Made by a program: the position numbers and the translations under genes
The notes under the pieces: generated by a model
Seen by the model: the letters and a program-made list of their open reading frames with translations, nothing else
Database searches by the model: none
What the model was told of the DNA's origin: nothing
Origin: Candidatus Poribacteria bacterium
GTDB lineage: Bacteria > Poribacteria > WGA-4E > PCPOR2b
DNA length: 64,000 bases
Reading direction: 5' to 3'
Assembly: GCA_965218095.1 (NCBI GenBank)
Contig: OZ244587.1
Location: 4,352,001 to 4,416,000, forward strand
Shown here: positions 1 through 64,000 of the stretch, piece by piece
How the letters are laid out: the number at the start of each line of letters is the position of its first letter
Numbering within the stretch: the first letter of the stretch is position 1

Positions 1-350
1 ACACCCGGTCAGAGACATGACATAACTGAGGCAGAAGGGTTGATAATCGGATATAAAAGCGAGTATGTGATTGGAGACATGGAGACAAGGGATATGACTC
101 CGACAATTTTATCGCCGTTATTGAGGCGAATGGAGCGATTGCGGTGATACCGCCAAAAAGTCATCGTGTTGACCAAAGAACGTATGACAAACACTTATAC
201 AAAGAGAGACATCGGGTTGAATGTTTCATTAACAAGATAAAATGGTATCGCCGCATCTTCTCTCGGTTCGAGAAGTTAGCTATCCGTTATTTTGGATTTC
301 TCAGCTTTGTCGCCACTCTTATATGGCTCCCTTGAAATGTCAACAGAACC
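1..350 (+). mobile_element. IS5-family element (IS427-like, two-ORF), right part; copy 1, degraded
   Basis: C-terminal transposase (YKERHRVECFINKIKWYRRIFSRFEK) followed by TIR AAATGTCAACAGAACC ending at 350 and then TA. Near-identical to 14321-15140. An 8-bp duplication (TGGAGACA x2) near 72-88 disrupts the frame. Confidence 0.9.
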
Positions 351-720
351 TAGTTAGGGAGGGTTGACTTATGTTAATCAGCCTGCCTTCTTTGTTGACC
401 CCCCAATATAGCCAGCGCCTCGAGTGCGCTTGCGAAGGGTGCCGTTGAAGGTGTTCCCAAGTTTTCCCTCCGTCCGTCGACTTTGAAATAATTGTGAGTT
501 GGGAGGCGTAGATGGTTCCGTTCGGAGCCAGAACCAAGCGCACGTCCTGAACGTATCCCTGTGGATCTAGTGGCATCCTGGTCTTCTCCACCGGTGCTTT
601 CTTCAGCTTGCCGTTGCGGGCGTGCAAAATGTAGCCGCCAGCCTGCATCGCCTCGAGCTGCTCGGCACCGACCTCCACGCCGCCGAGGCGATCCGTCCGC
701 AAGTGCGTCGATTCTTCCAT
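351..720 (-). pseudogene. BNR/Asp-box (sialidase-like) protein, N-terminal part truncated by the IS5 insertion
   Basis: GGAGG RBS before the ATG at 720, Asp-box motif SKSTDGGKTW, and the ORF runs into the IS5 terminal repeat. Confidence 0.65.
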
Positions 721-1283
721 GCTTCCATCCTCCCTCGCTTACGCAGAATTCTTACGTCGAACTCACGTTAGTGTAGCATCCCGGCTGGTCCGCCGCCCAC
801 GCAGAACAGCTTGGCCTTGCCGCCCAGCAGCGACTGATTTGAGAGTTCACCATGATTTTTGAATCGCTATCCCCACCGATAGCGTATCTAAAGCAAAAGC
901 CTCGCCTATCGTCCAACAGGAAGGGTCATTATCCGCCGAAAATTGTTTGGTGCGCCTTGACCCATAAGCGCACATGACAGTCAGCCCGGTCGGTAGGGGC
1001 ATTTGTAGAAGTCTCTTTTGCCTGTCGGTGTCCTAGAAGCGATGGGCATAGGTCCTGCTGAAAAAGAGTTCGACTTTAGCGTGGTGATGAAGTCACCGCG
1101 CTAAAAAACCGCGCCCAATAAATTGGGCTCAAGCCCTCAAAAGTCCGACTCATCGGATGCCGTTTGGTAGCCTGCTGATTCATTAGCAGGCGGGGAGGTA
1201 CGCTAAATCCCTTAAATTAACGGCCATGGGGGGATATGGAATTTGCGCTAAATAAACAGGAAAACCAATGTGACTTTGACCGG

Positions 1284-1886
1284 TCATTTAGTTTCATTTA
1301 GCGCCTTCAGGTACTCACGCATCCACTGCCAGCCATCGCGAGCACCCCGCGCAGTGATAATGAGACCGTCCACCACCACCGGTGCCTCTACATACGTGGC
1401 CCCACAGACTTCGGCGTCGAACCGGCATTTCGCCACGGTGGCGATCTGCTTCCCCTTGATCACCCCGGCCATCGCCAGCACCTCAATCCCGTGGCAGACG
1501 GAGCCAACCGGTCGCCCTGCGTCCACCAGCCACTGCACAGTGTAAATTAGGTGCTCGTCGTAGCGAATGTATTCGGGCGCCCGGCCGCCACTGACCAACA
1601 GCCCCGCGTATTCCTCGGGGTTGATATCCCGGAAAGCGATGTCGGCATCCAGGTGATAGCCGGGACTTTCGCGAGTGATATCCCACCCCTCTGGCTGCTC
1701 GTGCAAGACAAGCGGGTAAGCCCGGACCTCGGGCGCCGCCACAACTACCTGATAACCAGCTTCTTGCAGACGCATCCACGGGTACAGCGTATCGGTCGCT
1801 TCGGCTGCGTCGCCAATGACCAAGAGAATTTTTCCTGTCGCCAAATCCTCTCCATTGGTTCGTCTCAGATGTCCTTCTATTGCCAT
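1284..1886 (-). CDS. DJ-1/PfpI family protein (protease/glyoxalase-like)
   Basis: Motifs GGRAPEYIR and GSVCHG (catalytic Cys-His), plus VVVDG-IITAR. Confidence 0.9.
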   Translation of the reverse strand: MAIEGHLRRTNGEDLATGKILLVIGDAAEATDTLYPWMRLQEAGYQVVVAAPEVRAYPLVLHEQPEGWDITRESPGYHLDADIAFRDINPEEYAGLLVSGGRAPEYIRYDEHLIYTVQWLVDAGRPVGSVCHGIEVLAMAGVIKGKQIATVAKCRFDAEVCGATYVEAPVVVDGLIITARGARDGWQWMREYLKALNETK

Positions 1887-1998
1887 TTTCTTTACCTCCA
1901 CTATTCTTAGTTATCACGGAGAGCCGGAAAGTCTTCTGAATATCTCTGGCTTTCCGGCTTTTTGACCTGCTGACTTTCCGTATCGATCAGTCCACGGC

Positions 1999-2660
1999 TC
2001 ATCTCACAACTGTGGTTTCTATGATTCGCACTGAATATTCCCCCGGATAGCGCGCGTTAGGCATATAAGGGTCTTCTATATCCAAGCTACCCGCCCGGAT
2101 TGTTATCTTGTTTGTCCTTTCTACCCTGAAGAAAGCGGTATTCTCGTAGACTCCCATCCAGATACTGCCGTAGAATCCTCCACTTCTGTGTGAGAACCAG
2201 TCTACTACCCCGCCGTGGCTATCCAGGTATTCTTGCTCTCTTGACTCTCCTTTGAACTGCCCCATGAGTACCCTTCTGCCGTAGTCGAAATGTATCCCAT
2301 TTAAGTTGTCGATTTGCTGTCTTTTCGGCGCGCCGGGTGCAAGGTCCTCGAGTTTTTCTTCGTCTTCCCCGTATTCGCAGACGACATACCCTTTGGGGCA
2401 ACATCCACTACTCACCACTGTAACCGCTACGATGGGTTGCTGCTCCTCGATAGTAATGAATCCCTTTTCAGGGATGACTCCATTCCTGTTTGAGTATCAT
2501 ACTCCGCAAAGTTTCCGAGGGTGACATTGACATAATTGAACGGCGACACGTACTCGTGGTGTTCGGTTGAAAAAGCTTCGGGCGTCTTTGGGGGCCCCAG
2601 CCTCTTCCTGTCTTCATCTGTGAATTGACTGAAGATCTTCACTGGCTCTCTTCTCATTTT
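1999..2660 (-). pseudogene. Hypothetical protein, apparently split by a frameshift/stop near 2500
   Basis: Two consecutive minus-strand ORFs (2427-2687 and 1999-2418). The frame of the second stays open upstream to ~2500. GGAGG precedes the first. No recognisable family. Confidence 0.35.
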
Positions 2661-2850
2661 AACAATACCTCCTTGGGGTTGCTCCAAATAATGGAGTGAT
2701 GCAGGGGAGGGTTTCTACGCTTGAAGGCGGGTTCAGAGCCCCGTCATACAACTGAACTTATAGCGAGTAAAACGCGCGCTTCTCCTGTCATCCTCAACGA
2801 AGGGACGGATCTCTTGCACCTTAACGAGGAGATTCTTCGCTGCGCTCTAT

Positions 2851-3179
2851 TAGACTTCCAAGAAACTACCCGCAATGCACTCTATAACCTTTGGTGCTAG
2901 TTTTGGAATGTGGATTTAATAACGACGGGCATAAAGCCCTGGACCACGGAAAATCGTGTCGTAGCCTAGTACACGTCGGCAGAAGTATCTGAGCCTCCCA
3001 GCCTCGATTCTCCCCCTTGCAGAGCCCCACTAGGCGGGATTAAGAAACCTGCTCCGAGCCATCGGAGGGGAATTAGAGGGGGTCAAGAACTTACGCCACC
3101 CTGCTCTAGTCCCTTGTGGGTGTTGAGTTTGGTACGAACCTAGCACCATTGGTTTTATAGTAGTTACGCAAGTTGTCTA
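2851..3179. repeat. Degenerate MITE-like element with nested long-range inverted repeats
   Basis: Ends TAGAC.../...GTCTA. Internal CTATAACCTTTGGTGCTAG (~2882) pairs imperfectly with CTAGCACCATTGGTTTTATAG (~3140). Confidence 0.4.
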
Positions 3180-3249
3180 CCGAAATGTTAATCCCAATTC
3201 GCATGAGGGAATTGTTAAAGCGGCGTTTTTAGCCATCTTGTGAAGATAC

Positions 3250-4952
3250 CTAACTCTTCGCTTTGATGCGTCCCCAACTGGCAGCCAATTTGCCATTGGC
3301 ATCCACGGAGAATCGCCCCCCAAGTCCCCCATTTATGAACTTTTCGATCTCTGCTTCGTCTAACGCCCGGTTGAAAATCGCAGGTTCGTCTATCGCTCCC
3401 ATCATCCAAAACTGGTTTCCATTTCCTCCAGCGCCAATTGTTACATCAGCTAAGCTGAACTCCGGCTCCCCACACTGTGTCTCCTCTTTATTCCCATCAA
3501 TGTAGGCGCGTAGAGTTCCCTTCTCAACAGTCATAACGCAATAGTGCCACTTGTCATCAGTGACTTTCGCTTGGCTGTCTATCCGCGTATCTGCCGGATC
3601 ATGGAGGTTAAAGTGGATGCCCCCATTAACTGGGATGACGAACATGCCGTAGTTTCTTCTGTTAAGCGTTTTTGTGAGTATGGTCTGCCAAGTATTCTTG
3701 CGGTTGCACTTAACCCACGCGGCGATCGTGAAAGCCTTTAAATCGAAGTCTTTGTGATGTTTAATCTTGACAAAACTATTAGAGGGAACCCAAGTTGCGA
3801 CCTATTCATCGAATATGTGAGTGAACTCAGAGCTGATTGATACTGCTAGCCAATACAAACAAGACCACTTTCAATTCAAATCCGTGTCGCGTTACTGCAT
3901 GGATTGAACGTGGAAGCAGTTTGTTAATCAAACTGCCAGCCGTCTCAACAGACTTACGATGGTAATTAGCCAAGTAGGTCTCCCATGGTGGATACAGCCG
4001 CTTGGAATTCTTCTTGCGTACTGGCTTTAATTCGACTCCGACTGATGTAACAATATCTTCTATCTCATAATTATTGTATGCTTTGTCACCATAGCCCGGT
4101 GGCAAGTCGAAGTCAAACCACTGTAACCCTTCAACGTCCCCTGTACTGGCTGGGGTCACAAAAAATTCAACAGGGTGTCGACTCGCAGTCACTAGCAGAT
4201 GAACTTTCAAGCCATAGAAATACCGACGTTTGGACGCTTGATAGCCTCGATATGCCTTATCGGTGTAGATTTTTGACCGACGAATGCGGAACAAACAGCA
4301 ATTGGTATGGTATCCAGTGCATAGATTTTCTGTTGATTAAGTTGCACATAGCTTCGTCCCAAGATTTTGAACAATGTGGTGAACATCGGTTTAATTCGAT
4401 GAAGTCGTCGGTTGAATCGACTTTTTGAAAGCATCTTGGGTATATAGCCATGAGTCTTTAGAAAGTCACAAGTGGTTTGCAAGTTTGCCCCGAAGAACAA
4501 CGCAGCGACGATGCCGGTGGTCATCACTTCGGCATCAGACATCTGCGTTTGTGGGTGTGGTTTTGAGTTGAGTGCTTCTAAGAGCTTGTCACAGAGATAG
4601 AAAATGGTTGCAATTTGGATGTCCATGGGTTTCTCCTTTGGTTTCTCCTTTGAGGTATTATGGTTTGGATTACCTCTACTTTAACGGAAAACCCATGGAT
4701 TTTCAATTACTAGCAACTTGGGTTAGAGGGACCAAAACTCAAAGCTTGTCCGAATTTCCCCTTGACCCACTTGGCTTTGATGATTCTTCCATCATGCCCG
4801 TTGCCAGAGACATCCCTTGCCACTTTTCCTTCCCCTTCGTCAAAAGTCCATGCCGCGACGAGTCCCGCTATCTCTATTGCCCTGGCATCTGATATGCCTA
4901 TTGTTATCAGAATGCAGATACCAATAAGACTCATCCAAATTTTCTTGCTCAT
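3250..4952 (-). pseudogene. Secreted LamG (concanavalin A-like) domain protein interrupted by an IS982-family element
   Basis: Signal peptide and LVAAWTFDEGEG...GKFGQALSF. Removing the IS and one TSD rejoins it in frame (GPS|NSFVKIKHH...FTIAAWVK...GAIDEPAIFNRAL...GKLAASWGRIK). Confidence 0.85.
3788..4723 (-). mobile_element. IS982-family insertion sequence with a frameshifted transposase
   Basis: TIRs ACCCAAGTTGC / GCAACTTGGGT and an 8-bp TSD TAGAGGGA (3780-3787 and 4724-4731). Transposase motifs MSDAEVMT, SRFNRR, YFYGLKVHLLV and YGDKAY are split over ORFs 4207-4626 and 3827-4294. Confidence 0.92.
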
Positions 4953-5002
4953 TTTACCCCTTTCACTTTTTTAAGTGATTATGAATAAATGTCTTCCATA
5001 AT

Positions 5003-5088
5003 TCCCCTCACTCTAACCTTCTCCCACCAGGGGAGAGGGAACTATTTCTCCCCTTGCCCTTGACGGGAGAGGGGCCGGGGGTGAGGGC
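5003..5088. repeat. REP-like compound palindrome (CCCTCACxCxxxCCTCTCCC...GGGAGAGGG)
   Basis: CCCCTCACTCTAACCTTCTCCCACCAGGGGAGAGGG followed by the inverted unit GGGAGAGGGGCCGGGGGTGAGGG. Confidence 0.6.
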
Positions 5089-5257
5089 GAAAACGTAAAA
5101 GGAAATAATTCAAACTTACTTGACATTTTACCGCAACACTTCCGTTGAAATTTCTCGGACGAAACGAACCTTCTCGAAAAAAGCATAAGCGGTTGTCATT
5201 TCGCGGAGTCGCGAGCCAATTGAACATCTTTTCACTCACTAGCCGGTAATCGGGTTT

Positions 5258-6517
5258 CTATAAGACCAACTTCGGCTCTTTATAGCAGTTGAAAGCAACC
5301 AGCAGCGACTTCAGGATGCGCAGGGATATCCCCTCCTGCCATTCCACCACTTCGCTCGCAAGCCACAGTCCCGGCAGACAGCGAAGCAACGTGTTGAAGG
5401 CGATTTGACCCTCCAGCCGGGCCAGCGGCCCGCCCAGGCAGAAGTGGATTCCGTAACCGAACGCCACGTGCCGGTTCTCCTGCCGGCTGATGTCGAATCG
5501 ATCAGGATCCGGAAACTGCGACGAATCCCGGTTGGCTGCGCCCAGCATGGCCCAAATACGCTGCCCCTGCTCAATGCGTTTTCCGTGCAGTTCGAAATCT
5601 TGCTTGGCCACCCGTGAAATGCGTTGTATTGAACTATCGTAACGCAAGAATTCCTCCACCGCAGTTTTGATCGATGAGGGCTCGTTCTTCAGTTTTTGCA
5701 ATTGATCGGGGTGCTGCAGGAGCGCCAGCAGGCCGTTCCCGATCAACCCCGTCGTTGTCTCGTGGCCGGCGAGGAGCAGAAAGGAGCACATCCCGAACAA
5801 CTCCGTCTCGCTGAGCTTGTCGCTCTGCTCCTCAACGGCGACAAGAGCACTCATCAAGTCTTCCTGGGGGTGCTGCTGGCGTTGGTCGAATAAGCCGCGC
5901 AGGTAATCCGTCTGTTCAAGTGCGCTCTGATTGGCGCGCCGGGCGATGTTGGGGAAGGTTGGGCTAACCCCCTCCAAGAACGCGGCAATGTCGTCGGCCC
6001 AATGTTTGAACTGATCGCGATCTTCCGGGGGGACCCCCAGCATCTCGGCGATCACAATGGCCGGCAAGGGGTAAGCAAAATCGCGGATCACTTCCATGCA
6101 CCCGGTATCCTTGACCGCGTCAAGCAACTCGTCCACAATCGCCTGAATACGTGGGCGCAGGCGCTCCAGCATACGTGGGGTGAAGGCTTTACCCACCAGT
6201 GCCCGGAGACGCGTATGGTCCGGTGGGTCATAGTTCGACATGAACGCTAAGAGACAACGCCGGAGCGGCTGCATCTCCGCCTGCATCGCCTCCGGCAACT
6301 GCTTGAATAATAAACTTTGTCGTTCAGCGGTCAGGCGTGGATCATATTGCAAGGCGAACTTGACATCGTCGTAACGGGTGAGGATCCAACTGTTTGCCAA
6401 GTCGCTCCAGTGGACAGGATCTTCGGACCGGAGCTGCTCATAGAGAGGATAGGGGTTTGCCAACTGCCCTCTACAAAATAGTGTGTATTCGTCGAGCGTC
6501 TGATTATCTTCTTGCAT
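5258..6517 (-). CDS. Cytochrome P450 (CYP107/BioI-like bacterial type), copy A
   Basis: DPPDHTRLR, I-helix LLAGHETT, ExxR (EEFLRY), heme motif FGYGIHFCLG. RBS before the ATG at 6517. Confidence 0.95.
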   Translation of the reverse strand: MQEDNQTLDEYTLFCRGQLANPYPLYEQLRSEDPVHWSDLANSWILTRYDDVKFALQYDPRLTAERQSLLFKQLPEAMQAEMQPLRRCLLAFMSNYDPPDHTRLRALVGKAFTPRMLERLRPRIQAIVDELLDAVKDTGCMEVIRDFAYPLPAIVIAEMLGVPPEDRDQFKHWADDIAAFLEGVSPTFPNIARRANQSALEQTDYLRGLFDQRQQHPQEDLMSALVAVEEQSDKLSETELFGMCSFLLLAGHETTTGLIGNGLLALLQHPDQLQKLKNEPSSIKTAVEEFLRYDSSIQRISRVAKQDFELHGKRIEQGQRIWAMLGAANRDSSQFPDPDRFDISRQENRHVAFGYGIHFCLGGPLARLEGQIAFNTLLRCLPGLWLASEVVEWQEGISLRILKSLLVAFNCYKEPKLVL

Positions 6518-6577
6518 AGCTATCCTCGATTTCCCACTACGCTGCACATAACCTGCGCTAATGACGTATAATCTTCA

Positions 6578-6705
6578 TAGGACTTACGCAATTGAATCGG
6601 TATCCCCCAACCTTCTGTGCATCTTACATCTTGTATCGGATTCAGGATTCAAGATGCGGGATGCGGTCAAATCGCAGGTTCTGCACATCGGCTGCGTAAG
6701 TCCTA
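6578..6705. mobile_element. MITE, TIR family YAGGACTTACGCA, copy 1
   Basis: TAGGACTTACGCA...TGCGTAAGTCCTA with a 5-bp TSD CTTCA. Body near-identical to 16894-17025. Confidence 0.85.
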
Positions 6706-6707
6706 CT

Positions 6708-7940
6708 TCAGTTGAAAGCAACCGGCAGCAACTTCAGGGTGCGCAGGGATACCCCCTCCTGCCACTCCAGCACTTCGCTCGCCAGTCGCAGTCCCGGCAG
6801 CCGGCGAAGCAGCGTGTTGAAGGCGATTGCCCCCTCAAGACGCGCCAACGCCGCACCCAGGCAATGATGAACCCCATGGCCAAAGGCGACGTGCCGGTTC
6901 TTCTGCCGGCTGATGTCAAGCCGGTCAGGTTCGGGAAACTGGGCTGGGTCCCGGTTCGCCGCGCCCTGCATCGCCCAGATACGCTGTCCCTGTCTAATTT
7001 GCTTGCCGCCCAGTTCGAAGGCTTGCACCGCCACGCGGGAAATGCGCTGAATTGAACTGTCGTAACGCAAGAATTCTTCGACAGCAGTCTTGATCAGTGA
7101 GGGATCGTTCCTCAGTTTCTGCATCTGATCCGGGTGCTGCAGCAGCGCCAGCAGGCCATTGCCAATCAGCCCCGTCGTCGTTTCATGGCCGGCTTCTAGT
7201 ATGAAGGAGCACATCCCAAACAACTCCGCCTCGCTCAATCTATCGCCCGCCTCCTCGACAGCGACGAGCGCGCTGATCAGGTCCTCCTGGGGATGCTGCC
7301 GGCGCTCGGCGAATAAGCGGCCCAGGTAGTCTGTCAGCTCAAGCACGCTCTGATTGGTGCGCCTGGCAACGGCAGCATAGTCTTCGCCAACTCCCTCGAA
7401 AAACTCGGCAATATCGTCAGACCACTGCTTGAACTGATCGCGATCTTCCGGGGGGACCCCCAGCATCTCAGCGACCACGATGGCCGGCAAGGGATAGGCA
7501 AATTCGCGGATCACCTCCATACGTCCACTGTGGTAGACGGCATCGACCAGTTCGTCTACAATCTCTTGAATACGCGGGCGCAAGCATTCTAACATGCGTG
7601 GCGTGAAGGTTTTGTTCACCAACGTCCGCAGACGAGTGTGGTCCGGTGGGTCATAGTACTGCAAAAACGTTGAGAGGTGCTGTCGGAGCGGCTCCACCTC
7701 TATCTGCGTCGCCTCCGGTAACTGCTGAATTAACGGACTGAGCCGTTCCGCGGTCAGGCGCGGATCGTATTGCAAGGCGAACTGGACATCGTCGTAGCGG
7801 GTGAGGATCCAACTGTTCGCTAAGTCGCTCCAGTGGACAGGATCTTCGGACCGGAGCTGATGATAGAGAGGATAAGGGTTTGCCAACCACCCTCTACAAA
7901 ACAGCGTGTATTCATCGAGCGTCTGATTATTTTCTTGCAT
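6708..7940 (-). CDS. Cytochrome P450, copy B (tandem paralogue)
   Basis: DPPDHTRLR, LEAGHETT, EEFLRY, FGHGVHHCLG. GGAGG RBS. Confidence 0.95.
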   Translation of the reverse strand: MQENNQTLDEYTLFCRGWLANPYPLYHQLRSEDPVHWSDLANSWILTRYDDVQFALQYDPRLTAERLSPLIQQLPEATQIEVEPLRQHLSTFLQYYDPPDHTRLRTLVNKTFTPRMLECLRPRIQEIVDELVDAVYHSGRMEVIREFAYPLPAIVVAEMLGVPPEDRDQFKQWSDDIAEFFEGVGEDYAAVARRTNQSVLELTDYLGRLFAERRQHPQEDLISALVAVEEAGDRLSEAELFGMCSFILEAGHETTTGLIGNGLLALLQHPDQMQKLRNDPSLIKTAVEEFLRYDSSIQRISRVAVQAFELGGKQIRQGQRIWAMQGAANRDPAQFPEPDRLDISRQKNRHVAFGHGVHHCLGAALARLEGAIAFNTLLRRLPGLRLASEVLEWQEGVSLRTLKLLPVAFN

Positions 7941-7953
7941 AGCTATCCTCCAA

Positions 7954-8730
7954 CTACTTAGGCGCAGAAGCCGCGCCGACCATACAGCCACCGTCGGTAA
8001 GAATAGTAGATCCTGTCAGATAATCGGAAGCCTCAGAAGCTAGGAAACCTACCGTTTCGGCAACGTCTTCTACCTGTTGTATTTTGCCAAGGGGAATGAG
8101 ATTCATGAACTCTTCGCGAAATTCGGGGAATTCTTCCATTTCTCGCGCCGTTAATCCGCCCTCGACGATTCCGGGAGCGACAACATTGACAGTGATGCCA
8201 TAAGGCGCCAATTCTAAAGCCGCGCAGCGGGCAAGCATCCACACGCCCGCCTTCGACACGCAGTAAGGGGCGATGAGCGTGTAGGGAACATCCTGAACCC
8301 AGGATCCAGTGAAAATAATCTTACCTTTCTGTTTTGATTCGACCCATCTCTGCGCGACAGCCTGGCAAACGTGGAAGTAGCCTGTCAGGTTAATGTCGAG
8401 ATGTTGCTGCCATTGCTCAACCGTATATTCAAGGAAAGGCACATTCATGCTTATACCCGCATTGCACATGCAGACATCCAATCGACCAAATTCTTCCCAT
8501 AGTTTATCCATGGTGCCCTCGACTAATCCTCTGTCAACCACGTCAGCCTTCAAGTACAGAACCTTTATTCCCTTTTCCCTCAAGGCTCGAATTCGTGCAT
8601 TTGCCTGCTCCTCATCTACCCGATCCAGGAGCGCCAGATTCATCCCCATGTCACCCATCTTTTGAGCTGAGGCAAATCCGATATCTCCCGCACCTCCTGT
8701 GATTAGGGCTACCTTTGTGTCAGGCGCCAT
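7954..8730 (-). CDS. SDR-family NAD(P)-dependent oxidoreductase
   Basis: TGGAGDIG, NAG, YCVSK (YxxxK), ITVNVVAPG and a C-terminal DGG. Confidence 0.92.
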   Translation of the reverse strand: MAPDTKVALITGGAGDIGFASAQKMGDMGMNLALLDRVDEEQANARIRALREKGIKVLYLKADVVDRGLVEGTMDKLWEEFGRLDVCMCNAGISMNVPFLEYTVEQWQQHLDINLTGYFHVCQAVAQRWVESKQKGKIIFTGSWVQDVPYTLIAPYCVSKAGVWMLARCAALELAPYGITVNVVAPGIVEGGLTAREMEEFPEFREEFMNLIPLGKIQQVEDVAETVGFLASEASDYLTGSTILTDGGCMVGAASAPK

Positions 8731-8808
8731 CTTTGCACCTCCATTATTTTTTGGATTCTATCGATTCAATTCTGCTCCATTGGCCTGGAAAAGTACCGGA
8801 AGGTGTAA

Positions 8809-8914
8809 TGGTCAACAGGATGATAGACACTTTTGCTCACCAAATCTAAGCGACAAATCGTAGGGTGGGCAGTGCCCACCCTACAAGGAATGATGTCTAC
8901 CATCTTCCTGACTA
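8809..8914. repeat. Imperfect-TIR MITE carrying a GTAG-type REP hairpin
   Basis: TGGTCAACAGGATGATAGACA / TGTCTACCATCTTCCTGACTA enclose the palindrome GTAGGGTGGGCAGTGCCCACCCTAC (~8860-8884). Confidence 0.55.
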
Positions 8915-8945
8915 ATACATTCTTTTGGAATTTTCAAACAGCCTC

Positions 8946-9701
8946 TTAGCGCGCTCTCTTTATCGCTCCCCAAAACGTGGCGAGCTTCCCCGAGGCACCC
9001 ACCGCGGCGACGCCTATATCTTTCTGAAACGCATCCCTTATCTCTTTTTCTGTCCGTGCGACCTTCGAAATACGAAGATTATCCAGCGCACCGTTGAAGA
9101 ACCCTCTCGTTCCGTCTTCTGCACCGATGAACAGATCACTGGCGCCGCCAAGGTCCCCATTCCTACCCTTCTCCACGGCGAGCTTTGCATCCACATAAAG
9201 TTTCATCTTCTTCCCGTCATAGACCGCGGCATAGTGATGCCACTCGCCAACAGGCACAGTCTTTTCTGTGTTCATATCGGTTTGACCCTTGACGGTATCA
9301 ATCATCATGTAAACGGCAAAGCTACCCCCCGCCCAGAACATCAGCTCAAATCCTCCACCCGCTCTCTTATCGAAGATCAAATCATTATCACCCCCGTGAT
9401 CCCGTTTCGCCCATGCCTCAAAAGTGATATTTTTTCTGATATTCAACGTATCTGATTTTTTAACCAGGATGAAGGATTTCCCATCGAATTCATAACCATT
9501 ACCCCACTTCCCCCTGACGATCTTGATTTTGCCCTGAATCTTTCCATCATTGCCGTTCCCGGAAAGATCTTTGACCGTCTTACCGTTGATTTCTTCACAC
9601 GGAAACAGTAATACTGTATCGGCATCTTCGGAGAACCCAACAACGGGGGCAACCGTTAAAAACAATACGGCTGCCAGAAAAACAGTGAATTTTTTCATCA
9701 C
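8946..9701 (-). CDS. Secreted LamG domain protein
   Basis: Signal peptide, DLSGNGNDG, ITFEAW, WHHYAAVYDG, FNGALDNLRISKVART and C-terminal GKLATFWGAIK. Confidence 0.9.
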   Translation of the reverse strand: MMKKFTVFLAAVLFLTVAPVVGFSEDADTVLLFPCEEINGKTVKDLSGNGNDGKIQGKIKIVRGKWGNGYEFDGKSFILVKKSDTLNIRKNITFEAWAKRDHGGDNDLIFDKRAGGGFELMFWAGGSFAVYMMIDTVKGQTDMNTEKTVPVGEWHHYAAVYDGKKMKLYVDAKLAVEKGRNGDLGGASDLFIGAEDGTRGFFNGALDNLRISKVARTEKEIRDAFQKDIGVAAVGASGKLATFWGAIKRAR

Positions 9702-9851
9702 GAAAACCTCCTTTTATTTTGACAATGTGAACTTGACTTTGTCACATGAAAATGAATGGTACTGAAGTCAGACCTTATTCTGGGCTGTACGAAGCGAAGT
9801 CTATAGGCTCGTCAGCGGTACCGTAAATAATGAACCACAGAAACGGTCCTA

Positions 9852-9973
9852 GGGCGTGTTGACGAATTCCTCTTGCTCCCTTTGGATTGGCAAATCCAAG
9901 GATCGGGAAATGCCTTTCCCAATCGAGCAAAAGCGCGTCACGAGTGCGTTTCCCCGAGTTCGTCAACACGCCC
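9852..9973. mobile_element. 122-bp MITE with IS5-like ends
   Basis: Perfect TIR GGGCGTGTTGACGAA / TTCGTCAACACGCCC flanked by TA on both sides. Confidence 0.8.
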
Positions 9974-10489
9974 TAAACCGGCATTGGAGGGAATTACCCA
10001 TTACGTGTTTTGCCCTGGGTCTATCCAGATATCTGGGGGAATGAGCCCTTGAAGGTACATTGGCTTTCTCTCCAAGTCGCATGAATTCTACACAATTTAT
10101 TCTACACGAAATCGGCACCATTGTCAAGCGCCATCTCGTAAAGGGTGTGGCAAGAACTTGTCAGTCTATCAAAGTCGCCGGGGCTATTGGTCCGTCTTCC
10201 TGAGCGCAATATAGCCTCCTTGGGGAACGCCCAGGTCAACCAGCAAAGCTCCGTCCGTGGCGCTCAAGTTCGTCTCCGAAAGCAGCGTTGGATCATAGTT
10301 ATGTACCATCGCCGCAAACTCACCCTCAACATCCGAGAGGATCGTGTACAGGGCGTCCTCGTTGGTGCAATTGAACAGGTAGATCTCCGCCGCTTCCTGG
10401 TTGAGCGGCACTTTCAGCGCCGGGAAGTTGGCATAGTGCACAAAGTCCTTCCGGCCATGCTCAACCTTGATCGTCGAGAACAGGACATC

Positions 10490-10682
10490 GTGCTGTTAGG
10501 GCCGAAATGTCTATAAATAGCGGTCTTCCGTTACATTGTCTAGCTCCGTAGGAGCGAAATGTAACCTCATTCACGCCAATCCATGGGCGTCCATTACACA
10601 TAATCACATGTCGCTCCGATGGAGCTATGGATATGTGATTAATGCCGAATCGTGCTATAAACATGTCGCGCCTGGCGGCGCT
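10490..10682. repeat. Non-autonomous four-REP element (REPIN-like) of the GCTCCGTAGGAGC family
   Basis: Same architecture as the flanks of the Y1 transposase at 15597-16229: REP+GAAATGT(C/T)TATA, REP, inverted REP, then CTATAAACAT+REP. Confidence 0.75.
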
Positions 10683-11024
10683 AAAGCTACGAGGTTGTTG
10701 GTCAACAGCAGGTTCTATTCGCAGAAACATACCCTTATCAGCTCTGTGTCTCCCCCAAGATTGGGGGGAGATTCAGAGGGGGGCTGGAGAGCACCAAGTC
10801 ACCAGGGAAAAACTTCTGCCGCGATGTACTACGTTGACTGTTCACTTGTTCTGCCCCAACACCTAATACTGGATTAGGATTTAAATTTCTCATTCCGACC
10901 TCCCCCCAACCCCTCCTTCGCAAGGCGGTTCTTCTCCTTAAGAAGGGGAAGTTAGAGGGGTTTATTTGATGGGAAATCAAAAACCTAAATCGGTATAAGT
11001 CCGTCGTAATGCTTTGGCGGGCAG

Positions 11025-13553
11025 CTATCGCATGTCAACGCGCTGCAAACTCGCGTCGTCAAAGAGCGCGAAGTCTCCCGCTGACTGATCAAACACACTT
11101 AAAAGCATGACTGCCCGCTCCACGCCATCGGGGACGCGGAAAAAGACCACAAGCCGCTGCCAATCGAGCGAAGCGAAGAGCTCAATCTCATCGGGGTCCT
11201 TGGTTTCGCCGGTAGGCAGTTGATCGACCTTCGGCGAGATCTTGTTGAGCCAGCTCCCTTGCGCATCCTGCCACTGGACCCGAAGCTGGACTTTCGCGCC
11301 CCCTATTACACTCGCCTTCACAAATACCGATGCCATATAAAGTTCGCCCGATTTCACATCTACCGACTGCTGGAAGGAGGCCCCTCCCTCTACGCCTGTC
11401 ATCTTCACAGCCGCTGCGCCTGTACGGGGTCCTTTGTTAGTCCAGGTCAGCGTCGCTTTTGTGCCAGGGCGAATCCAATGGCCCCAACCGGGTGGGTCCT
11501 TGCTGCTGTCCCATTCCGGTCCCTCCGGCGGCGTACCTTTTTCGACGACGTCCTCTAAGCTCGGATTCTGAAGCCGCTCCACCGCTGTCTCCGAATGATG
11601 GCGCATCCTGCGCAGCACGCTCACTGCGACGACCACATCGTCATCAGGGAATGCCCTTTCTAACTCGTTCAGCACCTGCTCCACGCTTTGGCGCCCTCCA
11701 CTGCGCTCACCCCACTCTGCTATCTCCAATAGCACCCGTGATAATCCTCCGCCTGGCTCCCACCGCGCCCGTCTCGTGAACGAAATCACCGGCTTGTGCA
11801 GTGGATTCGTCATGATGACTTCGCGGTAGTAGCAGTCTAGTTCCCGTCGTGCCTCCGCAAACTGGCGCACCAGGGGCGGCGCCTCCTCAAACTGTGACTG
11901 ATTTTGCACGCGAAAGCTGGTCAGTTGCTTATCGACATAGTGGAGCGTTGCGTAAAGTTTGGTGTAGCGAAAACCCTCGGCGTAAAGCTTCACTCTCCGT
12001 TTAATCAACTCGTCCTCGGCGGTCCCCATTGCCTCGTTCAGGTAGCGTCGCGCTTGCACACAGACATCAGGAGGGAACAGTTCCAACTGCATCGGGTCGA
12101 AGAAGTAGCGGAACCACTCTCCCTTTCCTTTCTGTCCCATCCACTGTCCCTCACACAACTCGAAGTAGGCGCGCATAGGCGCAGCGGCTTTCCCGAAGAA
12201 GTTTGTATAGAAGTCGAGGAGCAAAGCCTCCAGGTCCCCATCCGTATCCCACAAGAGTTGGCTTGCGGCCCAAGCCTTTGGCCCATCCAGGCTCCAGTTC
12301 GAGTAAATCTCGGCGTAGAACCCTCGCACGCCTGCGCCCTTGCAAAACTTCAGGCTCTCAGCGGAAAGGCGTGTGAAGATGCGCGGGATGACATAGCCAG
12401 AGCCGTAGTAGTAGTCGTAGATGCCGATGATCGGCACCGCCTGCGTCCAGCGGCGAATGAGCTCTTGGTCAAGCCGCTTAAAGTCGGGGTCGCGCCATTG
12501 AGCGCGGTCGTTGGTCAGGTAGGGGATGATGTGAGGGTGGACGGGGAATGACGGGGTATTCTCACACCAAGAGTAAGCAAGACAGCCGATGAATTTGTCG
12601 GGATGCGTCTTGACCAGTTCCTCGGCGGCGCGATTGAGAAACGTGAAGACCAGGTCGGAGTAGTCGGGGCGTCCCCTGAACGCCCTCCCGTGCGCCACCC
12701 ACGATTGGCAGTCGTCACACTCGCAATAGCCGCGACTGTCGTTGACCCCCAGAGAAAAACTGACCGCCTTCGGATTCCCCTCAAAGTGGCGAGCCGCAAC
12801 CTGCCCCGCATACTTCGCTGCTTCGAGGTTGCTCATACATGGCTGCCAACCGTGCTCATCTGTTCCCTGTGGCTTGTAGCGCGCTCCGTCACGTAGTGGA
12901 AACCATTCGGGATGCGCCTCGAACAGGTCAGGCGTGAAGACGTGCAGCAGGTTGTGATGGAAGTTGAACCGCTCCCACATCAGGTTGCGTTTCTCCCAAA
13001 CACCGTCATCAAAGGGAGCCGCGGAACTCCACTGCCGCGAGAGAAAGTCTGGCTGCTCAACATCATTGATTTGCGGCGTTGTAAATTCCACCCGCCTGGG
13101 CACATGCTCACCAAGTTCCGTCGGAATATACCATCGCACGCCGCCATACTTCTGAAGGAAGCGATAGACCGCGAACTCCGTGCCGTGTAACTCTCGTCCG
13201 CAAAGCACTAAGCGGTTATCCACCACCTTGATGACGAACCCGTCTATGTCTATCGCTTCCAGATTCAGCCCCAAACCTTTCACGAACTTCGTCCGCCCGA
13301 TGTGTACCTCACCCCCCCCATCTCCCTCAGAACCTTCCGCCACAATTGACAGCTTGATGCCCGTCATCTTCCCAAGGTAGGTCTGAAGCTCGTGTGCAGC
13401 ACGACTTTCTTCCGTCTCGGACGGATAAGGGAGGACGATGCGGGCAACGGGCTCCCCATCTTTGACCAGGGGCAGCACATCTGCTGCGGGTGTCCCTTGC
13501 GTTGGCACCAATACGCTGACGACGGTCAGCGGCAACATGATAAAGCTTTGCAT
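11025..13553 (-). CDS. DUF4838 domain-containing secreted protein with a C-terminal carbohydrate-binding-like module
   Basis: Typical AAHELQTYL-KMTG, GTEFAVYRFL..GGVRWY, QPCMSN, FSLGVND..GYCECDDC, GCLAY and LLWD. The C-terminal NPSLED...GW...FDDASL is CBM4/9-like. Start placed at Met 13553 because the upstream ORF extension crosses a MITE. Confidence 0.8.
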   Translation of the reverse strand: MQSFIMLPLTVVSVLVPTQGTPAADVLPLVKDGEPVARIVLPYPSETEESRAAHELQTYLGKMTGIKLSIVAEGSEGDGGGEVHIGRTKFVKGLGLNLEAIDIDGFVIKVVDNRLVLCGRELHGTEFAVYRFLQKYGGVRWYIPTELGEHVPRRVEFTTPQINDVEQPDFLSRQWSSAAPFDDGVWEKRNLMWERFNFHHNLLHVFTPDLFEAHPEWFPLRDGARYKPQGTDEHGWQPCMSNLEAAKYAGQVAARHFEGNPKAVSFSLGVNDSRGYCECDDCQSWVAHGRAFRGRPDYSDLVFTFLNRAAEELVKTHPDKFIGCLAYSWCENTPSFPVHPHIIPYLTNDRAQWRDPDFKRLDQELIRRWTQAVPIIGIYDYYYGSGYVIPRIFTRLSAESLKFCKGAGVRGFYAEIYSNWSLDGPKAWAASQLLWDTDGDLEALLLDFYTNFFGKAAAPMRAYFELCEGQWMGQKGKGEWFRYFFDPMQLELFPPDVCVQARRYLNEAMGTAEDELIKRRVKLYAEGFRYTKLYATLHYVDKQLTSFRVQNQSQFEEAPPLVRQFAEARRELDCYYREVIMTNPLHKPVISFTRRARWEPGGGLSRVLLEIAEWGERSGGRQSVEQVLNELERAFPDDDVVVAVSVLRRMRHHSETAVERLQNPSLEDVVEKGTPPEGPEWDSSKDPPGWGHWIRPGTKATLTWTNKGPRTGAAAVKMTGVEGGASFQQSVDVKSGELYMASVFVKASVIGGAKVQLRVQWQDAQGSWLNKISPKVDQLPTGETKDPDEIELFASLDWQRLVVFFRVPDGVERAVMLLSVFDQSAGDFALFDDASLQRVDMR

Positions 13554-13585
13554 AACCAAGATCCTTAATCGCTTTTGAAGTAATT

Positions 13586-13683
13586 TGACTTTGTTACATT
13601 CGCCCCCCGGCCCCCAATTCTGAGGGCCGGGGGGCAAGCCAGCAGTGGATCTGTCGATGATCTCTTTTAATCTAACAAAGTCA
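13586..13683. mobile_element. MITE, TIR family TGACTTTGTT, copy 1
   Basis: TGACTTTGTTA...TAACAAAGTCA with an imperfect 8-bp TSD (AAGTAATT/AGGTAACT). An inverted homologue lies at 37158-37376. Confidence 0.8.
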
Positions 13684-13757
13684 AGGTAACTTGACAATGT
13701 TATACCGTTTCTGAATAAAAATGCAGCATTGGAGTGGAAAGAAGGTGCCTGCAAAGG

Positions 13758-14042
13758 CTATGCTCCTCGCTTGTCCCCAAAGTCCACTCGATTGGCTTTC
13801 AGTAACATGTTGATATACTTCCTAACCTCTCCGGTGTTCACTCCGACCTTGTAGACGCTAATGCCCGTTTTCTCGTAGGCATCCACAAGCACATCAAATT
13901 TCGTTTCGAGCGCATCAAGAATCTCATCTTGAGTTGACAGCACCACTGTTTCTGCGGACGTGGATTGGGCGGGGGCGGACAGCAACGTTGCCGACGAGCA
14001 ATAGATATACTCAACCGTTTCATCGCTTGGATTCATCAGCAA
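13758..14042 (-). CDS. Hypothetical protein
   Basis: 94-aa ORF with GAGGAG upstream and no recognisable motif. Confidence 0.35.
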   Translation of the reverse strand: MLMNPSDETVEYIYCSSATLLSAPAQSTSAETVVLSTQDEILDALETKFDVLVDAYEKTGISVYKVGVNTGEVRKYINMLLKANRVDFGDKRGA

Positions 14043-14084
14043 ATGGAGCTCCTCGGGTTCTAACTATAGTGCACAACCGGGCGG

Positions 14085-14312
14085 TTAAGGTTGGTTTGGA
14101 TTCGCTGTAGTTTCTGAATGCTCCCGTGTCCACTGAGCCTGGGGCTGGTAGCCACAACAGCCAAGAACGGGCAGACGCGGATACTTGGCGAAATTGGGAT
14201 TGGATGTTGATAGAAGGCAGAGATAAAAGCGGCTTTGGTTGGCATTTTGGATGACTTTGGCGTGTTCACAAGTCTGACACAACCCGATTTCTACAGGACT
14301 TTTAGCTTTCAT
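14085..14312 (-). CDS. Small Cys-rich conserved hypothetical protein (possible metal-binding)
   Basis: GLCQTCEHA...FYLC...FAKYPRLPVLGCCGY, with ATG at 14312, 8 bp from the IS5 end. Confidence 0.6.
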   Translation of the reverse strand: MKAKSPVEIGLCQTCEHAKVIQNANQSRFYLCLLSTSNPNFAKYPRLPVLGCCGYQPQAQWTREHSETTANPNQP

Positions 14313-14320
14313 AGCACCTA

Positions 14321-15140
14321 GGTTCTGTTGACATTTGAGTATAAGGTTGTGGCATAATAGAAGAATGACGCCAATAACCTTACCTGATGAACAATGGAAT
14401 AAGATATACCGGTTTCTTCTTAGCTGTCCCACCATCTATGTTGGCGACGAAGCTGCTCCACGCCGCTTCGTCGAAGCCGTCCTGTGGGTGACTCGTAGCG
14501 GCGCTCAATGGAGACTTCTACCAGACACCTATGGCAAATGGAACACCCGCTACAAGCGGTTTGCTCGATGGTGCGACAAAGGTATCTTCACACAGATGCC
14601 CCCCCACTTTGCCTCTGACCCCGATATCGAGTCGCTTATTGTGGACAGTACAATCTGCCGCGCTCACCCGTCTGCGGCGGGCGCCTTAAAAAAAAGGGTG
14701 GCACTGAAAACCAAGCATTAGGTTGGTCTCGGGGCGGTTTCAGTACAAAAATTCACATCACAGTTGACGGACTAGGCAATCCGCTAAGAATTCATCTGAC
14801 ACCCGGTCAGAGACATGACATAACTGAGGCGGAAGGGTTGATAATCGGATATAACAGTGAATATGTGATTGGAGACAAGGGGTACGATTCGGACGCTTTT
14901 ATCGCCGTTATTGAGGCGAATGGAGCGATTGCGGTGATACCGCCCAAAAGTCATCGTGTTGACCAAAGAACGTATGACAAACACTTATACAAAGAGAGAC
15001 ATCGGGTTGAATGTTTCATCAACAAGATAAAATGGTATCGTCGTATCTTCTCTCGGTTCGAGAAGTTAGCTGTCCGTTATTTTGGATTTCTCAGCTTTGT
15101 CGCCACTCTTATATGGCTCCCTTGAAATGTCAACAGAACC
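14321..15140 (+). mobile_element. IS5-family element, complete copy 2; transposase needs a -1 frameshift
   Basis: Perfect 16-bp TIR GGTTCTGTTGACATTT and TA duplication. OrfA 14365-14721 (SGAQWRLLP..YGKWNT) joins through an A8G run at ~14688-14696 to an open -1 frame (ALGWSRGGFSTKIH...GDKGYDSD...) ending at 15125. Confidence 0.95.
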
Positions 15141-15596
15141 TAATCTCTTTTAAAGCAACTAAAATCAGAGGTGTTCCGAAGCAGGAGCTTCGGAACGAGC
15201 AAATGTTAAGTTTCAGGCGAGAGCCAAGTAGTACGAGATAATTATTTTGATAAATCTGGGAGCAGGGTGTTGGGGGATTGGGCTGTTGGCAGGCTGAGTC
15301 AGTGGCTGGTGACAGTCAAAGCAAATCGCTGCCAACTTGCTTTGACTGCTACTGCGACTTTGCCAGCGGAGGTCTCCCATTACCCCATCACCGTTGTTGA
15401 GAGAGTTCACCGTTTTTCGTGACATCTGACAATAATCAAATTAAATTTGTCCAAGCACTTATATGCTTGCATCCCGATCCATCAGGGTCTCCCGACTTAT
15501 GATTCGATTGGTGCACGCCGTGCGCCTACTTTGCTCCCGCTAGGCAGAGGGGCGGCCCTCCGCATCAGATCTGAATTCCACTGGGAGAGAATTTTT

Positions 15597-16229
15597 GCTC
15601 CGTTAGGAGCATGATGTTTATAGCATACGAGAAACAATCAACCCCATAGCTCCGTAGGAGCGGAATGACTATGGCAAATACAGCTTATGAATCCTCTACC
15701 CAATCAAAGACATATCTCGCATCGTATTCCACATCAAAGCGTTCTAGGTTCGAGATATTCTTCGCGAAAGGGTTTGATTGAATGATGCTGTTCCTGATTG
15801 CGAATATAATTAACAACCATATTGAGTTGCGAATGAGAATAGGAAAACGCTCCAAATCCTTCCTGCCAATTGAATCTTCCCCGAATCCACCGCTTTTCAT
15901 TGATGAACCTTGAAGAATTCGCCTTGATGTCTCTGACCACATCGGATAATGCAATAGTCGGCGTCATTCCGACGAGGATGTGGGCGTGATCGGGCATGCT
16001 GTTTATGGCAATCAGTTTCTGTTTATTGTTTCGGAGGGTACCCGTGATATATTTGTGGAGCTCCTCCTTATGTGCCTTTGGAATAAGGCTTTGTCTGCCT
16101 TGCACCGCGAAAACAATGTGGATATAGATTTGGATGTAGGTATTGGCCATTATTGCCTCCATTTCGCTCCTAACGGAACTATGTGATATTAGGGTTTGGG
16201 TGTCTATAAACATTACGCTCCTATGGAGC
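15597..16229 (-). mobile_element. Y1 (IS200-like/REP-associated) transposase unit bounded by inverted REP doublets
   Basis: GCTCCGTTAGGAGC (15597) and GCTCCGTAGGAGC (15649) on the left. GCTCCTAACGGAAC (16166) and GCTCCTATGGAGC (16217) on the right. Confidence 0.8.
15685..16150 (-). pseudogene. tnpA: IS200/IS605-family Y1 HUH transposase TnpA with a 2-bp deletion near the C-terminus
   Basis: IHIVFAV, MPDHAHILV (HUH), WQEGFGAFS and YIRNQEQHH (catalytic Y). FREEYLE continues as LERFDVEYDARYVFDW in another frame at ~15749. Confidence 0.85.
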
Positions 16230-16268
16230 TTCAACCCTCGTGTGAGTAGCTTGCCTGTACAATATACT

Positions 16269-16359
16269 GGCTCATGTTAAGACTTCGTGCAAAGGCAAAA
16301 TTCACACCAATGATTTCACGGCTTCTCTAACACTTTTGCACTTTCTTTTGACATGAGCC
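16269..16359. mobile_element. 91-bp MITE, probably IS1595-family derived
   Basis: TIR GGCTCATGT(T/C)AA with a perfect 8-bp AT-rich TSD AATATACT. GGC ends plus an 8-bp TSD are typical of IS1595. Confidence 0.75.
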
Positions 16360-16474
16360 AATATACTTTATCATAGGAACGGTTGAATCGCTTATCTAAA
16401 ATTCAGGATTGACTCATGTTTTCTTGGTTTGATGGGTATGGGGCTGCCCCACATGCACCAAGCTAACATGCCTC

Positions 16475-16580
16475 ACCCCGTAGGGGTGGTATGTTTATAG
16501 AACCCACGCCAACCGTTAGCCCTAGCTCCGTAGGAGCGGCATGTTTTGCGAACTGGCCCACATGTCGCCCCGATGGGGCT
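16475..16580. repeat. Three-REP element of the GCTCCGTAGGAGC family
   Basis: ACCCCGTAGGGGT+GGTATGTTTATAG, GCTCCGTAGGAGC and the inverted CATGTC-GCCCCGATGGGGC. Confidence 0.7.
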
Positions 16581-16770
16581 AATGCTTCTCCTCGTAGACA
16601 GCTTCAAATGCCGCCATCTGCTCCGGCGGTACCCAGAAGGACAAGCGTGTCAACGTTGGCACGGTGCGTGGCTTCTCCTCCGCAGCACTGTGGGCGGGAA
16701 CGGCGTCCTGAGCGGTCACGGTAAAGTGTCCCACCATGGTCAATAAGAGAATCAGGCTGACGTATTTCAT
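16579..16770 (-). pseudogene. N-terminal remnant of a secreted protein, ending at the REP element
   Basis: Signal peptide then RLSFWVPPEQMAAFEAVYEEK. The stop codon coincides with the REP boundary. Confidence 0.45.
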
Positions 16771-16893
16771 CGGATGCCTTCCTTCGTCTGTGGATTGGAG
16801 AATAATGGACGGACTGCTGCCGCGAAGATCAGTATTACGGATTTTCTGAGTCTCTGTTATGGTCCCAAACGTGCTGGCGGAATGTTATACCAA

Positions 16894-17025
16894 CAGACTT
16901 ACGCAATTGAATCGGCTGATTATCCCCCAACCTCCTGTGCCTCTTGTATCTTGTATCGGATTCAGGATTCAAGATGCAGGATGCGGTCAAATCGCAGGTT
17001 CTGCACATCGGCTGCGTAAGTCCTG
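16894..17025. mobile_element. MITE, TIR family YAGGACTTACGCA, copy 2
   Basis: CAGACTTACGCA...TGCGTAAGTCCTG with a 5-bp TSD ACCAA. Confidence 0.85.
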
Positions 17026-17189
17026 ACCAAATTCGACAGGAGATCTATGAAAAACTTGGGATCATGTCAAAGGTAAGTGCATCCACCGATTATAATGGTT
17101 GCCACGACGCGCCCCCCATACAGATCAAGTTAAGCGAAAAATTGTGAATTTGCTTAAGTCGTTGAATGAGGCTAGAGGAGGCGAGAAAT

Positions 17190-17607
17190 TATTTATCTCT
17201 GTTCGGTTTGAGTAATCATTGAGAAGAATTATTCTCCATTGTGACGAGTTTGCCGATGACGTTGTTGTATAGTTGGAAAAGTTCACCACCAACTTCCTTC
17301 GTAATGTATTCACACTCAACAGCACTTTCTATCCAAGACTGTGTTTCTCTCGCCTCACTTTCAGCCATGTTCAGTTTATTGATAAAGTCAGCGCGGTAGA
17401 GCGTTCTCCTCCACGCTTCAACAATGTGAGCACAGGCAAATCGTGACGCTCGGCGGATCCCGAAGATCGGGACTGTACATTTCCTCTTTTGGAAAACGAC
17501 GACTCAGCTTAAAAATCCGCTGCCTCTCTTCCCTCGCGAGTTGAGCGAAGCGAAATACCGATCTATCGGGGTTTATACGCATCAAGCTCTCAATAGTTTT
17601 CTGCCAT
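17190..17607 (-). pseudogene. Four-helix-bundle protein (23S rRNA intervening-sequence protein family), disrupted
   Basis: Not in the ORF track. Manual translation gives ELDAYK|LAREERQRIFKLSRRFPKEEMYS..IRRASRFACAHIVEAWRR..ADFINKLNMAESEARETQSWIE.AVECEYI. GGAGG RBS. Broken by TGA stops and two short palindromic insertions. Confidence 0.8.
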
Positions 17608-17685
17608 TCTCAATCCTCCCTTCTACTCACTTCCTCCCCCCACGCCCCCATGCTACCTCTGAGCAGAGGTCTCATGGTCACTTCG

Positions 17686-18900
17686 TCATCAAAGGCAACC
17701 GGCCCGTATCGGTGGTCGCTCAGGCGCTTTGTAGGCCACACTCAGGTGCGGCGTTTCCACTCGCACCCGTCCTCGAATTCGAGACTCCATGAGCGCGTCC
17801 AGCACCCCGGTCACGAGCAGAGTGCGCTCGACTGGGTACTGAGGTTCGCCGGTCAGGAACATCTCCTGTATGTTAAGCGCCTGGTTGCCGAACAGCTGAT
17901 GGGGAACAGGTCAATGTCGAACCTCGTGCTCACGACCTGACCGCCCACACAGGCGGCGTACCCCCAACCACGCAGATGCCCCGGAAGCAGCAGGGTTGCG
18001 GCGCGGAGTCCGTCGGTGTATTCGAGTAGAAAGACCGCCGGGGTCTCGCAGTTATCCTCCATGCGCCCCGGCCCCTTGGCCTCGACGAGTGCCTCGGCCG
18101 CCTCAGCAAGCTCCCCTGGCCACACGCCCACGTCTCTCGCCTCCCAAACGGCGTCGCCCTCCAGGCATCACACCGCTGCGATGCCTGTCTCGCCTCTGCT
18201 GCGGCGCTCGACCATGCACTGGAGAACTTCGAGCCCGTGGAACCCGTACGAGTCGAGTCCGTTGACGTACAAGTTGAAGTAGCCGATAGACAGTGCTTCT
18301 TCGTTTGAGTGCCATCGTGCTCCAAGTGTGGGGTGGTGCCCACGACCGGTAGCGCTGAGCCGGCCATAGGCGGCACGCCAAGCTCCTGAGCACGCTTGTA
18401 CATCCACATGGCGTCCGTCCAGTTATAGGCAAGATACTTGTCGGTGAAGACGGGCACGGATCGTCCAGAAACGGCCATGATTCCGCAGACCTGCTCGAAG
18501 AAATAGCGGCGCGGATACATCTGCCGGTGCCGCTCGTTCCCGGCGTAATCCCCGTGCTCCGCGATGATGAGCACGCCGTCAACAGCCAATTCCCCCACCT
18601 GCCAATCCGGCGCGGTCGGCCAATAACCGGCACTTGGAGGCGTCAACGTCAATGCAGCCCGGATACTCGGAATGCAGCCTAGATACTCGGATAGACCTCG
18701 ATGCTATGCCCCCGCGCCAGCTCAAGCCCAATGTCACTCGAATGCACCTGGTCCATGTACATCGACACGACGTCCACCTTCGGCTCGATCAGGCTGTCTT
18801 CGGCAGGAAACCCCCTGACGAACTTGGACACAATCAGATCGGCGTGCGAGCTGGAAAAGTAGGTCGTAACAATGGCCGCGATCTTCTTACGCTCTGTCAT
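17686..18900 (-). pseudogene. Conserved hypothetical Rossmann-type (Gfo/Idh/MocA-like) protein, multiply frameshifted
   Basis: Fragments in different frames: KKIAAIVTTYFSSSHADLIV, LAVDGVLIIAEHGDY...YPRRYFF...VPVFTDK, DSYGFHGLEVLQCMVERR.GETG, LEYTDGLRAA and PVERTLLVTG. Confidence 0.65.
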
Positions 18901-19076
18901 GGCAACTTATTCCTCCCGTTTCTTCTCAACTCGTACTGCTGGCACTTCACATCCGCGTACAATTCGAGGAATCGCTCCACCATGCTCCGTGCCAGATTCG
19001 CCGGAATGCGATCCTCCAGCAGGCAGTAGTCGTAGATCGCCAGGTGATCAATCGCGGCTTTGAGATCATTATTCAT
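18897..19076 (-). pseudogene. Phytanoyl-CoA dioxygenase (PhyH)-like N-terminal remnant
   Basis: AAIDHLAIYDYCLLEDRIP resembles the PhyH N-terminus (L...GYC.LE..IP). AAGGAG RBS. The rest of the gene is missing. Confidence 0.4.
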
Positions 19077-19400
19077 CGGTCTCTCCTTTCCGTGGGACTT
19101 CGTTCCCGCCCCGCTTAACCTTCCCACGGTGGGAGCGGGAACTCCTCATATTCGTGGGAGAGATGTGGGTAATAGAGGGAGGGGCGGACAGTTACTCCAA
19201 AAAGCAGGCGGTAACGGTCTACGACGCCTTGAACTGAAGTTCAGGTCTCTAGCAAAGCGAGATTCCGTGAAGCGGAGCTCAAAGCTGAAGTCCACTCAAG
19301 TGGACTGGGATCCATTGATAGTCGTCTTGAGACGACTTAAGCTATTAGTCCGGATCTTGAGATCGGGGGAAAAATGCCCGCTTACCCCAAGGTGTCCGCC

Positions 19401-19584
19401 CCCTTCCCCCCAAAGTTGGCTGACAGGGGTAGATTTTTAGACCCGTAGGGTCGAAATGTTTATAGGGAGCTCGTATCTATAAACATTTCGCTCCTAACAG
19501 AGCAACAACGATGGGACTCAAAAGATGGTCCCATTCGTAGAAAACCTACCCCTATCAACCCAGAGTTGGGGGATTGAGGGGGGC
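19401..19584. repeat. Nested repeat: C/G hairpin repeat > TIR element > REP doublet
   Basis: GGCTGACAGGGGTAGATTTT / AAAACCTACCCCTATCAACC (19418-19560) flanked by CAAAGTT/CAGAGTT. It encloses GACCCGTAGGGTC-GAAATGTTTATAG...CTATAAACATTTC-GCTCCTAACAGAGC. Confidence 0.65.
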
Positions 19585-19595
19585 GGGGTAGCTAT

Positions 19596-21236
19596 CTACT
19601 CGAAGCGGGACCTGCGGGGCTCCATGTTAGAGTGCACATCTATCAGCACTGTTCGTCCTTCAGCGTTCAGTTGCTGCGCCTGCTGAAGGGCAGGAACCAT
19701 TTCGGTCGGTTGGGTGACCGTGATGCCGACAGCACCCATGCCTTCGGCTATCTTGGCGTAGTCGCCCATCATCTCGGTTGTACCAAACTGCTTGCGGGCG
19801 GTGGGATAGCCGCCCGGATAGGTCGCCATGCCACCGTTGTTGAGAACGATGGTGGTAATTGGCACGCCGGCGCGAACAGAGGTCTCAATGTCCAGACCAG
19901 ACATACCGAAGGCCCCGTCGCCCATGAAGTTCAGGCAGAATTTGTTGGGCTTTGCTACCTTCGCGCCGATCATCAGCGGGATGCCGAAGCCGAGGTGGGT
20001 AGTCTTGCCCCATCCGATGTAGCTGTGGGGAACCGTTGCGGGATAAAAGGGCAGGATGCAGTCACGTGGTGCGCCAGCATCATGGGTAACAATGCTGTTC
20101 TCTAGGTCGAGGGTCTTGATGATGTCCCCAATCACACGGTATGTGTTGAGGGGCACCTCGTCAGAAGTCAGCAGAGGGGCCCACTCTTTCAGCCAGCGCT
20201 TTTTGACTTCGGCGATCTCTTCTGCGACTCTGGTCTGGCCTTTGCGTCCATTCGCGCCGAGTTGGGCTTTGACCTCCTCGATCATGGACTGCAATGTCAG
20301 CCTGGCATCGCCCGGCAGTCCAACGTCAACCGAGAAGTCTTTGTTGATGTCTTCTATGCTCTCGACGTTGTGGATGATGACCTTGTTATCTGGAATGGGC
20401 TGGCTATAGGTGGTGCGGGTCATGCTAGAGCCGACGGCAAACAGCACGTCCGACTTCTGTATCCACCGCCGGGCGGGCAGGGTAGTCGCGCCACTGCCTG
20501 CACCAACGGAGAGAGGATGCCGCTCATCGAAGGCGGACTTGCCGGGCATGGTGCAATACACCGGTATCTCAGTCAATTCGGCAAATTCTTTAAGCGCCTC
20601 GGTCGCGCCGGAGAATAGCACACCCATGCCGGACCAGATGAGGGGCTTGTTGGCGTTGAGCAGGAGCTTGACGGCGTCCTTGACATCGCTGGTAGCCGGA
20701 ACTTGAAGCGCTCGCTTCGGTGGCTTGTAGTTCAGGGCATCGTCCGGAACTTCCTGAAGCCCGACATCATCAGGTATCTCAACGATGACGGGGCCAGGAC
20801 GTCCGTTGCGGAGGTGGTGGAAAGCCCGTCGCATGACGTTAGAAACCTGGCTGGGCTCCGTAATGACCTCGCCATACGTCGAGACAGTATGATATGTGCG
20901 AACGGCGGAGAAATTGGGCGAGATGGCATACCGGTCGAGCCGGGGCCCTCCTGGCACGAACAGAATGGGGCTGTTGTCCGAGAAAGCTTGCGCAATGCCG
21001 CCCATAGCGTTCTCGGCGCCGGGCCCACTTTGGGTGAGGATGACGCCGAACTTGTTACGGTCGTTCACGCGGGTGTATCCGTCGGCGGCCATAACAGCCC
21101 CACGCTCATGGCGGAACATGGTAGAACGAATGCCTTCGTGGGCAGCCTGCTCGATGAGCTGGTTGGATGGGAAACACGCTATCCATTCGACGCCTTCGGT
21201 TTTCAAGATTCGCGCCACGGCTTGCGTTGTGTTCAT
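19596..21236 (-). CDS. Thiamine-diphosphate-dependent enzyme (acetolactate synthase-like family)
   Basis: RHERGAVMAADGY, GPGAEN, GRPGPV and the ThDP motif GDGAFGM...VLNN. Confidence 0.93.
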   Translation of the reverse strand: MNTTQAVARILKTEGVEWIACFPSNQLIEQAAHEGIRSTMFRHERGAVMAADGYTRVNDRNKFGVILTQSGPGAENAMGGIAQAFSDNSPILFVPGGPRLDRYAISPNFSAVRTYHTVSTYGEVITEPSQVSNVMRRAFHHLRNGRPGPVIVEIPDDVGLQEVPDDALNYKPPKRALQVPATSDVKDAVKLLLNANKPLIWSGMGVLFSGATEALKEFAELTEIPVYCTMPGKSAFDERHPLSVGAGSGATTLPARRWIQKSDVLFAVGSSMTRTTYSQPIPDNKVIIHNVESIEDINKDFSVDVGLPGDARLTLQSMIEEVKAQLGANGRKGQTRVAEEIAEVKKRWLKEWAPLLTSDEVPLNTYRVIGDIIKTLDLENSIVTHDAGAPRDCILPFYPATVPHSYIGWGKTTHLGFGIPLMIGAKVAKPNKFCLNFMGDGAFGMSGLDIETSVRAGVPITTIVLNNGGMATYPGGYPTARKQFGTTEMMGDYAKIAEGMGAVGITVTQPTEMVPALQQAQQLNAEGRTVLIDVHSNMEPRRSRFE

Positions 21237-21549
21237 CTGGAATCCTCCTTTGGTTTTTGAATCCTGATCTCCTCTCGATTGAAAAATCGGTCACGCTAAA
21301 ATTTGATATACGATAACATAGCACACTGTTAAATTAGTCTTAACAAGTCACTCACTACTCGCTTGGATTTGCCAATCCACAGCGGGCAGGGTTATCAGGA
21401 TTTATTTCACAGTGTAATAGTTCTGTGACGAAATCAACAGATTTATAACACTACCCGGCTTGGCTAATCAGCGCCTACAACTGCACCGTTGCGCGATAAG
21501 AGGGAGCGAACGCTTCGCTCAAGCAGCGACGATTGTAGGCCTTTGTCTG

Positions 21550-22587
21550 TCAATCCGCACCAACGCCTTTAAGGGTGAGGCTCCCAGCCAGGTGACAGGC
21601 GACGTAGCGCCCACTAGATCCGTCAATAGGCGCTAGAGGCGGTTCCTCCTGCCGGCATATTTTCTCTGCATATCGGCAGCGGGTATGGAATCGACACCCC
21701 GTGGGTGGATTCGCCGGACTGGGAACGTCGCCTTCAAGGACGATTCTCGATCTGCTGCGCCCCCGACCGGACGCATGGTAGGAGGGGATGGCCGAGAGCA
21801 ACCCTTCGGTATATGGGTGCCGGGGACGGCGGAAGAGCGCCTGAACTTCGCCGAATTCTACCACTTGCCCCAGGTACATTACCCCCATCCGATCGCTCAG
21901 GTGTTGCACGACGGAAAGATCATGTGAGATGAACAGGTACGTCAGATGCCTCTCCTGCTGTAGCTTTCTCAGCAGGTTGATAATCTGGGCCTGGACCGAA
22001 ACATCCAGGGCTGAAACCGGCTCATCGCAAACAATGAACTCCGGATCCAGACTCAAGGCTCGGGCAATGGCAATGCGCTGCCGCTGGCCACCGCTGAACG
22101 CATGCGGATAGCGGTGCAGATAGCCGCTGGACAGACCCACAGACTCGAGCAACGCTACGACCTTATCCCGCCTGTCCGGAATCTGGTGGATTTGCATGTA
22201 CTCGTCAACGATGTCTCCAACCGACATTCTGGGGTTGAGAGACGAATTCGGATCCTGAAAGATAACTTGCATGCGCCGCCTGATGTTAAACATTTCCGCA
22301 GTATCCAGTTCAAAGAGGTTTGCCATCTTGTCATCTACCCTGTACTCCACTTGGCCGTCGGTGGCTGGAATCAGCCGCAGGATTGTCCGGCCCAGGGTCG
22401 TCTTGCCACAACCGCTTTCGCCCACCAGCCCCACAGTCTCCCCCCGGCGAATCGAAAGGCTCACGCCATCCACCGCCTTGACGTGGCCCACCACCCGTCG
22501 CCAGAAGCCTTTCTTGATCGGAAACCATGTTTTCACATCCGCGATCTGTACCAAGACATCTTCGTTATTGCCTTTTTCCGCTATCAT
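21550..22587 (-). CDS. Oligopeptide/dipeptide-type ABC transporter ATP-binding subunit (OppF/DppF-like)
   Basis: GESGCGKTT, FSGGQRQR, CDEPVSALD, HPYT and the C-terminal GCRFHTRC. Confidence 0.95.
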   Translation of the reverse strand: MIAEKGNNEDVLVQIADVKTWFPIKKGFWRRVVGHVKAVDGVSLSIRRGETVGLVGESGCGKTTLGRTILRLIPATDGQVEYRVDDKMANLFELDTAEMFNIRRRMQVIFQDPNSSLNPRMSVGDIVDEYMQIHQIPDRRDKVVALLESVGLSSGYLHRYPHAFSGGQRQRIAIARALSLDPEFIVCDEPVSALDVSVQAQIINLLRKLQQERHLTYLFISHDLSVVQHLSDRMGVMYLGQVVEFGEVQALFRRPRHPYTEGLLSAIPSYHASGRGRSRSRIVLEGDVPSPANPPTGCRFHTRCRYAEKICRQEEPPLAPIDGSSGRYVACHLAGSLTLKGVGAD

Positions 22588-22592
22588 TGCGC

Positions 22593-23654
<1,062 letters not shown>

Positions 23655-23686
23655 TCTTTCTTCCTTTCCTTCCTTCCGCCCCAAAA

Positions 23687-24811
23687 TCAACGGTAGGGAT
23701 CGGCTGCATCCCGCAGTCCATCCCCAACGAAGTTAAAACAAAGGACGGTCATGACGATGAATATGCCAGGGATTAGAATCCACGGCGCAGTGATGATCGT
23801 TCCCACATTCTGGGCATTTTGTATGAGTAGTCCCCAACTGGTCATTGGCGGTCGAATACCCAGCCCCAAGAAGCTCATAGCGCTTTCCGCCAGGATCATG
23901 CCCGGGAGCGCCAGGGTCGCTACCACGATGAGGTGGCTAAGCGTATTGGGAATAATGTGCTTAAACATGATGTGGACATGACTGCCGCCTCCCCCCTTGG
24001 CCGCCATGACAAAGTCCCGTTCCCTGATGCTGAGCACCTGACCGCGGATCTGTCGCGCCAGGCCCGTCCAACCGATGAGCGCCAGTATCGTGACAATCCC
24101 CCAGTAGGTATAAGTCGAAGGCCAATCTCGAGGCAGTATCGCCGATAGAGACAACCACAGCGGCAAGGTGGGAATAGCGCTGATAATCTCGATCATTCTC
24201 TGGATGATTATGTCCACTACCCCACCAAAGTATCCCGATATCGTTCCCAGAATCGCGCCCAGTACGATGCTCAGAAGAACGCCAAACAAACCAATACTCA
24301 TGGTGATGCGGCCCCCATGGATAATGCGGGTCAGCAGGTCCCGCCCACGATAGTCCGTGCCTAAAAGTGCAATCGTACCACCATCATCCACGCCAAACAG
24401 CCTGATCCCCTGCTCGTCTCGATCCGGACCGTGGAGCGCCTTCGGGCGCCTAACGAAGATGCGAATCGGATATAGACGGTCTTTATCCTCAATGTATACC
24501 CTTTGGAGTTTCTCCAGATCCATCTCCGATTTCATGCCATACATGAATGGCATGAGATGCAACTTGCCCTGGTGATCGAAGAAATGAATCCTTTGGGGAG
24601 GCATGTGAATGTGTGGCAGTGTCTCGGCAGGCAAGTACGGGGCGAAGAACCCGGCAAAAATAACCATAACGTAGACAAAGGCAAGAATCGCCATTGCTGT
24701 TATGGCTAACTTGTGCCGTTTGAATTTTCGCCAGGCCAAACCCCAGGCCGTCACGACCTCTGCTTTCTCAGAATCAGAGGCATTATTTCGGGTGAATATT
24801 CTCATGGGCAT
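23687..24811 (-). CDS. ABC transporter permease (OppC/DppC-like)
   Basis: LLGTDYRGRD, KHIIPN, ESAMSFLGLG...SWG and GDGLRDAADP. Confidence 0.95.
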   Translation of the reverse strand: MPMRIFTRNNASDSEKAEVVTAWGLAWRKFKRHKLAITAMAILAFVYVMVIFAGFFAPYLPAETLPHIHMPPQRIHFFDHQGKLHLMPFMYGMKSEMDLEKLQRVYIEDKDRLYPIRIFVRRPKALHGPDRDEQGIRLFGVDDGGTIALLGTDYRGRDLLTRIIHGGRITMSIGLFGVLLSIVLGAILGTISGYFGGVVDIIIQRMIEIISAIPTLPLWLSLSAILPRDWPSTYTYWGIVTILALIGWTGLARQIRGQVLSIRERDFVMAAKGGGGSHVHIMFKHIIPNTLSHLIVVATLALPGMILAESAMSFLGLGIRPPMTSWGLLIQNAQNVGTIITAPWILIPGIFIVMTVLCFNFVGDGLRDAADPYR

Positions 24812-24825
24812 TGGCTCCTATTCAC

Positions 24826-25833
24826 TTACTCGTACGAAATCGTTGGATCAATCCGGATCAGGGCAATGTCAGCCAGCAGGTTGCCGATCTGCAGCAACAC
24901 GGCCAGCATCACAAGGAAACTGCCTGCCAGGTAGGTGTCCTGGTACATCAAGGCATCATAAAAGGTTTTGCCAGCCGTGGGCAAACCGAGAACAATACTG
25001 ACGATAATCTCCCCGGCGATTAGGGTTGGCAGTGACGATCCGATGCTCATGATGAGCGGATGCAGAGAGTTCCTCAAGGCATGGCGGTAGATGACGATCC
25101 GTTCCGCCTGTCCTTTGGCTCTGGCTGTCTGGACATAGGGTTGTCCGAGTACGTCAAGCAGATTGCCGCGCACAATCCTGATATTCGAGGCCGCACCGGC
25201 AATCCCGACAATTAGCACTGGAATCCAAAGATGGCTCAACAAGTCCAGCAGCTTATCCCAACTCCAGGGTGCAGCAACATACTCCGCCGAAAACAGCCCG
25301 CCCACCTGGCCCTGGAAAACAAACACCACCATTGTCATCAGCAGCAGTGCAAGAAAGAAACTCGGAACTGCTAATCCGATGTAAGAGATAAAGGTGGCGA
25401 CGTAATCGACGATTCCGTACTGATGCGTCGCCGCATAAACCCCAACCACAAAGCCGACCAACAACGAGAAAAGCATGCTACAGCTTGTTATGGCGAGCGT
25501 CCATCCAAGTTTTTCCCAAATGATTGTGGACACCGGTCGCATGACCATGTAGGCATAGCCAAAGTCGCCTCGCGTGATGATTCCAAACAACCAGGTGAAA
25601 TACCGCTGCAATATCGGCTTGTCCAGACCATATAGCGCCCGCATCTCGTCCAGGAATTCCAGTTGCGCTTGAATGGCTTCCTGCGTCATTTGACTACTCA
25701 TACTCATAATCCGGGTTTTGTAAATGGATACGAAGTCCCCGGGAGCGAGGTCTATCACAAGAAAGCACATGATGGAAAGGATTAACGTCACCGGAATCAT
25801 GTGCAGCAATCGTTTGATAATGTATGAAACCAT
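24826..25833 (-). CDS. ABC transporter permease (OppB/DppB-like)
   Basis: YIIKRLL, PGD, YGLDKP, GDFG, TARAKG...HALRN and IDP.I. Confidence 0.95.
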   Translation of the reverse strand: MVSYIIKRLLHMIPVTLILSIMCFLVIDLAPGDFVSIYKTRIMSMSSQMTQEAIQAQLEFLDEMRALYGLDKPILQRYFTWLFGIITRGDFGYAYMVMRPVSTIIWEKLGWTLAITSCSMLFSLLVGFVVGVYAATHQYGIVDYVATFISYIGLAVPSFFLALLLMTMVVFVFQGQVGGLFSAEYVAAPWSWDKLLDLLSHLWIPVLIVGIAGAASNIRIVRGNLLDVLGQPYVQTARAKGQAERIVIYRHALRNSLHPLIMSIGSSLPTLIAGEIIVSIVLGLPTAGKTFYDALMYQDTYLAGSFLVMLAVLLQIGNLLADIALIRIDPTISYE

Positions 25834-26288
25834 AGGGATCCTCTTTTCCTAACTTCTCGCGTAACAGTTCAGACTCTCAGTGCAGCAACTACGAGAGATA
25901 ATCGCACCGTAAAAGGCTTTCTTCGCTAATTCTCAATTGTCTCCCTAAGTCATGTCACTTATGTCGCTGCCACGAGACTCATAGGCAAAATGACAGGGAG
26001 GTGGCGAATTTTGTTCCACTATTGTACCACAATTTGTGGCAAGATTCCAAGTCGTGCGCTAACGTCATGTAAAACTGACGATTGAATATTGACCCACGAC
26101 CCAAGGAGTTGAGTCATTCTCCCCCAGCTCCGGTGCGAAGCACCGAGAGTCCTCGACCTTCGGTCGGGACATTGGGGGCCGGAGGGCAAGCAAAGACCCT
26201 GAACTAAAGTTCGGGCTGAAAGCTAAAGTCACAGGCGCCAGCGGGATTACCGAAATAAATTCTGAAACGCCACCGAGTGTCGGCTTTG

Positions 26289-28286
26289 TCACTTTATCTT
26301 ATACCATTCCCAGACACGGTGATGCACAAAACTGGTCCAACTGTAGGAAATACGCGGGCCCTTGTGCTGGCTGAGGTGCGGGTGATACACCCGTGGGTTG
26401 TTGCCGATGTCCTTTCGGAAGACCGTAAACGCCTTGTAGCCCCCCATCGGGATTGCCCCTCGCCACGCATCCCGCCCAATAAGGTCAGCAATTTGCCGAA
26501 GGGCAGTTTTCTCCTCAATCTCACCTGCCTCGTAGTCATCGACGATGCGGAGCCACTCCACCTGCCAGGGAAGGGGATGCGTCGCGCCGGTTTTTCGCTG
26601 AAAATGGGGCAGATTACTCGGCATCACCGGCAGCACATGGGCGGGCAGTCTGTTCCGCTCCAGAAAATACATCGGCCCGTGCCCAAAGCCGGGGAATTTA
26701 ATGTACATATCGAAATCTCCGGGGTCGGTGATAATATCCGTCATGAGCTGCTCATTCATCGCGTCAATTTTGGCATCGAAGCCCATGCTTCTCAACTGCT
26801 CGACGAGGTCTTCCCCGATCCGGACGCGGCTGACATCGTGAACCGCGACCACAATCGTGAAACCCACCGGTTTGCCTGCTCTGGGGGTCCCGGGCGGGAA
26901 TTCTCTCCAACCATCGCCATCGGTGTCAACCACGCCAATCTCCTCCAGCATTTTTAGCCCCAGGTCCCGATCGTCCTTCAACTCGTACTTCGCTGCAATC
27001 TCTGGGAACCGCTCCTTCAGGACGTCCGGCAGCGGAGACCTATCGGCGACCATCACCGGCGCGGTTCGCTCTGCCATCCGGTCTCGGTCCATAATTAGGC
27101 TGAGTGCCTCCTGGAACCTGGGATGGGTGAACAGCCACCGCAGGCTTTCATCCGGATGATCGAAATTCAGCCACAGGGCATAGAACCGACTGACCTCGGG
27201 AAACAGGAGTAACCGGATATTGGCTCGTGCCTCATTTTGCTTGATGAGCCCTAACTCCATCATACTATAGAAGCCACTCAGATCGGCGGCGATCTCTCCT
27301 GAGATGAGCCCCAGCGCCACCTCGCTTCCACTGGTACTCAGCTTAAATAAGAATCGGTCAAAATAGGGCAACTGCTGCCCCCGACGGTCTACTTTCCAGT
27401 AATAAGGGTTGCGTTCACAGACCAGCTTGTCGCCAAGGGCCCCAACCGTAATCCACGGAGCGAGCACCGCTGGTCTCTGGTTGGGCTTGGGCATCCGCGC
27501 CCCCTGCCAATCGGCGAGGGTCGCTTCGGGATTGTATTTGGGGTGGACCTTTACCATTTCATGTTTCGGCAGAATGTGGAACCCCGTCGTCACCCCGGGG
27601 GCAAACAGGTCCTCAATCAGGGTGGGATACGGTTGGGTCATGACGATCTTGAAGGTATAATCATCAATTTTCACCATCTCGGTGTCGCCGCCGGTGGCAA
27701 GAAGGCGTCGGATTCCGGTACTTTGCAGGTTAACCAACTCGTCATTGCGGATGACATCGTAGTACGTGAACAGAATGTCGTCGATGGTGAACGGCATGCC
27801 GTCAGACCACTTGACCCCCGGACGGAGATGAAAGGTAATCACTTTCCCGTCGTCGGAGAACTCCCAGCTTTCCGCCAGGTCTGGCTCCAGGATGGGCTCT
27901 TCATCAAGGCTCCAAACTGCCAGGCTCTGAAAGAATCCGAGTTGCGTTCCGTTCCGCTGACCAAGATGATACATATTCATCGGATAATCAATTCCCCCGA
28001 AGATGTTGTGAGCTAGGACGTCGCTGTAAGACCCAATCTCGGGGGCTTTTGAAACCACGGGTTTGGCGGGAAGACGCTGTTCAACGGGTGGAAGTTTGCC
28101 GGCCTGAACCCATTTGGCGAGCATGGGGGCTTCGCTAAACTGCGTGATCGCCTCAACTGTCGCTGGCTCCGCCGGTGGAGGGGAATCCGACGTCGGTTGG
28201 TCGCAGCCCGACAGCACGAACGCCACTATCACAATGCTGTTGCATAGCAGCATCGGCCAGAGGAAGTGAGCAAGATTGGACTTCAT
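26289..28286 (-). CDS. Family-5 ABC substrate-binding lipoprotein, paralogue 1
   Basis: Lipobox LSGC, EAPML...GKLPPVEQRLP, PDLAESWE, KWSDG.PFT.DD and ERNPYYWKVD..GQQLPY. This subtype includes oligosaccharide binders. Confidence 0.93.
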   Translation of the reverse strand: MKSNLAHFLWPMLLCNSIVIVAFVLSGCDQPTSDSPPPAEPATVEAITQFSEAPMLAKWVQAGKLPPVEQRLPAKPVVSKAPEIGSYSDVLAHNIFGGIDYPMNMYHLGQRNGTQLGFFQSLAVWSLDEEPILEPDLAESWEFSDDGKVITFHLRPGVKWSDGMPFTIDDILFTYYDVIRNDELVNLQSTGIRRLLATGGDTEMVKIDDYTFKIVMTQPYPTLIEDLFAPGVTTGFHILPKHEMVKVHPKYNPEATLADWQGARMPKPNQRPAVLAPWITVGALGDKLVCERNPYYWKVDRRGQQLPYFDRFLFKLSTSGSEVALGLISGEIAADLSGFYSMMELGLIKQNEARANIRLLLFPEVSRFYALWLNFDHPDESLRWLFTHPRFQEALSLIMDRDRMAERTAPVMVADRSPLPDVLKERFPEIAAKYELKDDRDLGLKMLEEIGVVDTDGDGWREFPPGTPRAGKPVGFTIVVAVHDVSRVRIGEDLVEQLRSMGFDAKIDAMNEQLMTDIITDPGDFDMYIKFPGFGHGPMYFLERNRLPAHVLPVMPSNLPHFQRKTGATHPLPWQVEWLRIVDDYEAGEIEEKTALRQIADLIGRDAWRGAIPMGGYKAFTVFRKDIGNNPRVYHPHLSQHKGPRISYSWTSFVHHRVWEWYKIK

Positions 28287-28939
28287 AGAATGCTTTGCGG
28301 CAGAAAGGGAGCCACGACTCCTCTCGTTTTTGGGACGTCGGACGAAATATGACAGTAAACAGCGGAAGTTACATTTCTTCAGAATAAATGCCTATCATCA
28401 TCTGGTTACATCAAATTAACCGGCAAATATTCTGTAAAGACCTAATGTATGGAACATTAGTCGGCGAATCCATACATGTTCAGTCTAAATTCAATCCACT
28501 TTCGGCGAGGGCTAATAAGACACGCAGCCATGTGATATTAAGAACTGTACCCGGATAGATTTGTTGATTGTTTTGGGCGGTTAATTCTTTCAAGATTTTC
28601 AAAGTCTCACTTTTTAATTGAGGAATGTCTGAACTTTTTGATTATAAAATCTTCGTAAGTATCATTCACAATTTCCCCTAGCCAGGGGGAAAGTTGAGGG
28701 GTGTCGTGAATCGAATTCCAGATACCTGTAATGACATCGTCTCCAAATTCAACCCTGGTTTCTGAATTGCCAGTTAGACACTCATTTTCCGCTAACACAT
28801 CAGATAAAAGGGATTCCCACCGGTTCTTTCTCGTTCATTGTCTCCTCCTCCTTTTTTCAGTCGCGAATTTCCGTGGAGAATGGCCCATCCCCTTTTGCAA
28901 CTCAGTGAATTTTCGTTATCCATCTCTGTTTATACCTGC

Positions 28940-30934
28940 TCACTTCATCTTATACCATTCCCAGATACGCTGATGCACAAAACCAGTCCAACTGTAGGAA
29001 ATATGCGGACCCTTGTGCTGGCTGAGGTACGGGTGATACACCCGCGGGTTGTTGCCGATGTCCTTCCGGAAGACCGTAAACGCTCTAACGCCTCCCATCG
29101 GGATTGTCCCTCGCCAGCCATCCCGCCCAATAAGGTCGGCAATTTGCCGGAGCGCGATTTCCTCCTCAATCACCCCCGCCTCGTAGTCATCCACAAGACG
29201 GAGCCATTCTACCTGCCAGGGGAGGGGATGGGTCACGCCGGTTTTCCGCTGGAACGAAGGCAGGTTATGCGGCATCACGGGCAGCACATCGACGGAAAGT
29301 CTGTCCCGGTCCAGACAATACATTATCGGGTGCCCGAAGCCGGGGGCTTTAATGTACATATCGAAGTCCCCGGGGCCGGTAATGGTGTCGTTCATGAGTT
29401 GCTCGTTCAGCGCGTCAACTTTGGCGTCGAAACCCAGTGATCTCAACTGCTCGACGAGGTCTTCCCCGCTTCGGACACGGCTGATATCGTGAACCGCGAC
29501 CACAATCGTGAAACCCACCGGTTTGCCCGCTTTGGGGACGCCGGGCGGGAATTCTCTCCAGCCATCACCGTCGGTGTCAACGACCCCAATCTCCTCCAGC
29601 AGCTTGAGCCCCAGAAACCGGTCCTCCTTCAACTCGTATTTCGTAGCGAGCTCTGGGAACCGCTCTTTCAGGGTGTCGGGCAGCGGGGACCTATCGGCGA
29701 CCACCACCGGTGCTGTTCGCTCCGCCATCTGGTCTCTGTCCATAATCAAGCTGAGGGCTTCTTGAAACTTAGGATTCGTGAACAGCCACCGCAGACTTTC
29801 GTCGGAATGATCGAAATTCAGCCACAGGGCATGGATGCGATTGACTTCGGGAAAGATGAGTACCTTGAGATTGGCTCGCGTCTCATTTTGCTTAACGAGC
29901 CCCACCTCCATCATACACGCGCCGCCTATATCGGCAGTGATCTCTCCTGAGATGAGCCCCAGCGCTACCTCGCTTCCACTGGTACTCAGCTTAAATAAGA
30001 ATCGGTCAAAATAGGGCAACTGCTGTCCCCGACGGTCCACTTTCCAGTAGTAAGGGTTGCGTTCGCATACCAGCTTGTCGCCAAGGATCCCAACCGTAAT
30101 CCATGGGGCAAGCACCGCCGGTCTCTGCTTGGGTTTGGGCATCCGCGCCCCCTGCCAGTCGGCTGGAGTCGCTTTGGGATTATATTTGGGGTGGACCTTT
30201 ACCATTTCATGTTTCGGCAGAATGTGGAACCCCGTCGTCACCCCGGGAGCAAACAGGTCTTCAATCAGGGTGAGATACGGTTGGGTCATGACGATCTTGA
30301 AAGTATAGTCGTTGATTTTCACCATCTCGGTGTCGCCGCCGGTGGCAAGAAGGCGTCGGATTCCGGTACTTTGCGGGTTGACCAAATCGTCATTGAGAAC
30401 CACGTCATAGTAAGTGAACAAGATATCGTCAACGGTAAACGGCACGCCGTCAGACCACTTGACCCCCGAACGGAGATAAACCGTAATCACTTTCCCATCA
30501 TCAGAGAACTCCCAGCTCTCCGCCAGGTCCGGCTCCAGCACAAGCTCTTTCTCGAGGCTCCAAATCGCCAAGCTCTGAAAGAATGTGTATTGCGTTCTGT
30601 TCGCCTGGCCAACAAGATACATATTCATCGGATAATCAATTCCCACGAAGATGTTGTGAGCTAGGACGTCGCTGTAAGCGCCAATCTCGGGGGCTTTTGA
30701 GACGACGGGTTTGACGGGGAGACGCTCCTCGACGGGCGGGAGCTTGCCGGCCTGAACCCGTTCGGCGAGCATGGGGGCTTCGCTAAACTGAGTAATCGCC
30801 TCGACTCTGGCCGGCTCCGCTGGTGGAGGGGCTTCTGTCGTTGGTTGGTCACAGCCCGACAACACAAACGCCACTATCACGATGCTGTTGTATAGCAGCA
30901 TCGGCCAAAGGAAGTGAGCAAGATTGGACTTCAT
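28940..30934 (-). CDS. Family-5 ABC substrate-binding lipoprotein, paralogue 2
   Basis: Same motifs as paralogue 1. The start could lie up to 30973. Confidence 0.93.
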   Translation of the reverse strand: MKSNLAHFLWPMLLYNSIVIVAFVLSGCDQPTTEAPPPAEPARVEAITQFSEAPMLAERVQAGKLPPVEERLPVKPVVSKAPEIGAYSDVLAHNIFVGIDYPMNMYLVGQANRTQYTFFQSLAIWSLEKELVLEPDLAESWEFSDDGKVITVYLRSGVKWSDGVPFTVDDILFTYYDVVLNDDLVNPQSTGIRRLLATGGDTEMVKINDYTFKIVMTQPYLTLIEDLFAPGVTTGFHILPKHEMVKVHPKYNPKATPADWQGARMPKPKQRPAVLAPWITVGILGDKLVCERNPYYWKVDRRGQQLPYFDRFLFKLSTSGSEVALGLISGEITADIGGACMMEVGLVKQNETRANLKVLIFPEVNRIHALWLNFDHSDESLRWLFTNPKFQEALSLIMDRDQMAERTAPVVVADRSPLPDTLKERFPELATKYELKEDRFLGLKLLEEIGVVDTDGDGWREFPPGVPKAGKPVGFTIVVAVHDISRVRSGEDLVEQLRSLGFDAKVDALNEQLMNDTITGPGDFDMYIKAPGFGHPIMYCLDRDRLSVDVLPVMPHNLPSFQRKTGVTHPLPWQVEWLRLVDDYEAGVIEEEIALRQIADLIGRDGWRGTIPMGGVRAFTVFRKDIGNNPRVYHPYLSQHKGPHISYSWTGFVHQRIWEWYKMK

Positions 30935-31378
30935 AGAATTCTTCTCAGCGGAAATTGCTTGCATTCCGATCATATTCCCCTCATTTGAAAATTACTTAAT
31001 GCTTTGTTACCTTTGGTTTGACAAGTAAAGTAAGCAGTGCGCGTCCGATTTACCAGCGTCAACCTGTCCTTGCAGGGTTGGCAACAAATACCCGACAGCC
31101 TGGGCTGATATGCCTTCCTGCGATTGGCAGATGTCCAATTTCAGCCCAACGGGGTTGTCAACCCTGCATCATTGTGGGGATTAACAGATGTTTAACCCGA
31201 AATTACCTTAAGCGGAGAACACAGTTGGCATCAGGTGGGAAGCCACGATTGGTTCGACGGGTTTGTGAATCGTGCTAAGCCGCGTCACGCCTGCAATCAC
31301 GCGCATATATTGCCATGACTATGTCCTTGTTGAGGAATCCCCGAACAAGCTCGAGCGCCCAACTTTCCAGACAGGCTC

Positions 31379-33367
31379 TTACTTCATCTTGTACCATTCC
31401 CAGACGCGGTTATGTACAAAACCGCCCCAAATTGGCCCTCTGTGCTGGCTGAAGTACGGGTGATACACCCGTGGGTTGTTGCCGATGTCCTTTCTGAAGA
31501 CTATAAACGCTCTAGCGCCTCCCATCGGGATTGTTCCTCGCCACGCATCCCGCCCAATGAGGTCGGCAATTTGCCGAAGGGCGGTTTCCTCCTCAATCAC
31601 CCCTGCCTCGTGGGCATTGACGATCCGGAGCCACTCCACCTGCCAGGGGAGCGGATGGGTCGCACCAGTTTTTCGTTGAAACGAAGGTAGATTACTCGGC
31701 ATCATGGGCAGTACATGGGCAGGCAATCGGTCATGCTTCAGAAAATACATCGGCCCGTGCCCGAAACCGGGGGCTTTAATGTACATATCGAAATCCCCGG
31801 GATTGGTGATGGCATCCATCATGAGCTGCTCATTCATCGCGTCGATTTTGGCGTCGAAGCCTATATCTCTCAATTGCTCGACGAGGTCTTCCCCGCCCCG
31901 GACGCGGCTGACATCGTGAACCGCGACCACAATCGTGAAGTCCACCGGTTTGCCCGCTCTGGGGGTACTCGGCGGGAATTCTCGCCAGCCATCGCCATCG
32001 GTGTCAATGACCCCAATTTCCTCCAGCATCTTCAGACCCAGGGACCGATCCTCCTTCAATTCGTACTCCGCCACAATCTCTGGAAACTGCTCCTTCAGGA
32101 CGTCCGGCAGCGGAGACCTATCAGCGACCATCACCGGAGACGTCCGCTCTGCCATCTGGTCTCGGTCCATAATCAGGCTGAGTGCCTTCTGGAATTTGGG
32201 ATGGGTGAACAGCCACCGCAGGCTTTCGTCCGGATGATCGAAATTCAGCCACAGGGCATAGAACCGACTGACCTCGGGAAACAGGAGTAACCGGATATTG
32301 GCTCGTGCCTCATTTTGCTTAATCAGCCCCGCCTCCATCATACTAGATGGAAAGCCCCCCAGATCAATAGCTATCTCCCCGGAAATAAGCCCCAGCGCGA
32401 CCTCGCTCCCACTGGTACTCTGCTTAAATAAAAAACGGTCAAAATAGGGCAACTGCTGTCCTTTGCGGTCCACTTTCCAGTAATAAGGGTTGCGTTCACA
32501 GACCAACTTGTCGCCGAGAACCCCAACTGTGACCCACGGCGCTAGAACCGCCGGTCTCTGCTTGGGCTTGGGCATCCGCGCCCCCTGCCAGTCAGCGAGG
32601 GTCGCTTCCGGGTTGTACGTGGGGTGGACCTTTACCATTTCATGTTTCGGCAGAATGTAGAACACCGGCCCCTCTCCGGGGACAAACATGTCTGCAATCA
32701 GCGTGGGATGCGGTTGGGGCATCACAATCTTGAAGGTGTAATCGTCAATCTTCCCCATCTCGGTGGCACCACCTATGGGAAGCATGCGTCGGATTAAGAT
32801 ACTATGAGGATTGACCAAATCGTCGTTGAGGATAACATCATAGTAGGTGAACAAGATGTCGTCAACGGTGAAAGGAACACCGTCAGACCACTTGACCCCC
32901 TGGCGCAGATAAACGGTAATCACTCTGCCGTCCTCGGAGAACTCCCAACTCTCGGCCAGGTCCGGCTCCAGTACAGGCTCTTCATCAAGGCTCCAGATTG
33001 CCAGGCTCTGAAAGAATGCGCCTTGCGTTCTGTTTCCCTGTCCCACAATATATACATTCATTGGATAATCAATCCCCACGAAGATGTTGTGAGCCAGAAT
33101 GTCGCTGTAAGCGCCAATCTCGGGGGCTTTTGAAACCAGGGGGTTTGTGGGGAGGCGCTCCTCGACTGGGGGGAGCTTGCCAGCCCGGACTCGTTCAGCC
33201 AACATCGGTGCTTCGCTAAACTGCGTGATTACCTCGACTGTAGGCGGCTCCGCTGGTGGAGGGGGCTCCGTCGCCGGTTGGTCGCAGCCCGACAGCACTA
33301 ACAACATGATCATGATAGTGCTGACCAACAGCATCAGCCAAAGGTAGTGAGCGAGAATGGTTTTCAT
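31379..33367 (-). CDS. Family-5 ABC substrate-binding lipoprotein, paralogue 3
   Basis: Same motifs, with the most divergent variable segments of the four. Confidence 0.93.
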   Translation of the reverse strand: MKTILAHYLWLMLLVSTIMIMLLVLSGCDQPATEPPPPAEPPTVEVITQFSEAPMLAERVRAGKLPPVEERLPTNPLVSKAPEIGAYSDILAHNIFVGIDYPMNVYIVGQGNRTQGAFFQSLAIWSLDEEPVLEPDLAESWEFSEDGRVITVYLRQGVKWSDGVPFTVDDILFTYYDVILNDDLVNPHSILIRRMLPIGGATEMGKIDDYTFKIVMPQPHPTLIADMFVPGEGPVFYILPKHEMVKVHPTYNPEATLADWQGARMPKPKQRPAVLAPWVTVGVLGDKLVCERNPYYWKVDRKGQQLPYFDRFLFKQSTSGSEVALGLISGEIAIDLGGFPSSMMEAGLIKQNEARANIRLLLFPEVSRFYALWLNFDHPDESLRWLFTHPKFQKALSLIMDRDQMAERTSPVMVADRSPLPDVLKEQFPEIVAEYELKEDRSLGLKMLEEIGVIDTDGDGWREFPPSTPRAGKPVDFTIVVAVHDVSRVRGGEDLVEQLRDIGFDAKIDAMNEQLMMDAITNPGDFDMYIKAPGFGHGPMYFLKHDRLPAHVLPMMPSNLPSFQRKTGATHPLPWQVEWLRIVNAHEAGVIEEETALRQIADLIGRDAWRGTIPMGGARAFIVFRKDIGNNPRVYHPYFSQHRGPIWGGFVHNRVWEWYKMK

Positions 33368-33517
33368 ATAATTCTTCGCTGTGGGAAGGAAACCACGACT
33401 CCTATCGATTAACTATCAGTGCATCACAAACCACATCTCTCCAAAATTGCAGAGCTAGACGGAAGTATAATCAAAAAAGTTGAGTGGAAAGGAAGGACAT
33501 TAAATTCCTTCCATAAG

Positions 33518-35530
33518 TCACTTCATCTTATACCATTCCCAGATGCGGCCATGCACAAAACCGTTCCAACTATAGAAAATATGCGGACCCTTGTGCTGGC
33601 TGAGGTGCGGGTGATACACCCGCGGGTTGTTGCCGATGTCCTTTCGGAAGACCGTAAACGCTCGGACACCTCCCATCGGGATTGTCCCCCGCCACCCGTC
33701 CCGGCCAATAAGGTGGGCAATCTGCCGGAGCGCGGTTTCCTCCTCAATCACCCCCGCCTCGTATTCGTCCACAAGACGGAGCCATTCTACCTGCCAAGGC
33801 AGGGGATGTGTCGCGCCGGTTTTTCGCTGGAACGAAGGCAGGTCATGCAGCATTACGGGCAGCACGCTGACGGGCAGTCGGTCCCGGTCCAAACAATACA
33901 TTATTCCGTGCCCGAAGCCGGGGGATTTAATGTACATATCGAAATTCCCGGGGCCGGTGATGGTGTCGTTCATGAGTTGCTCGTTCAGCGCGTCGAGTCT
34001 CGCGTCGAAACCCATATCTCTCAATTGTTCGACGAGGTCTTCCCCGCTCCGGACACGGCTAATATCGTGAACCGCGACCACAATCGTGAAACCCACCGGT
34101 TTGCCCGATTCGGGGACGCTAGGTGGAAATTCTCTCCAGCCATCGCTGTCCGTGTCAACGACCCCAATCTCCTCCAGCAGCGTGAGACCCAGGGGTCGAT
34201 CGTCCTTCAATTCATATTTCGCAGCGAGCTCTGGGAACCGCTCTTTCAAGGTATCCGGCAGCAGGGACCTATCGGCGACCATCATCGCCCCCGTTCGCTC
34301 CGCCATCTGGTCTCGGTCCATAATCAAGCTGAGTGCTTCTTGGAACTTCGGATTTGTGAACAGCCACCGCAGATTTTCGTCGGGATGATCGAAATTCAGC
34401 CACAGGGCATGGATGCGATTGACTTCGGGAAAGATGAGCAGCTTGAGATTGGCTCGTTTCTCATTTTGCTTAACGAGCCCCGCCTCCATCATACACGCGC
34501 CGCCTATATCGGCAGTGATCTCTCCTGAGATGAGCCCCAGCGCTACCTCGCTTCCACTGGCACTCAGCTTAAATAAGAATCGGTCAAAATAAGGCAACTG
34601 CTGTCCCCGACGGTCCACTTTCCAGTAGTAAGGGTTGCGTTCGCACACCAGCTTGTCGCCAAGGATCCCAACCGTAATCCATGGGGCAAGCACCGCCCAT
34701 GGGGCAAGCACCGCCGGTCTCTGCTCAGGCTTGGGCATCCGAGCCCCTTGCCAGTCGGCGAGGGTCGCTTCGGGATTGTATTTGGGATGGACCTTTATCA
34801 TTTCATGTTTCGGAAGAATGTGGAACCCTGTCGTCGCCCCGGGTACAAACAGGTCTTCAATCAGGATGGGATGCGGTTGGGTCATGACGATCTTGAAAGT
34901 ATAGTCGTTGATTTTCACCATCTCGGTGTCGCCGCCGATGGCAAGAAGGCGTCGGATTCCGGTACTTTGCGGGTTGACCAAATCGTTATTGTGGATGACA
35001 TCGTAGTACATGAACAGAATGTCGTTGACGGTGAACGGCACGCCGTCAGACCACTTGCCCCCCGGACGGAGATGAACTGTAATCACTTTCCCGTCGTCGG
35101 AGAACTCCCAACTCTCCGCCAGGTCTGGCTCCAGGACGGACTCTTCATTGAGGCTCCAAATCGCTAGGCTTTGAAAGAATGTGTGTTGCGTTCTGTTTGC
35201 CTGTCCCACAAGATACAAATTCATCGGATAATCAATTCCCTCGAAGATGTTGTGAGCCAGGACGTCGCTGTAAGACCCAATCTCGGGGGCTTTTGAGACG
35301 ACGGGGTTGGCGGGGAGACGCTCCTCAACGGGCGGGAGCTTGCCGGCCTGAACCCGTTCGGCGAGCATGGGGGCTTCGCTAAACTGCGTGGTCGCCTCAA
35401 TTGTAGCCGGTTCCACTGGTGGAGGGCCTTCTGTCGTCGGTTGGTCACAGCCTGACAGCCCGAACAACAGCATCACAATGCTGCTGCACAGCAACATTGG
35501 CCAACGGGAGTGAGTGAGATTGGATTTCAA
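33518..35530 (-). CDS. Family-5 ABC substrate-binding lipoprotein, paralogue 4
   Basis: Same motifs. TTG start chosen by alignment to the paralogues. Carries an in-frame 18-bp duplication (AVLAPW x2). Confidence 0.9.
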   Translation of the reverse strand: MKSNLTHSRWPMLLCSSIVMLLFGLSGCDQPTTEGPPPVEPATIEATTQFSEAPMLAERVQAGKLPPVEERLPANPVVSKAPEIGSYSDVLAHNIFEGIDYPMNLYLVGQANRTQHTFFQSLAIWSLNEESVLEPDLAESWEFSDDGKVITVHLRPGGKWSDGVPFTVNDILFMYYDVIHNNDLVNPQSTGIRRLLAIGGDTEMVKINDYTFKIVMTQPHPILIEDLFVPGATTGFHILPKHEMIKVHPKYNPEATLADWQGARMPKPEQRPAVLAPWAVLAPWITVGILGDKLVCERNPYYWKVDRRGQQLPYFDRFLFKLSASGSEVALGLISGEITADIGGACMMEAGLVKQNEKRANLKLLIFPEVNRIHALWLNFDHPDENLRWLFTNPKFQEALSLIMDRDQMAERTGAMMVADRSLLPDTLKERFPELAAKYELKDDRPLGLTLLEEIGVVDTDSDGWREFPPSVPESGKPVGFTIVVAVHDISRVRSGEDLVEQLRDMGFDARLDALNEQLMNDTITGPGNFDMYIKSPGFGHGIMYCLDRDRLPVSVLPVMLHDLPSFQRKTGATHPLPWQVEWLRLVDEYEAGVIEEETALRQIAHLIGRDGWRGTIPMGGVRAFTVFRKDIGNNPRVYHPHLSQHKGPHIFYSWNGFVHGRIWEWYKMK

Positions 35531-35644
35531 TCTGTTTTTCCTTTGCTTGCTTGCGCGTTTAACAATTTGGTGAGATCCAGAGCGTTTCTGCCAGGATAGG
35601 TAAATTGTATCACACTTCTCACAAACTGTAAACATTGAATGTCT

Positions 35645-35775
35645 GGTGTAGGGGCATTTAATTATCGAGATTCTTCACTTCGTTCAGAATGACAGATTCA
35701 GTCATCCTGAGGCTTTGCGAAGGATCTCAATCATGATTCTCTGTAGGCTGATTGGAGAATTAAATAGCCCCACTC
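35645..35775. repeat. Intergenic nested repeat containing GAGATTCTTCACTTCGTTCAGAATGAC / GTCATCCTGA
   Basis: Outer GGGGCATTTAATT...AATTAAATAGCCCC inverted pair. The inner unit is related to the one at ~2787-2847. Confidence 0.5.
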
Positions 35776-35859
35776 TGGTGATAGGGTCATTCAGTTTTCG
35801 GTTTTTGACCTGTCCCCTGGACTGACCTCTCTGTGGCATACTTTGCGTCCTTACCTGCT

Positions 35860-36810
35860 TTACCTCCTTTCACGTTTCATACGCCTCCGCCTGATTTGGC
35901 GTGTCATTTTCATTTGCCATTTCGGATCCGGTTGCGTTTTCCACCGATTGTGCACCCAGAGCCACTGACCAGGATAGTGTCGAATATACTTTTCAAGGAT
36001 TTTCAGGATGCGCGCGGCATTGGTCTGTATATCCTGTTCGAGCTCGCCCGATATTTCCAGGTCAATCGCTGGGGTGATTAGCACGCGATGGCGGTCATCT
36101 GGCTGACGAACATCCATCGACAGAAGGATTGATGCGCCCGTTTTGAGGGCAAGCATCGCAGGCCCACGGACAGCGGAAGCTGGCTTCCCAAAAAAATTGA
36201 CGAAAACGCCTTCCCGCCCTGCATTCTGGTCTGCGAAAAATCCGACAGCAAAATTCTCCTTGAGGGCGCGCAGAGTGCTTCTGACTGCTTGCTTCCGGGT
36301 AATCAACTCTAAACTCAGGCGCTCTCGATATTTGGAGGCAAGCGTATTGAGGTATCTGTTTCTCAAAGGGAAAGCGATTGCCTTTGCGCGATTCGGGATG
36401 AGTACCCCATAGACGAGGGCGAGGAGTTCCCAATTCCCGAAATGGGGAAGAAACACGATGACACCTTTGCCCCGATCCAACGCCTGTATCAGGTTCTCTT
36501 TTCCCTCGACGGTCACTTCTTCCCAGATATTGTCAAAGTTCAATTTAGGAAAACGGAGAAATTCGATTGCCGTTTTTCCCAGATTTCGGAAACTCTCCCG
36601 ACAGATTCGCCCTCGCTCCTCCGCTGACTTCTCATCACCAAACACAATTTGCAGGTTTTCTAAGGCAATTCGACGGCGTTTCTTGAGGGCAAGATAGAGG
36701 AGGTATCCCAGACCGCCCCCTAGCATCAAGGCAAGTTGTTTGGGAAGCCAGCAGACGAATACGCCAAATATACGGACGATAACAGCAAGTAGCCAATCAA
36801 TAATTAACAT
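35860..36810 (-). CDS. Lipid A lauroyl/myristoyl acyltransferase (LpxL/HtrB family)
   Basis: HFGNWE, ADQ, VFVNFFG and PGQWLWVHNRWK. Confidence 0.9.
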   Translation of the reverse strand: MLIIDWLLAVIVRIFGVFVCWLPKQLALMLGGGLGYLLYLALKKRRRIALENLQIVFGDEKSAEERGRICRESFRNLGKTAIEFLRFPKLNFDNIWEEVTVEGKENLIQALDRGKGVIVFLPHFGNWELLALVYGVLIPNRAKAIAFPLRNRYLNTLASKYRERLSLELITRKQAVRSTLRALKENFAVGFFADQNAGREGVFVNFFGKPASAVRGPAMLALKTGASILLSMDVRQPDDRHRVLITPAIDLEISGELEQDIQTNAARILKILEKYIRHYPGQWLWVHNRWKTQPDPKWQMKMTRQIRRRRMKRERR

Positions 36811-36834
36811 TTTCGATGAACCACTTTTTCTCTC

Positions 36835-37122
36835 TTATCCCGCAAGCGCATCGGCTTTCTTCGCCAACTCAAAATCGGACGTGCTAATTCCATCGGCGTC
36901 GTGCGTCATGAGATCAATTGTCACGCGGTTATAAACGTTAAACCACTCCGGATGATGGTTCATCGATTCCGCAACCAGGGCAACGCGCGTCATAAAACCG
37001 AAGGCTTCTATAAACGAGTCGAACTGAAATTGCTTGTGCAGTTTGCCGTTTTCGACTGTCCAGCCCGACAGCTCTGCAAGTTGGGCGCTAATTTCTGCAT
37101 CGGTCAGTTTTTTGACTGCCAT
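36835..37122 (-). CDS. phhB: Pterin-4-alpha-carbinolamine dehydratase
   Basis: AFGFMTRVAL.AE.MNHHPEWFNVYNRV.I.L.THD. Confidence 0.93.
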   Translation of the reverse strand: MAVKKLTDAEISAQLAELSGWTVENGKLHKQFQFDSFIEAFGFMTRVALVAESMNHHPEWFNVYNRVTIDLMTHDADGISTSDFELAKKADALAG

Positions 37123-37157
37123 TTCATTTTCTCCTTAAAAATTGGGTCATTTTAACT

Positions 37158-37376
37158 TGACTTTGTTTGAGATTAAAAGAGATAATCGGCAGATCCACTG
37201 GTGGCTTGCCCCCCGGCCCCTCTCAATCCCCCCAACTTTGGGGGGAAGGGAGGATCGCAAAAACTCCTGAAGTTCCGGTGCTTCGCACCGAGAATCCACG
37301 ATGTGAAGCATCCCGATCTAAAGATCGGGATGCTTTGGGGAATTGTTGGGGGCCGGGGGGCAATGTAACAAAGTCA
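37158..37376. mobile_element. MITE, TIR family TGACTTTGTT, copy 2, with nested inserts
   Basis: TGACTTTGTT...AACAAAGTCA with a perfect 8-bp TSD TTTTAACT. About 120 bp longer than copy 1 because of inserts in the central GC hairpin. Confidence 0.85.
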
Positions 37377-37513
37377 TTTTAACTTTCTTGATTTTGCATT
37401 GTATTGGGATCTCTGGATAAAGTCAAGTTAAAATTTTAACGGAATAGAAATTTACAAAGCAACGAGAGAATTGATGGATTTGGCAATCTATCGGGAGTAG
37501 TAAAATGTGTAAA

Positions 37514-39036
37514 GTGCGTTCCTGTGCAGCATGATGTAATAGGGGTTAAAATCCCCTGACGATAACTTGCAATCGTAAGCCTAACCTTAACTGCGTTGCC
37601 TGAAAAGGCAAGGCGGAAAGCAAAGGGAAACGGCAAATGCCTGCAAGGGAATGTAGACCCTCAGAAGGCATGTCAGGCTAAGAACGTCATGGCTAAAACG
37701 AAAGTTGAACTAGTGTAAGCTTCGTCATTTTAGATCAGGTGAATCTACGAGGGGAAGACTGAAGAACTCCCCAACTACAGCCTGTAGACAAAAGTCAATG
37801 TGGCAAGGATAACGTTTTTCACATACGTTATCAAGGAAGGTGTTTTGTGTTTATGCCTTCTAGGTTCTGTTGACATTTCAACGGAGCCATATAAGAGTGG
37901 AGACAAAGCTGAGAAATCCAAAATAACGGACAGCTAGCTTCTCAAACCGAGAGAAGATACGACGATACCATTTTATCTTGTTGATGAAACATTCAACCCG
38001 ATGTCTCTCTTTGTATAAGTGTTTGCCATACGTTCTTTGGTCAACACGATGACTTTTGGGCGGTATCACCGCAATCGCTCCATTCGCCTCAATAACGGCG
38101 ATAAAAGCGTCCGAATCGTACCCCTTGTCTCCAATCACATATTCACTGTTATATCCGATTATCAACCCTTCCGCCTCAGTTATGTCATGTCTCTGACCGG
38201 GGGTCAGATGTATTCTTAGGGGATTGCCTAGTCCGTCAACTGTGATGTGATTTTTTGTACTGAAACCGCCCCGAGACCGACCTAATGCTTGGTTTTCAGT
38301 GCCACTGTTTTTTTAAGGCGCCAGCTTTTTAAGGCACCCGCCGCAGACGGGTGAGCAGATGGTACTGTCCACAATAAGCGACTCCATATCGGGGTCAGAG
38401 GCGAAGTGGGGGTGCATCTGTGTGAAGATACCTTTGTCGCACCATCGAGCAAACCGCTTGTAGCGGGTGTTCCATTTGCCATAGGTGTCTGGTAGAATCC
38501 GCCATTGAGCCCCGCTACGAGTCACCCACAGGACGGCTTCGACGAAGCGGCGTGTAGCAGCTTCGTCGCCAACATAGATGGTGGGACAGCTTAGAAGAAA
38601 CCGGTATATCTTATTCCATTGTTCATCAGGTAAGGTTATTGGCGTCATTCTTCTATTATGCCACAACCTTATACTCAAATGTCAACAGAACCTAGCAAGT
38701 CGAATGCCATCGGGGTATAGTCAGAGCCTAAAACGTTCACGACGTACACCTTGTGAGAACAGGAAAGTCCCTAAGTTCCTGTCTCAGGAATAAGGGAAAG
38801 GAGATTCGATAGGCTTATTATTAAGCCAAGCCGAATCAGAGTCATGGTTTTGAAAGGATTCTGAAATAGGTTTACCGCTACGGAGATAATCAGGCGTAAA
38901 AACCTGTCCACCGAGCAGATTAGATATTTATCTAAAGTTTAATCACCGTTTATGACTAGGCAAGCCGTGCGCGGTGAAAGTCGCACGCACGGTTTAGAAG
39001 CAGGGAAAATTCCGCAAGGAATCTACCTATGCTTAC
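37514..39036 (+). ncRNA. ORF-less group II (IIB-type) intron ribozyme, interrupted by IS5
   Basis: Canonical 34-nt domain V at 38962-38995 (AGC triad, GAAA loop, AC bulge). Domain VI has a GCAA loop, a bulged A at 39029 (-8) and an AC 3' end at 39036. A 5' GTGCG lies at 37514. About 690 nt after removing the IS. The 5' boundary is less certain than the 3'. Confidence 0.85.
37863..38692 (-). mobile_element. IS5-family element, copy 3, rearranged at the frameshift site
   Basis: Same 16-bp TIRs, TA duplication within a CTAG target. A 5-bp deletion plus a duplicated GCCTTAAAAA segment lie at the orfA/orfB junction. Confidence 0.93.
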
Positions 39037-39143
39037 CCATCCCGTTGACCAATACAAACCTTTGTAAATTCCTAAGAGGGGTAGGAGTATAGATGAAACC
39101 CTATCATGAAAAGGACGTTCCCAAAGTGTAGGAGGAATCGATA

Positions 39144-39281
39144 ATGAAACCGAAACGCAGACCCAAAACATTCGCGGGAAATGTGACCCAAAACCTGAAT
39201 CGACGAAAGCAAGTCGAGGCGATGAAGAAGCAGTTCTTACAAGGTGCTCGAAAACATCAAAGTCAAAACTCCAAACCTTAG
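39144..39281 (+). CDS. Small basic hypothetical protein (45 aa)
   Basis: AGGAGG RBS 8 nt before the ATG. MKPKRRPKTFAGNVTQNLNRRKQVEAMKKQFLQGARKHQSQNSKP. Below the ORF-track cutoff. Confidence 0.55.
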   Translation: MKPKRRPKTFAGNVTQNLNRRKQVEAMKKQFLQGARKHQSQNSKP

Positions 39282-39303
39282 TCTGTCAAGAAAGGAGATT
39301 GGG

Positions 39304-40098
39304 GTGAAGGAAGAACTCGACATTGCCATACAAGCTGCTAAGGAAGCGGGCAAAATCGTAATGGCATATTATCGGAGCAACTATGATGTTCGCGATAAAA
39401 GCCCGAACAACCCCGTCACAACTGCGGATTTGGCAGCCAATCGTCAGATTAGAGAGATAATCCGTCATGCTTTCCCTGACGACGGTTGGCTCTCTGAGGA
39501 GACGAAAGATTCTCCGGATCGATTGGCAAAATCCCGCGTATGGGTCATCGATCCAATTGACGGTACGGAGGAATTCATCGAAGGCTTACCCGAATTTGCC
39601 GTTTCGATCGCCTTCGTAATTGATGGGGCGCCAATCGTTGGCGTGCTGCACAATCCGGCAACAGCGGAGTTCTTTTATGCAAAGGCTGGCACCGGCGCAT
39701 TCTGCAACGGCAAACCGATTCACTGCTCATCATGCGAAACGCTCGAAAAGGCATCCATGCTGGTTAGCCAAACAGAACACCGAAAAGGGTTGTTAGCAGG
39801 ACTTATTTCGCTTGTTTCGGAGATCCGATACATCGGCAGCGTTGCCTACAAATTAGGGCGACTTGCGGCAGGCACGAGCGACCTCTATATCACCGTCCGT
39901 CCGAAAAATGAGTGGGATTTCTGCGCCGGTGATCTTATCCTGCGTGAAGCCGGCGGGGTCCTGTGGGATAAAGCAGGCCAGTCCATGCGGTATAACAAAG
40001 AGATCGTTAAGCAACCGACAGGGCTGTTTGCTGGCAACGCAACCATCGTAAAAAAGATAATCGATGCCTACAGGGAACTTATACCCGTTCAGGTTTAA
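39304..40098 (+). CDS. Inositol monophosphatase family / 3'(2'),5'-bisphosphate nucleotidase (CysQ-like)
   Basis: PVTTAD, LSEE, WVIDPIDGT and EWDFCAG. AAGGAG precedes the GTG at 39304. Confidence 0.9.
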   Translation: MKEELDIAIQAAKEAGKIVMAYYRSNYDVRDKSPNNPVTTADLAANRQIREIIRHAFPDDGWLSEETKDSPDRLAKSRVWVIDPIDGTEEFIEGLPEFAVSIAFVIDGAPIVGVLHNPATAEFFYAKAGTGAFCNGKPIHCSSCETLEKASMLVSQTEHRKGLLAGLISLVSEIRYIGSVAYKLGRLAAGTSDLYITVRPKNEWDFCAGDLILREAGGVLWDKAGQSMRYNKEIVKQPTGLFAGNATIVKKIIDAYRELIPVQV

Positions 40099-40217
40099 AA
40101 TTGCCGATTAAAAGGAAGAGAAGGAGGGAATGGAAGGAAAAGGACAAAGGGAATCCTTTCTTTTCAGGCGTGCGAAAACTGTACTAAAGAGAACCTTCCG
40201 AAGGTTTATGTTCGCGT

Positions 40218-41522
40218 TTAGAGTAACTCCTGAAGGTATTGCACACGCGTATGGTGGCGCAACTTGCGAAGGGCTTCGTCCTCAATCTGACGTACCCTTT
40301 CCCGGCTAATGCCGAGTTGCCGTCCAATCTCAGCGAGGGTATATTCCGTGCCATCAGTTAAGCCGTACCGGAGTTTAACCACAAGGGTTTCACGGGGCGC
40401 TAATGTGTTCAGCACTTTTTCAAGCGACTCTTTTTCTGAGTTACAGAGCAATTCATCCTCAGGGGTTACCTGTGAGTCATCAGCCAGTAAGTCAGAAATT
40501 GTCGCATCGGGTGAAGATTCGCTCAATGGCGAATCCAGCGAAATCGTGCCCTTGGTGCTTTGGAGAATTTCGATAACACGGGTTTCAGACATCTCCACCG
40601 CTTCAGCAATCTCTTTGATGCCCGGTTCACGCTCAAGATCTCTGGCGAGTTTGCTCTGTGCTTGCTTGATAGATCGCCGTGTTTCTCCAACGTAACAGGG
40701 GATGCGAATCGTCTGGCTCTGCTGATCTAATGCCCGCTTAATTGCTTGCATGATCCACCATGTTGCATAAGTGCTGAAACGGTACCCTCTTTGGAGATCG
40801 AATTTTTCCACCGCCTTCATCAAACCAACACTTCCCTCTTGCATCAGATCAAGGAAAGAAAGCGATGACTTGTTGAAATTATGTTGTTTGGCGATACTTG
40901 CGACAAGCAGAAGGTTCGCCTCAACGATTTTCAACTTCGCATCTTGAATGATTTGGATAGCGTCGTGTAAATCCGCCCATAGTTTTGCAAGGCGTTCACA
41001 CTCCTCAATGCGATGGCTTAACGGCGTAGTTCCCTCCACTTCAATGCGCTTTTGGTAAGCCTTGATTGCCTTTTGAATTTGTTCCAAAAGTGTAGCGATA
41101 TACATTGGACTCCACCAAATGCTCTGGGTTTCCTTCTGTTTGGCGCCGCGTCGTCGATTGGCTTTGGGGCGCACCTCTTCTAAAATAGAGGGAGGAAGTT
41201 GATCTAATAACGCTGTAATCTTTTGCTTTCCTTCTTCAAATTGTTGAAACAGTTTAACCTCTTCCTTAGGTGTGAGCAAAGGAGTACGGGCGATTTCCTG
41301 AAGATAAGAAAATGCTTCATCTCGAGTGCCATCAGCCACATCGCCACGTCGTCGAAAGGAAGATATTAGATTACCTTCCGTTGTGTCTTCCTTGATCTCC
41401 TCTTCATCATGTTCCTCGGATTCATCAGTAGGTAATACCGACGGAAACTCACCGTCGTCGAACTCAAGCTCGCCTATCGGCTCGTCAACCCCACTATGCG
41501 TGAATTTGCGTTCTTTTCCCAT
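40218..41522 (-). CDS. RpoD/RpoS-like sigma-70 factor (divergent, probably non-primary)
   Basis: Regions 1.2 ([12 protein letters not shown]), 2 ([29 protein letters not shown]), 3 and 4.2 (TLAEIG...[16 protein letters not shown]). Confidence 0.92.
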
Positions 41523-41645
41523 TTTTTGTTCACCTCCATTCTGCTAAATCTTGCTGAATCTTACGAAAATATCACAAAAACCCATAAGCCTCCTGCTATT
41601 TATTGGTTTAATTCAAACAATGAAACATGATATGTTATAATACAT

Positions 41646-41774
41646 TAGGAGTTACGCACTTCCGTTAAGCAAATCCTGCCATACCTGAATCTTGCATGGT
41701 GAATCCTGATCAAGGTACAAGATTCAAAATGCAGATAAATTGTCGAATGATTGAGACCAACTGCGTAACTTCTA
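41646..41774. mobile_element. MITE, TIR family YAGGACTTACGCA (variant), copy 3
   Basis: TAGGAGTTACGCA...TGCGTAACTTCTA with TSD ATACAT. Confidence 0.75.
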
Positions 41775-41805
41775 ATACATATTACTCATCAACTTGGAGG
41801 TCATT

Positions 41806-42342
41806 ATGAATCAACTCACCAAAGCTGATGTTCTCAGGTGCCTTCAGCGGGGCGAATCATTTGTTGGAGAAGATTTGACAGATATTGACTTATCTGGGGC
41901 ATCTGCTGATTTGACTGAAGTAAACTTCAATGATGCGAATCTTTCCAACGCAAATTTTTCAGGGACAGTAATGAAAAGAGTTTTCCTCGTTGGCGCGAAT
42001 TTAACCGATGCCAATTTTGAAGGCGCAGACCTTGAAGGCGCATTTCTCAGCGGTGCGATTCTTTCCGGCACAAATTTCAGAGGCGCGAATTTACGCCGTG
42101 CCACTATTGGCGCTCCGCATTGGACTGTCCCGGATCCGTTTGGCAGCCTGACAAGTTTTGAAAATGCAAACCTCGAAGAGGCAATTTTTGGTGAAACTGT
42201 GATGAAGGGTGTTATACTGCTTGGCGCTAAATTGAAAGGCGCCTATTTATACGAAGTGGATCTTTCCGAAGCAGTGTACAAACCTTCAGACCTTGAAGGT
42301 GCTGTCATCAAAAAAGTGTTCCAAGAATCGATCTGGGATTGA
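41806..42342 (+). CDS. Pentapeptide-repeat protein
   Basis: Runs of A(N/D)Lxx repeats. GGAGG RBS. Confidence 0.9.
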   Translation: MNQLTKADVLRCLQRGESFVGEDLTDIDLSGASADLTEVNFNDANLSNANFSGTVMKRVFLVGANLTDANFEGADLEGAFLSGAILSGTNFRGANLRRATIGAPHWTVPDPFGSLTSFENANLEEAIFGETVMKGVILLGAKLKGAYLYEVDLSEAVYKPSDLEGAVIKKVFQESIWD

Positions 42343-42515
42343 ACACTCACCAGAGATTCTGTTTTATCATTGGGTGTTGTGACTGTGTATTGGCAACACC
42401 CATTGCTAACGCGGCGCAGAATATATTTGACCATCATTGAGACGTTTATTCGCTCGATTAAGTTTACAAATAAGCTGCAAGAAAACTCCTATCCCTTAAT
42501 CTTGACGAATCGCGA

Positions 42516-44369
42516 TTATCGCACAGAGTCGCCGCTTAGCCGAAATTGCATCTGGCACAGCTTTCGGTATAGCCCACCCTTTTCTAACAACTCCTGATGT
42601 GTGCCGCTTTCGACGATTTCCCCATCGTTCAGGACAAGAATTCTGTCTGCATGAACGACGGTCGAAAGTCGGTGCGCAATAACAAAGGTTGTCCTTCCTT
42701 TCATCAGGTTTGCAAGGGAGGCTTGGACAAGAACCTCCGATTCGCTGTCGAGTGCTGAAGTGGCTTCATCAAGCACAAGAACGCGAGGGTCTTTCAAAAG
42801 GGCGCGTGCAATCGAGAGGCGTTGCTGCTGGCCACCTGATAACTTAACGCCCGATTCACCAATCTGCGTTTCATACCCTTTGGGCATTTGAATAACGAAA
42901 TCGTGCACATTCGCTTGTTGGGCGGCTTTAATTGCCCCTTCGCGTGTCGCTGCCGGTGCACCATACATGATGTTCTCCATCACGGTTCCATCAAATAGGA
43001 TCGTATCCTGTGGCACAATCGCGATCTGCTGCCTGAGGGTATCCAACGCCACTTTGGAGGCAGGAATCCCGTCAATTAGAATCTCGCCGGCATCCACTTC
43101 GTAGAAACGCGACAGCAAATTGAGTAACGTTGTTTTCCCACTTCCACTCGGACCGACCAGCGCGACAACTTCGCCCGGTTTGACATGAAAACTGATATGT
43201 TTTATGACCGGCTCGCGCTCGTATCCGAAGGAGACATCCCGGAATTTAACCTCGCCACGAACTGACGGTAGCTTCAGTTGTTTGTTGCGCTTGTGCGCCT
43301 CTTGCTCAAAATCGAGGACGTGGAAAATTCTTTCAGCAGAAGCGAGACTCTGTTGCAGGACATTGTTGAAGTATCCAATGGTTTTGATCGGCTTAAACAT
43401 CAGGCTGATTAGTGCAATATAACCGATGAACCAGCCGGTTGATAGCTCACCTTGAATAACCTGCCAACAGCCAAGCCCAAAAACGGTTGCGATACCGATC
43501 GCACTGATCAGCTCCACGAGCGGTGGCACCATCGCTGCAAGTCGCACACGCCGCATAGCAATGCGATACTGCCCCTTGTTTGTGGTGGCAAAGCGATCAC
43601 GTTCTACTTCCTCGGCAGTAAAACTCTTGATAATCTTGAGCCCGAAGATTGTCTCTTTCAGTTGCGAGGAGATATCCGCCATCCGCTGTTGGATTTCCGA
43701 ACTTGTGCCGCGGATACGTTGACCAAATCGGTTAATCAGATGGGCGAGCAATGGAAAAACAAGCAGCGCAAGCACCGTCATCTTGAAACTGTGGAATAGC
43801 ATGACTAAGACACAGACGGGGATGAAGACAGTTGCGCGAATGATGTTTGCCATCGATCCAATGGCATATTGCCATGTCCGGACATCATCTATGACGCGTG
43901 CCATCAAATCACCGGTCCGATACGCCGTCAGTACCCCCAAAGGCGCAAAAAGGATTCTTTCGTATAACTCGTTCCGAACTCGGGTTATCAATTGATGTCC
44001 AACACGCGACATTAAGTAATCGTTGCAGTAAGTAAATACCCCTTTAATCACGACGAGCGTAAGGAAGCCCGCCAATACCCAACCAACAAGTTTGAAGGCA
44101 CCCCTTGCATCTGTAATGGTAATTTCGACACCATCGAAAATGGTAATTTCGACACCATTGAAGGCCGTTTCAAAATGGAAATATTCAATCTGAATGGGCC
44201 CATCTTCAAAACGCCGGGTTTCAATCAGCTTGAGCGCATCAGTTGTATACACTAAAACGTGAACGTAGCCCATTTCGCAGAGGGCAATCACGAGCGCACA
44301 AACTAATGCCAATGCAATCGAACCGAGATACGGCGATAGATACTTTGCGAAACGTGAGAATGTGGACAT
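42516..44369 (-). CDS. MsbA-like ABC exporter (fused TMD-NBD)
   Basis: GPSGSGKTT, LSGGQQQR, LDEATSALD, IAHRLST and six TM helices. Confidence 0.92.
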   Translation of the reverse strand: MSTFSRFAKYLSPYLGSIALALVCALVIALCEMGYVHVLVYTTDALKLIETRRFEDGPIQIEYFHFETAFNGVEITIFDGVEITITDARGAFKLVGWVLAGFLTLVVIKGVFTYCNDYLMSRVGHQLITRVRNELYERILFAPLGVLTAYRTGDLMARVIDDVRTWQYAIGSMANIIRATVFIPVCVLVMLFHSFKMTVLALLVFPLLAHLINRFGQRIRGTSSEIQQRMADISSQLKETIFGLKIIKSFTAEEVERDRFATTNKGQYRIAMRRVRLAAMVPPLVELISAIGIATVFGLGCWQVIQGELSTGWFIGYIALISLMFKPIKTIGYFNNVLQQSLASAERIFHVLDFEQEAHKRNKQLKLPSVRGEVKFRDVSFGYEREPVIKHISFHVKPGEVVALVGPSGSGKTTLLNLLSRFYEVDAGEILIDGIPASKVALDTLRQQIAIVPQDTILFDGTVMENIMYGAPAATREGAIKAAQQANVHDFVIQMPKGYETQIGESGVKLSGGQQQRLSIARALLKDPRVLVLDEATSALDSESEVLVQASLANLMKGRTTFVIAHRLSTVVHADRILVLNDGEIVESGTHQELLEKGGLYRKLCQMQFRLSGDSVR

Positions 44370-44523
44370 TGGAGATTGTTCAAAAACTCGTGAGCCTTCT
44401 CAACATATTGTGTTGCATTCTGAATCTCAGGAAATTCAGATCTATGTTTACGAAAGAGCTCAAACGCATTCTGGACCCCAGATCGCTTATTGGTTGCAGC
44501 CCAGATTTTATTTCTGCTGAGAA

Positions 44524-45243
44524 TTAGCACCTTTCCGCAATCGTTATGAGTCGCCTCGACCCCATCAGAAACGGGCTGTAGTTAAAGTCGCCGTACATCG
44601 CACACACCTTTAGGCCTGCTGATGCTAACATGTCTTTCAACTCCGTCGGAAAGTAGAACCGAATGCGATTGACCGACTCACGAATCTCGCCGGTGGGGAG
44701 GTCTATCACGGTTCGATAGTCAGAAAGCCGTCCAGATTCCGGATCGTATTCTACCTCCGCGAGTGCTAGGAGCGATTCGGATATCCACCACCAGTTGCGC
44801 GTGCGATCCAATTGAAGCACCGCGTAAGGATTCCAGTGATCTAGCAAAAATTTCCCGCCGGGCTTGAGGGCTGCCGCAACCGCTGTAATAACCCTTTTAT
44901 TGTCATTATCTTCAAAAAAACCGAAGCTGGTAAAAAGATTAATGACAGCGTCACAGGCTGGCTTCAAGGGGATATGGCGCATGTCGCCTTCAATGAGATG
45001 TACGCGACTGTTGCTTGAGAATGCGTTTCTTTGCGCCTCCGTTAAGAGAAAACGGGAGCTATCTAAGCCGACGACCCTCAGTCCTCTGTCTGCCAAGAGT
45101 TGTCCATGTCGCCCCTGACCACAGCAGAGATCTAAAACAGTCGCCTCTCGCAGGAGTCCAAGCGCCTCACAGATGAACTCGACCTCTTCTGCTGTTTCCG
45201 CTTCCGAAGGGAGTTCGGAAAGGAGATAGGTTTTATCCCACAT
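44524..45243 (-). CDS. Class I SAM-dependent methyltransferase
   Basis: VLDLCCGQGRH, GDMR, LFTSFGFF and LKPGG. Confidence 0.88.
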   Translation of the reverse strand: MWDKTYLLSELPSEAETAEEVEFICEALGLLREATVLDLCCGQGRHGQLLADRGLRVVGLDSSRFLLTEAQRNAFSSNSRVHLIEGDMRHIPLKPACDAVINLFTSFGFFEDNDNKRVITAVAAALKPGGKFLLDHWNPYAVLQLDRTRNWWWISESLLALAEVEYDPESGRLSDYRTVIDLPTGEIRESVNRIRFYFPTELKDMLASAGLKVCAMYGDFNYSPFLMGSRRLITIAERC

Positions 45244-45332
45244 TGTGCGTAAAACCCGTCCATAAGTTTTGGTAGCTGAGACCTGACCCTGTCAGGTCTG
45301 GCGGTGGCGAATATTTTATGTCCACATACATA

Positions 45333-46379
45333 TTACATTCTGTACCGTCCAAACTGGAGGGTTTTTGTCTTGGCTGCCGCCCTCGCCTTGCACCGTATTT
45401 TCAACTGCTTGGCACTGAAATCCACGGCGTCGATAACTCCAATTGAAATCGTTTTACCTGATGCGTCGAGTAACCCGACTAGGCACCGCTCAAAATATTC
45501 GGAAGTTTCGGCGACCAAATCCTTCAAACTAAAATAGCTTTTCAGTTGTGCTTGGATTAGACTCGGCAGTACATCTGGTGTGATCAGCGCCAACGATCGG
45601 TGTCCCCATTCCGCATAAAAAACACGGTCATCGACAAAATTGGAAAGAATTTCCTGTTCTTTTGGGTTCGCCTGCCGCCCATTGAAGAATGGAGTTCTTT
45701 GTCCACGAATCTGATCAAAAGGCAATGTCCCCTGGACGCAGTCTGAAAAGTAGTGCGCGAAACTCAACTCACGGTACCTCCTACGGAATTCGTCGCTCTT
45801 GGAAGTGACGCGCCTATGAGGCGAAAGGCGATGTGTCTGTATTGTATCGGCGCCCCCGAAGGGGGCAACAATTGCCTCCAACTCGCGTGACCGACGGAGG
45901 CAAATCAGGTGATTCGGCTTGACTACCTCGATCTTGTGTTGTTTGAGAACAATTGCGGGCATCCCTTCGACATAACCTGTCGTGTCAATCACGATGAAAT
46001 CGGCGTCCGCCTCAAGGGCAGCGTCAACCATCAAGCGGGTACCGGTGACGCATTGCAGCAGGTGGTGTTCCGGCGAAGTCCAGCCCACGAAGTAAAGGGC
46101 GTCTGCCTCGCCAGCAAGCTGTTCCGCACTTTGCGCCGGCATATTTGGTGCGAGAATCTCTAACCCGATCGTGGTTGGCGGCCCAATCTGCGATTGCCCC
46201 ACATCCGCATCGACGAAGCCAACCTTCAGCCCACTTGTCACGCCCCGTTCAACGAGAAACCGGCAGAACGTCGATTTACCGACATCTGGTGCACCGATAA
46301 CCAGTACAATCTGTTGGGGTTGTACGACGTTTCGGGCAAGGCGTTCCCAATCATGGTTCGGTTGGTAGAGATCTGCCAT
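45333..46379 (-). CDS. Clp1/Grc3-like polynucleotide 5'-hydroxyl kinase
   Basis: Walker A GAPDVGKST, Walker B DADVGQSQIGPP, clasp IDTTGYV and lid RRRYRE. Confidence 0.85.
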   Translation of the reverse strand: MADLYQPNHDWERLARNVVQPQQIVLVIGAPDVGKSTFCRFLVERGVTSGLKVGFVDADVGQSQIGPPTTIGLEILAPNMPAQSAEQLAGEADALYFVGWTSPEHHLLQCVTGTRLMVDAALEADADFIVIDTTGYVEGMPAIVLKQHKIEVVKPNHLICLRRSRELEAIVAPFGGADTIQTHRLSPHRRVTSKSDEFRRRYRELSFAHYFSDCVQGTLPFDQIRGQRTPFFNGRQANPKEQEILSNFVDDRVFYAEWGHRSLALITPDVLPSLIQAQLKSYFSLKDLVAETSEYFERCLVGLLDASGKTISIGVIDAVDFSAKQLKIRCKARAAAKTKTLQFGRYRM

Positions 46380-46435
46380 TTCTTTACAGGGCTATTAACG
46401 TGACCGGATAATCTGAAAAGGCTCATCTCGAGACT

Positions 46436-48007
46436 TCAATCTGCTAGGAGGGCTTCAATCAGCCAAATTAATGGCTGACCGCTTATAAGATTCGCCCCAC
46501 TAAAACTGTATTGCCAAATGCCAGCTTTATCTATGAGAATAAAAAATGGTATTCCTTCAATCCCATAAGCCTTCCCCACTTCCCGATGAGGGTCGAGCAA
46601 AATTGGCCATGGTGGGTGATGCTCCTCCAAAAATTTCCGCACGTGTTCAGGAGTTTCACCATCATTGATTCCCCAGATAGCAACATCATTACTCTGGCTG
46701 AATTGATCGTAGACAATCTTGATTTGCGGAATTGCCATGTTACATGGGCCACACCAAGAAGCCCCAACATCAAGCAAAAGGACCTTTCCACACATTGCCG
46801 ATAGTGTGTATGTTTCTCCTTCCAATGTTTCTAAACAGAAGTCCGTTGCTTTCTTATTAAGCCTGTTCATCACGGTTTTCTGACGGATTTTTTCGCGGTC
46901 AGCAACTTCTCGAATCCGGTATTCAGCTTCGGCGTTTTTGAGGAAGACCTCAAACGTATCGGTAGCCCCTCGCTGTATCTGATAATAGACGCGTTCCAAC
47001 CCCGCCTGACCTTCCATGTGAGGGGTAGGCGCAAAGTGTGCATCGGCATAGTAGCGTATGGATTTTTCCCACTCTCTTATTCCTTCTGCTGACCGTCCTA
47101 ACATCCAGAAGTAATTTATAGTACTCTCGTTGAACCTTTCCGATAGTGATTCTAAATAATCCGGCGCGTTTGCTGCAAGTCCATCATGAGATTCTCTCCA
47201 TCGTTCCTGCCGGAGGTAGATTTCACAGCGCAAACGCGCGATGTCCTTGTGTGCTCCTTCTACAGATTCGTCGTTGTGTTCGACAAGCCACTCCTGTTCC
47301 TCTTTTTCCCCTAATCTAACTTCAGCACACTCTAATATTTCCAATGCTTTGTCCAATCGGTTGTTGAACTTGAGCCGCCATCTAACCGCTTCAGTATAAG
47401 CCCATCCGAACCACTGTTGTGTATCTTGGCAATAAGAAAGGTGTGCTTTCAAAAACCGGTCGAGGAGTTCGTCAAGTAGGTCATCGCTTGCCAGAGATTT
47501 ATCTTCCTCGGCTAACCACAGCAGTTGTTCATGCCCCAACAAATACCATGATAATCCTGGGACATCTGAGGCGGTACACTCATCAATGAAGTGCTGGTAA
47601 TAGTGCTACTTTTGACATGCATCTTGGCTCCGTCCGGCTAACCCTAACAATGCGTTCTGATAAACTCTGGTTCTGGGGTATTGCAACATTCTATCGAACA
47701 AACTGCTGGGGACATTCTTTGCGCCACCGGGAAGGGACCTATATCCCCCGTAGGCAGCCTCCAATACTTCCGGGGTTTCTGGGTGTGTCCTCAGCAGAGA
47801 TTCGATTTCAGAGCAAATCTTTTTCCTTGCCTCCTCCTCTGAAAACATTCCGGCTATCAGTCTCCATCGGGAACCACAAGCTTTCAAGTCTACTGGATTG
47901 GATTCCAGTGCACGTGCACTAATCTCTAGAGCCTTATCGAATTTACCGGACTGATAGTGTTTTTCAATTTGCGCCACCAAATTCTGTTAATGATTATCAT
48001 CTGACAT
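46436..48007 (-). pseudogene. TPR + TlpA/redoxin-domain protein with two in-frame nonsense codons
   Basis: ATG at 48007 with GGAGG. TAA at codon 7 and TAG at 47606-47608 are in the same frame as both ORFs. C-terminal ASWCGPC...YGIEGIP. Confidence 0.8.
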
Positions 48008-48099
48008 TCGTCTGCCTCCCTTCAGGCGTTCGCAGGAAGTTCTTGGAATGTACACATATAGGGCCATGCATAAATCGCTCATATGCCGAGCAGCCGGCG

Positions 48100-48960
48100 C
48101 TAAAAATGGAGTTCATACCGGAAAGTGACACCGGCGTTATCAAGCAATTTATCTAAACTTCGCTCGCCCGTAGCCCCTAATAGCCTTTCGAGCAAAGAGA
48201 CTTTGCGCTTGGCGCGAACCACCTTCGGCTTGCCCGAAATGCCACCAAGCGTTCCTGCAAGCTCAATCGCATCCGGCAAATTACCCAGCCGATCTACTAG
48301 TTTATGTTCCAGTGCCTGCTGTCCCGAGAAAATTCGGCCGTCGGCAAGCGCAACGATCTCTTCTCGTGTCAAGTGTTCCTGACGCCCCTCAAATATGGCA
48401 TTGACGAACTGATTATGCACATCATCAATCGTTGCTTGCAGAAGTGCACGTTCCTCAGCAGTGAGATCCCGCACAGGTGAACCCGTATCCTTGAACCTGC
48501 CACTTTTAACAACCTGCTGCTCTAATCCAACCTTTTCGTAGAGCCCTTCCATCTTTATGAACTGCATGATCACCCCAATGCTACCCGTCAGGGTGCCGGG
48601 GTTTGCGACGATTTGATTGGCAGCGGAAGCGATATAATACCCACCTGACGCCGCTGTGCTCCCCATCGACGCGACAATCGGTTTTTTCAATTTTCTCAGT
48701 TCGCCGTAGATCTCCTGGACGGGGGCGACACTGCCGCCGGGAGAGTTAATACGCAGGACAACTGCCTTGACACTCTGCTCGTCCCGGTATTGATGGATGA
48801 GATCGATAATTGTCCCCCCGTTTGAAATGGCACCAACGATATTGATGACCGCAACTTTTTCTCCAATTGGGGTGCGACGTACCAGTGTCCGAACAATCAG
48901 CACCAGCAACAGCAGCCCAACAGCAATGATTAGAATGAGGAACAGTTTTTTTCGACTCAT
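48100..48960 (-). CDS. sppA: Signal peptide peptidase SppA (short, S49 family)
   Basis: LRINSPGGS, AASGGYYIA, GSIGV and ADGRIFSG. Confidence 0.92.
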   Translation of the reverse strand: MSRKKLFLILIIAVGLLLLVLIVRTLVRRTPIGEKVAVINIVGAISNGGTIIDLIHQYRDEQSVKAVVLRINSPGGSVAPVQEIYGELRKLKKPIVASMGSTAASGGYYIASAANQIVANPGTLTGSIGVIMQFIKMEGLYEKVGLEQQVVKSGRFKDTGSPVRDLTAEERALLQATIDDVHNQFVNAIFEGRQEHLTREEIVALADGRIFSGQQALEHKLVDRLGNLPDAIELAGTLGGISGKPKVVRAKRKVSLLERLLGATGERSLDKLLDNAGVTFRYELHF

Positions 48961-49233
48961 GGTATCTGCAAATAGGCAAATCAACGAATCGGTGGTTGAG
49001 TTTATGGATTTGACACCGCTGCGAATCCTGAAGTTCCCACACGGACGGAGACACTGACGCCGCTGTGCCCCCACGACGAAGGGCCAGGATAGCTAGCAAT
49101 GCCAAGTAAGCGAAAAGCACTAGCGGAGCAATCCACACCTGGCTTTTGTTTAGTCTCATTTTTTCCCGCAAAGCCTCAACCTTAGCCTTTAAGGAAGCGG
49201 TTGCAAGAATTATATAACAAGTCATGAAACCCG

Positions 49234-49431
49234 TTACTCATTATTCCCCGGCAGTTCAGCTTCATCGATCAGCATTACAGGGATACCGTCACGAATCGGG
49301 TAGCGACGCTTGCATTCACCGATACAAATCAACTTCTGATTGTCCTGATTATACTCAATATCGCCCTTGCAAGCAGGACATGTGAGGATTTCAAGTAATT
49401 CGCTGTTAATTGCTTGTGCTTGTGAACCCAA
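49234..49431 (-). CDS. Trm112/YcaR family protein
   Basis: LLEILTCPACKG...YPIRDGIPVMLIDEA. GGAGG precedes a TTG start. Confidence 0.88.
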   Translation of the reverse strand: MGSQAQAINSELLEILTCPACKGDIEYNQDNQKLICIGECKRRYPIRDGIPVMLIDEAELPGNNE

Positions 49432-49617
49432 AGGACTCCTCCATAATTGCATAACCGTTCACTTGAGGGGAAGAAACCGAGTTTTTCACACAGGAAAATG
49501 CTTTTGTTCCGGAAACCTCTCTGTTGTCTTCTGATTAGAGACGGGTCGGCCAAAAAATTCGGTTTCTGTTCTACCGTCTGGGCACTTACAGATTTTTTAC
49601 GTTTCACGCTTTACGTT

Positions 49618-52545
49618 CTATCCACCATGACACCTTTTGTATTTTTTACCGCTCCCACAGGGACATGGATCGTTGCGGCCAATCTTCGGGAGCTCGCCAG
49701 TTGCTTGACGGGAGGCGAATTCAGCGGTATTACTACTGGCTGACTGCCTATCAGATGCTCCTGCAATGGCTCCATGTGTTCTCGCGGCGGCACCACGACG
49801 GGACGCACGCCGAGGAAGAGCGCGTTGGGGGGCTGCTGTCTCGATACGTGCTTTGAAGATGTATTCGCTGACCTCCTCTTCAATTCGTCGGTACATCGCT
49901 TCAAAGACGCTGAAGGCTTCATTTTTGAAAACGACAATCGGATCTTTGCCAGCATAGCCACGCAGATAAATTCCCTCTTCGATGTAATCGATATTGTACA
50001 GATGGTCTTTCCAGTGGTGATCGATTCGGTCAAGAAGAATCAGCCGCTCAAGGGTACGCGTCAATTCTGAACCCATTTCGGCTTCACGCTGTTCGTAAAG
50101 CTGGCGTAGCAATTTTAGGAGGTATTCTCGCAGTTCAGCCCGACTCATGTTCAATGGACGCTGTAAATCCACCGCATCGATAGTGAAGGTATTCGCCTGC
50201 CAGGTCTTGAAACCTTCAATCATCCCGTCGTAAATATTTAGCCTGTCCTCTTCTTTCCTGATAACGTATGTGTTCTGATTCTCATCATCGGAAATCAGCC
50301 ACTCGCTGCCTTTCTTTTGGCCCGAAACGATGGCGTTTTGGGACAGAGCAAGTCCATTGGCTTCAAGTTCCCCCGACAAATCCGTCGAGATTGGGTCGTT
50401 ACTGTCTAACTGATTTTGGAATTCTGGGCGAATGCTGAGTAACTTCCCGTCATTGATATGCTCGGGTAAATGTTCCTCAAGGTAATCATCCAACACATTT
50501 TCGATCATTTCCCAAACTGTCTCTTTGAGGTCGTTACCCTCCAAAATGCTATCGCGCAAACCGTAGATGCTTTGACGTTGCGAATTCATCACGTCGTCAA
50601 ACTTGAGCCGATTCTTTCGCATCTCGAAGAAAACTTGCTCAACCCGCTTCTGCGCTTTTTCAATCGCTTTGGTCACTGCTCCGTGTTCAATTGGTATATC
50701 TTCTTCCATGCCCAACCGATCCATGATACCAGATAAGCGCTCAGATCCAAACTTCCGCATCAAGTCATCTTCGAGCGAGAGGTAGAAGCGAGACGCCCCC
50801 GGGTCGCCTTGCCGACCGGAACGCCCACGCAATTGATTATCAATCCGCCGCGCTTCATGCCGCTCTGTAGCGACGATATGCAGGCCACCTGCCTTCAGCA
50901 CCTGTTCACGATTTGGGGTGCAAACGGCTTCAGCTTCAGCAAGTGCCGCTTTCCACTCTGCTGAATCCTCGTCAACAGTGGACGGGTCTATTTTCTTCTT
51001 CCGAAGGATCTCTTTCGCCATACCCTCCGGATTCCCGCCGAGCAAGATGTCCACGCCGCGGCCTGCCATATTTGTCGCGATTGTCACGGTGCCGGGGACA
51101 CCCGCTTGGGCGATGATTGTCGCTTCACGGGTGTGTTCTTTGGCGTTCAGCACTTGATGTTTTATATCGCGCCGTTTTTTGCGGAGCATCTGACTCAATT
51201 TTTCAGAATTTTCGATTGAAATTGTCCCAACAAGCACGGGGCGTCCCTGCTCATGCTGTTCGATAATGTCCTCGAGAACCGCCCGGTATTTCGCTGCCTC
51301 CGTCTTATAGATCACGTCCGGGTGATCTATCCGAATCATCGGTTCGTTTGTGGGGACGACGACGACATCCAATCCATAGACATGCGCAAATTCGGCGGCT
51401 TCTGTCTCAGCTGTGCCTGTCATGCCTGCCAACTTCTCGTACATCCGGAAATAGTTTTGATAAGTGATTGACGCACCGGTTTGGTTTTCCTGCTTAATCC
51501 GCACATGCTCTTTGGCTTCGAGGGCTTGATGGAGGCCTTCGCTGAATCGCCTGCCTTCCTGCAATCGTCCCGTAAATTCATCGACAATGATGACCTCCCC
51601 GGCCTGCACGACATAGTCCACGTCACGTTTGTAAAGGGTGTGTGCAATCAGCGCCTGATTGACGTGATGCACCAGGTTCATGCTTTCGTGACCGTAGAGA
51701 TCTTCTAGCCCTAGAAGGCGTTCTATCTCTTCCACTCCTTCCTCTGTCAGCGCGACGGTGCCGCGTTTACTGCTTTTTTCGTCGCGCTCATAATGCCTTT
51801 CATCTTTCAGTCGCCGTGTTGCGGCGTCGATTTTTTTATACAGTTCGACCGGCTCCCCTTGTGGTTCAGCAATAATCAACGGGGTCCGAGCTTCATCGAT
51901 CAGGATGCTATCGACTTCATCAACGATTGCGTAGTGGTGTCCGCGCTGTACCTTGTCTTCAAGCGCTCGCCCTTTATTATCCCACAGGTAATCAAAACCG
52001 AATTCGCTGTGCACGCCGTAAGTCACGTCCGATTTATATCCGAGTTTTTTCAAATCATGGGGCAAACCGCTGTAAGTTAATCCAACCGTCAGCCCAAGGA
52101 AGGTGTAGACGTGTCCCATCCATTCTGCGTCACGCTTGGCAAGGTAATCATTGACAGTCGCAACATGGACCCCTGTTCCCCCTAGCGCATTCAGATAGAC
52201 AGAAAGCGTCGAGGTCAGGGTTTTCCCTTCACCGGTTTTCATTTCGGCAATGTTCCCGCGATGGAGCGCGATTCCACCCATGAGTTGGACATCGTAATGA
52301 CGCTGCTCCAAAGTCCGCACCGCGGCTTCACGCACAACAGCAAACGCTTCCGGCAAGAGATCATCAAGTGGTTCTCCCGCATCCAACCTTTCGCGAAAGT
52401 GCGGCGTTTTTGATTGGAGTTCTGCATTAGATAAACGCTGCATCTGTGGCTCCAATTGATTGATTCTCTCCACGATTGGTTGGAGCCGCTTCATATCCCG
52501 GTCTTGTTTACTGCCGAAAACCTTAGTTAAAACTTTTTGAAACAT
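49618..52545 (-). CDS. secA: Preprotein translocase subunit SecA, with a 74-aa insertion
   Basis: [53 protein letters not shown] and C-terminal [19 protein letters not shown]. Confidence 0.98.
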
Positions 52546-52586
52546 GAAACATCATCACCCTTTACATTTTACAAATTTTTAAATTG

Positions 52587-52847
52587 TAGGACTTACGCAG
52601 TTGAACATTTGAAACCTTGTAGTTCGGCGATTTATCGACAGAAAACACAACTCCCGATCCCGTTGCGTTGGTTGGATTATTCTAATCCTTACAACATCGT
52701 GGATTCACGGTAGGGAACGCAGATCTGCGTTCCCTACAGAATTGTGGGTGCTAGGTCTCGTCAGTCCCAATGGAGTATCGGGCGAACGAGACCGGCACCT
52801 GGTGTCCCATGAGTCGGGCAACTACTATCTGAAGTGCGTAAGTCTTA
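52587..52847. mobile_element. MITE, TIR family YAGGACTTACGCA, copy 4, with different cargo
   Basis: TAGGACTTACGCA...TGCGTAAGTCTTA with a 5-bp TSD AATTG. Contains the REP GTAGGGAACGCAGATCTGCGTTCCCTAC. Confidence 0.8.
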
Positions 52848-52902
52848 AATTGTCTAATCCTACTCACGTTTGACGTTTGACACACGATTTAGTTACATCT
52901 CA

Positions 52903-53913
52903 CTAAGTTTTTTCTTCAACACCGGACTGATTTTCGGTTTGAGAAAGCAAGGCATCCATTAAGTCGCGAATCTGTCCCAGCCGTTTAAGTTGCTCTTCTA
53001 TCGCTTTTTGCTCATTGGCGAGCCAACTTAGCACTAGACTAATGTGGTAGATATTTTCCGCAGATGGGAATCCAAGTAATTTGGAGAGTTGACGGGTCTC
53101 TTTAACTTCAAGCTGGTGAGTCTTAACCTCCGTTTTTTTCCTTTCATCATCGATTTGACAATCAGATCCTTTTTCGATGATATGGTGTGCTCTCGTGGCT
53201 ATTTCAGTACCCCATCTTTTCGTGACGGTCTGATCAATCCAATCTTTATACTGGTCGCCTCGACGGATCGTTGTTCGATACCACCTCCGATATCGATCTC
53301 TCTCCTTTGAAAGTCGGTTAAGTTGAGTCGCTAAGAATTCTTTGATTTCCTCAGATTTGAACGATTGATCGTGGTTTCTTCTTAGTTCCGGCCCCGGCAT
53401 TTCGGTTGCAGAAAAATCACGATACCAAGTCAGTTGAACCCTTACTGCGAAGCTTTTATCCACCGAATTTAAGCAATTCACTTTGAGTTTGACGGGCTGT
53501 CCGTCGCCCGGATCAAAATCGTAATTAGGCAATGAAAAGCTAACCCACATGCGTGCTCCATATTTGGAGAGTCGCAATTTTGCTTCAAGAAACTTTGGAT
53601 CGGTATCGAGGTTGATTGTACTCAATGCTTCCAACACCTTGGTGAGTACGTCATGATGTTGAACAAGTTGATACTTTTTTGAAACAGCAGCAACTGGTAT
53701 ACGTACGCTATCCTTGGGATCAATTTCATCTCCGAGATCAACTTCATCTAAGGGGTTCCGTGATATGAGTTTTAAATATTCGTTTTCTCCCGGTCCTAAA
53801 CGAAAGTTTTTTCTCATGAAACGAGGAATATGCCGACGAAGATCGCTAATTAATCCTTCGCCTTCTTTTACTGCTCGACCGTGCCATGTTTGATCGCTCA
53901 ATCTAAGCGCCAC
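52903..53913 (-). CDS. Hypothetical protein, DUF932-like
   Basis: VSKKYQLVQH...GARMWV...LNSVDKS resembles DUF932 motifs (VS..Y..V.H; NS.DGS). AT-richer than its neighbours. Confidence 0.55.
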   Translation of the reverse strand: MALRLSDQTWHGRAVKEGEGLISDLRRHIPRFMRKNFRLGPGENEYLKLISRNPLDEVDLGDEIDPKDSVRIPVAAVSKKYQLVQHHDVLTKVLEALSTINLDTDPKFLEAKLRLSKYGARMWVSFSLPNYDFDPGDGQPVKLKVNCLNSVDKSFAVRVQLTWYRDFSATEMPGPELRRNHDQSFKSEEIKEFLATQLNRLSKERDRYRRWYRTTIRRGDQYKDWIDQTVTKRWGTEIATRAHHIIEKGSDCQIDDERKKTEVKTHQLEVKETRQLSKLLGFPSAENIYHISLVLSWLANEQKAIEEQLKRLGQIRDLMDALLSQTENQSGVEEKT

Positions 53914-54023
53914 GCGCTGCTCCTTTCATTTGGTCATACTTAGGATATCTTCAATCTGTTCATCGCTCTTTAATCAAGGGAGTTCATAAAGCAAGGGCGG
54001 CTCGCGAGCTTGCTAAGGGAAAG

Positions 54024-55172
54024 TTAGAGGGAGTCACCCACTGTTTGTGGAACTGAAATTGGATCAGGCATGTCCCCCTCATCCTCAACTTCCAATAAGT
54101 TTTCCCCATCAACTCGCCTTCTCAGTATCGTATAGATGAGGGTATTACCGGCGGAAGCAATCGAAAACAGGTAAGCGATAACCAAACCTACGATAAATAA
54201 TAGAGACAGCGTCATAAAAATCGCAGCAATATCAAGCGTAATCGGCAAATTAGTGGGTTCAGGACCAATATCAAATACTTTGAATACCTTGAAACTGTCC
54301 ATGTATAGTAGCGCAGCGAGTTTATCAATTGAGCCGCCAAGCCACCGATCGGTCTGCCACATAATATGCTGCATATCTGTAGGAATGAGAAAGTGGATTG
54401 GCAGCATCGCTAGGGCAAATCCAGCTAGGCAAAAGAGCACCCAAATCGGCATACAGATCATTTTCACGCCAAACAGAAGGGCTTCGTAGATAACGACCCG
54501 CCACGGTTGATTCCAAATCATCGAAAAGTGCTGGTACACCGTTTCAAAGGCATCGGAATCCGCAGCCGCAACCACCGATGGCGCAAAGAACAGGCTCACT
54601 CCCAGGGTAACGAGGAGATAAGCCATCAGCAATCCGATAAAGAAGGCGAGGGGGGTCAGGATCGATGCAAGCATGACGAAGATCCGACCAACCGCTGGGA
54701 TCTCGCCGAGCAAACCGACGATAATCGGCGTTGCAACCAAAAGTACAAAAATAACAATCAGGCCCACAAAGCTTCCGAAAACCGCCTTCCAATTTTTCTT
54801 CGCAAAGCCCAGAGCTTCCTTCATTGAAAAAAAATGGTCGCCTCGCAGTTGCTGGATGGTGATCTTGGAGACCATTGTACTCGTTAAGAAGAAGAGCACG
54901 AAAAGGATAAATGTACCGAGCCACATCGCACCGATTGTAATGGCTTCAAACTCGTAATTGACGAAGGGACAAACTGGCAGTAGGGCATAGCGATCCCAGA
55001 AATGTTTAAACGCTGCACTGCCGCCTGCGACGAGCAAACTCGCATACACGAGTACTTCATAGATGAGATAAGCAAGCGCAAGCCCCAAAAAATGAACCGC
55101 GATCTTCTTGCCACTAAAGGCGTAACGTCCAGCTCGGAAAATGTCTCGAAAATCAAAGTGTAATTCTGCCAT
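54024..55172 (-). CDS. Polytopic membrane protein of unknown function
   Basis: 382-aa ORF with about 6-7 hydrophobic segments. Confidence 0.75.
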   Translation of the reverse strand: MAELHFDFRDIFRAGRYAFSGKKIAVHFLGLALAYLIYEVLVYASLLVAGGSAAFKHFWDRYALLPVCPFVNYEFEAITIGAMWLGTFILFVLFFLTSTMVSKITIQQLRGDHFFSMKEALGFAKKNWKAVFGSFVGLIVIFVLLVATPIIVGLLGEIPAVGRIFVMLASILTPLAFFIGLLMAYLLVTLGVSLFFAPSVVAAADSDAFETVYQHFSMIWNQPWRVVIYEALLFGVKMICMPIWVLFCLAGFALAMLPIHFLIPTDMQHIMWQTDRWLGGSIDKLAALLYMDSFKVFKVFDIGPEPTNLPITLDIAAIFMTLSLLFIVGLVIAYLFSIASAGNTLIYTILRRRVDGENLLEVEDEGDMPDPISVPQTVGDSL

Positions 55173-55499
55173 TTACTTCACCCAATTGAGAGAAATCAAC
55201 AGATTTCGATATTGTATAGAATTTAGTTTGACAGGCCCAAAAATTTGAGCGGCTATATGATACATCAATTGCGATCTTCTGTCAACAATAACTTCTGTTA
55301 AAGACATTGACTCTGAGTATACTTTTGTGACACACTAATTTTAAACTTTGGACCAATCAATTTTTTATCCGCGAATCTTCACAAGTGAGAATTAAAGATT
55401 CATGTCTATTGGCGTTATTCGCCAATGAATTCAAAAGCGCAGTTTATGCCGTTGCACAGTATATTCGGACTTCAAGAAGCAGATTGAATCATCTCAGCA

Positions 55500-56164
55500 G
55501 GAATCTTTTGAGGCGTGGGACGATTACATTTTTATCGGAGAAACCGAGCGTGAGGTGCTGATCTATATTTCGATCGAATATCAATCAACACCAAGTCCGG
55601 GGGTTTCGGCTCTCCTTCTACATGCACCAGATTTGTGATAGGCAACGGCGAGAATGGGTTGAGAAAAACATCCCCGAACATCAGTGGCGTTTCCGCCCGA
55701 TCTTACCGATTCTCTTTTACACAGGAAAGACACCATGGGAAATGCCTCTGGCGATCTCCGCTCTGATGAATCTCCCCCGTGAACTTGAGCTGTTTGTGCC
55801 GCATCATCAGACCCTATTCTTCAATCTCAAGGAGACACCCCTTCAGAACATTTCGGAGATTGATCAACTCAATACACTCTTGGATCTTTTCGTAACAGCA
55901 AACAGCTCTGAGGAAATCAGTATCGAGTGAGGAGGCAGCAACATGGGATAGACCACTGCTCAAGCACTCATCCAAGAAGGATGGGAATCGGAAGTCATCA
56001 AAGCCAAACAGGAAGATTTGATGACTTTGTTGCAGGTCAAGTTTGAGCAACTTCCTCAAGATCTCATTGAGCGGATTCAGGCAACTCGGACAACAAATCA
56101 ACTTGACACAATGTTTCGGCAGTCTGTTACAGCAACAAGTCTTGACGAAATAGAAATCAAGTGA
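55500..56164 (+). pseudogene. Rpn/YhgA-like (PD-(D/E)XK) nuclease remnant plus a detached C-terminal module
   Basis: LIYISIEYQSTP...YMHQI.D...PILPILFYTG..PW, then a direct jump to a C-terminal helix. A second module at 55943-56164 has its own GGAGG and a TAG at codon 3. Confidence 0.7.
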
Positions 56165-56257
56165 GAAATTGGTAAACATCAGCAGACAATTGCTCAAACA
56201 TTGTTAACCTAGTCAAGACACAGCGTATCATAACAATCCTAAGGAGGTAAAGAAATC

Positions 56258-58449
56258 ATGCGGAAATTTGTCTGGTGCGTCGCTGCGATTGTGGTCCTGA
56301 TCGGATCTGTCAGTATCGCACACACAACAACAGCAGAATCTGTTCCACGATTTCTCAATGACATCGCCCCGATCCTTGATAAAAATGGGTGTTCAACAGC
56401 GCTCTGTCATGGTAAATTTGGTGGACAGGGTGGATTTGATCTCTCTTTGTTGACTTTGAATCCTGAGTCTGACCACCAGCCAATTGTCTACGACAGCCGC
56501 GGGAGGCGGGTGAACCTGATTGAACCCGAAAGAAGTTTGTTCCTGCTGAAACCGACCGAGCAGGTAAGCCACGAAGGCGGCATGCGTTTTACCCTCAATT
56601 CAGATGAATATCTCACCATCCTGCGCTGGCTTGAAGCCGGTGCGCCTTTCTCCCCTTCGGATCCGCGTTTGGAGCGTCTGGAAACGCGTCCAGGTGAATT
56701 TTTTTGCCAAAAGTTGGGGATATGCAGCAACTCCAGGTGTTAGCCTATTTCACCGATGGTTCTATTGAGGATGTCACTCATAAAGCGGTTTACGAATCCA
56801 GCGATGAACCGATCGCGGAAGTGACCGAAGGTGGACTCGTTACAAGCGTGCGTTGGGGTGGCACGGCGATCCTTGCCCGTTTTTTAGGTGTTGTCTCTGC
56901 TACATTCTTGACGATTCCACGCGATAGCCAGATCGACGTTTATCCAGAATTTCCAGCAAACAACTTTATTGATGAGTTTGTTACAGCCAAGCTGAAAAAA
57001 CTGAATATTCTCCCATCGGAGTTGTCAACCGATGAAGAGTTCATTCGGCGGGTTTATCTGGATACAATCGGTCAGTTGCCGTCCCCGAACGAAGTTAAAG
57101 CATTTGTCGAAAATAGTGATGTAAACAAAAGAACAGTGTTGATCGATGAACTCTTAGCGCGCCCCGAATTTGTTAATCTCCGCACATTACGGATCGCCGA
57201 CCTGCTGCGTTGTCATCCTCGCCAATTGGGTAACGGCGCATTCGGTGAACGGGGGGCGACGCTTTTCCATGAGTGGATTCGGCACAGCGTCATGCAGAAT
57301 CAGCTTTATGATCAATTTGTTCGAGAGATTATTACCGCGCGGGGCAGCACCTATCAGGTGGGCCCGGCAAACTACTACCGTATTGAGGGCAGTCCCGACG
57401 GTCGTGCTGAAACAACCGCACAAGCCTTCTTGGGTATTCGTATGACCTGTGCGCGATGCCATAAGCACCCCTTCAATCGCTGGACAACCGACGATTACTG
57501 GAACTTTGCGGCTTTCACCGGCAAAGTCGGTATTCGCGGCGGCGAACTTTACGACGAGCGGGTGATCTACTACAATCCAACGGGTCTGGTGATTAATCAG
57601 TCGGTGCTTGGAAATCGGGGAGAGGTAGCGGCGCCAACGTTCCTCGGCGGCGATGTGGTGAATCGAAATTATCAAGGAGACTATCTGGAATTACTCGCAA
57701 ACTGGATGACTTCTCCGACGAACCCTTACTTCGCTAAGGCGACCGCGAATCGCCTCTGGAGCTACTACTTCGGCCGAGGAATTATTCACCCCGTTGACGA
57801 TATGCGTGAAACAACCCCTGCGACAGTCGAAGGACTGCTCGAAGCGCTGGCTGATGAATTTGTGCGAAGTGGATTCGATACCAAACACATTATCAGGTTC
57901 ATCCTGAATTCGCGGACATATCAACTGTCATCTGTCTCGAATGAAACAAATGAACTCGATGATCGCTTTTTCTCCCATTTCTATCCCCGACCGATCCTCG
58001 CTCAGGTCCTTCTTGATGCCCTGAATGATGTAACGGGGACACAGGAGAAGTTTGGACGCTATCCGGGTCACATGCGGGCCGTCCAGTTGCCCTTACCGGT
58101 GAGTTCGCGGTTTCTTTCGCTTTTCGGCCGATCGAATCGGGAGTTCCTCGCGGAGCTTGAACCGAAGCTTGAGCCGACCCTCACGCAGGCGCTGCACATG
58201 ATTAATTCCCATTATATCAACAATAAGATCCGTGCCGGCAACGGGACGATCGCGCGTTTGGTGGAGTCAGATCTGACTGATGCACAGATCATTCAAGTCC
58301 TCTACCTGCGGACGCTGAGTCGCACCCCTTCACCGACAGAGCTCGCTGAAGCAAAAAAATACATCGCTGAGAGCCTGTCACGTCGGGAAGGTTTTGAAGA
58401 TCTACTCTGGGCGCTGATTTCGTCCAGAAGTTTTCTGTTTATTAGCTAA
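56258..58449 (+). pseudogene. DUF1549/DUF1553 (planctomycete-type) protein, frameshifted at a T7 run
   Basis: F.NDIAPIL...GC....CHG, FIRRVYLD.IG.LP, CARCHKHP, NPYFAKA.ANRLW....GRGII.PVDD and EDLLWAL. The frames change at 56699-56705. Confidence 0.85.
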
Positions 58450-58532
58450 GGTGTTAGGCCTCAGATGTTAATCATTTTCTAATACCTGATAACCTGAGTC
58501 CTAATGCCACTTACATGAGAGGTGATGATGCC

Positions 58533-59848
58533 ATGAAACGGAGAGATTTTACACACTGCACAGATTGTGAAGGATTTTACCGCCGCGACTTTCTCAAAGT
58601 CGGTGTCCTCGGATTGTTCTTGGGGTAGCGGATCTCTTTCGATTACAAGCAATCGCTGGGGGCGCAGATCAGAAAGACAGCACAGCACAGTCGGTTATTC
58701 TGATTTGGATGGGCGGCGGCCCAAGCCACCTGGACCTGTGGGACCTGAAGCCTGATGCTCCCGAAGAAATCCGTGGGCTGTTCAACCCGATTAAGACAAA
58801 TGTCCCCGGCATCAAGATCTGTGAGCACATGCCGAAACTCGCCAAACAGGTGGATAAGATCTGCCTCATCCGATCCATGACCTCACCGGAGGCAGCGCAT
58901 GAACGCGGCACCCATTATATGATGACAGGCTTTCAGCCGTTGCCCGGCTTTGCTGTACCGAGCTATGGTTCCGTCGTTGCAAAGCTGAAAGGCTCATTAA
59001 GTGCTTTGCCGCCCTACATTGCGGTTCCCTCTCCGGTTGCGTATGGTGGTGCAGGATTTCTTGGCGCTGCGCTAGATCCATTCTCACCCGGAGGAAACCC
59101 GGCGGAGCAGAACTTCAAAGTGCGCGATCTTCAGCCGCCGCGTGGAATTTCAATGGAGCGGGTGGATCGGCGTCGCTCACTGCGCCAGGCAGTTGATGCG
59201 GCATTCAAAAAGTACGAAACCGCTGGCGATCGCGCGCAAGCGACCGATGAGTTCTACACGGCTGCTTATGACCTGATCAGCTCATCCGAAGCCCGTGCTG
59301 CATTTAATCTCAAGGGTGAACTTGGGAAGATCAGAAATGCCTATCGGCACGATGGGTTTGGGCAAAGCTGCCTGCTGGCTAGAAGGCTTGTGGAAGCTGG
59401 CGTCCGCTTCGTCACAGTCAATATCGGTGGCTGGGACAACCACAATAATATCTTTTCAGCACTGCGTGGCAGGCTTGGCAGTTTTGATCAGACGGTCGCT
59501 GCGCTGATCCATGACCTCTCGGATCGGGGCATCCTTGAGCGCACACTGGTGATCGCTATGGGTGAATTTGGTCGCACGCCAACCATCAACCGTGATGCTG
59601 GCCGAGACCATCATTCGCGTGTATTCTCGCTGATGTTGGCGGGCGGTGGAATCAAAGGTGGGCAAGTGATCGGATCGTCAGATTCGCGCGGTATGGAGCC
59701 TGCCGAGCCCCCCGTTCATCCCGAAGATCTCTCCGCGACCATCTATCACTGTCTCGGGATCGATTACAACCAGAGCATCGAATCGCCTGAAGGGGTTCGG
59801 ATTGTCCTCTCGCGTGGCGGAAAACCGATTCGTGGGGTGTTGAGTTGA
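58533..59848 (+). pseudogene. DUF1501 domain protein (Tat-exported), frameshifted in the signal region
   Basis: RRDFLK, then after a shift at ~58618 SVILIWMGGGPSHLDLWDLKP, GQSCLLARRLVEAGVRFV and GEFGRTP.IN...GRDH. Confidence 0.85.
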
Positions 59849-60026
59849 GTGGCGAAAGTAAGACAAGATGCCATTTCGTCGCACGCCGTGGGAACTCTTC
59901 GATGAACCTCAAGCAAACAACGCTTTGCAACACGCGTATAAGGCGGTTCAGAATACCGAGCATGTTGTGGAAGACTTTTATCCAACCCCGCCTTCATCGC
60001 CCATGCCAATTTTGGGGAGTATTATA

Positions 60027-61090
60027 ATGGAAGTAAACAGATCCCGCATCGCGCTTCACACCTTGTCTCTCCTTCTGTTTGTATCCCCGTCGCTCTTTGG
60101 GCTTTTGATTTTCACGCCTCCCCTTCACGCTGACAGCTCAACCTCGCCAATCTGGTCAATCCAATTCAGCCTAGATGGGAAGCATCTCGCGGTTGGACTT
60201 TATCAATGGGTACAACTGTGGGATATTCAAGCCCGCAAAGTCATTCGCGACTTCGAACCGCACGCTGACGCTGTGCGATGTCTGAAATTTTCGAGCGATG
60301 GCAAAGTCCTATTTGCCGGGGGCGGATTGCCCGCCCAGGAGGGTGAAATCAAAATCTGGGATGTCGAATCGGGCAATCTCATCAATACCCTCGAAATTCA
60401 TGCCGACACGATTGAAGCGATAGCCTTGCATCCCGACGGTTCAGAACTTCTGACTGCGGGGATGGATGAACAGGTTTTGGTTGTCTCCTCGCCGGAAGGC
60501 GAAGTCGAACAAACGCTGACGCAACATGTGGGTCGTATATTAGCTGTCGATTATCGGTCGGATGGAAAGTATTTTGTGACAGGCAGCGCAGATAAAACGG
60601 TGAAGGTATGGAACCCACAGACATACAATGTCCTCGTCAATTTCGAGTCCTCGTCAATTTCGACCAGAATGATGATGCCGTGTTTTCTGTCGCCTTTGCG
60701 CCGCAGGAGAATATGATTGTCTCCGGTTCAGCGGATAATGCTGTCCGTTCTTGGCGGATCGCTGAATCACGAGGGGAGTTAGGACGGATCGAAACACGCG
60801 GTGCGCTTGTCCGTGTCTACAACGGACATGAGCAACCTGTTTACGCTGTTGACTGCGGTCGGCAAGGAAATCAGGTGACTATCGTCTCCGGCAGCGCAGA
60901 CCGGTCAGTTATTGTCTGGGATCTCCGATCCGGTAACCGGTTGGTGACTTTTGAGCAACCCACTGATGAGGTGTACGCCGTTGATCTGAGTCCGGATAGT
61001 CGATTCGTCGCCGCGGGTGGACGAGATGGACGGGCACGGATCTGGGATTTAGCCAGCCGAGAGATGATAGCCGAACTGTTAGAAGAGTAG
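60027..61090 (+). pseudogene. Secreted WD40-repeat protein, frameshifted by a 17-bp tandem duplication
   Basis: Multiple WD40 repeats. GTCCTCGTCAATTTCGA occurs twice at 60630-60663, and removing one copy fuses the two ORFs. Confidence 0.88.
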
Positions 61091-61137
61091 CATCAATGAT
61101 GCTTGGGGAGAGATTCTATCCGATTTATTAGTTTCCT

Positions 61138-61629
61138 TCAGTTTTCCATTGATTCCTTTTTGCCCGTCTCAGATCCGTTGTAATCCCAGGAGACATCCAG
61201 ACGTGGGTTTTTAGGGTGTCTGAACTGAATCACCCATCCCCAGAACTGAGCGTTCTCAAGAAAACGCGGATAGTAGTGGACATAGTAAGCGGTCTGATCC
61301 GTTTGCGGATAGACCAAACGGAACACTTTCTGCTCTTTAACGAGTTCATATTCTTTGAGAATTTCACGATTCTTCAGAATATCTTCAACCTGCTCTTGCA
61401 TCCGCTGTGGTTTTTCATCGGGATGAAAATATCCCTGTGTGATTAACTGTGACTGAAAATCCGCGATAACGTGTCGAAAATCTTTCAGCGCATGGGGAAT
61501 TTCAAGTAACTTTGCGGCTGCATACGCTTTGGTATGCGGCGTCTCTTGACAAACTTTATCAAGTTGAGTTAACAGGTCATCTGCCTGGGCTTTGGTATCC
61601 AGGTCATTACTAGTTTTGGAATCTTGCAT
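61138..61629 (-). CDS. Hypothetical protein
   Basis: GGAGG before the ATG, 163-aa open frame, no recognised motif. Confidence 0.6.
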   Translation of the reverse strand: MQDSKTSNDLDTKAQADDLLTQLDKVCQETPHTKAYAAAKLLEIPHALKDFRHVIADFQSQLITQGYFHPDEKPQRMQEQVEDILKNREILKEYELVKEQKVFRLVYPQTDQTAYYVHYYPRFLENAQFWGWVIQFRHPKNPRLDVSWDYNGSETGKKESMEN

Positions 61630-61872
61630 GATGTATCCTCCAGTTTCAAGAACAATGTCCAAATAGGTTTGATCAATGTCATCTCTACTTTCACAACGTA
61701 AGTGAGCAAGATCCCGTTTCTGGATTTCATCTCAAAGCCTATATGCCTATATGCCTATCATGAATTTGTGAATTGATGCTTGGAATTGCGGACCAAGATG
61801 CGGCACGGAAAGGATATTCTTCCTTTCCATCCATTCCTCCGTTCCTTACGAGCTTTATAACAAACTGCAAAC

Positions 61873-63126
61873 CTAAATCACCTCCAGCACTTTGTCACGG
61901 AATCGTTCATAAGCGAGCGCCGCACCGGCGATGTTTCCACCGGCAGGACCAAGCTGGAGTTGCGCAATGACGCCAGACCCAAACAGATTTTCGACGGGGT
62001 ATAGTTGCAGATTGTCATCAAGCAGGGGCAAACTGTGCAAAGTCGGTAGCTTGTGTCGTTCGACCAGGTCGGATAGAAATGTGCAGCGACGAAAATTAAA
62101 TCGATAGCCGGTGGCAAGGATGACGAGCTCCACCATTTCAACTGTTCCCTGAGTCGTATCGACTTGCAGCCAATCCGCTGAATTGGGTTGATCGATGCAG
62201 TGGACACTCGCACCAGCATAGAGCGCAAAGTCGCCTGGCTTTTCCACAGCGTACTTCGTCAGTGTCTCGACAATCTCTGGCGTTACGCTCCCTTCGCCCC
62301 TTGCTTGCTGGATGGCTTTGTACCGTTTTTCCCAATCCGGTTCATTCCTGAAATTGTGTAGATATTTGGGGCCAAGCCATAGGGGGTCAAAATCGAACTG
62401 CTGTCTTTTCAATGGCTTCCGCGTCACCAAGGCCACCTGTGATCCTTCCTCAACGAGGTTTTTTGCAAGTGTTCCAGCTGTCAACCCGCCCCCGATAATG
62501 ACAATCCTCTGTTTTCTTTGTAAGGAGGAAGTTCCCGAACGCCGTTGTGATAGTGTGTGCAGATCAAAATCGTGTGAGTGGAGAATACGGATGGGAAAGC
62601 GGCGCAGCCAGGGCATGAATTCCGGGGGGATATACGGACAGTCATCAGCGCCAATTGCGAGAATGACGCACCGTGCCCGAAAACCTTCATCGCACGACGA
62701 AGTGATACGGAACGGAAATTTCCCACTGCCTTTGTCCCAGCGCAGTTTGGCGACATCAAAATGGCAGCATAATAGATCAATTCCCTGCCGCTCAATTTCG
62801 CCGTGACAAAACTCCCGAAAGAGCGCTATAGACGGCTGCGAGTAGGACGCCGAGAGTTCATTGATACGGTTACGACTCCTTGCATACTCGACAATTCCTA
62901 GCGGATCGGTGCTGATATGATGCACGACAGGGGACCGCAGAAATGCCATTCCCTGGCCTTCTGTCTTTCGCTGCCACGCCGTTAAAGGGTGTGGATCGCG
63001 ATCCAGAATGACGAGATGCTTCTTCGCATTCGGCGCATCACGAATTAGTCGCATAGCGATGGATACACCGTGTATGCCGCTGCCGATGATTACAATTGGG
63101 ATATTTTGATGGCTGAGGTTTAACAT
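61873..63126 (-). CDS. FAD/NAD(P)-binding oxidoreductase (flavin monooxygenase / lysine N-hydroxylase-like)
   Basis: IIGSGIHG, LRSP, IIGGGLTA, ILATG and LQLGP. Confidence 0.8.
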   Translation of the reverse strand: MLNLSHQNIPIVIIGSGIHGVSIAMRLIRDAPNAKKHLVILDRDPHPLTAWQRKTEGQGMAFLRSPVVHHISTDPLGIVEYARSRNRINELSASYSQPSIALFREFCHGEIERQGIDLLCCHFDVAKLRWDKGSGKFPFRITSSCDEGFRARCVILAIGADDCPYIPPEFMPWLRRFPIRILHSHDFDLHTLSQRRSGTSSLQRKQRIVIIGGGLTAGTLAKNLVEEGSQVALVTRKPLKRQQFDFDPLWLGPKYLHNFRNEPDWEKRYKAIQQARGEGSVTPEIVETLTKYAVEKPGDFALYAGASVHCIDQPNSADWLQVDTTQGTVEMVELVILATGYRFNFRRCTFLSDLVERHKLPTLHSLPLLDDNLQLYPVENLFGSGVIAQLQLGPAGGNIAGAALAYERFRDKVLEVI

Positions 63127-63432
63127 TCTTTCGTAGCGTGGGATTCCATCTCGCTGTATTTTAGCGAAGGAATGAGAGAAACAAAGGCGCAAAAAGCCCG
63201 GCAGGACGTTTCCTGCCGGGCTTATTAGCATGAGAATTTGCTCTGCTTTCTAGTGGTCTGTCAACCGTTAAATTGATGGATGGGAGGGCGAGGCTCCCCT
63301 CAATGAATCGGGGCAGAGCCTACTCCAATCCTTCGGAATTCGCTTTGCGGACTCTCGAAACGGAGCTGTGCTCGTCCGAGAATCGGACCAAGCCAGATCG
63401 GTTGGGTTCGGTCCGATTCTCGTCGGATACAT

Positions 63433-64000
63433 TCAGTCTGATTTGGATAGCCCGAATTTGATCCGCAAGATTTTGTCGTCGCGGGGACGGAGTACCGCTC
63501 GACTGTCGGTGTTACTGGTACAGACATACAAGTGCCCATCCGGTCCCACGGTCACATCTCGAAGCCGACCGTAAATCCCGGCAGAGGGCGTCAGGGCAAA
63601 CCAGCGCTCAATCCGGCGAACCTCATAATTCTTCCCGAACTGTATCCGCATTAGGGACTAGCTACCCAGCGTTGCTACATACAGATCGCCCCGATAGAAA
63701 GTCATCCCAGCCGGCGGCACGGACTGATTTTTCCACATCGCGATCGGATTCTGGTATTTGGAAATGTGAGGCGCGCCCACCACTTCCGGCCATCCGTAGT
63801 TCTTGCCTGCGATGACACGGTTGATTTCATCCCGGTGCTTCGCCTTCCCTTTCGCCTCAGCGCCGGAGGGCCCGTGCTCGGAATTGAACAAGGCCCCAGT
63901 TGCCGGGTCCCAGGCCAGCCCCTGTACCACCCGATGGCCGTACGAGTAAACCGGGGAATTCGGAAAGGGGTTGTCCGCCGGAATGTTCCCTTCTGGGGTG
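63433..64000 (-). pseudogene. PQQ-dependent glucose/sorbosone dehydrogenase family, C-terminal part, with an in-frame TAG
   Basis: G.IPADNPF...YSYGHR..QGLAW...SEHGP...DEIN...GKNYGWP...GRLRDV..GPDG.LY. TAG at 63658-63660 lies in frame between the two ORFs. The gene runs off the window. Confidence 0.8.

Follow-up and report, generated by a model that had tools for sequence, protein, structure and literature searches.

The locus is a secA gene (Table 1) in a 64-kb stretch of Candidatus Poribacteria DNA, the whole of which we call the window. Its product matched five Pfam families (SecA_DEAD, SecA_PP_bind, P-loop_SecA, SecA_SW and SEC-C), all above their cut-offs, and its membership of the SecA family by sequence is borne out by solved SecA sequences, which matched it at E 1e-36. 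It gave the single SecA match at E<=1e-50 in its own genome (G000) and is the sole SecA found there.

Table 1. Features of the secA locus, in window positions. SecA residues are numbered with Met as residue 1, which places the first DG at 699-700 and the second at 773-774.
Feature	Positions	Strand	Basis or remark
secA	49618-52545	minus	975 aa; ORF list and translation, Pfam
SecA wing-and-scaffold region, residues 618-899	49849-50694	minus	Pfam SecA_SW; its helical wing part hosts the insert
Insertion module, SecA L702-Y772, ~70 residues, 213 bp	50230-50442	minus	Profile match, hmm 1-71
Upstream GACGGGA copy, codons D699-G700 and base 1 of K701	50445-50451	minus	One codon before the module's first residue (offset -9)
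Downstream GACGGGA copy, codons D773-G774 and base 1 of M775	50223-50229	minus	Directly after the module's last codon (offset 0)

Within the wing-and-scaffold region, this SecA carries extra residues. The Pfam SecA_SW match spans residues 618-899 and yet takes up just 199 of the 200 profile positions, and solved SecA sequences cover residues 601-694 and about 799-899 but not the wing loop in between. In the predicted structure of residues 610-905, model residues 23-276 aligned with only 180 residues of Bacillus subtilis SecA (3jv2_A; Z 10.5, 170 aligned). Read on the minus strand, the extra segment runs [10 protein letters not shown]...[11 protein letters not shown] within the 975-aa protein. 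The original prediction, that an additional in-frame coding segment sits inside secA, proved correct, since the segment is real and absent from the SecAs of 20 related genomes; its report of GACGGGA (TCCCGTC on the forward strand) at both segment ends, 222 bp apart, was also reproduced in position.

If the segment was inserted, sister taxa might retain an empty site, and such a site was found. In 20 of 41 related genomes, SecA matched as two pieces, about 1-696 and 776-974, and an alignment of 13 of these two-piece SecAs with 17 insert-bearing ones showed one clean gap spanning the whole segment. All 16 sister-genus genomes have the module in SecA, and the 20 genomes that lack it there belong to other genera and families. 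In a tree computed with the module masked, the 17 SecA carriers form one clade (support 0.996), and a single gain in SecA is therefore most likely; from these alignments and trees, that gain would most likely fall on the ancestor shared by the window's genus and the sister genus. Since its gain, the SecA module has been inherited vertically.

The segment is one member of a large family. A profile search of the window's own genome returned 16 copies in 15 open frames (i-Evalues 6e-31 to 1e-16), hosted by SecA, SecD, RpoB (twice), sigma-54, Wzy, CtaA, YibE/F, AI-2E, an ABC exporter, a histidine kinase, DUF5916 and DUF5683 proteins, a cytochrome-c-like protein and two HEAT proteins. We counted about 40 host architectures across six genomes, and further hosts in the phylum include RpoC (G041), AspRS, trigger factor, signal peptidase and Omp85 proteins; the module is present in RpoB of both G000 and G003. 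Hosts are found both in the cytoplasm (SecA, RpoB, sigma-54, AspRS) and among periplasmic parts (the P1 region of SecD, signal peptidase, Omp85). Copies start with L-F/L and finish with L-N-I/V-Y, followed by D, P, M, N, A, H, K, E, V, S, T, Q or R, and the ends of the unit are sharp across hosts. The sequence motif that the original prediction had given for unrelated proteins agrees with the family consensus nearly letter for letter, and its expectation of in-frame copies in many unrelated, partly essential proteins held for all 16 copies in this genome.

Within the phylum, 167 of 176 genomes carry the module, including all 41 of the closest relatives (5-41 matches each). In three genome sets from outside the phylum, it was detected in 0 of 5, 0 of 201 and 6 of 301 genomes, and these sparse extra-phylum copies sit in giant open frames of 3661 and 19211 aa. 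Tandem arrays, as well as sensor, pentapeptide and baseplate-like hosts, were seen among 2465 representative proteins. The module matches none of the families in Pfam and NCBIfam; DUF3806 (PF12713), the only library family with any match, was rejected at 19.3-19.5 bits against a gathering cut-off of 21, the match coming from one of the 16 copies and covering 50 of 86 profile positions. A stand-alone representative compared with proteins of similar length returned only itself. Our literature searches returned no description of the module, and a term search of the main single-cell Poribacteria paper gave 0 mentions of insertions, SecA or RNA polymerase.

The original prediction read the 7-bp repeat as a target-site duplication made by a mobile domain, which, lacking terminal inverted repeats, would fit a reverse-transcription or recombination route; a transposon-like insertion into secA is the most direct form of this reading. 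The 7-mer is indeed exact at both ends and lies inside a 15-nt stretch that is 80% alike, and removal of the segment plus one repeat leaves a 13-residue loop equal to that of the empty-site SecAs of three genus g5 members and one family f3 member. However, the repeat occurs in only 1 of the 17 orthologous SecA copies, the other 16 sharing at most GACG across the two sides, and the nearest empty-site SecA has a loop of 15 residues, the length of the occupied allele's two flanks when no duplication is assumed. The boundaries of the segment had been defined post hoc by the repeat itself. GACGGGA occurs 10 times in the window (8.9 expected), and 4.2% of 5000 random pairs of 30-nt windows placed 213 nt apart share an exact match of at least 7 nt, 45% reaching 5 nt. 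Flanking repeats around the 16 copies of the genome, which the prediction had proposed to examine, were no better than this control: the best were 4 nt in six copies, 5 nt in seven, 6 nt in one and 7 nt in two, and one of the two 7-mers was out of flanking position. At the junctions of one copy whose presence differs within a genus, no bases were duplicated.

Other expectations of transposition fared no better. As originally stated, the two ends of the segment hold no inverted pair; the longest pair (11 nt, 82%) lies wholly at the upstream end. A DNA profile search of the own genome found the 16 in-frame copies and no intergenic or out-of-frame ones, the next match having E 0.57. DNA identity between these copies averages 51% and reaches at most 68% across different proteins, and in genome G002, with 39 module matches largely in tandem arrays, the best identity of any pair is 59%; recent copies were thus found in neither genome, and all copies are old and diverged, showing no trace of a reverse-transcription or transposition route. 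We rejected a transposon or MITE with target-site duplication, for which flanking repeats beyond chance, inverted ends and intergenic copies were all wanting. Judged by these comparisons, the 7-bp repeat looks coincidental, and we consider it highly improbable that GACGGGA is a true target-site duplication. The original prediction had tied coincidence to a segment confined to SecA, with no empty site and no copies elsewhere; none of this is the case, and coincidence is nevertheless the reading of the repeat that we favor.

Copies of the module do share ancestry at the DNA level. Identical codons are used at identical residues at a rate of 0.49, against 0.36 expected, and the Ser34 codon is TCN in 83 of 83 copies; this shared codon choice establishes the copies as homologous and of common DNA descent. 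They lie in frame within about 40 types of host protein, which are located on either side of the membrane. From lineage to lineage, sites switch between occupied and empty. The module is cleanly absent from the G000 orthologues of AspRS, UPF0182, DUF4861, an M23 peptidase, a DsbH-like protein, CCA/poly(A) polymerase and Omp85, all occupied in other Poribacteria. A VWA-like protein holds the module, at the same site, in 2 of 20 genomes from one genus, these two not being sisters, and in 11 of 11 genomes from another family. One copy that varies at the genus level (in G017) has at most 41% identity to any resident copy and no close relative in its own genome. A tree of 96 modules grouped them by host and did not resolve the donor of the SecA copy, and our search for donors of the copies found none.

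We then considered what kind of protein the module encodes. AlphaFold predicted the isolated module with confidence (pLDDT 87.4, pTM 0.73) in the order strand-helix-helix-four strands, and the same secondary structure was predicted inside the SecA 610-905 model, which supports the earlier view that the module would be a self-contained protein domain. Conserved positions are mostly core hydrophobics. Foldseek returned 0 structural relatives at E<=0.001, and the best VIA-align match against 48161 chains (Z 4.5) was no clear relative. Over 17 SecA orthologues, dN/dS was 0.15 for the module and 0.05 for the rest of SecA (dS about 0.74); the module, as part of the genome's sole SecA, is under purifying selection, a result compatible both with a real function common to the copies and with mere tolerance. 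Contigs from RNA libraries span 50102-50392 with 0-1 mismatches and bridge the module's distal junction, although they come from four sponge metatranscriptome runs of one study and such libraries can hold DNA. They contain no skipping joints; among the contigs listed, the upstream junction (50442/50443) is unbridged and so uninformative either way.

On balance, we favor the reading that the SecA segment is a copy of an uncatalogued, autonomously folding alpha/beta domain of ~70 residues that serves as a promiscuous insertional domain in Candidatus Poribacteria. Alternatively, the module may be a domain with an ordinary function, such as binding a shared partner or ligand, for which selection has repeatedly recruited it; its spread would then say nothing about selfishness. 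Its dN/dS of 0.15 over 17 species, its retention in all 16 sister-genus SecAs, its sparse occurrence outside the phylum, its tandem arrays and its sensor, pentapeptide and baseplate-like hosts are consistent with such a role. We nonetheless think this unlikely, given that one partner is hard to imagine for hosts that are both cytoplasmic and periplasmic, that conservation falls mainly on core hydrophobics rather than on a polar site and that many hosts fare well without the module in sister lineages.

The RpoB copies raise a further possibility, as they carry nuclease-like domains at one site within the module. G000, G024, G011 and G017 have an HNH-like segment (CxxC..HH..N..CxxCH, a pattern recognized by eye) that G003 lacks, so that its presence varies within one genus; the Pfam HNH family matched it at 13-17 bits (E 0.007-0.1), below the cut-off of 21.4. 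In the second RpoB copy of G017, REase_MTES_1575 (PF18741) is nested with 101.8 bits against a cut-off of 38.2 (E 2.2e-29, positions 1-96 of 96). Within one order, RpoB ranges between 1306 and 1818 aa in length, and the number of modules varies within a genus.

These nested domains could mean that the module is a selfish in-frame mobile cassette, retained in the protein and moved or homed by the endonucleases of some copies, most copies being decayed, non-autonomous remnants comparable to mini-inteins. Patchy alleles and nested nucleases are the expected leavings of a homing-type element, and the same-site VWA-like module in two non-sister genomes and another family, the clean empty sites in many hosts and the sharp unit boundaries fit this picture as well. 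Against it, the HNH match is below the Pfam cut-off, no nuclease of either type lay next to another module in the sequences examined, and another family has the HNH-like segment in an RpoB without the module, so that RpoB may simply tolerate inserts; moreover, neither recent nor intergenic copies turned up, and codons at the ends of the module are under no extra constraint. We regard the cassette as a doubtful explanation. Still less probable, though worth stating, is its most specific form: that Poribacteria hold a new domain-level mobile element, an unspliced and harmless surface-loop plug moved between alleles and genes by nested endonucleases (HNH-like, REase_MTES_1575), of which the SecA copy would be a fixed non-autonomous remnant and which would make a non-splicing counterpart of the intein.

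Several known systems resemble the module in part. Rickettsia palindromic elements (RPEs) are introduced in PMC10969869, citing Ogata 2000 and 2002, as DNA palindromes of ~150 bp that are grouped with MITEs and lie in ORFs in about half of cases. As RPEs are described there, they and the module are both short in-frame units in many unrelated genes, essential ones included, whose conserved peptide is kept and seemingly compatible with the host fold. Unlike RPEs, the module is 213 bp long without palindrome or inverted ends, has 16 of 16 copies in open frames at a mean DNA identity of 51%, and encodes a product that is predicted to be well folded and is under purifying selection. The BEAN/HABAS insertions of RNA polymerase beta/beta', in the account of PMC11515920, are likewise compact domains inserted repeatedly at nonequivalent sites of RpoB/RpoC and a few other proteins, by a mechanism described there as unclear. 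That account describes them as few, very old events that later ceased in bacterial evolution, whereas here RpoB length varies within one order and module number within a genus, across about 40 host types. In the structure searches with the module, which gave 0 Foldseek matches at E<=0.001 and a best VIA-align Z of 4.5, no RNA polymerase chain was among the matches listed.

Inteins and mini-inteins, finally, resemble the module in that they occupy essential genes in frame, occur as empty and occupied alleles and are patchily distributed, and the RpoB copies nest an endonuclease-type domain. However, the module has neither a first-position Cys, Ser or Thr nor a terminal His-Asn with a following nucleophile, Pfam returned no Hint/intein family for either SecA or the insert at E<=1, and no removal was seen at the RNA level, in agreement with the earlier statement that the segment is not an intein. 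The module is not a target-site-duplicating transposon, a palindromic element or an intein. What stands of the overall original reading is the self-contained, in-frame module with many hosts and empty sites; the 7-bp target-site duplication does not.

Under our preferred reading of a promiscuous insertional domain, new copies would arise rarely, when DNA rearrangement pastes an existing copy into another gene, and would survive only if they lay in frame and in a surface loop. The module termini would have to lie close together to leave the host fold intact, because there is a beta-strand at both ends and the host flanks are adjacent in empty-site orthologues. Their later spread or loss might come about through vertical descent, allelic exchange and precise deletion. 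The occurrence of one unit, with sharp ends, in about 40 hosts is awkward to explain by random illegitimate recombination, although decay of unconstrained flanks could give the same pattern. The SecA copy most likely adds no new catalytic part and is tolerated as a surface decoration on what is the most variable domain of that protein.

Recent evolution is usually thought to have added no new domains to essential, slowly evolving machines. Within this single phylum, one small domain has come to occupy SecA, SecD, RpoB, RpoC, sigma-54, AspRS, trigger factor, signal peptidase, Omp85 and others, and sites with and without it can still be seen between genera and even inside one genus. The family offers a naturally assembled collection of permissive insertion sites in core proteins, a small natural scaffold on which domain insertion could be engineered and a test case for whether protein domains can act as selfish units in bacteria. 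It merits a new family entry, which would allow long housekeeping proteins in sponge-symbiont genomes to be annotated correctly. As a side observation, a scan of viral contigs gave one weak locus, without a profile match, and the module's only neighbors in a protein atlas were clusters of hypothetical phage proteins (0.91, with 92-117 shared features), a likeness that is weak by the atlas's own criteria.

SecA in the window is encoded on the minus strand, where the reading passes through an extra in-frame segment in one open frame, and all five SecA Pfam families score above cut-off in the protein. The Pfam wing-and-scaffold family extends over residues 618-899, yet this span fills no more than 199 of 200 profile positions, leaving about 80 residues of the region as extra. 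The segment lies in the helical wing part of SecA: alignments to solved SecA sequences stop at residue 694 and resume at about 799, and when residues 610-905 were modelled (pLDDT 74), positions 23-276 of the model matched just 180 residues in the SecA of B. subtilis (3jv2_A, Z 10.5, 170 aligned). Protein Data Bank SecA sequences of other phyla do not contain it. The original prediction had described a 7-bp repeat flanking an in-frame segment of secA, and both repeat positions, their spacing and the in-frame reading were correct.

Features of secA, rpoB and aspS discussed in the text (G000, the genome holding the window; G017, a related genome)
Feature	Location	Strand	Description
secA	49618-52545 of the window	minus	single open frame, 975 residues
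Module in SecA	50230-50442 of the window	minus	residues L702-Y772
GACGGGA, two copies	50445-50451 and 50223-50229 of the window	minus (coding strand)	222 bp apart
rpoB (L019)	G000:C1:1014200-1019224		HNH-like zinc-finger segment at residues ~336-462, nested in first RpoB module
rpoB of G017 (L252)	nt 2323-2700		second RpoB module, with nested REase_MTES_1575 domain (PF18741), E 2e-29
Aspartyl-tRNA synthetase gene	G000:C1:5847477-5849264		precisely without module

We searched 41 related genomes, all of which have SecA. In the sister genus g4, 16 of 16 genomes match residues 1-974 continuously at 86-90% identity, and in one more genus, where a contig end splits the gene, residues 489-974 match ungapped. 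For 20 genomes, spread over four further genera within the same family and over three other families, the SecA match breaks into two pieces (~1-696 and 776-974); for the remaining three, just the first piece was above threshold. An alignment of 30 genes, 17 with the segment and 13 without, contains a single clean gap covering exactly the segment, and thus the empty-site orthologues that had been proposed as a check exist. When the module columns were masked, the 17 carriers formed one clade in the SecA tree (support 0.996). One gain explains this most simply. Since G000 has one SecA gene and no second, the insert-bearing protein must work.

The segment belongs to a family. When every six-frame open frame of G000 was searched with a profile until convergence, 16 copies in 15 open frames emerged, bearing out the original prediction that similar segments occur in unrelated proteins of this kind of organism. 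The hosts are SecA, SecD, RpoB (two copies), sigma-54 (inside the core-binding domain), an O-antigen-ligase-like Wzy protein, CtaA/COX15, YibE/F, an AI-2E transporter, an ABC exporter, a HAMP histidine kinase, DUF5916/CBM9 and DUF5683 proteins, a cytochrome-c-like protein and two HEAT-repeat proteins. Copies begin L-F-S-I/V and finish L-N-I/V-Y, their consensus agrees with the motif given in the original prediction, and their identity to the SecA copy is 25-45%. None of the 16 belongs to a Pfam or NCBIfam family; one touches DUF3806 below cut-off, and one touches LolA at chance level.

We found the insertion in SecA and the multi-copy family to be solid, unlike the reading of the 7-bp repeat as a target-site duplication. 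The 7-mer is present in one of 17 orthologous SecA copies, while the other 16 share at most GACG across the two sides, and in the window it sits within a 15-nt stretch that is 80% alike between both sides. In the closest empty-site SecA, the loop of 15 residues (13 in some others) corresponds to both flanks of the occupied allele with zero duplication. The best flanking repeats of the 16 G000 copies are 4-7 nt, like those of 5000 random controls. No inverted ends were found on the SecA segment, as the original prediction had stated, and a DNA profile detected no copies in G000 beyond the 16 in-frame ones (next best E 0.57). The copies are old: DNA identity in G000 averages 51% and peaks at 68% for a pair in different genes, and a genome with 39 matches has no pair above 59%. 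The tests for a transposon-like element failed: the repeat, the inverted ends, out-of-frame copies and copy age. Codons of the outermost conserved residues match genome usage, while internal positions keep ancestral codons (e.g., Ser34 is TCN in 83 of 83 copies), which shows common DNA descent of the copies without extra constraint at the ends.

An AlphaFold model of the module, built with the 16 copies, has a pLDDT of 87.4 and a pTM of 0.73, with a predicted order of strand 2-4, helices 6-13 and 20-28, and strands 38-43, 47-52, 57-64 and 67-70. Foldseek returned no solved structure at E<=0.001, and VIA-align, run in full against 48161 chains, found no match to a solved structure either (best Z 4.5). 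The best-kept positions among 96 copies (L1, F2, L12, L22, F26, L33, S34, W48, D52, Y59, L68 and Y71) mark, for the most part, a hydrophobic core. Across 17 species, dN/dS is 0.15 in the SecA module versus 0.05 in the rest of SecA (dS ~0.74): the module's rate of evolution is about three times that of the remaining protein, and it is still clearly constrained. In four sponge metatranscriptome runs from one study, contigs carry the module with 0-1 mismatches and bridge the distal junction, and no joints skipping it were reported among them. This gives modest support to retention in mRNA, because RNA libraries are not always free of DNA.

Five further genomes were included with all their module loci, which amounted to 79 distinct host open frames; 78 of these were scanned against Pfam (a 103-residue fragment was left out). 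The sister-genus genome shares most hosts with G000, while other genera and families add AspRS, RseP, UPF0182, M23 peptidase, a DsbH-like protein, ECF-sigma fusions, BamA/Omp85 proteins, CCA/poly(A) polymerase, FtsX, signal peptidase I, S41 peptidase, trigger factor, ComEC, RpoC, C25 peptidase and others, giving ~40 Pfam-distinct host architectures in the six genomes. Alignments show a clean empty site in the G000 orthologues of AspRS, UPF0182, DUF4861, M23, the DsbH-like protein, CCA/poly(A) polymerase and one Omp85 protein. In aspS of three families (G004, G029 and G034; loci L070, L080 and L100), the module lies between the anticodon-binding and catalytic domains. Copies in membrane proteins lie between predicted membrane segments. 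By homology with the surrounding Pfam domains, the SecD copy lies in the periplasmic P1 region, and the SecA, RpoB and sigma-54 copies are cytoplasmic, so the domain serves on both sides of the membrane. That it was recruited for a function of its own would accord with the constraint on the SecA copy; set beside so varied a range of hosts and their clean empty sites, we regard this as unlikely.

A VWA-like protein (498 residues in G017) shows a patchy allele pattern across the phylum. Five genomes of the same genus lack its module (79-86% identity). The site is occupied in two of the 20 genomes of the genus, G017 (L259) and G022 (L287), which are non-sisters on the SecA tree. A second family, f3, has it filled in 11 of 11 genomes (L288-L291; 40-43% identity), and every remaining genome searched shows a clean empty site. 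No duplicated host bases were found at the DNA junctions in G017, whose closest copy in its own genome is merely 41% identical. Between G017 and G022, module identity is 91% and that of the host N-terminal part 89%; against the other family, the values are 36-39% and 57-58%. Fresh transposition does not fit these identities. The pattern would fit an old insertion with repeated precise loss, or allele exchange between species.

Within the order, RpoB length varies between 1306 and 1818 residues. The first RpoB copy in G000 is interrupted between LFQVDLNS and DLTDG by ~115 residues with the pattern CxxC..HH..N..CxxCH, which is HNH-like yet below the Pfam cut-off. This segment also occurs in G024, G011 and G017 (65-68% identity), while the module of G003, from the sister genus, is intact without it. 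The REase_MTES_1575 domain in the second G017 module occupies the same internal site. In rpoB of two family f2 genomes (G031 and G040; L253 and L254; 1814 and 1818 aa), an insert of ~460 residues placed elsewhere in the gene contains an HNH-like segment together with several ~50-residue repeats and no module copy. Free-standing HNH-like genes of 168-306 residues occur in 14 of the 41 genomes searched. These nested nuclease-like segments keep a homing-type reading alive but do not establish it. No such segments were found beside other modules among the sequences examined, and a selfish, endonuclease-assisted cassette seems to us improbable.

The reading we favor, with modest confidence, is that the module is a promiscuous, self-folding insertional domain, which would rarely be copied into surface loops, be retained there under selection and be cleanly lost in some lineages. 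Its nearest precedents are inteins, Rickettsia palindromic elements and the BEAN/HABAS insertional domains of RNA polymerase; it departs from each in a defining feature. We found no description of it in the literature, including the main single-cell Poribacteria paper (supplements aside).

The module is present in 41 of 41 closest relatives (5-41 matches each) and in 167 of 176 genomes of the phylum, as compared with 0 of 5 assorted genomes of other phyla, 0 of 201 in the phylum of a Polyangia-labelled genome and 6 of 301 in that of a Deltaproteobacteria-labelled genome. Among 1.84 billion representative proteins, 2465 carry it (E<=0.001), some with up to seven copies; these include pentapeptide-repeat, HAMP/Cache/SpoIIE, caspase, UPF0182 and baseplate-J-like proteins, stand-alone module proteins of 110-118 residues, and one protein named as from a Deltaproteobacteria genome bin. 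Given these counts, the varied hosts and the stand-alone forms, the module looks like an ordinary protein domain that is rare outside Poribacteria and has expanded hugely within them. The six positives in the Deltaproteobacteria-labelled group have one or two copies each, some in giant frames of 3661 and 19211 residues. The larger frame, outside Poribacteria (L294, G581:C2), holds two weak copies, which hints that giant surface proteins may be an older home of the domain.
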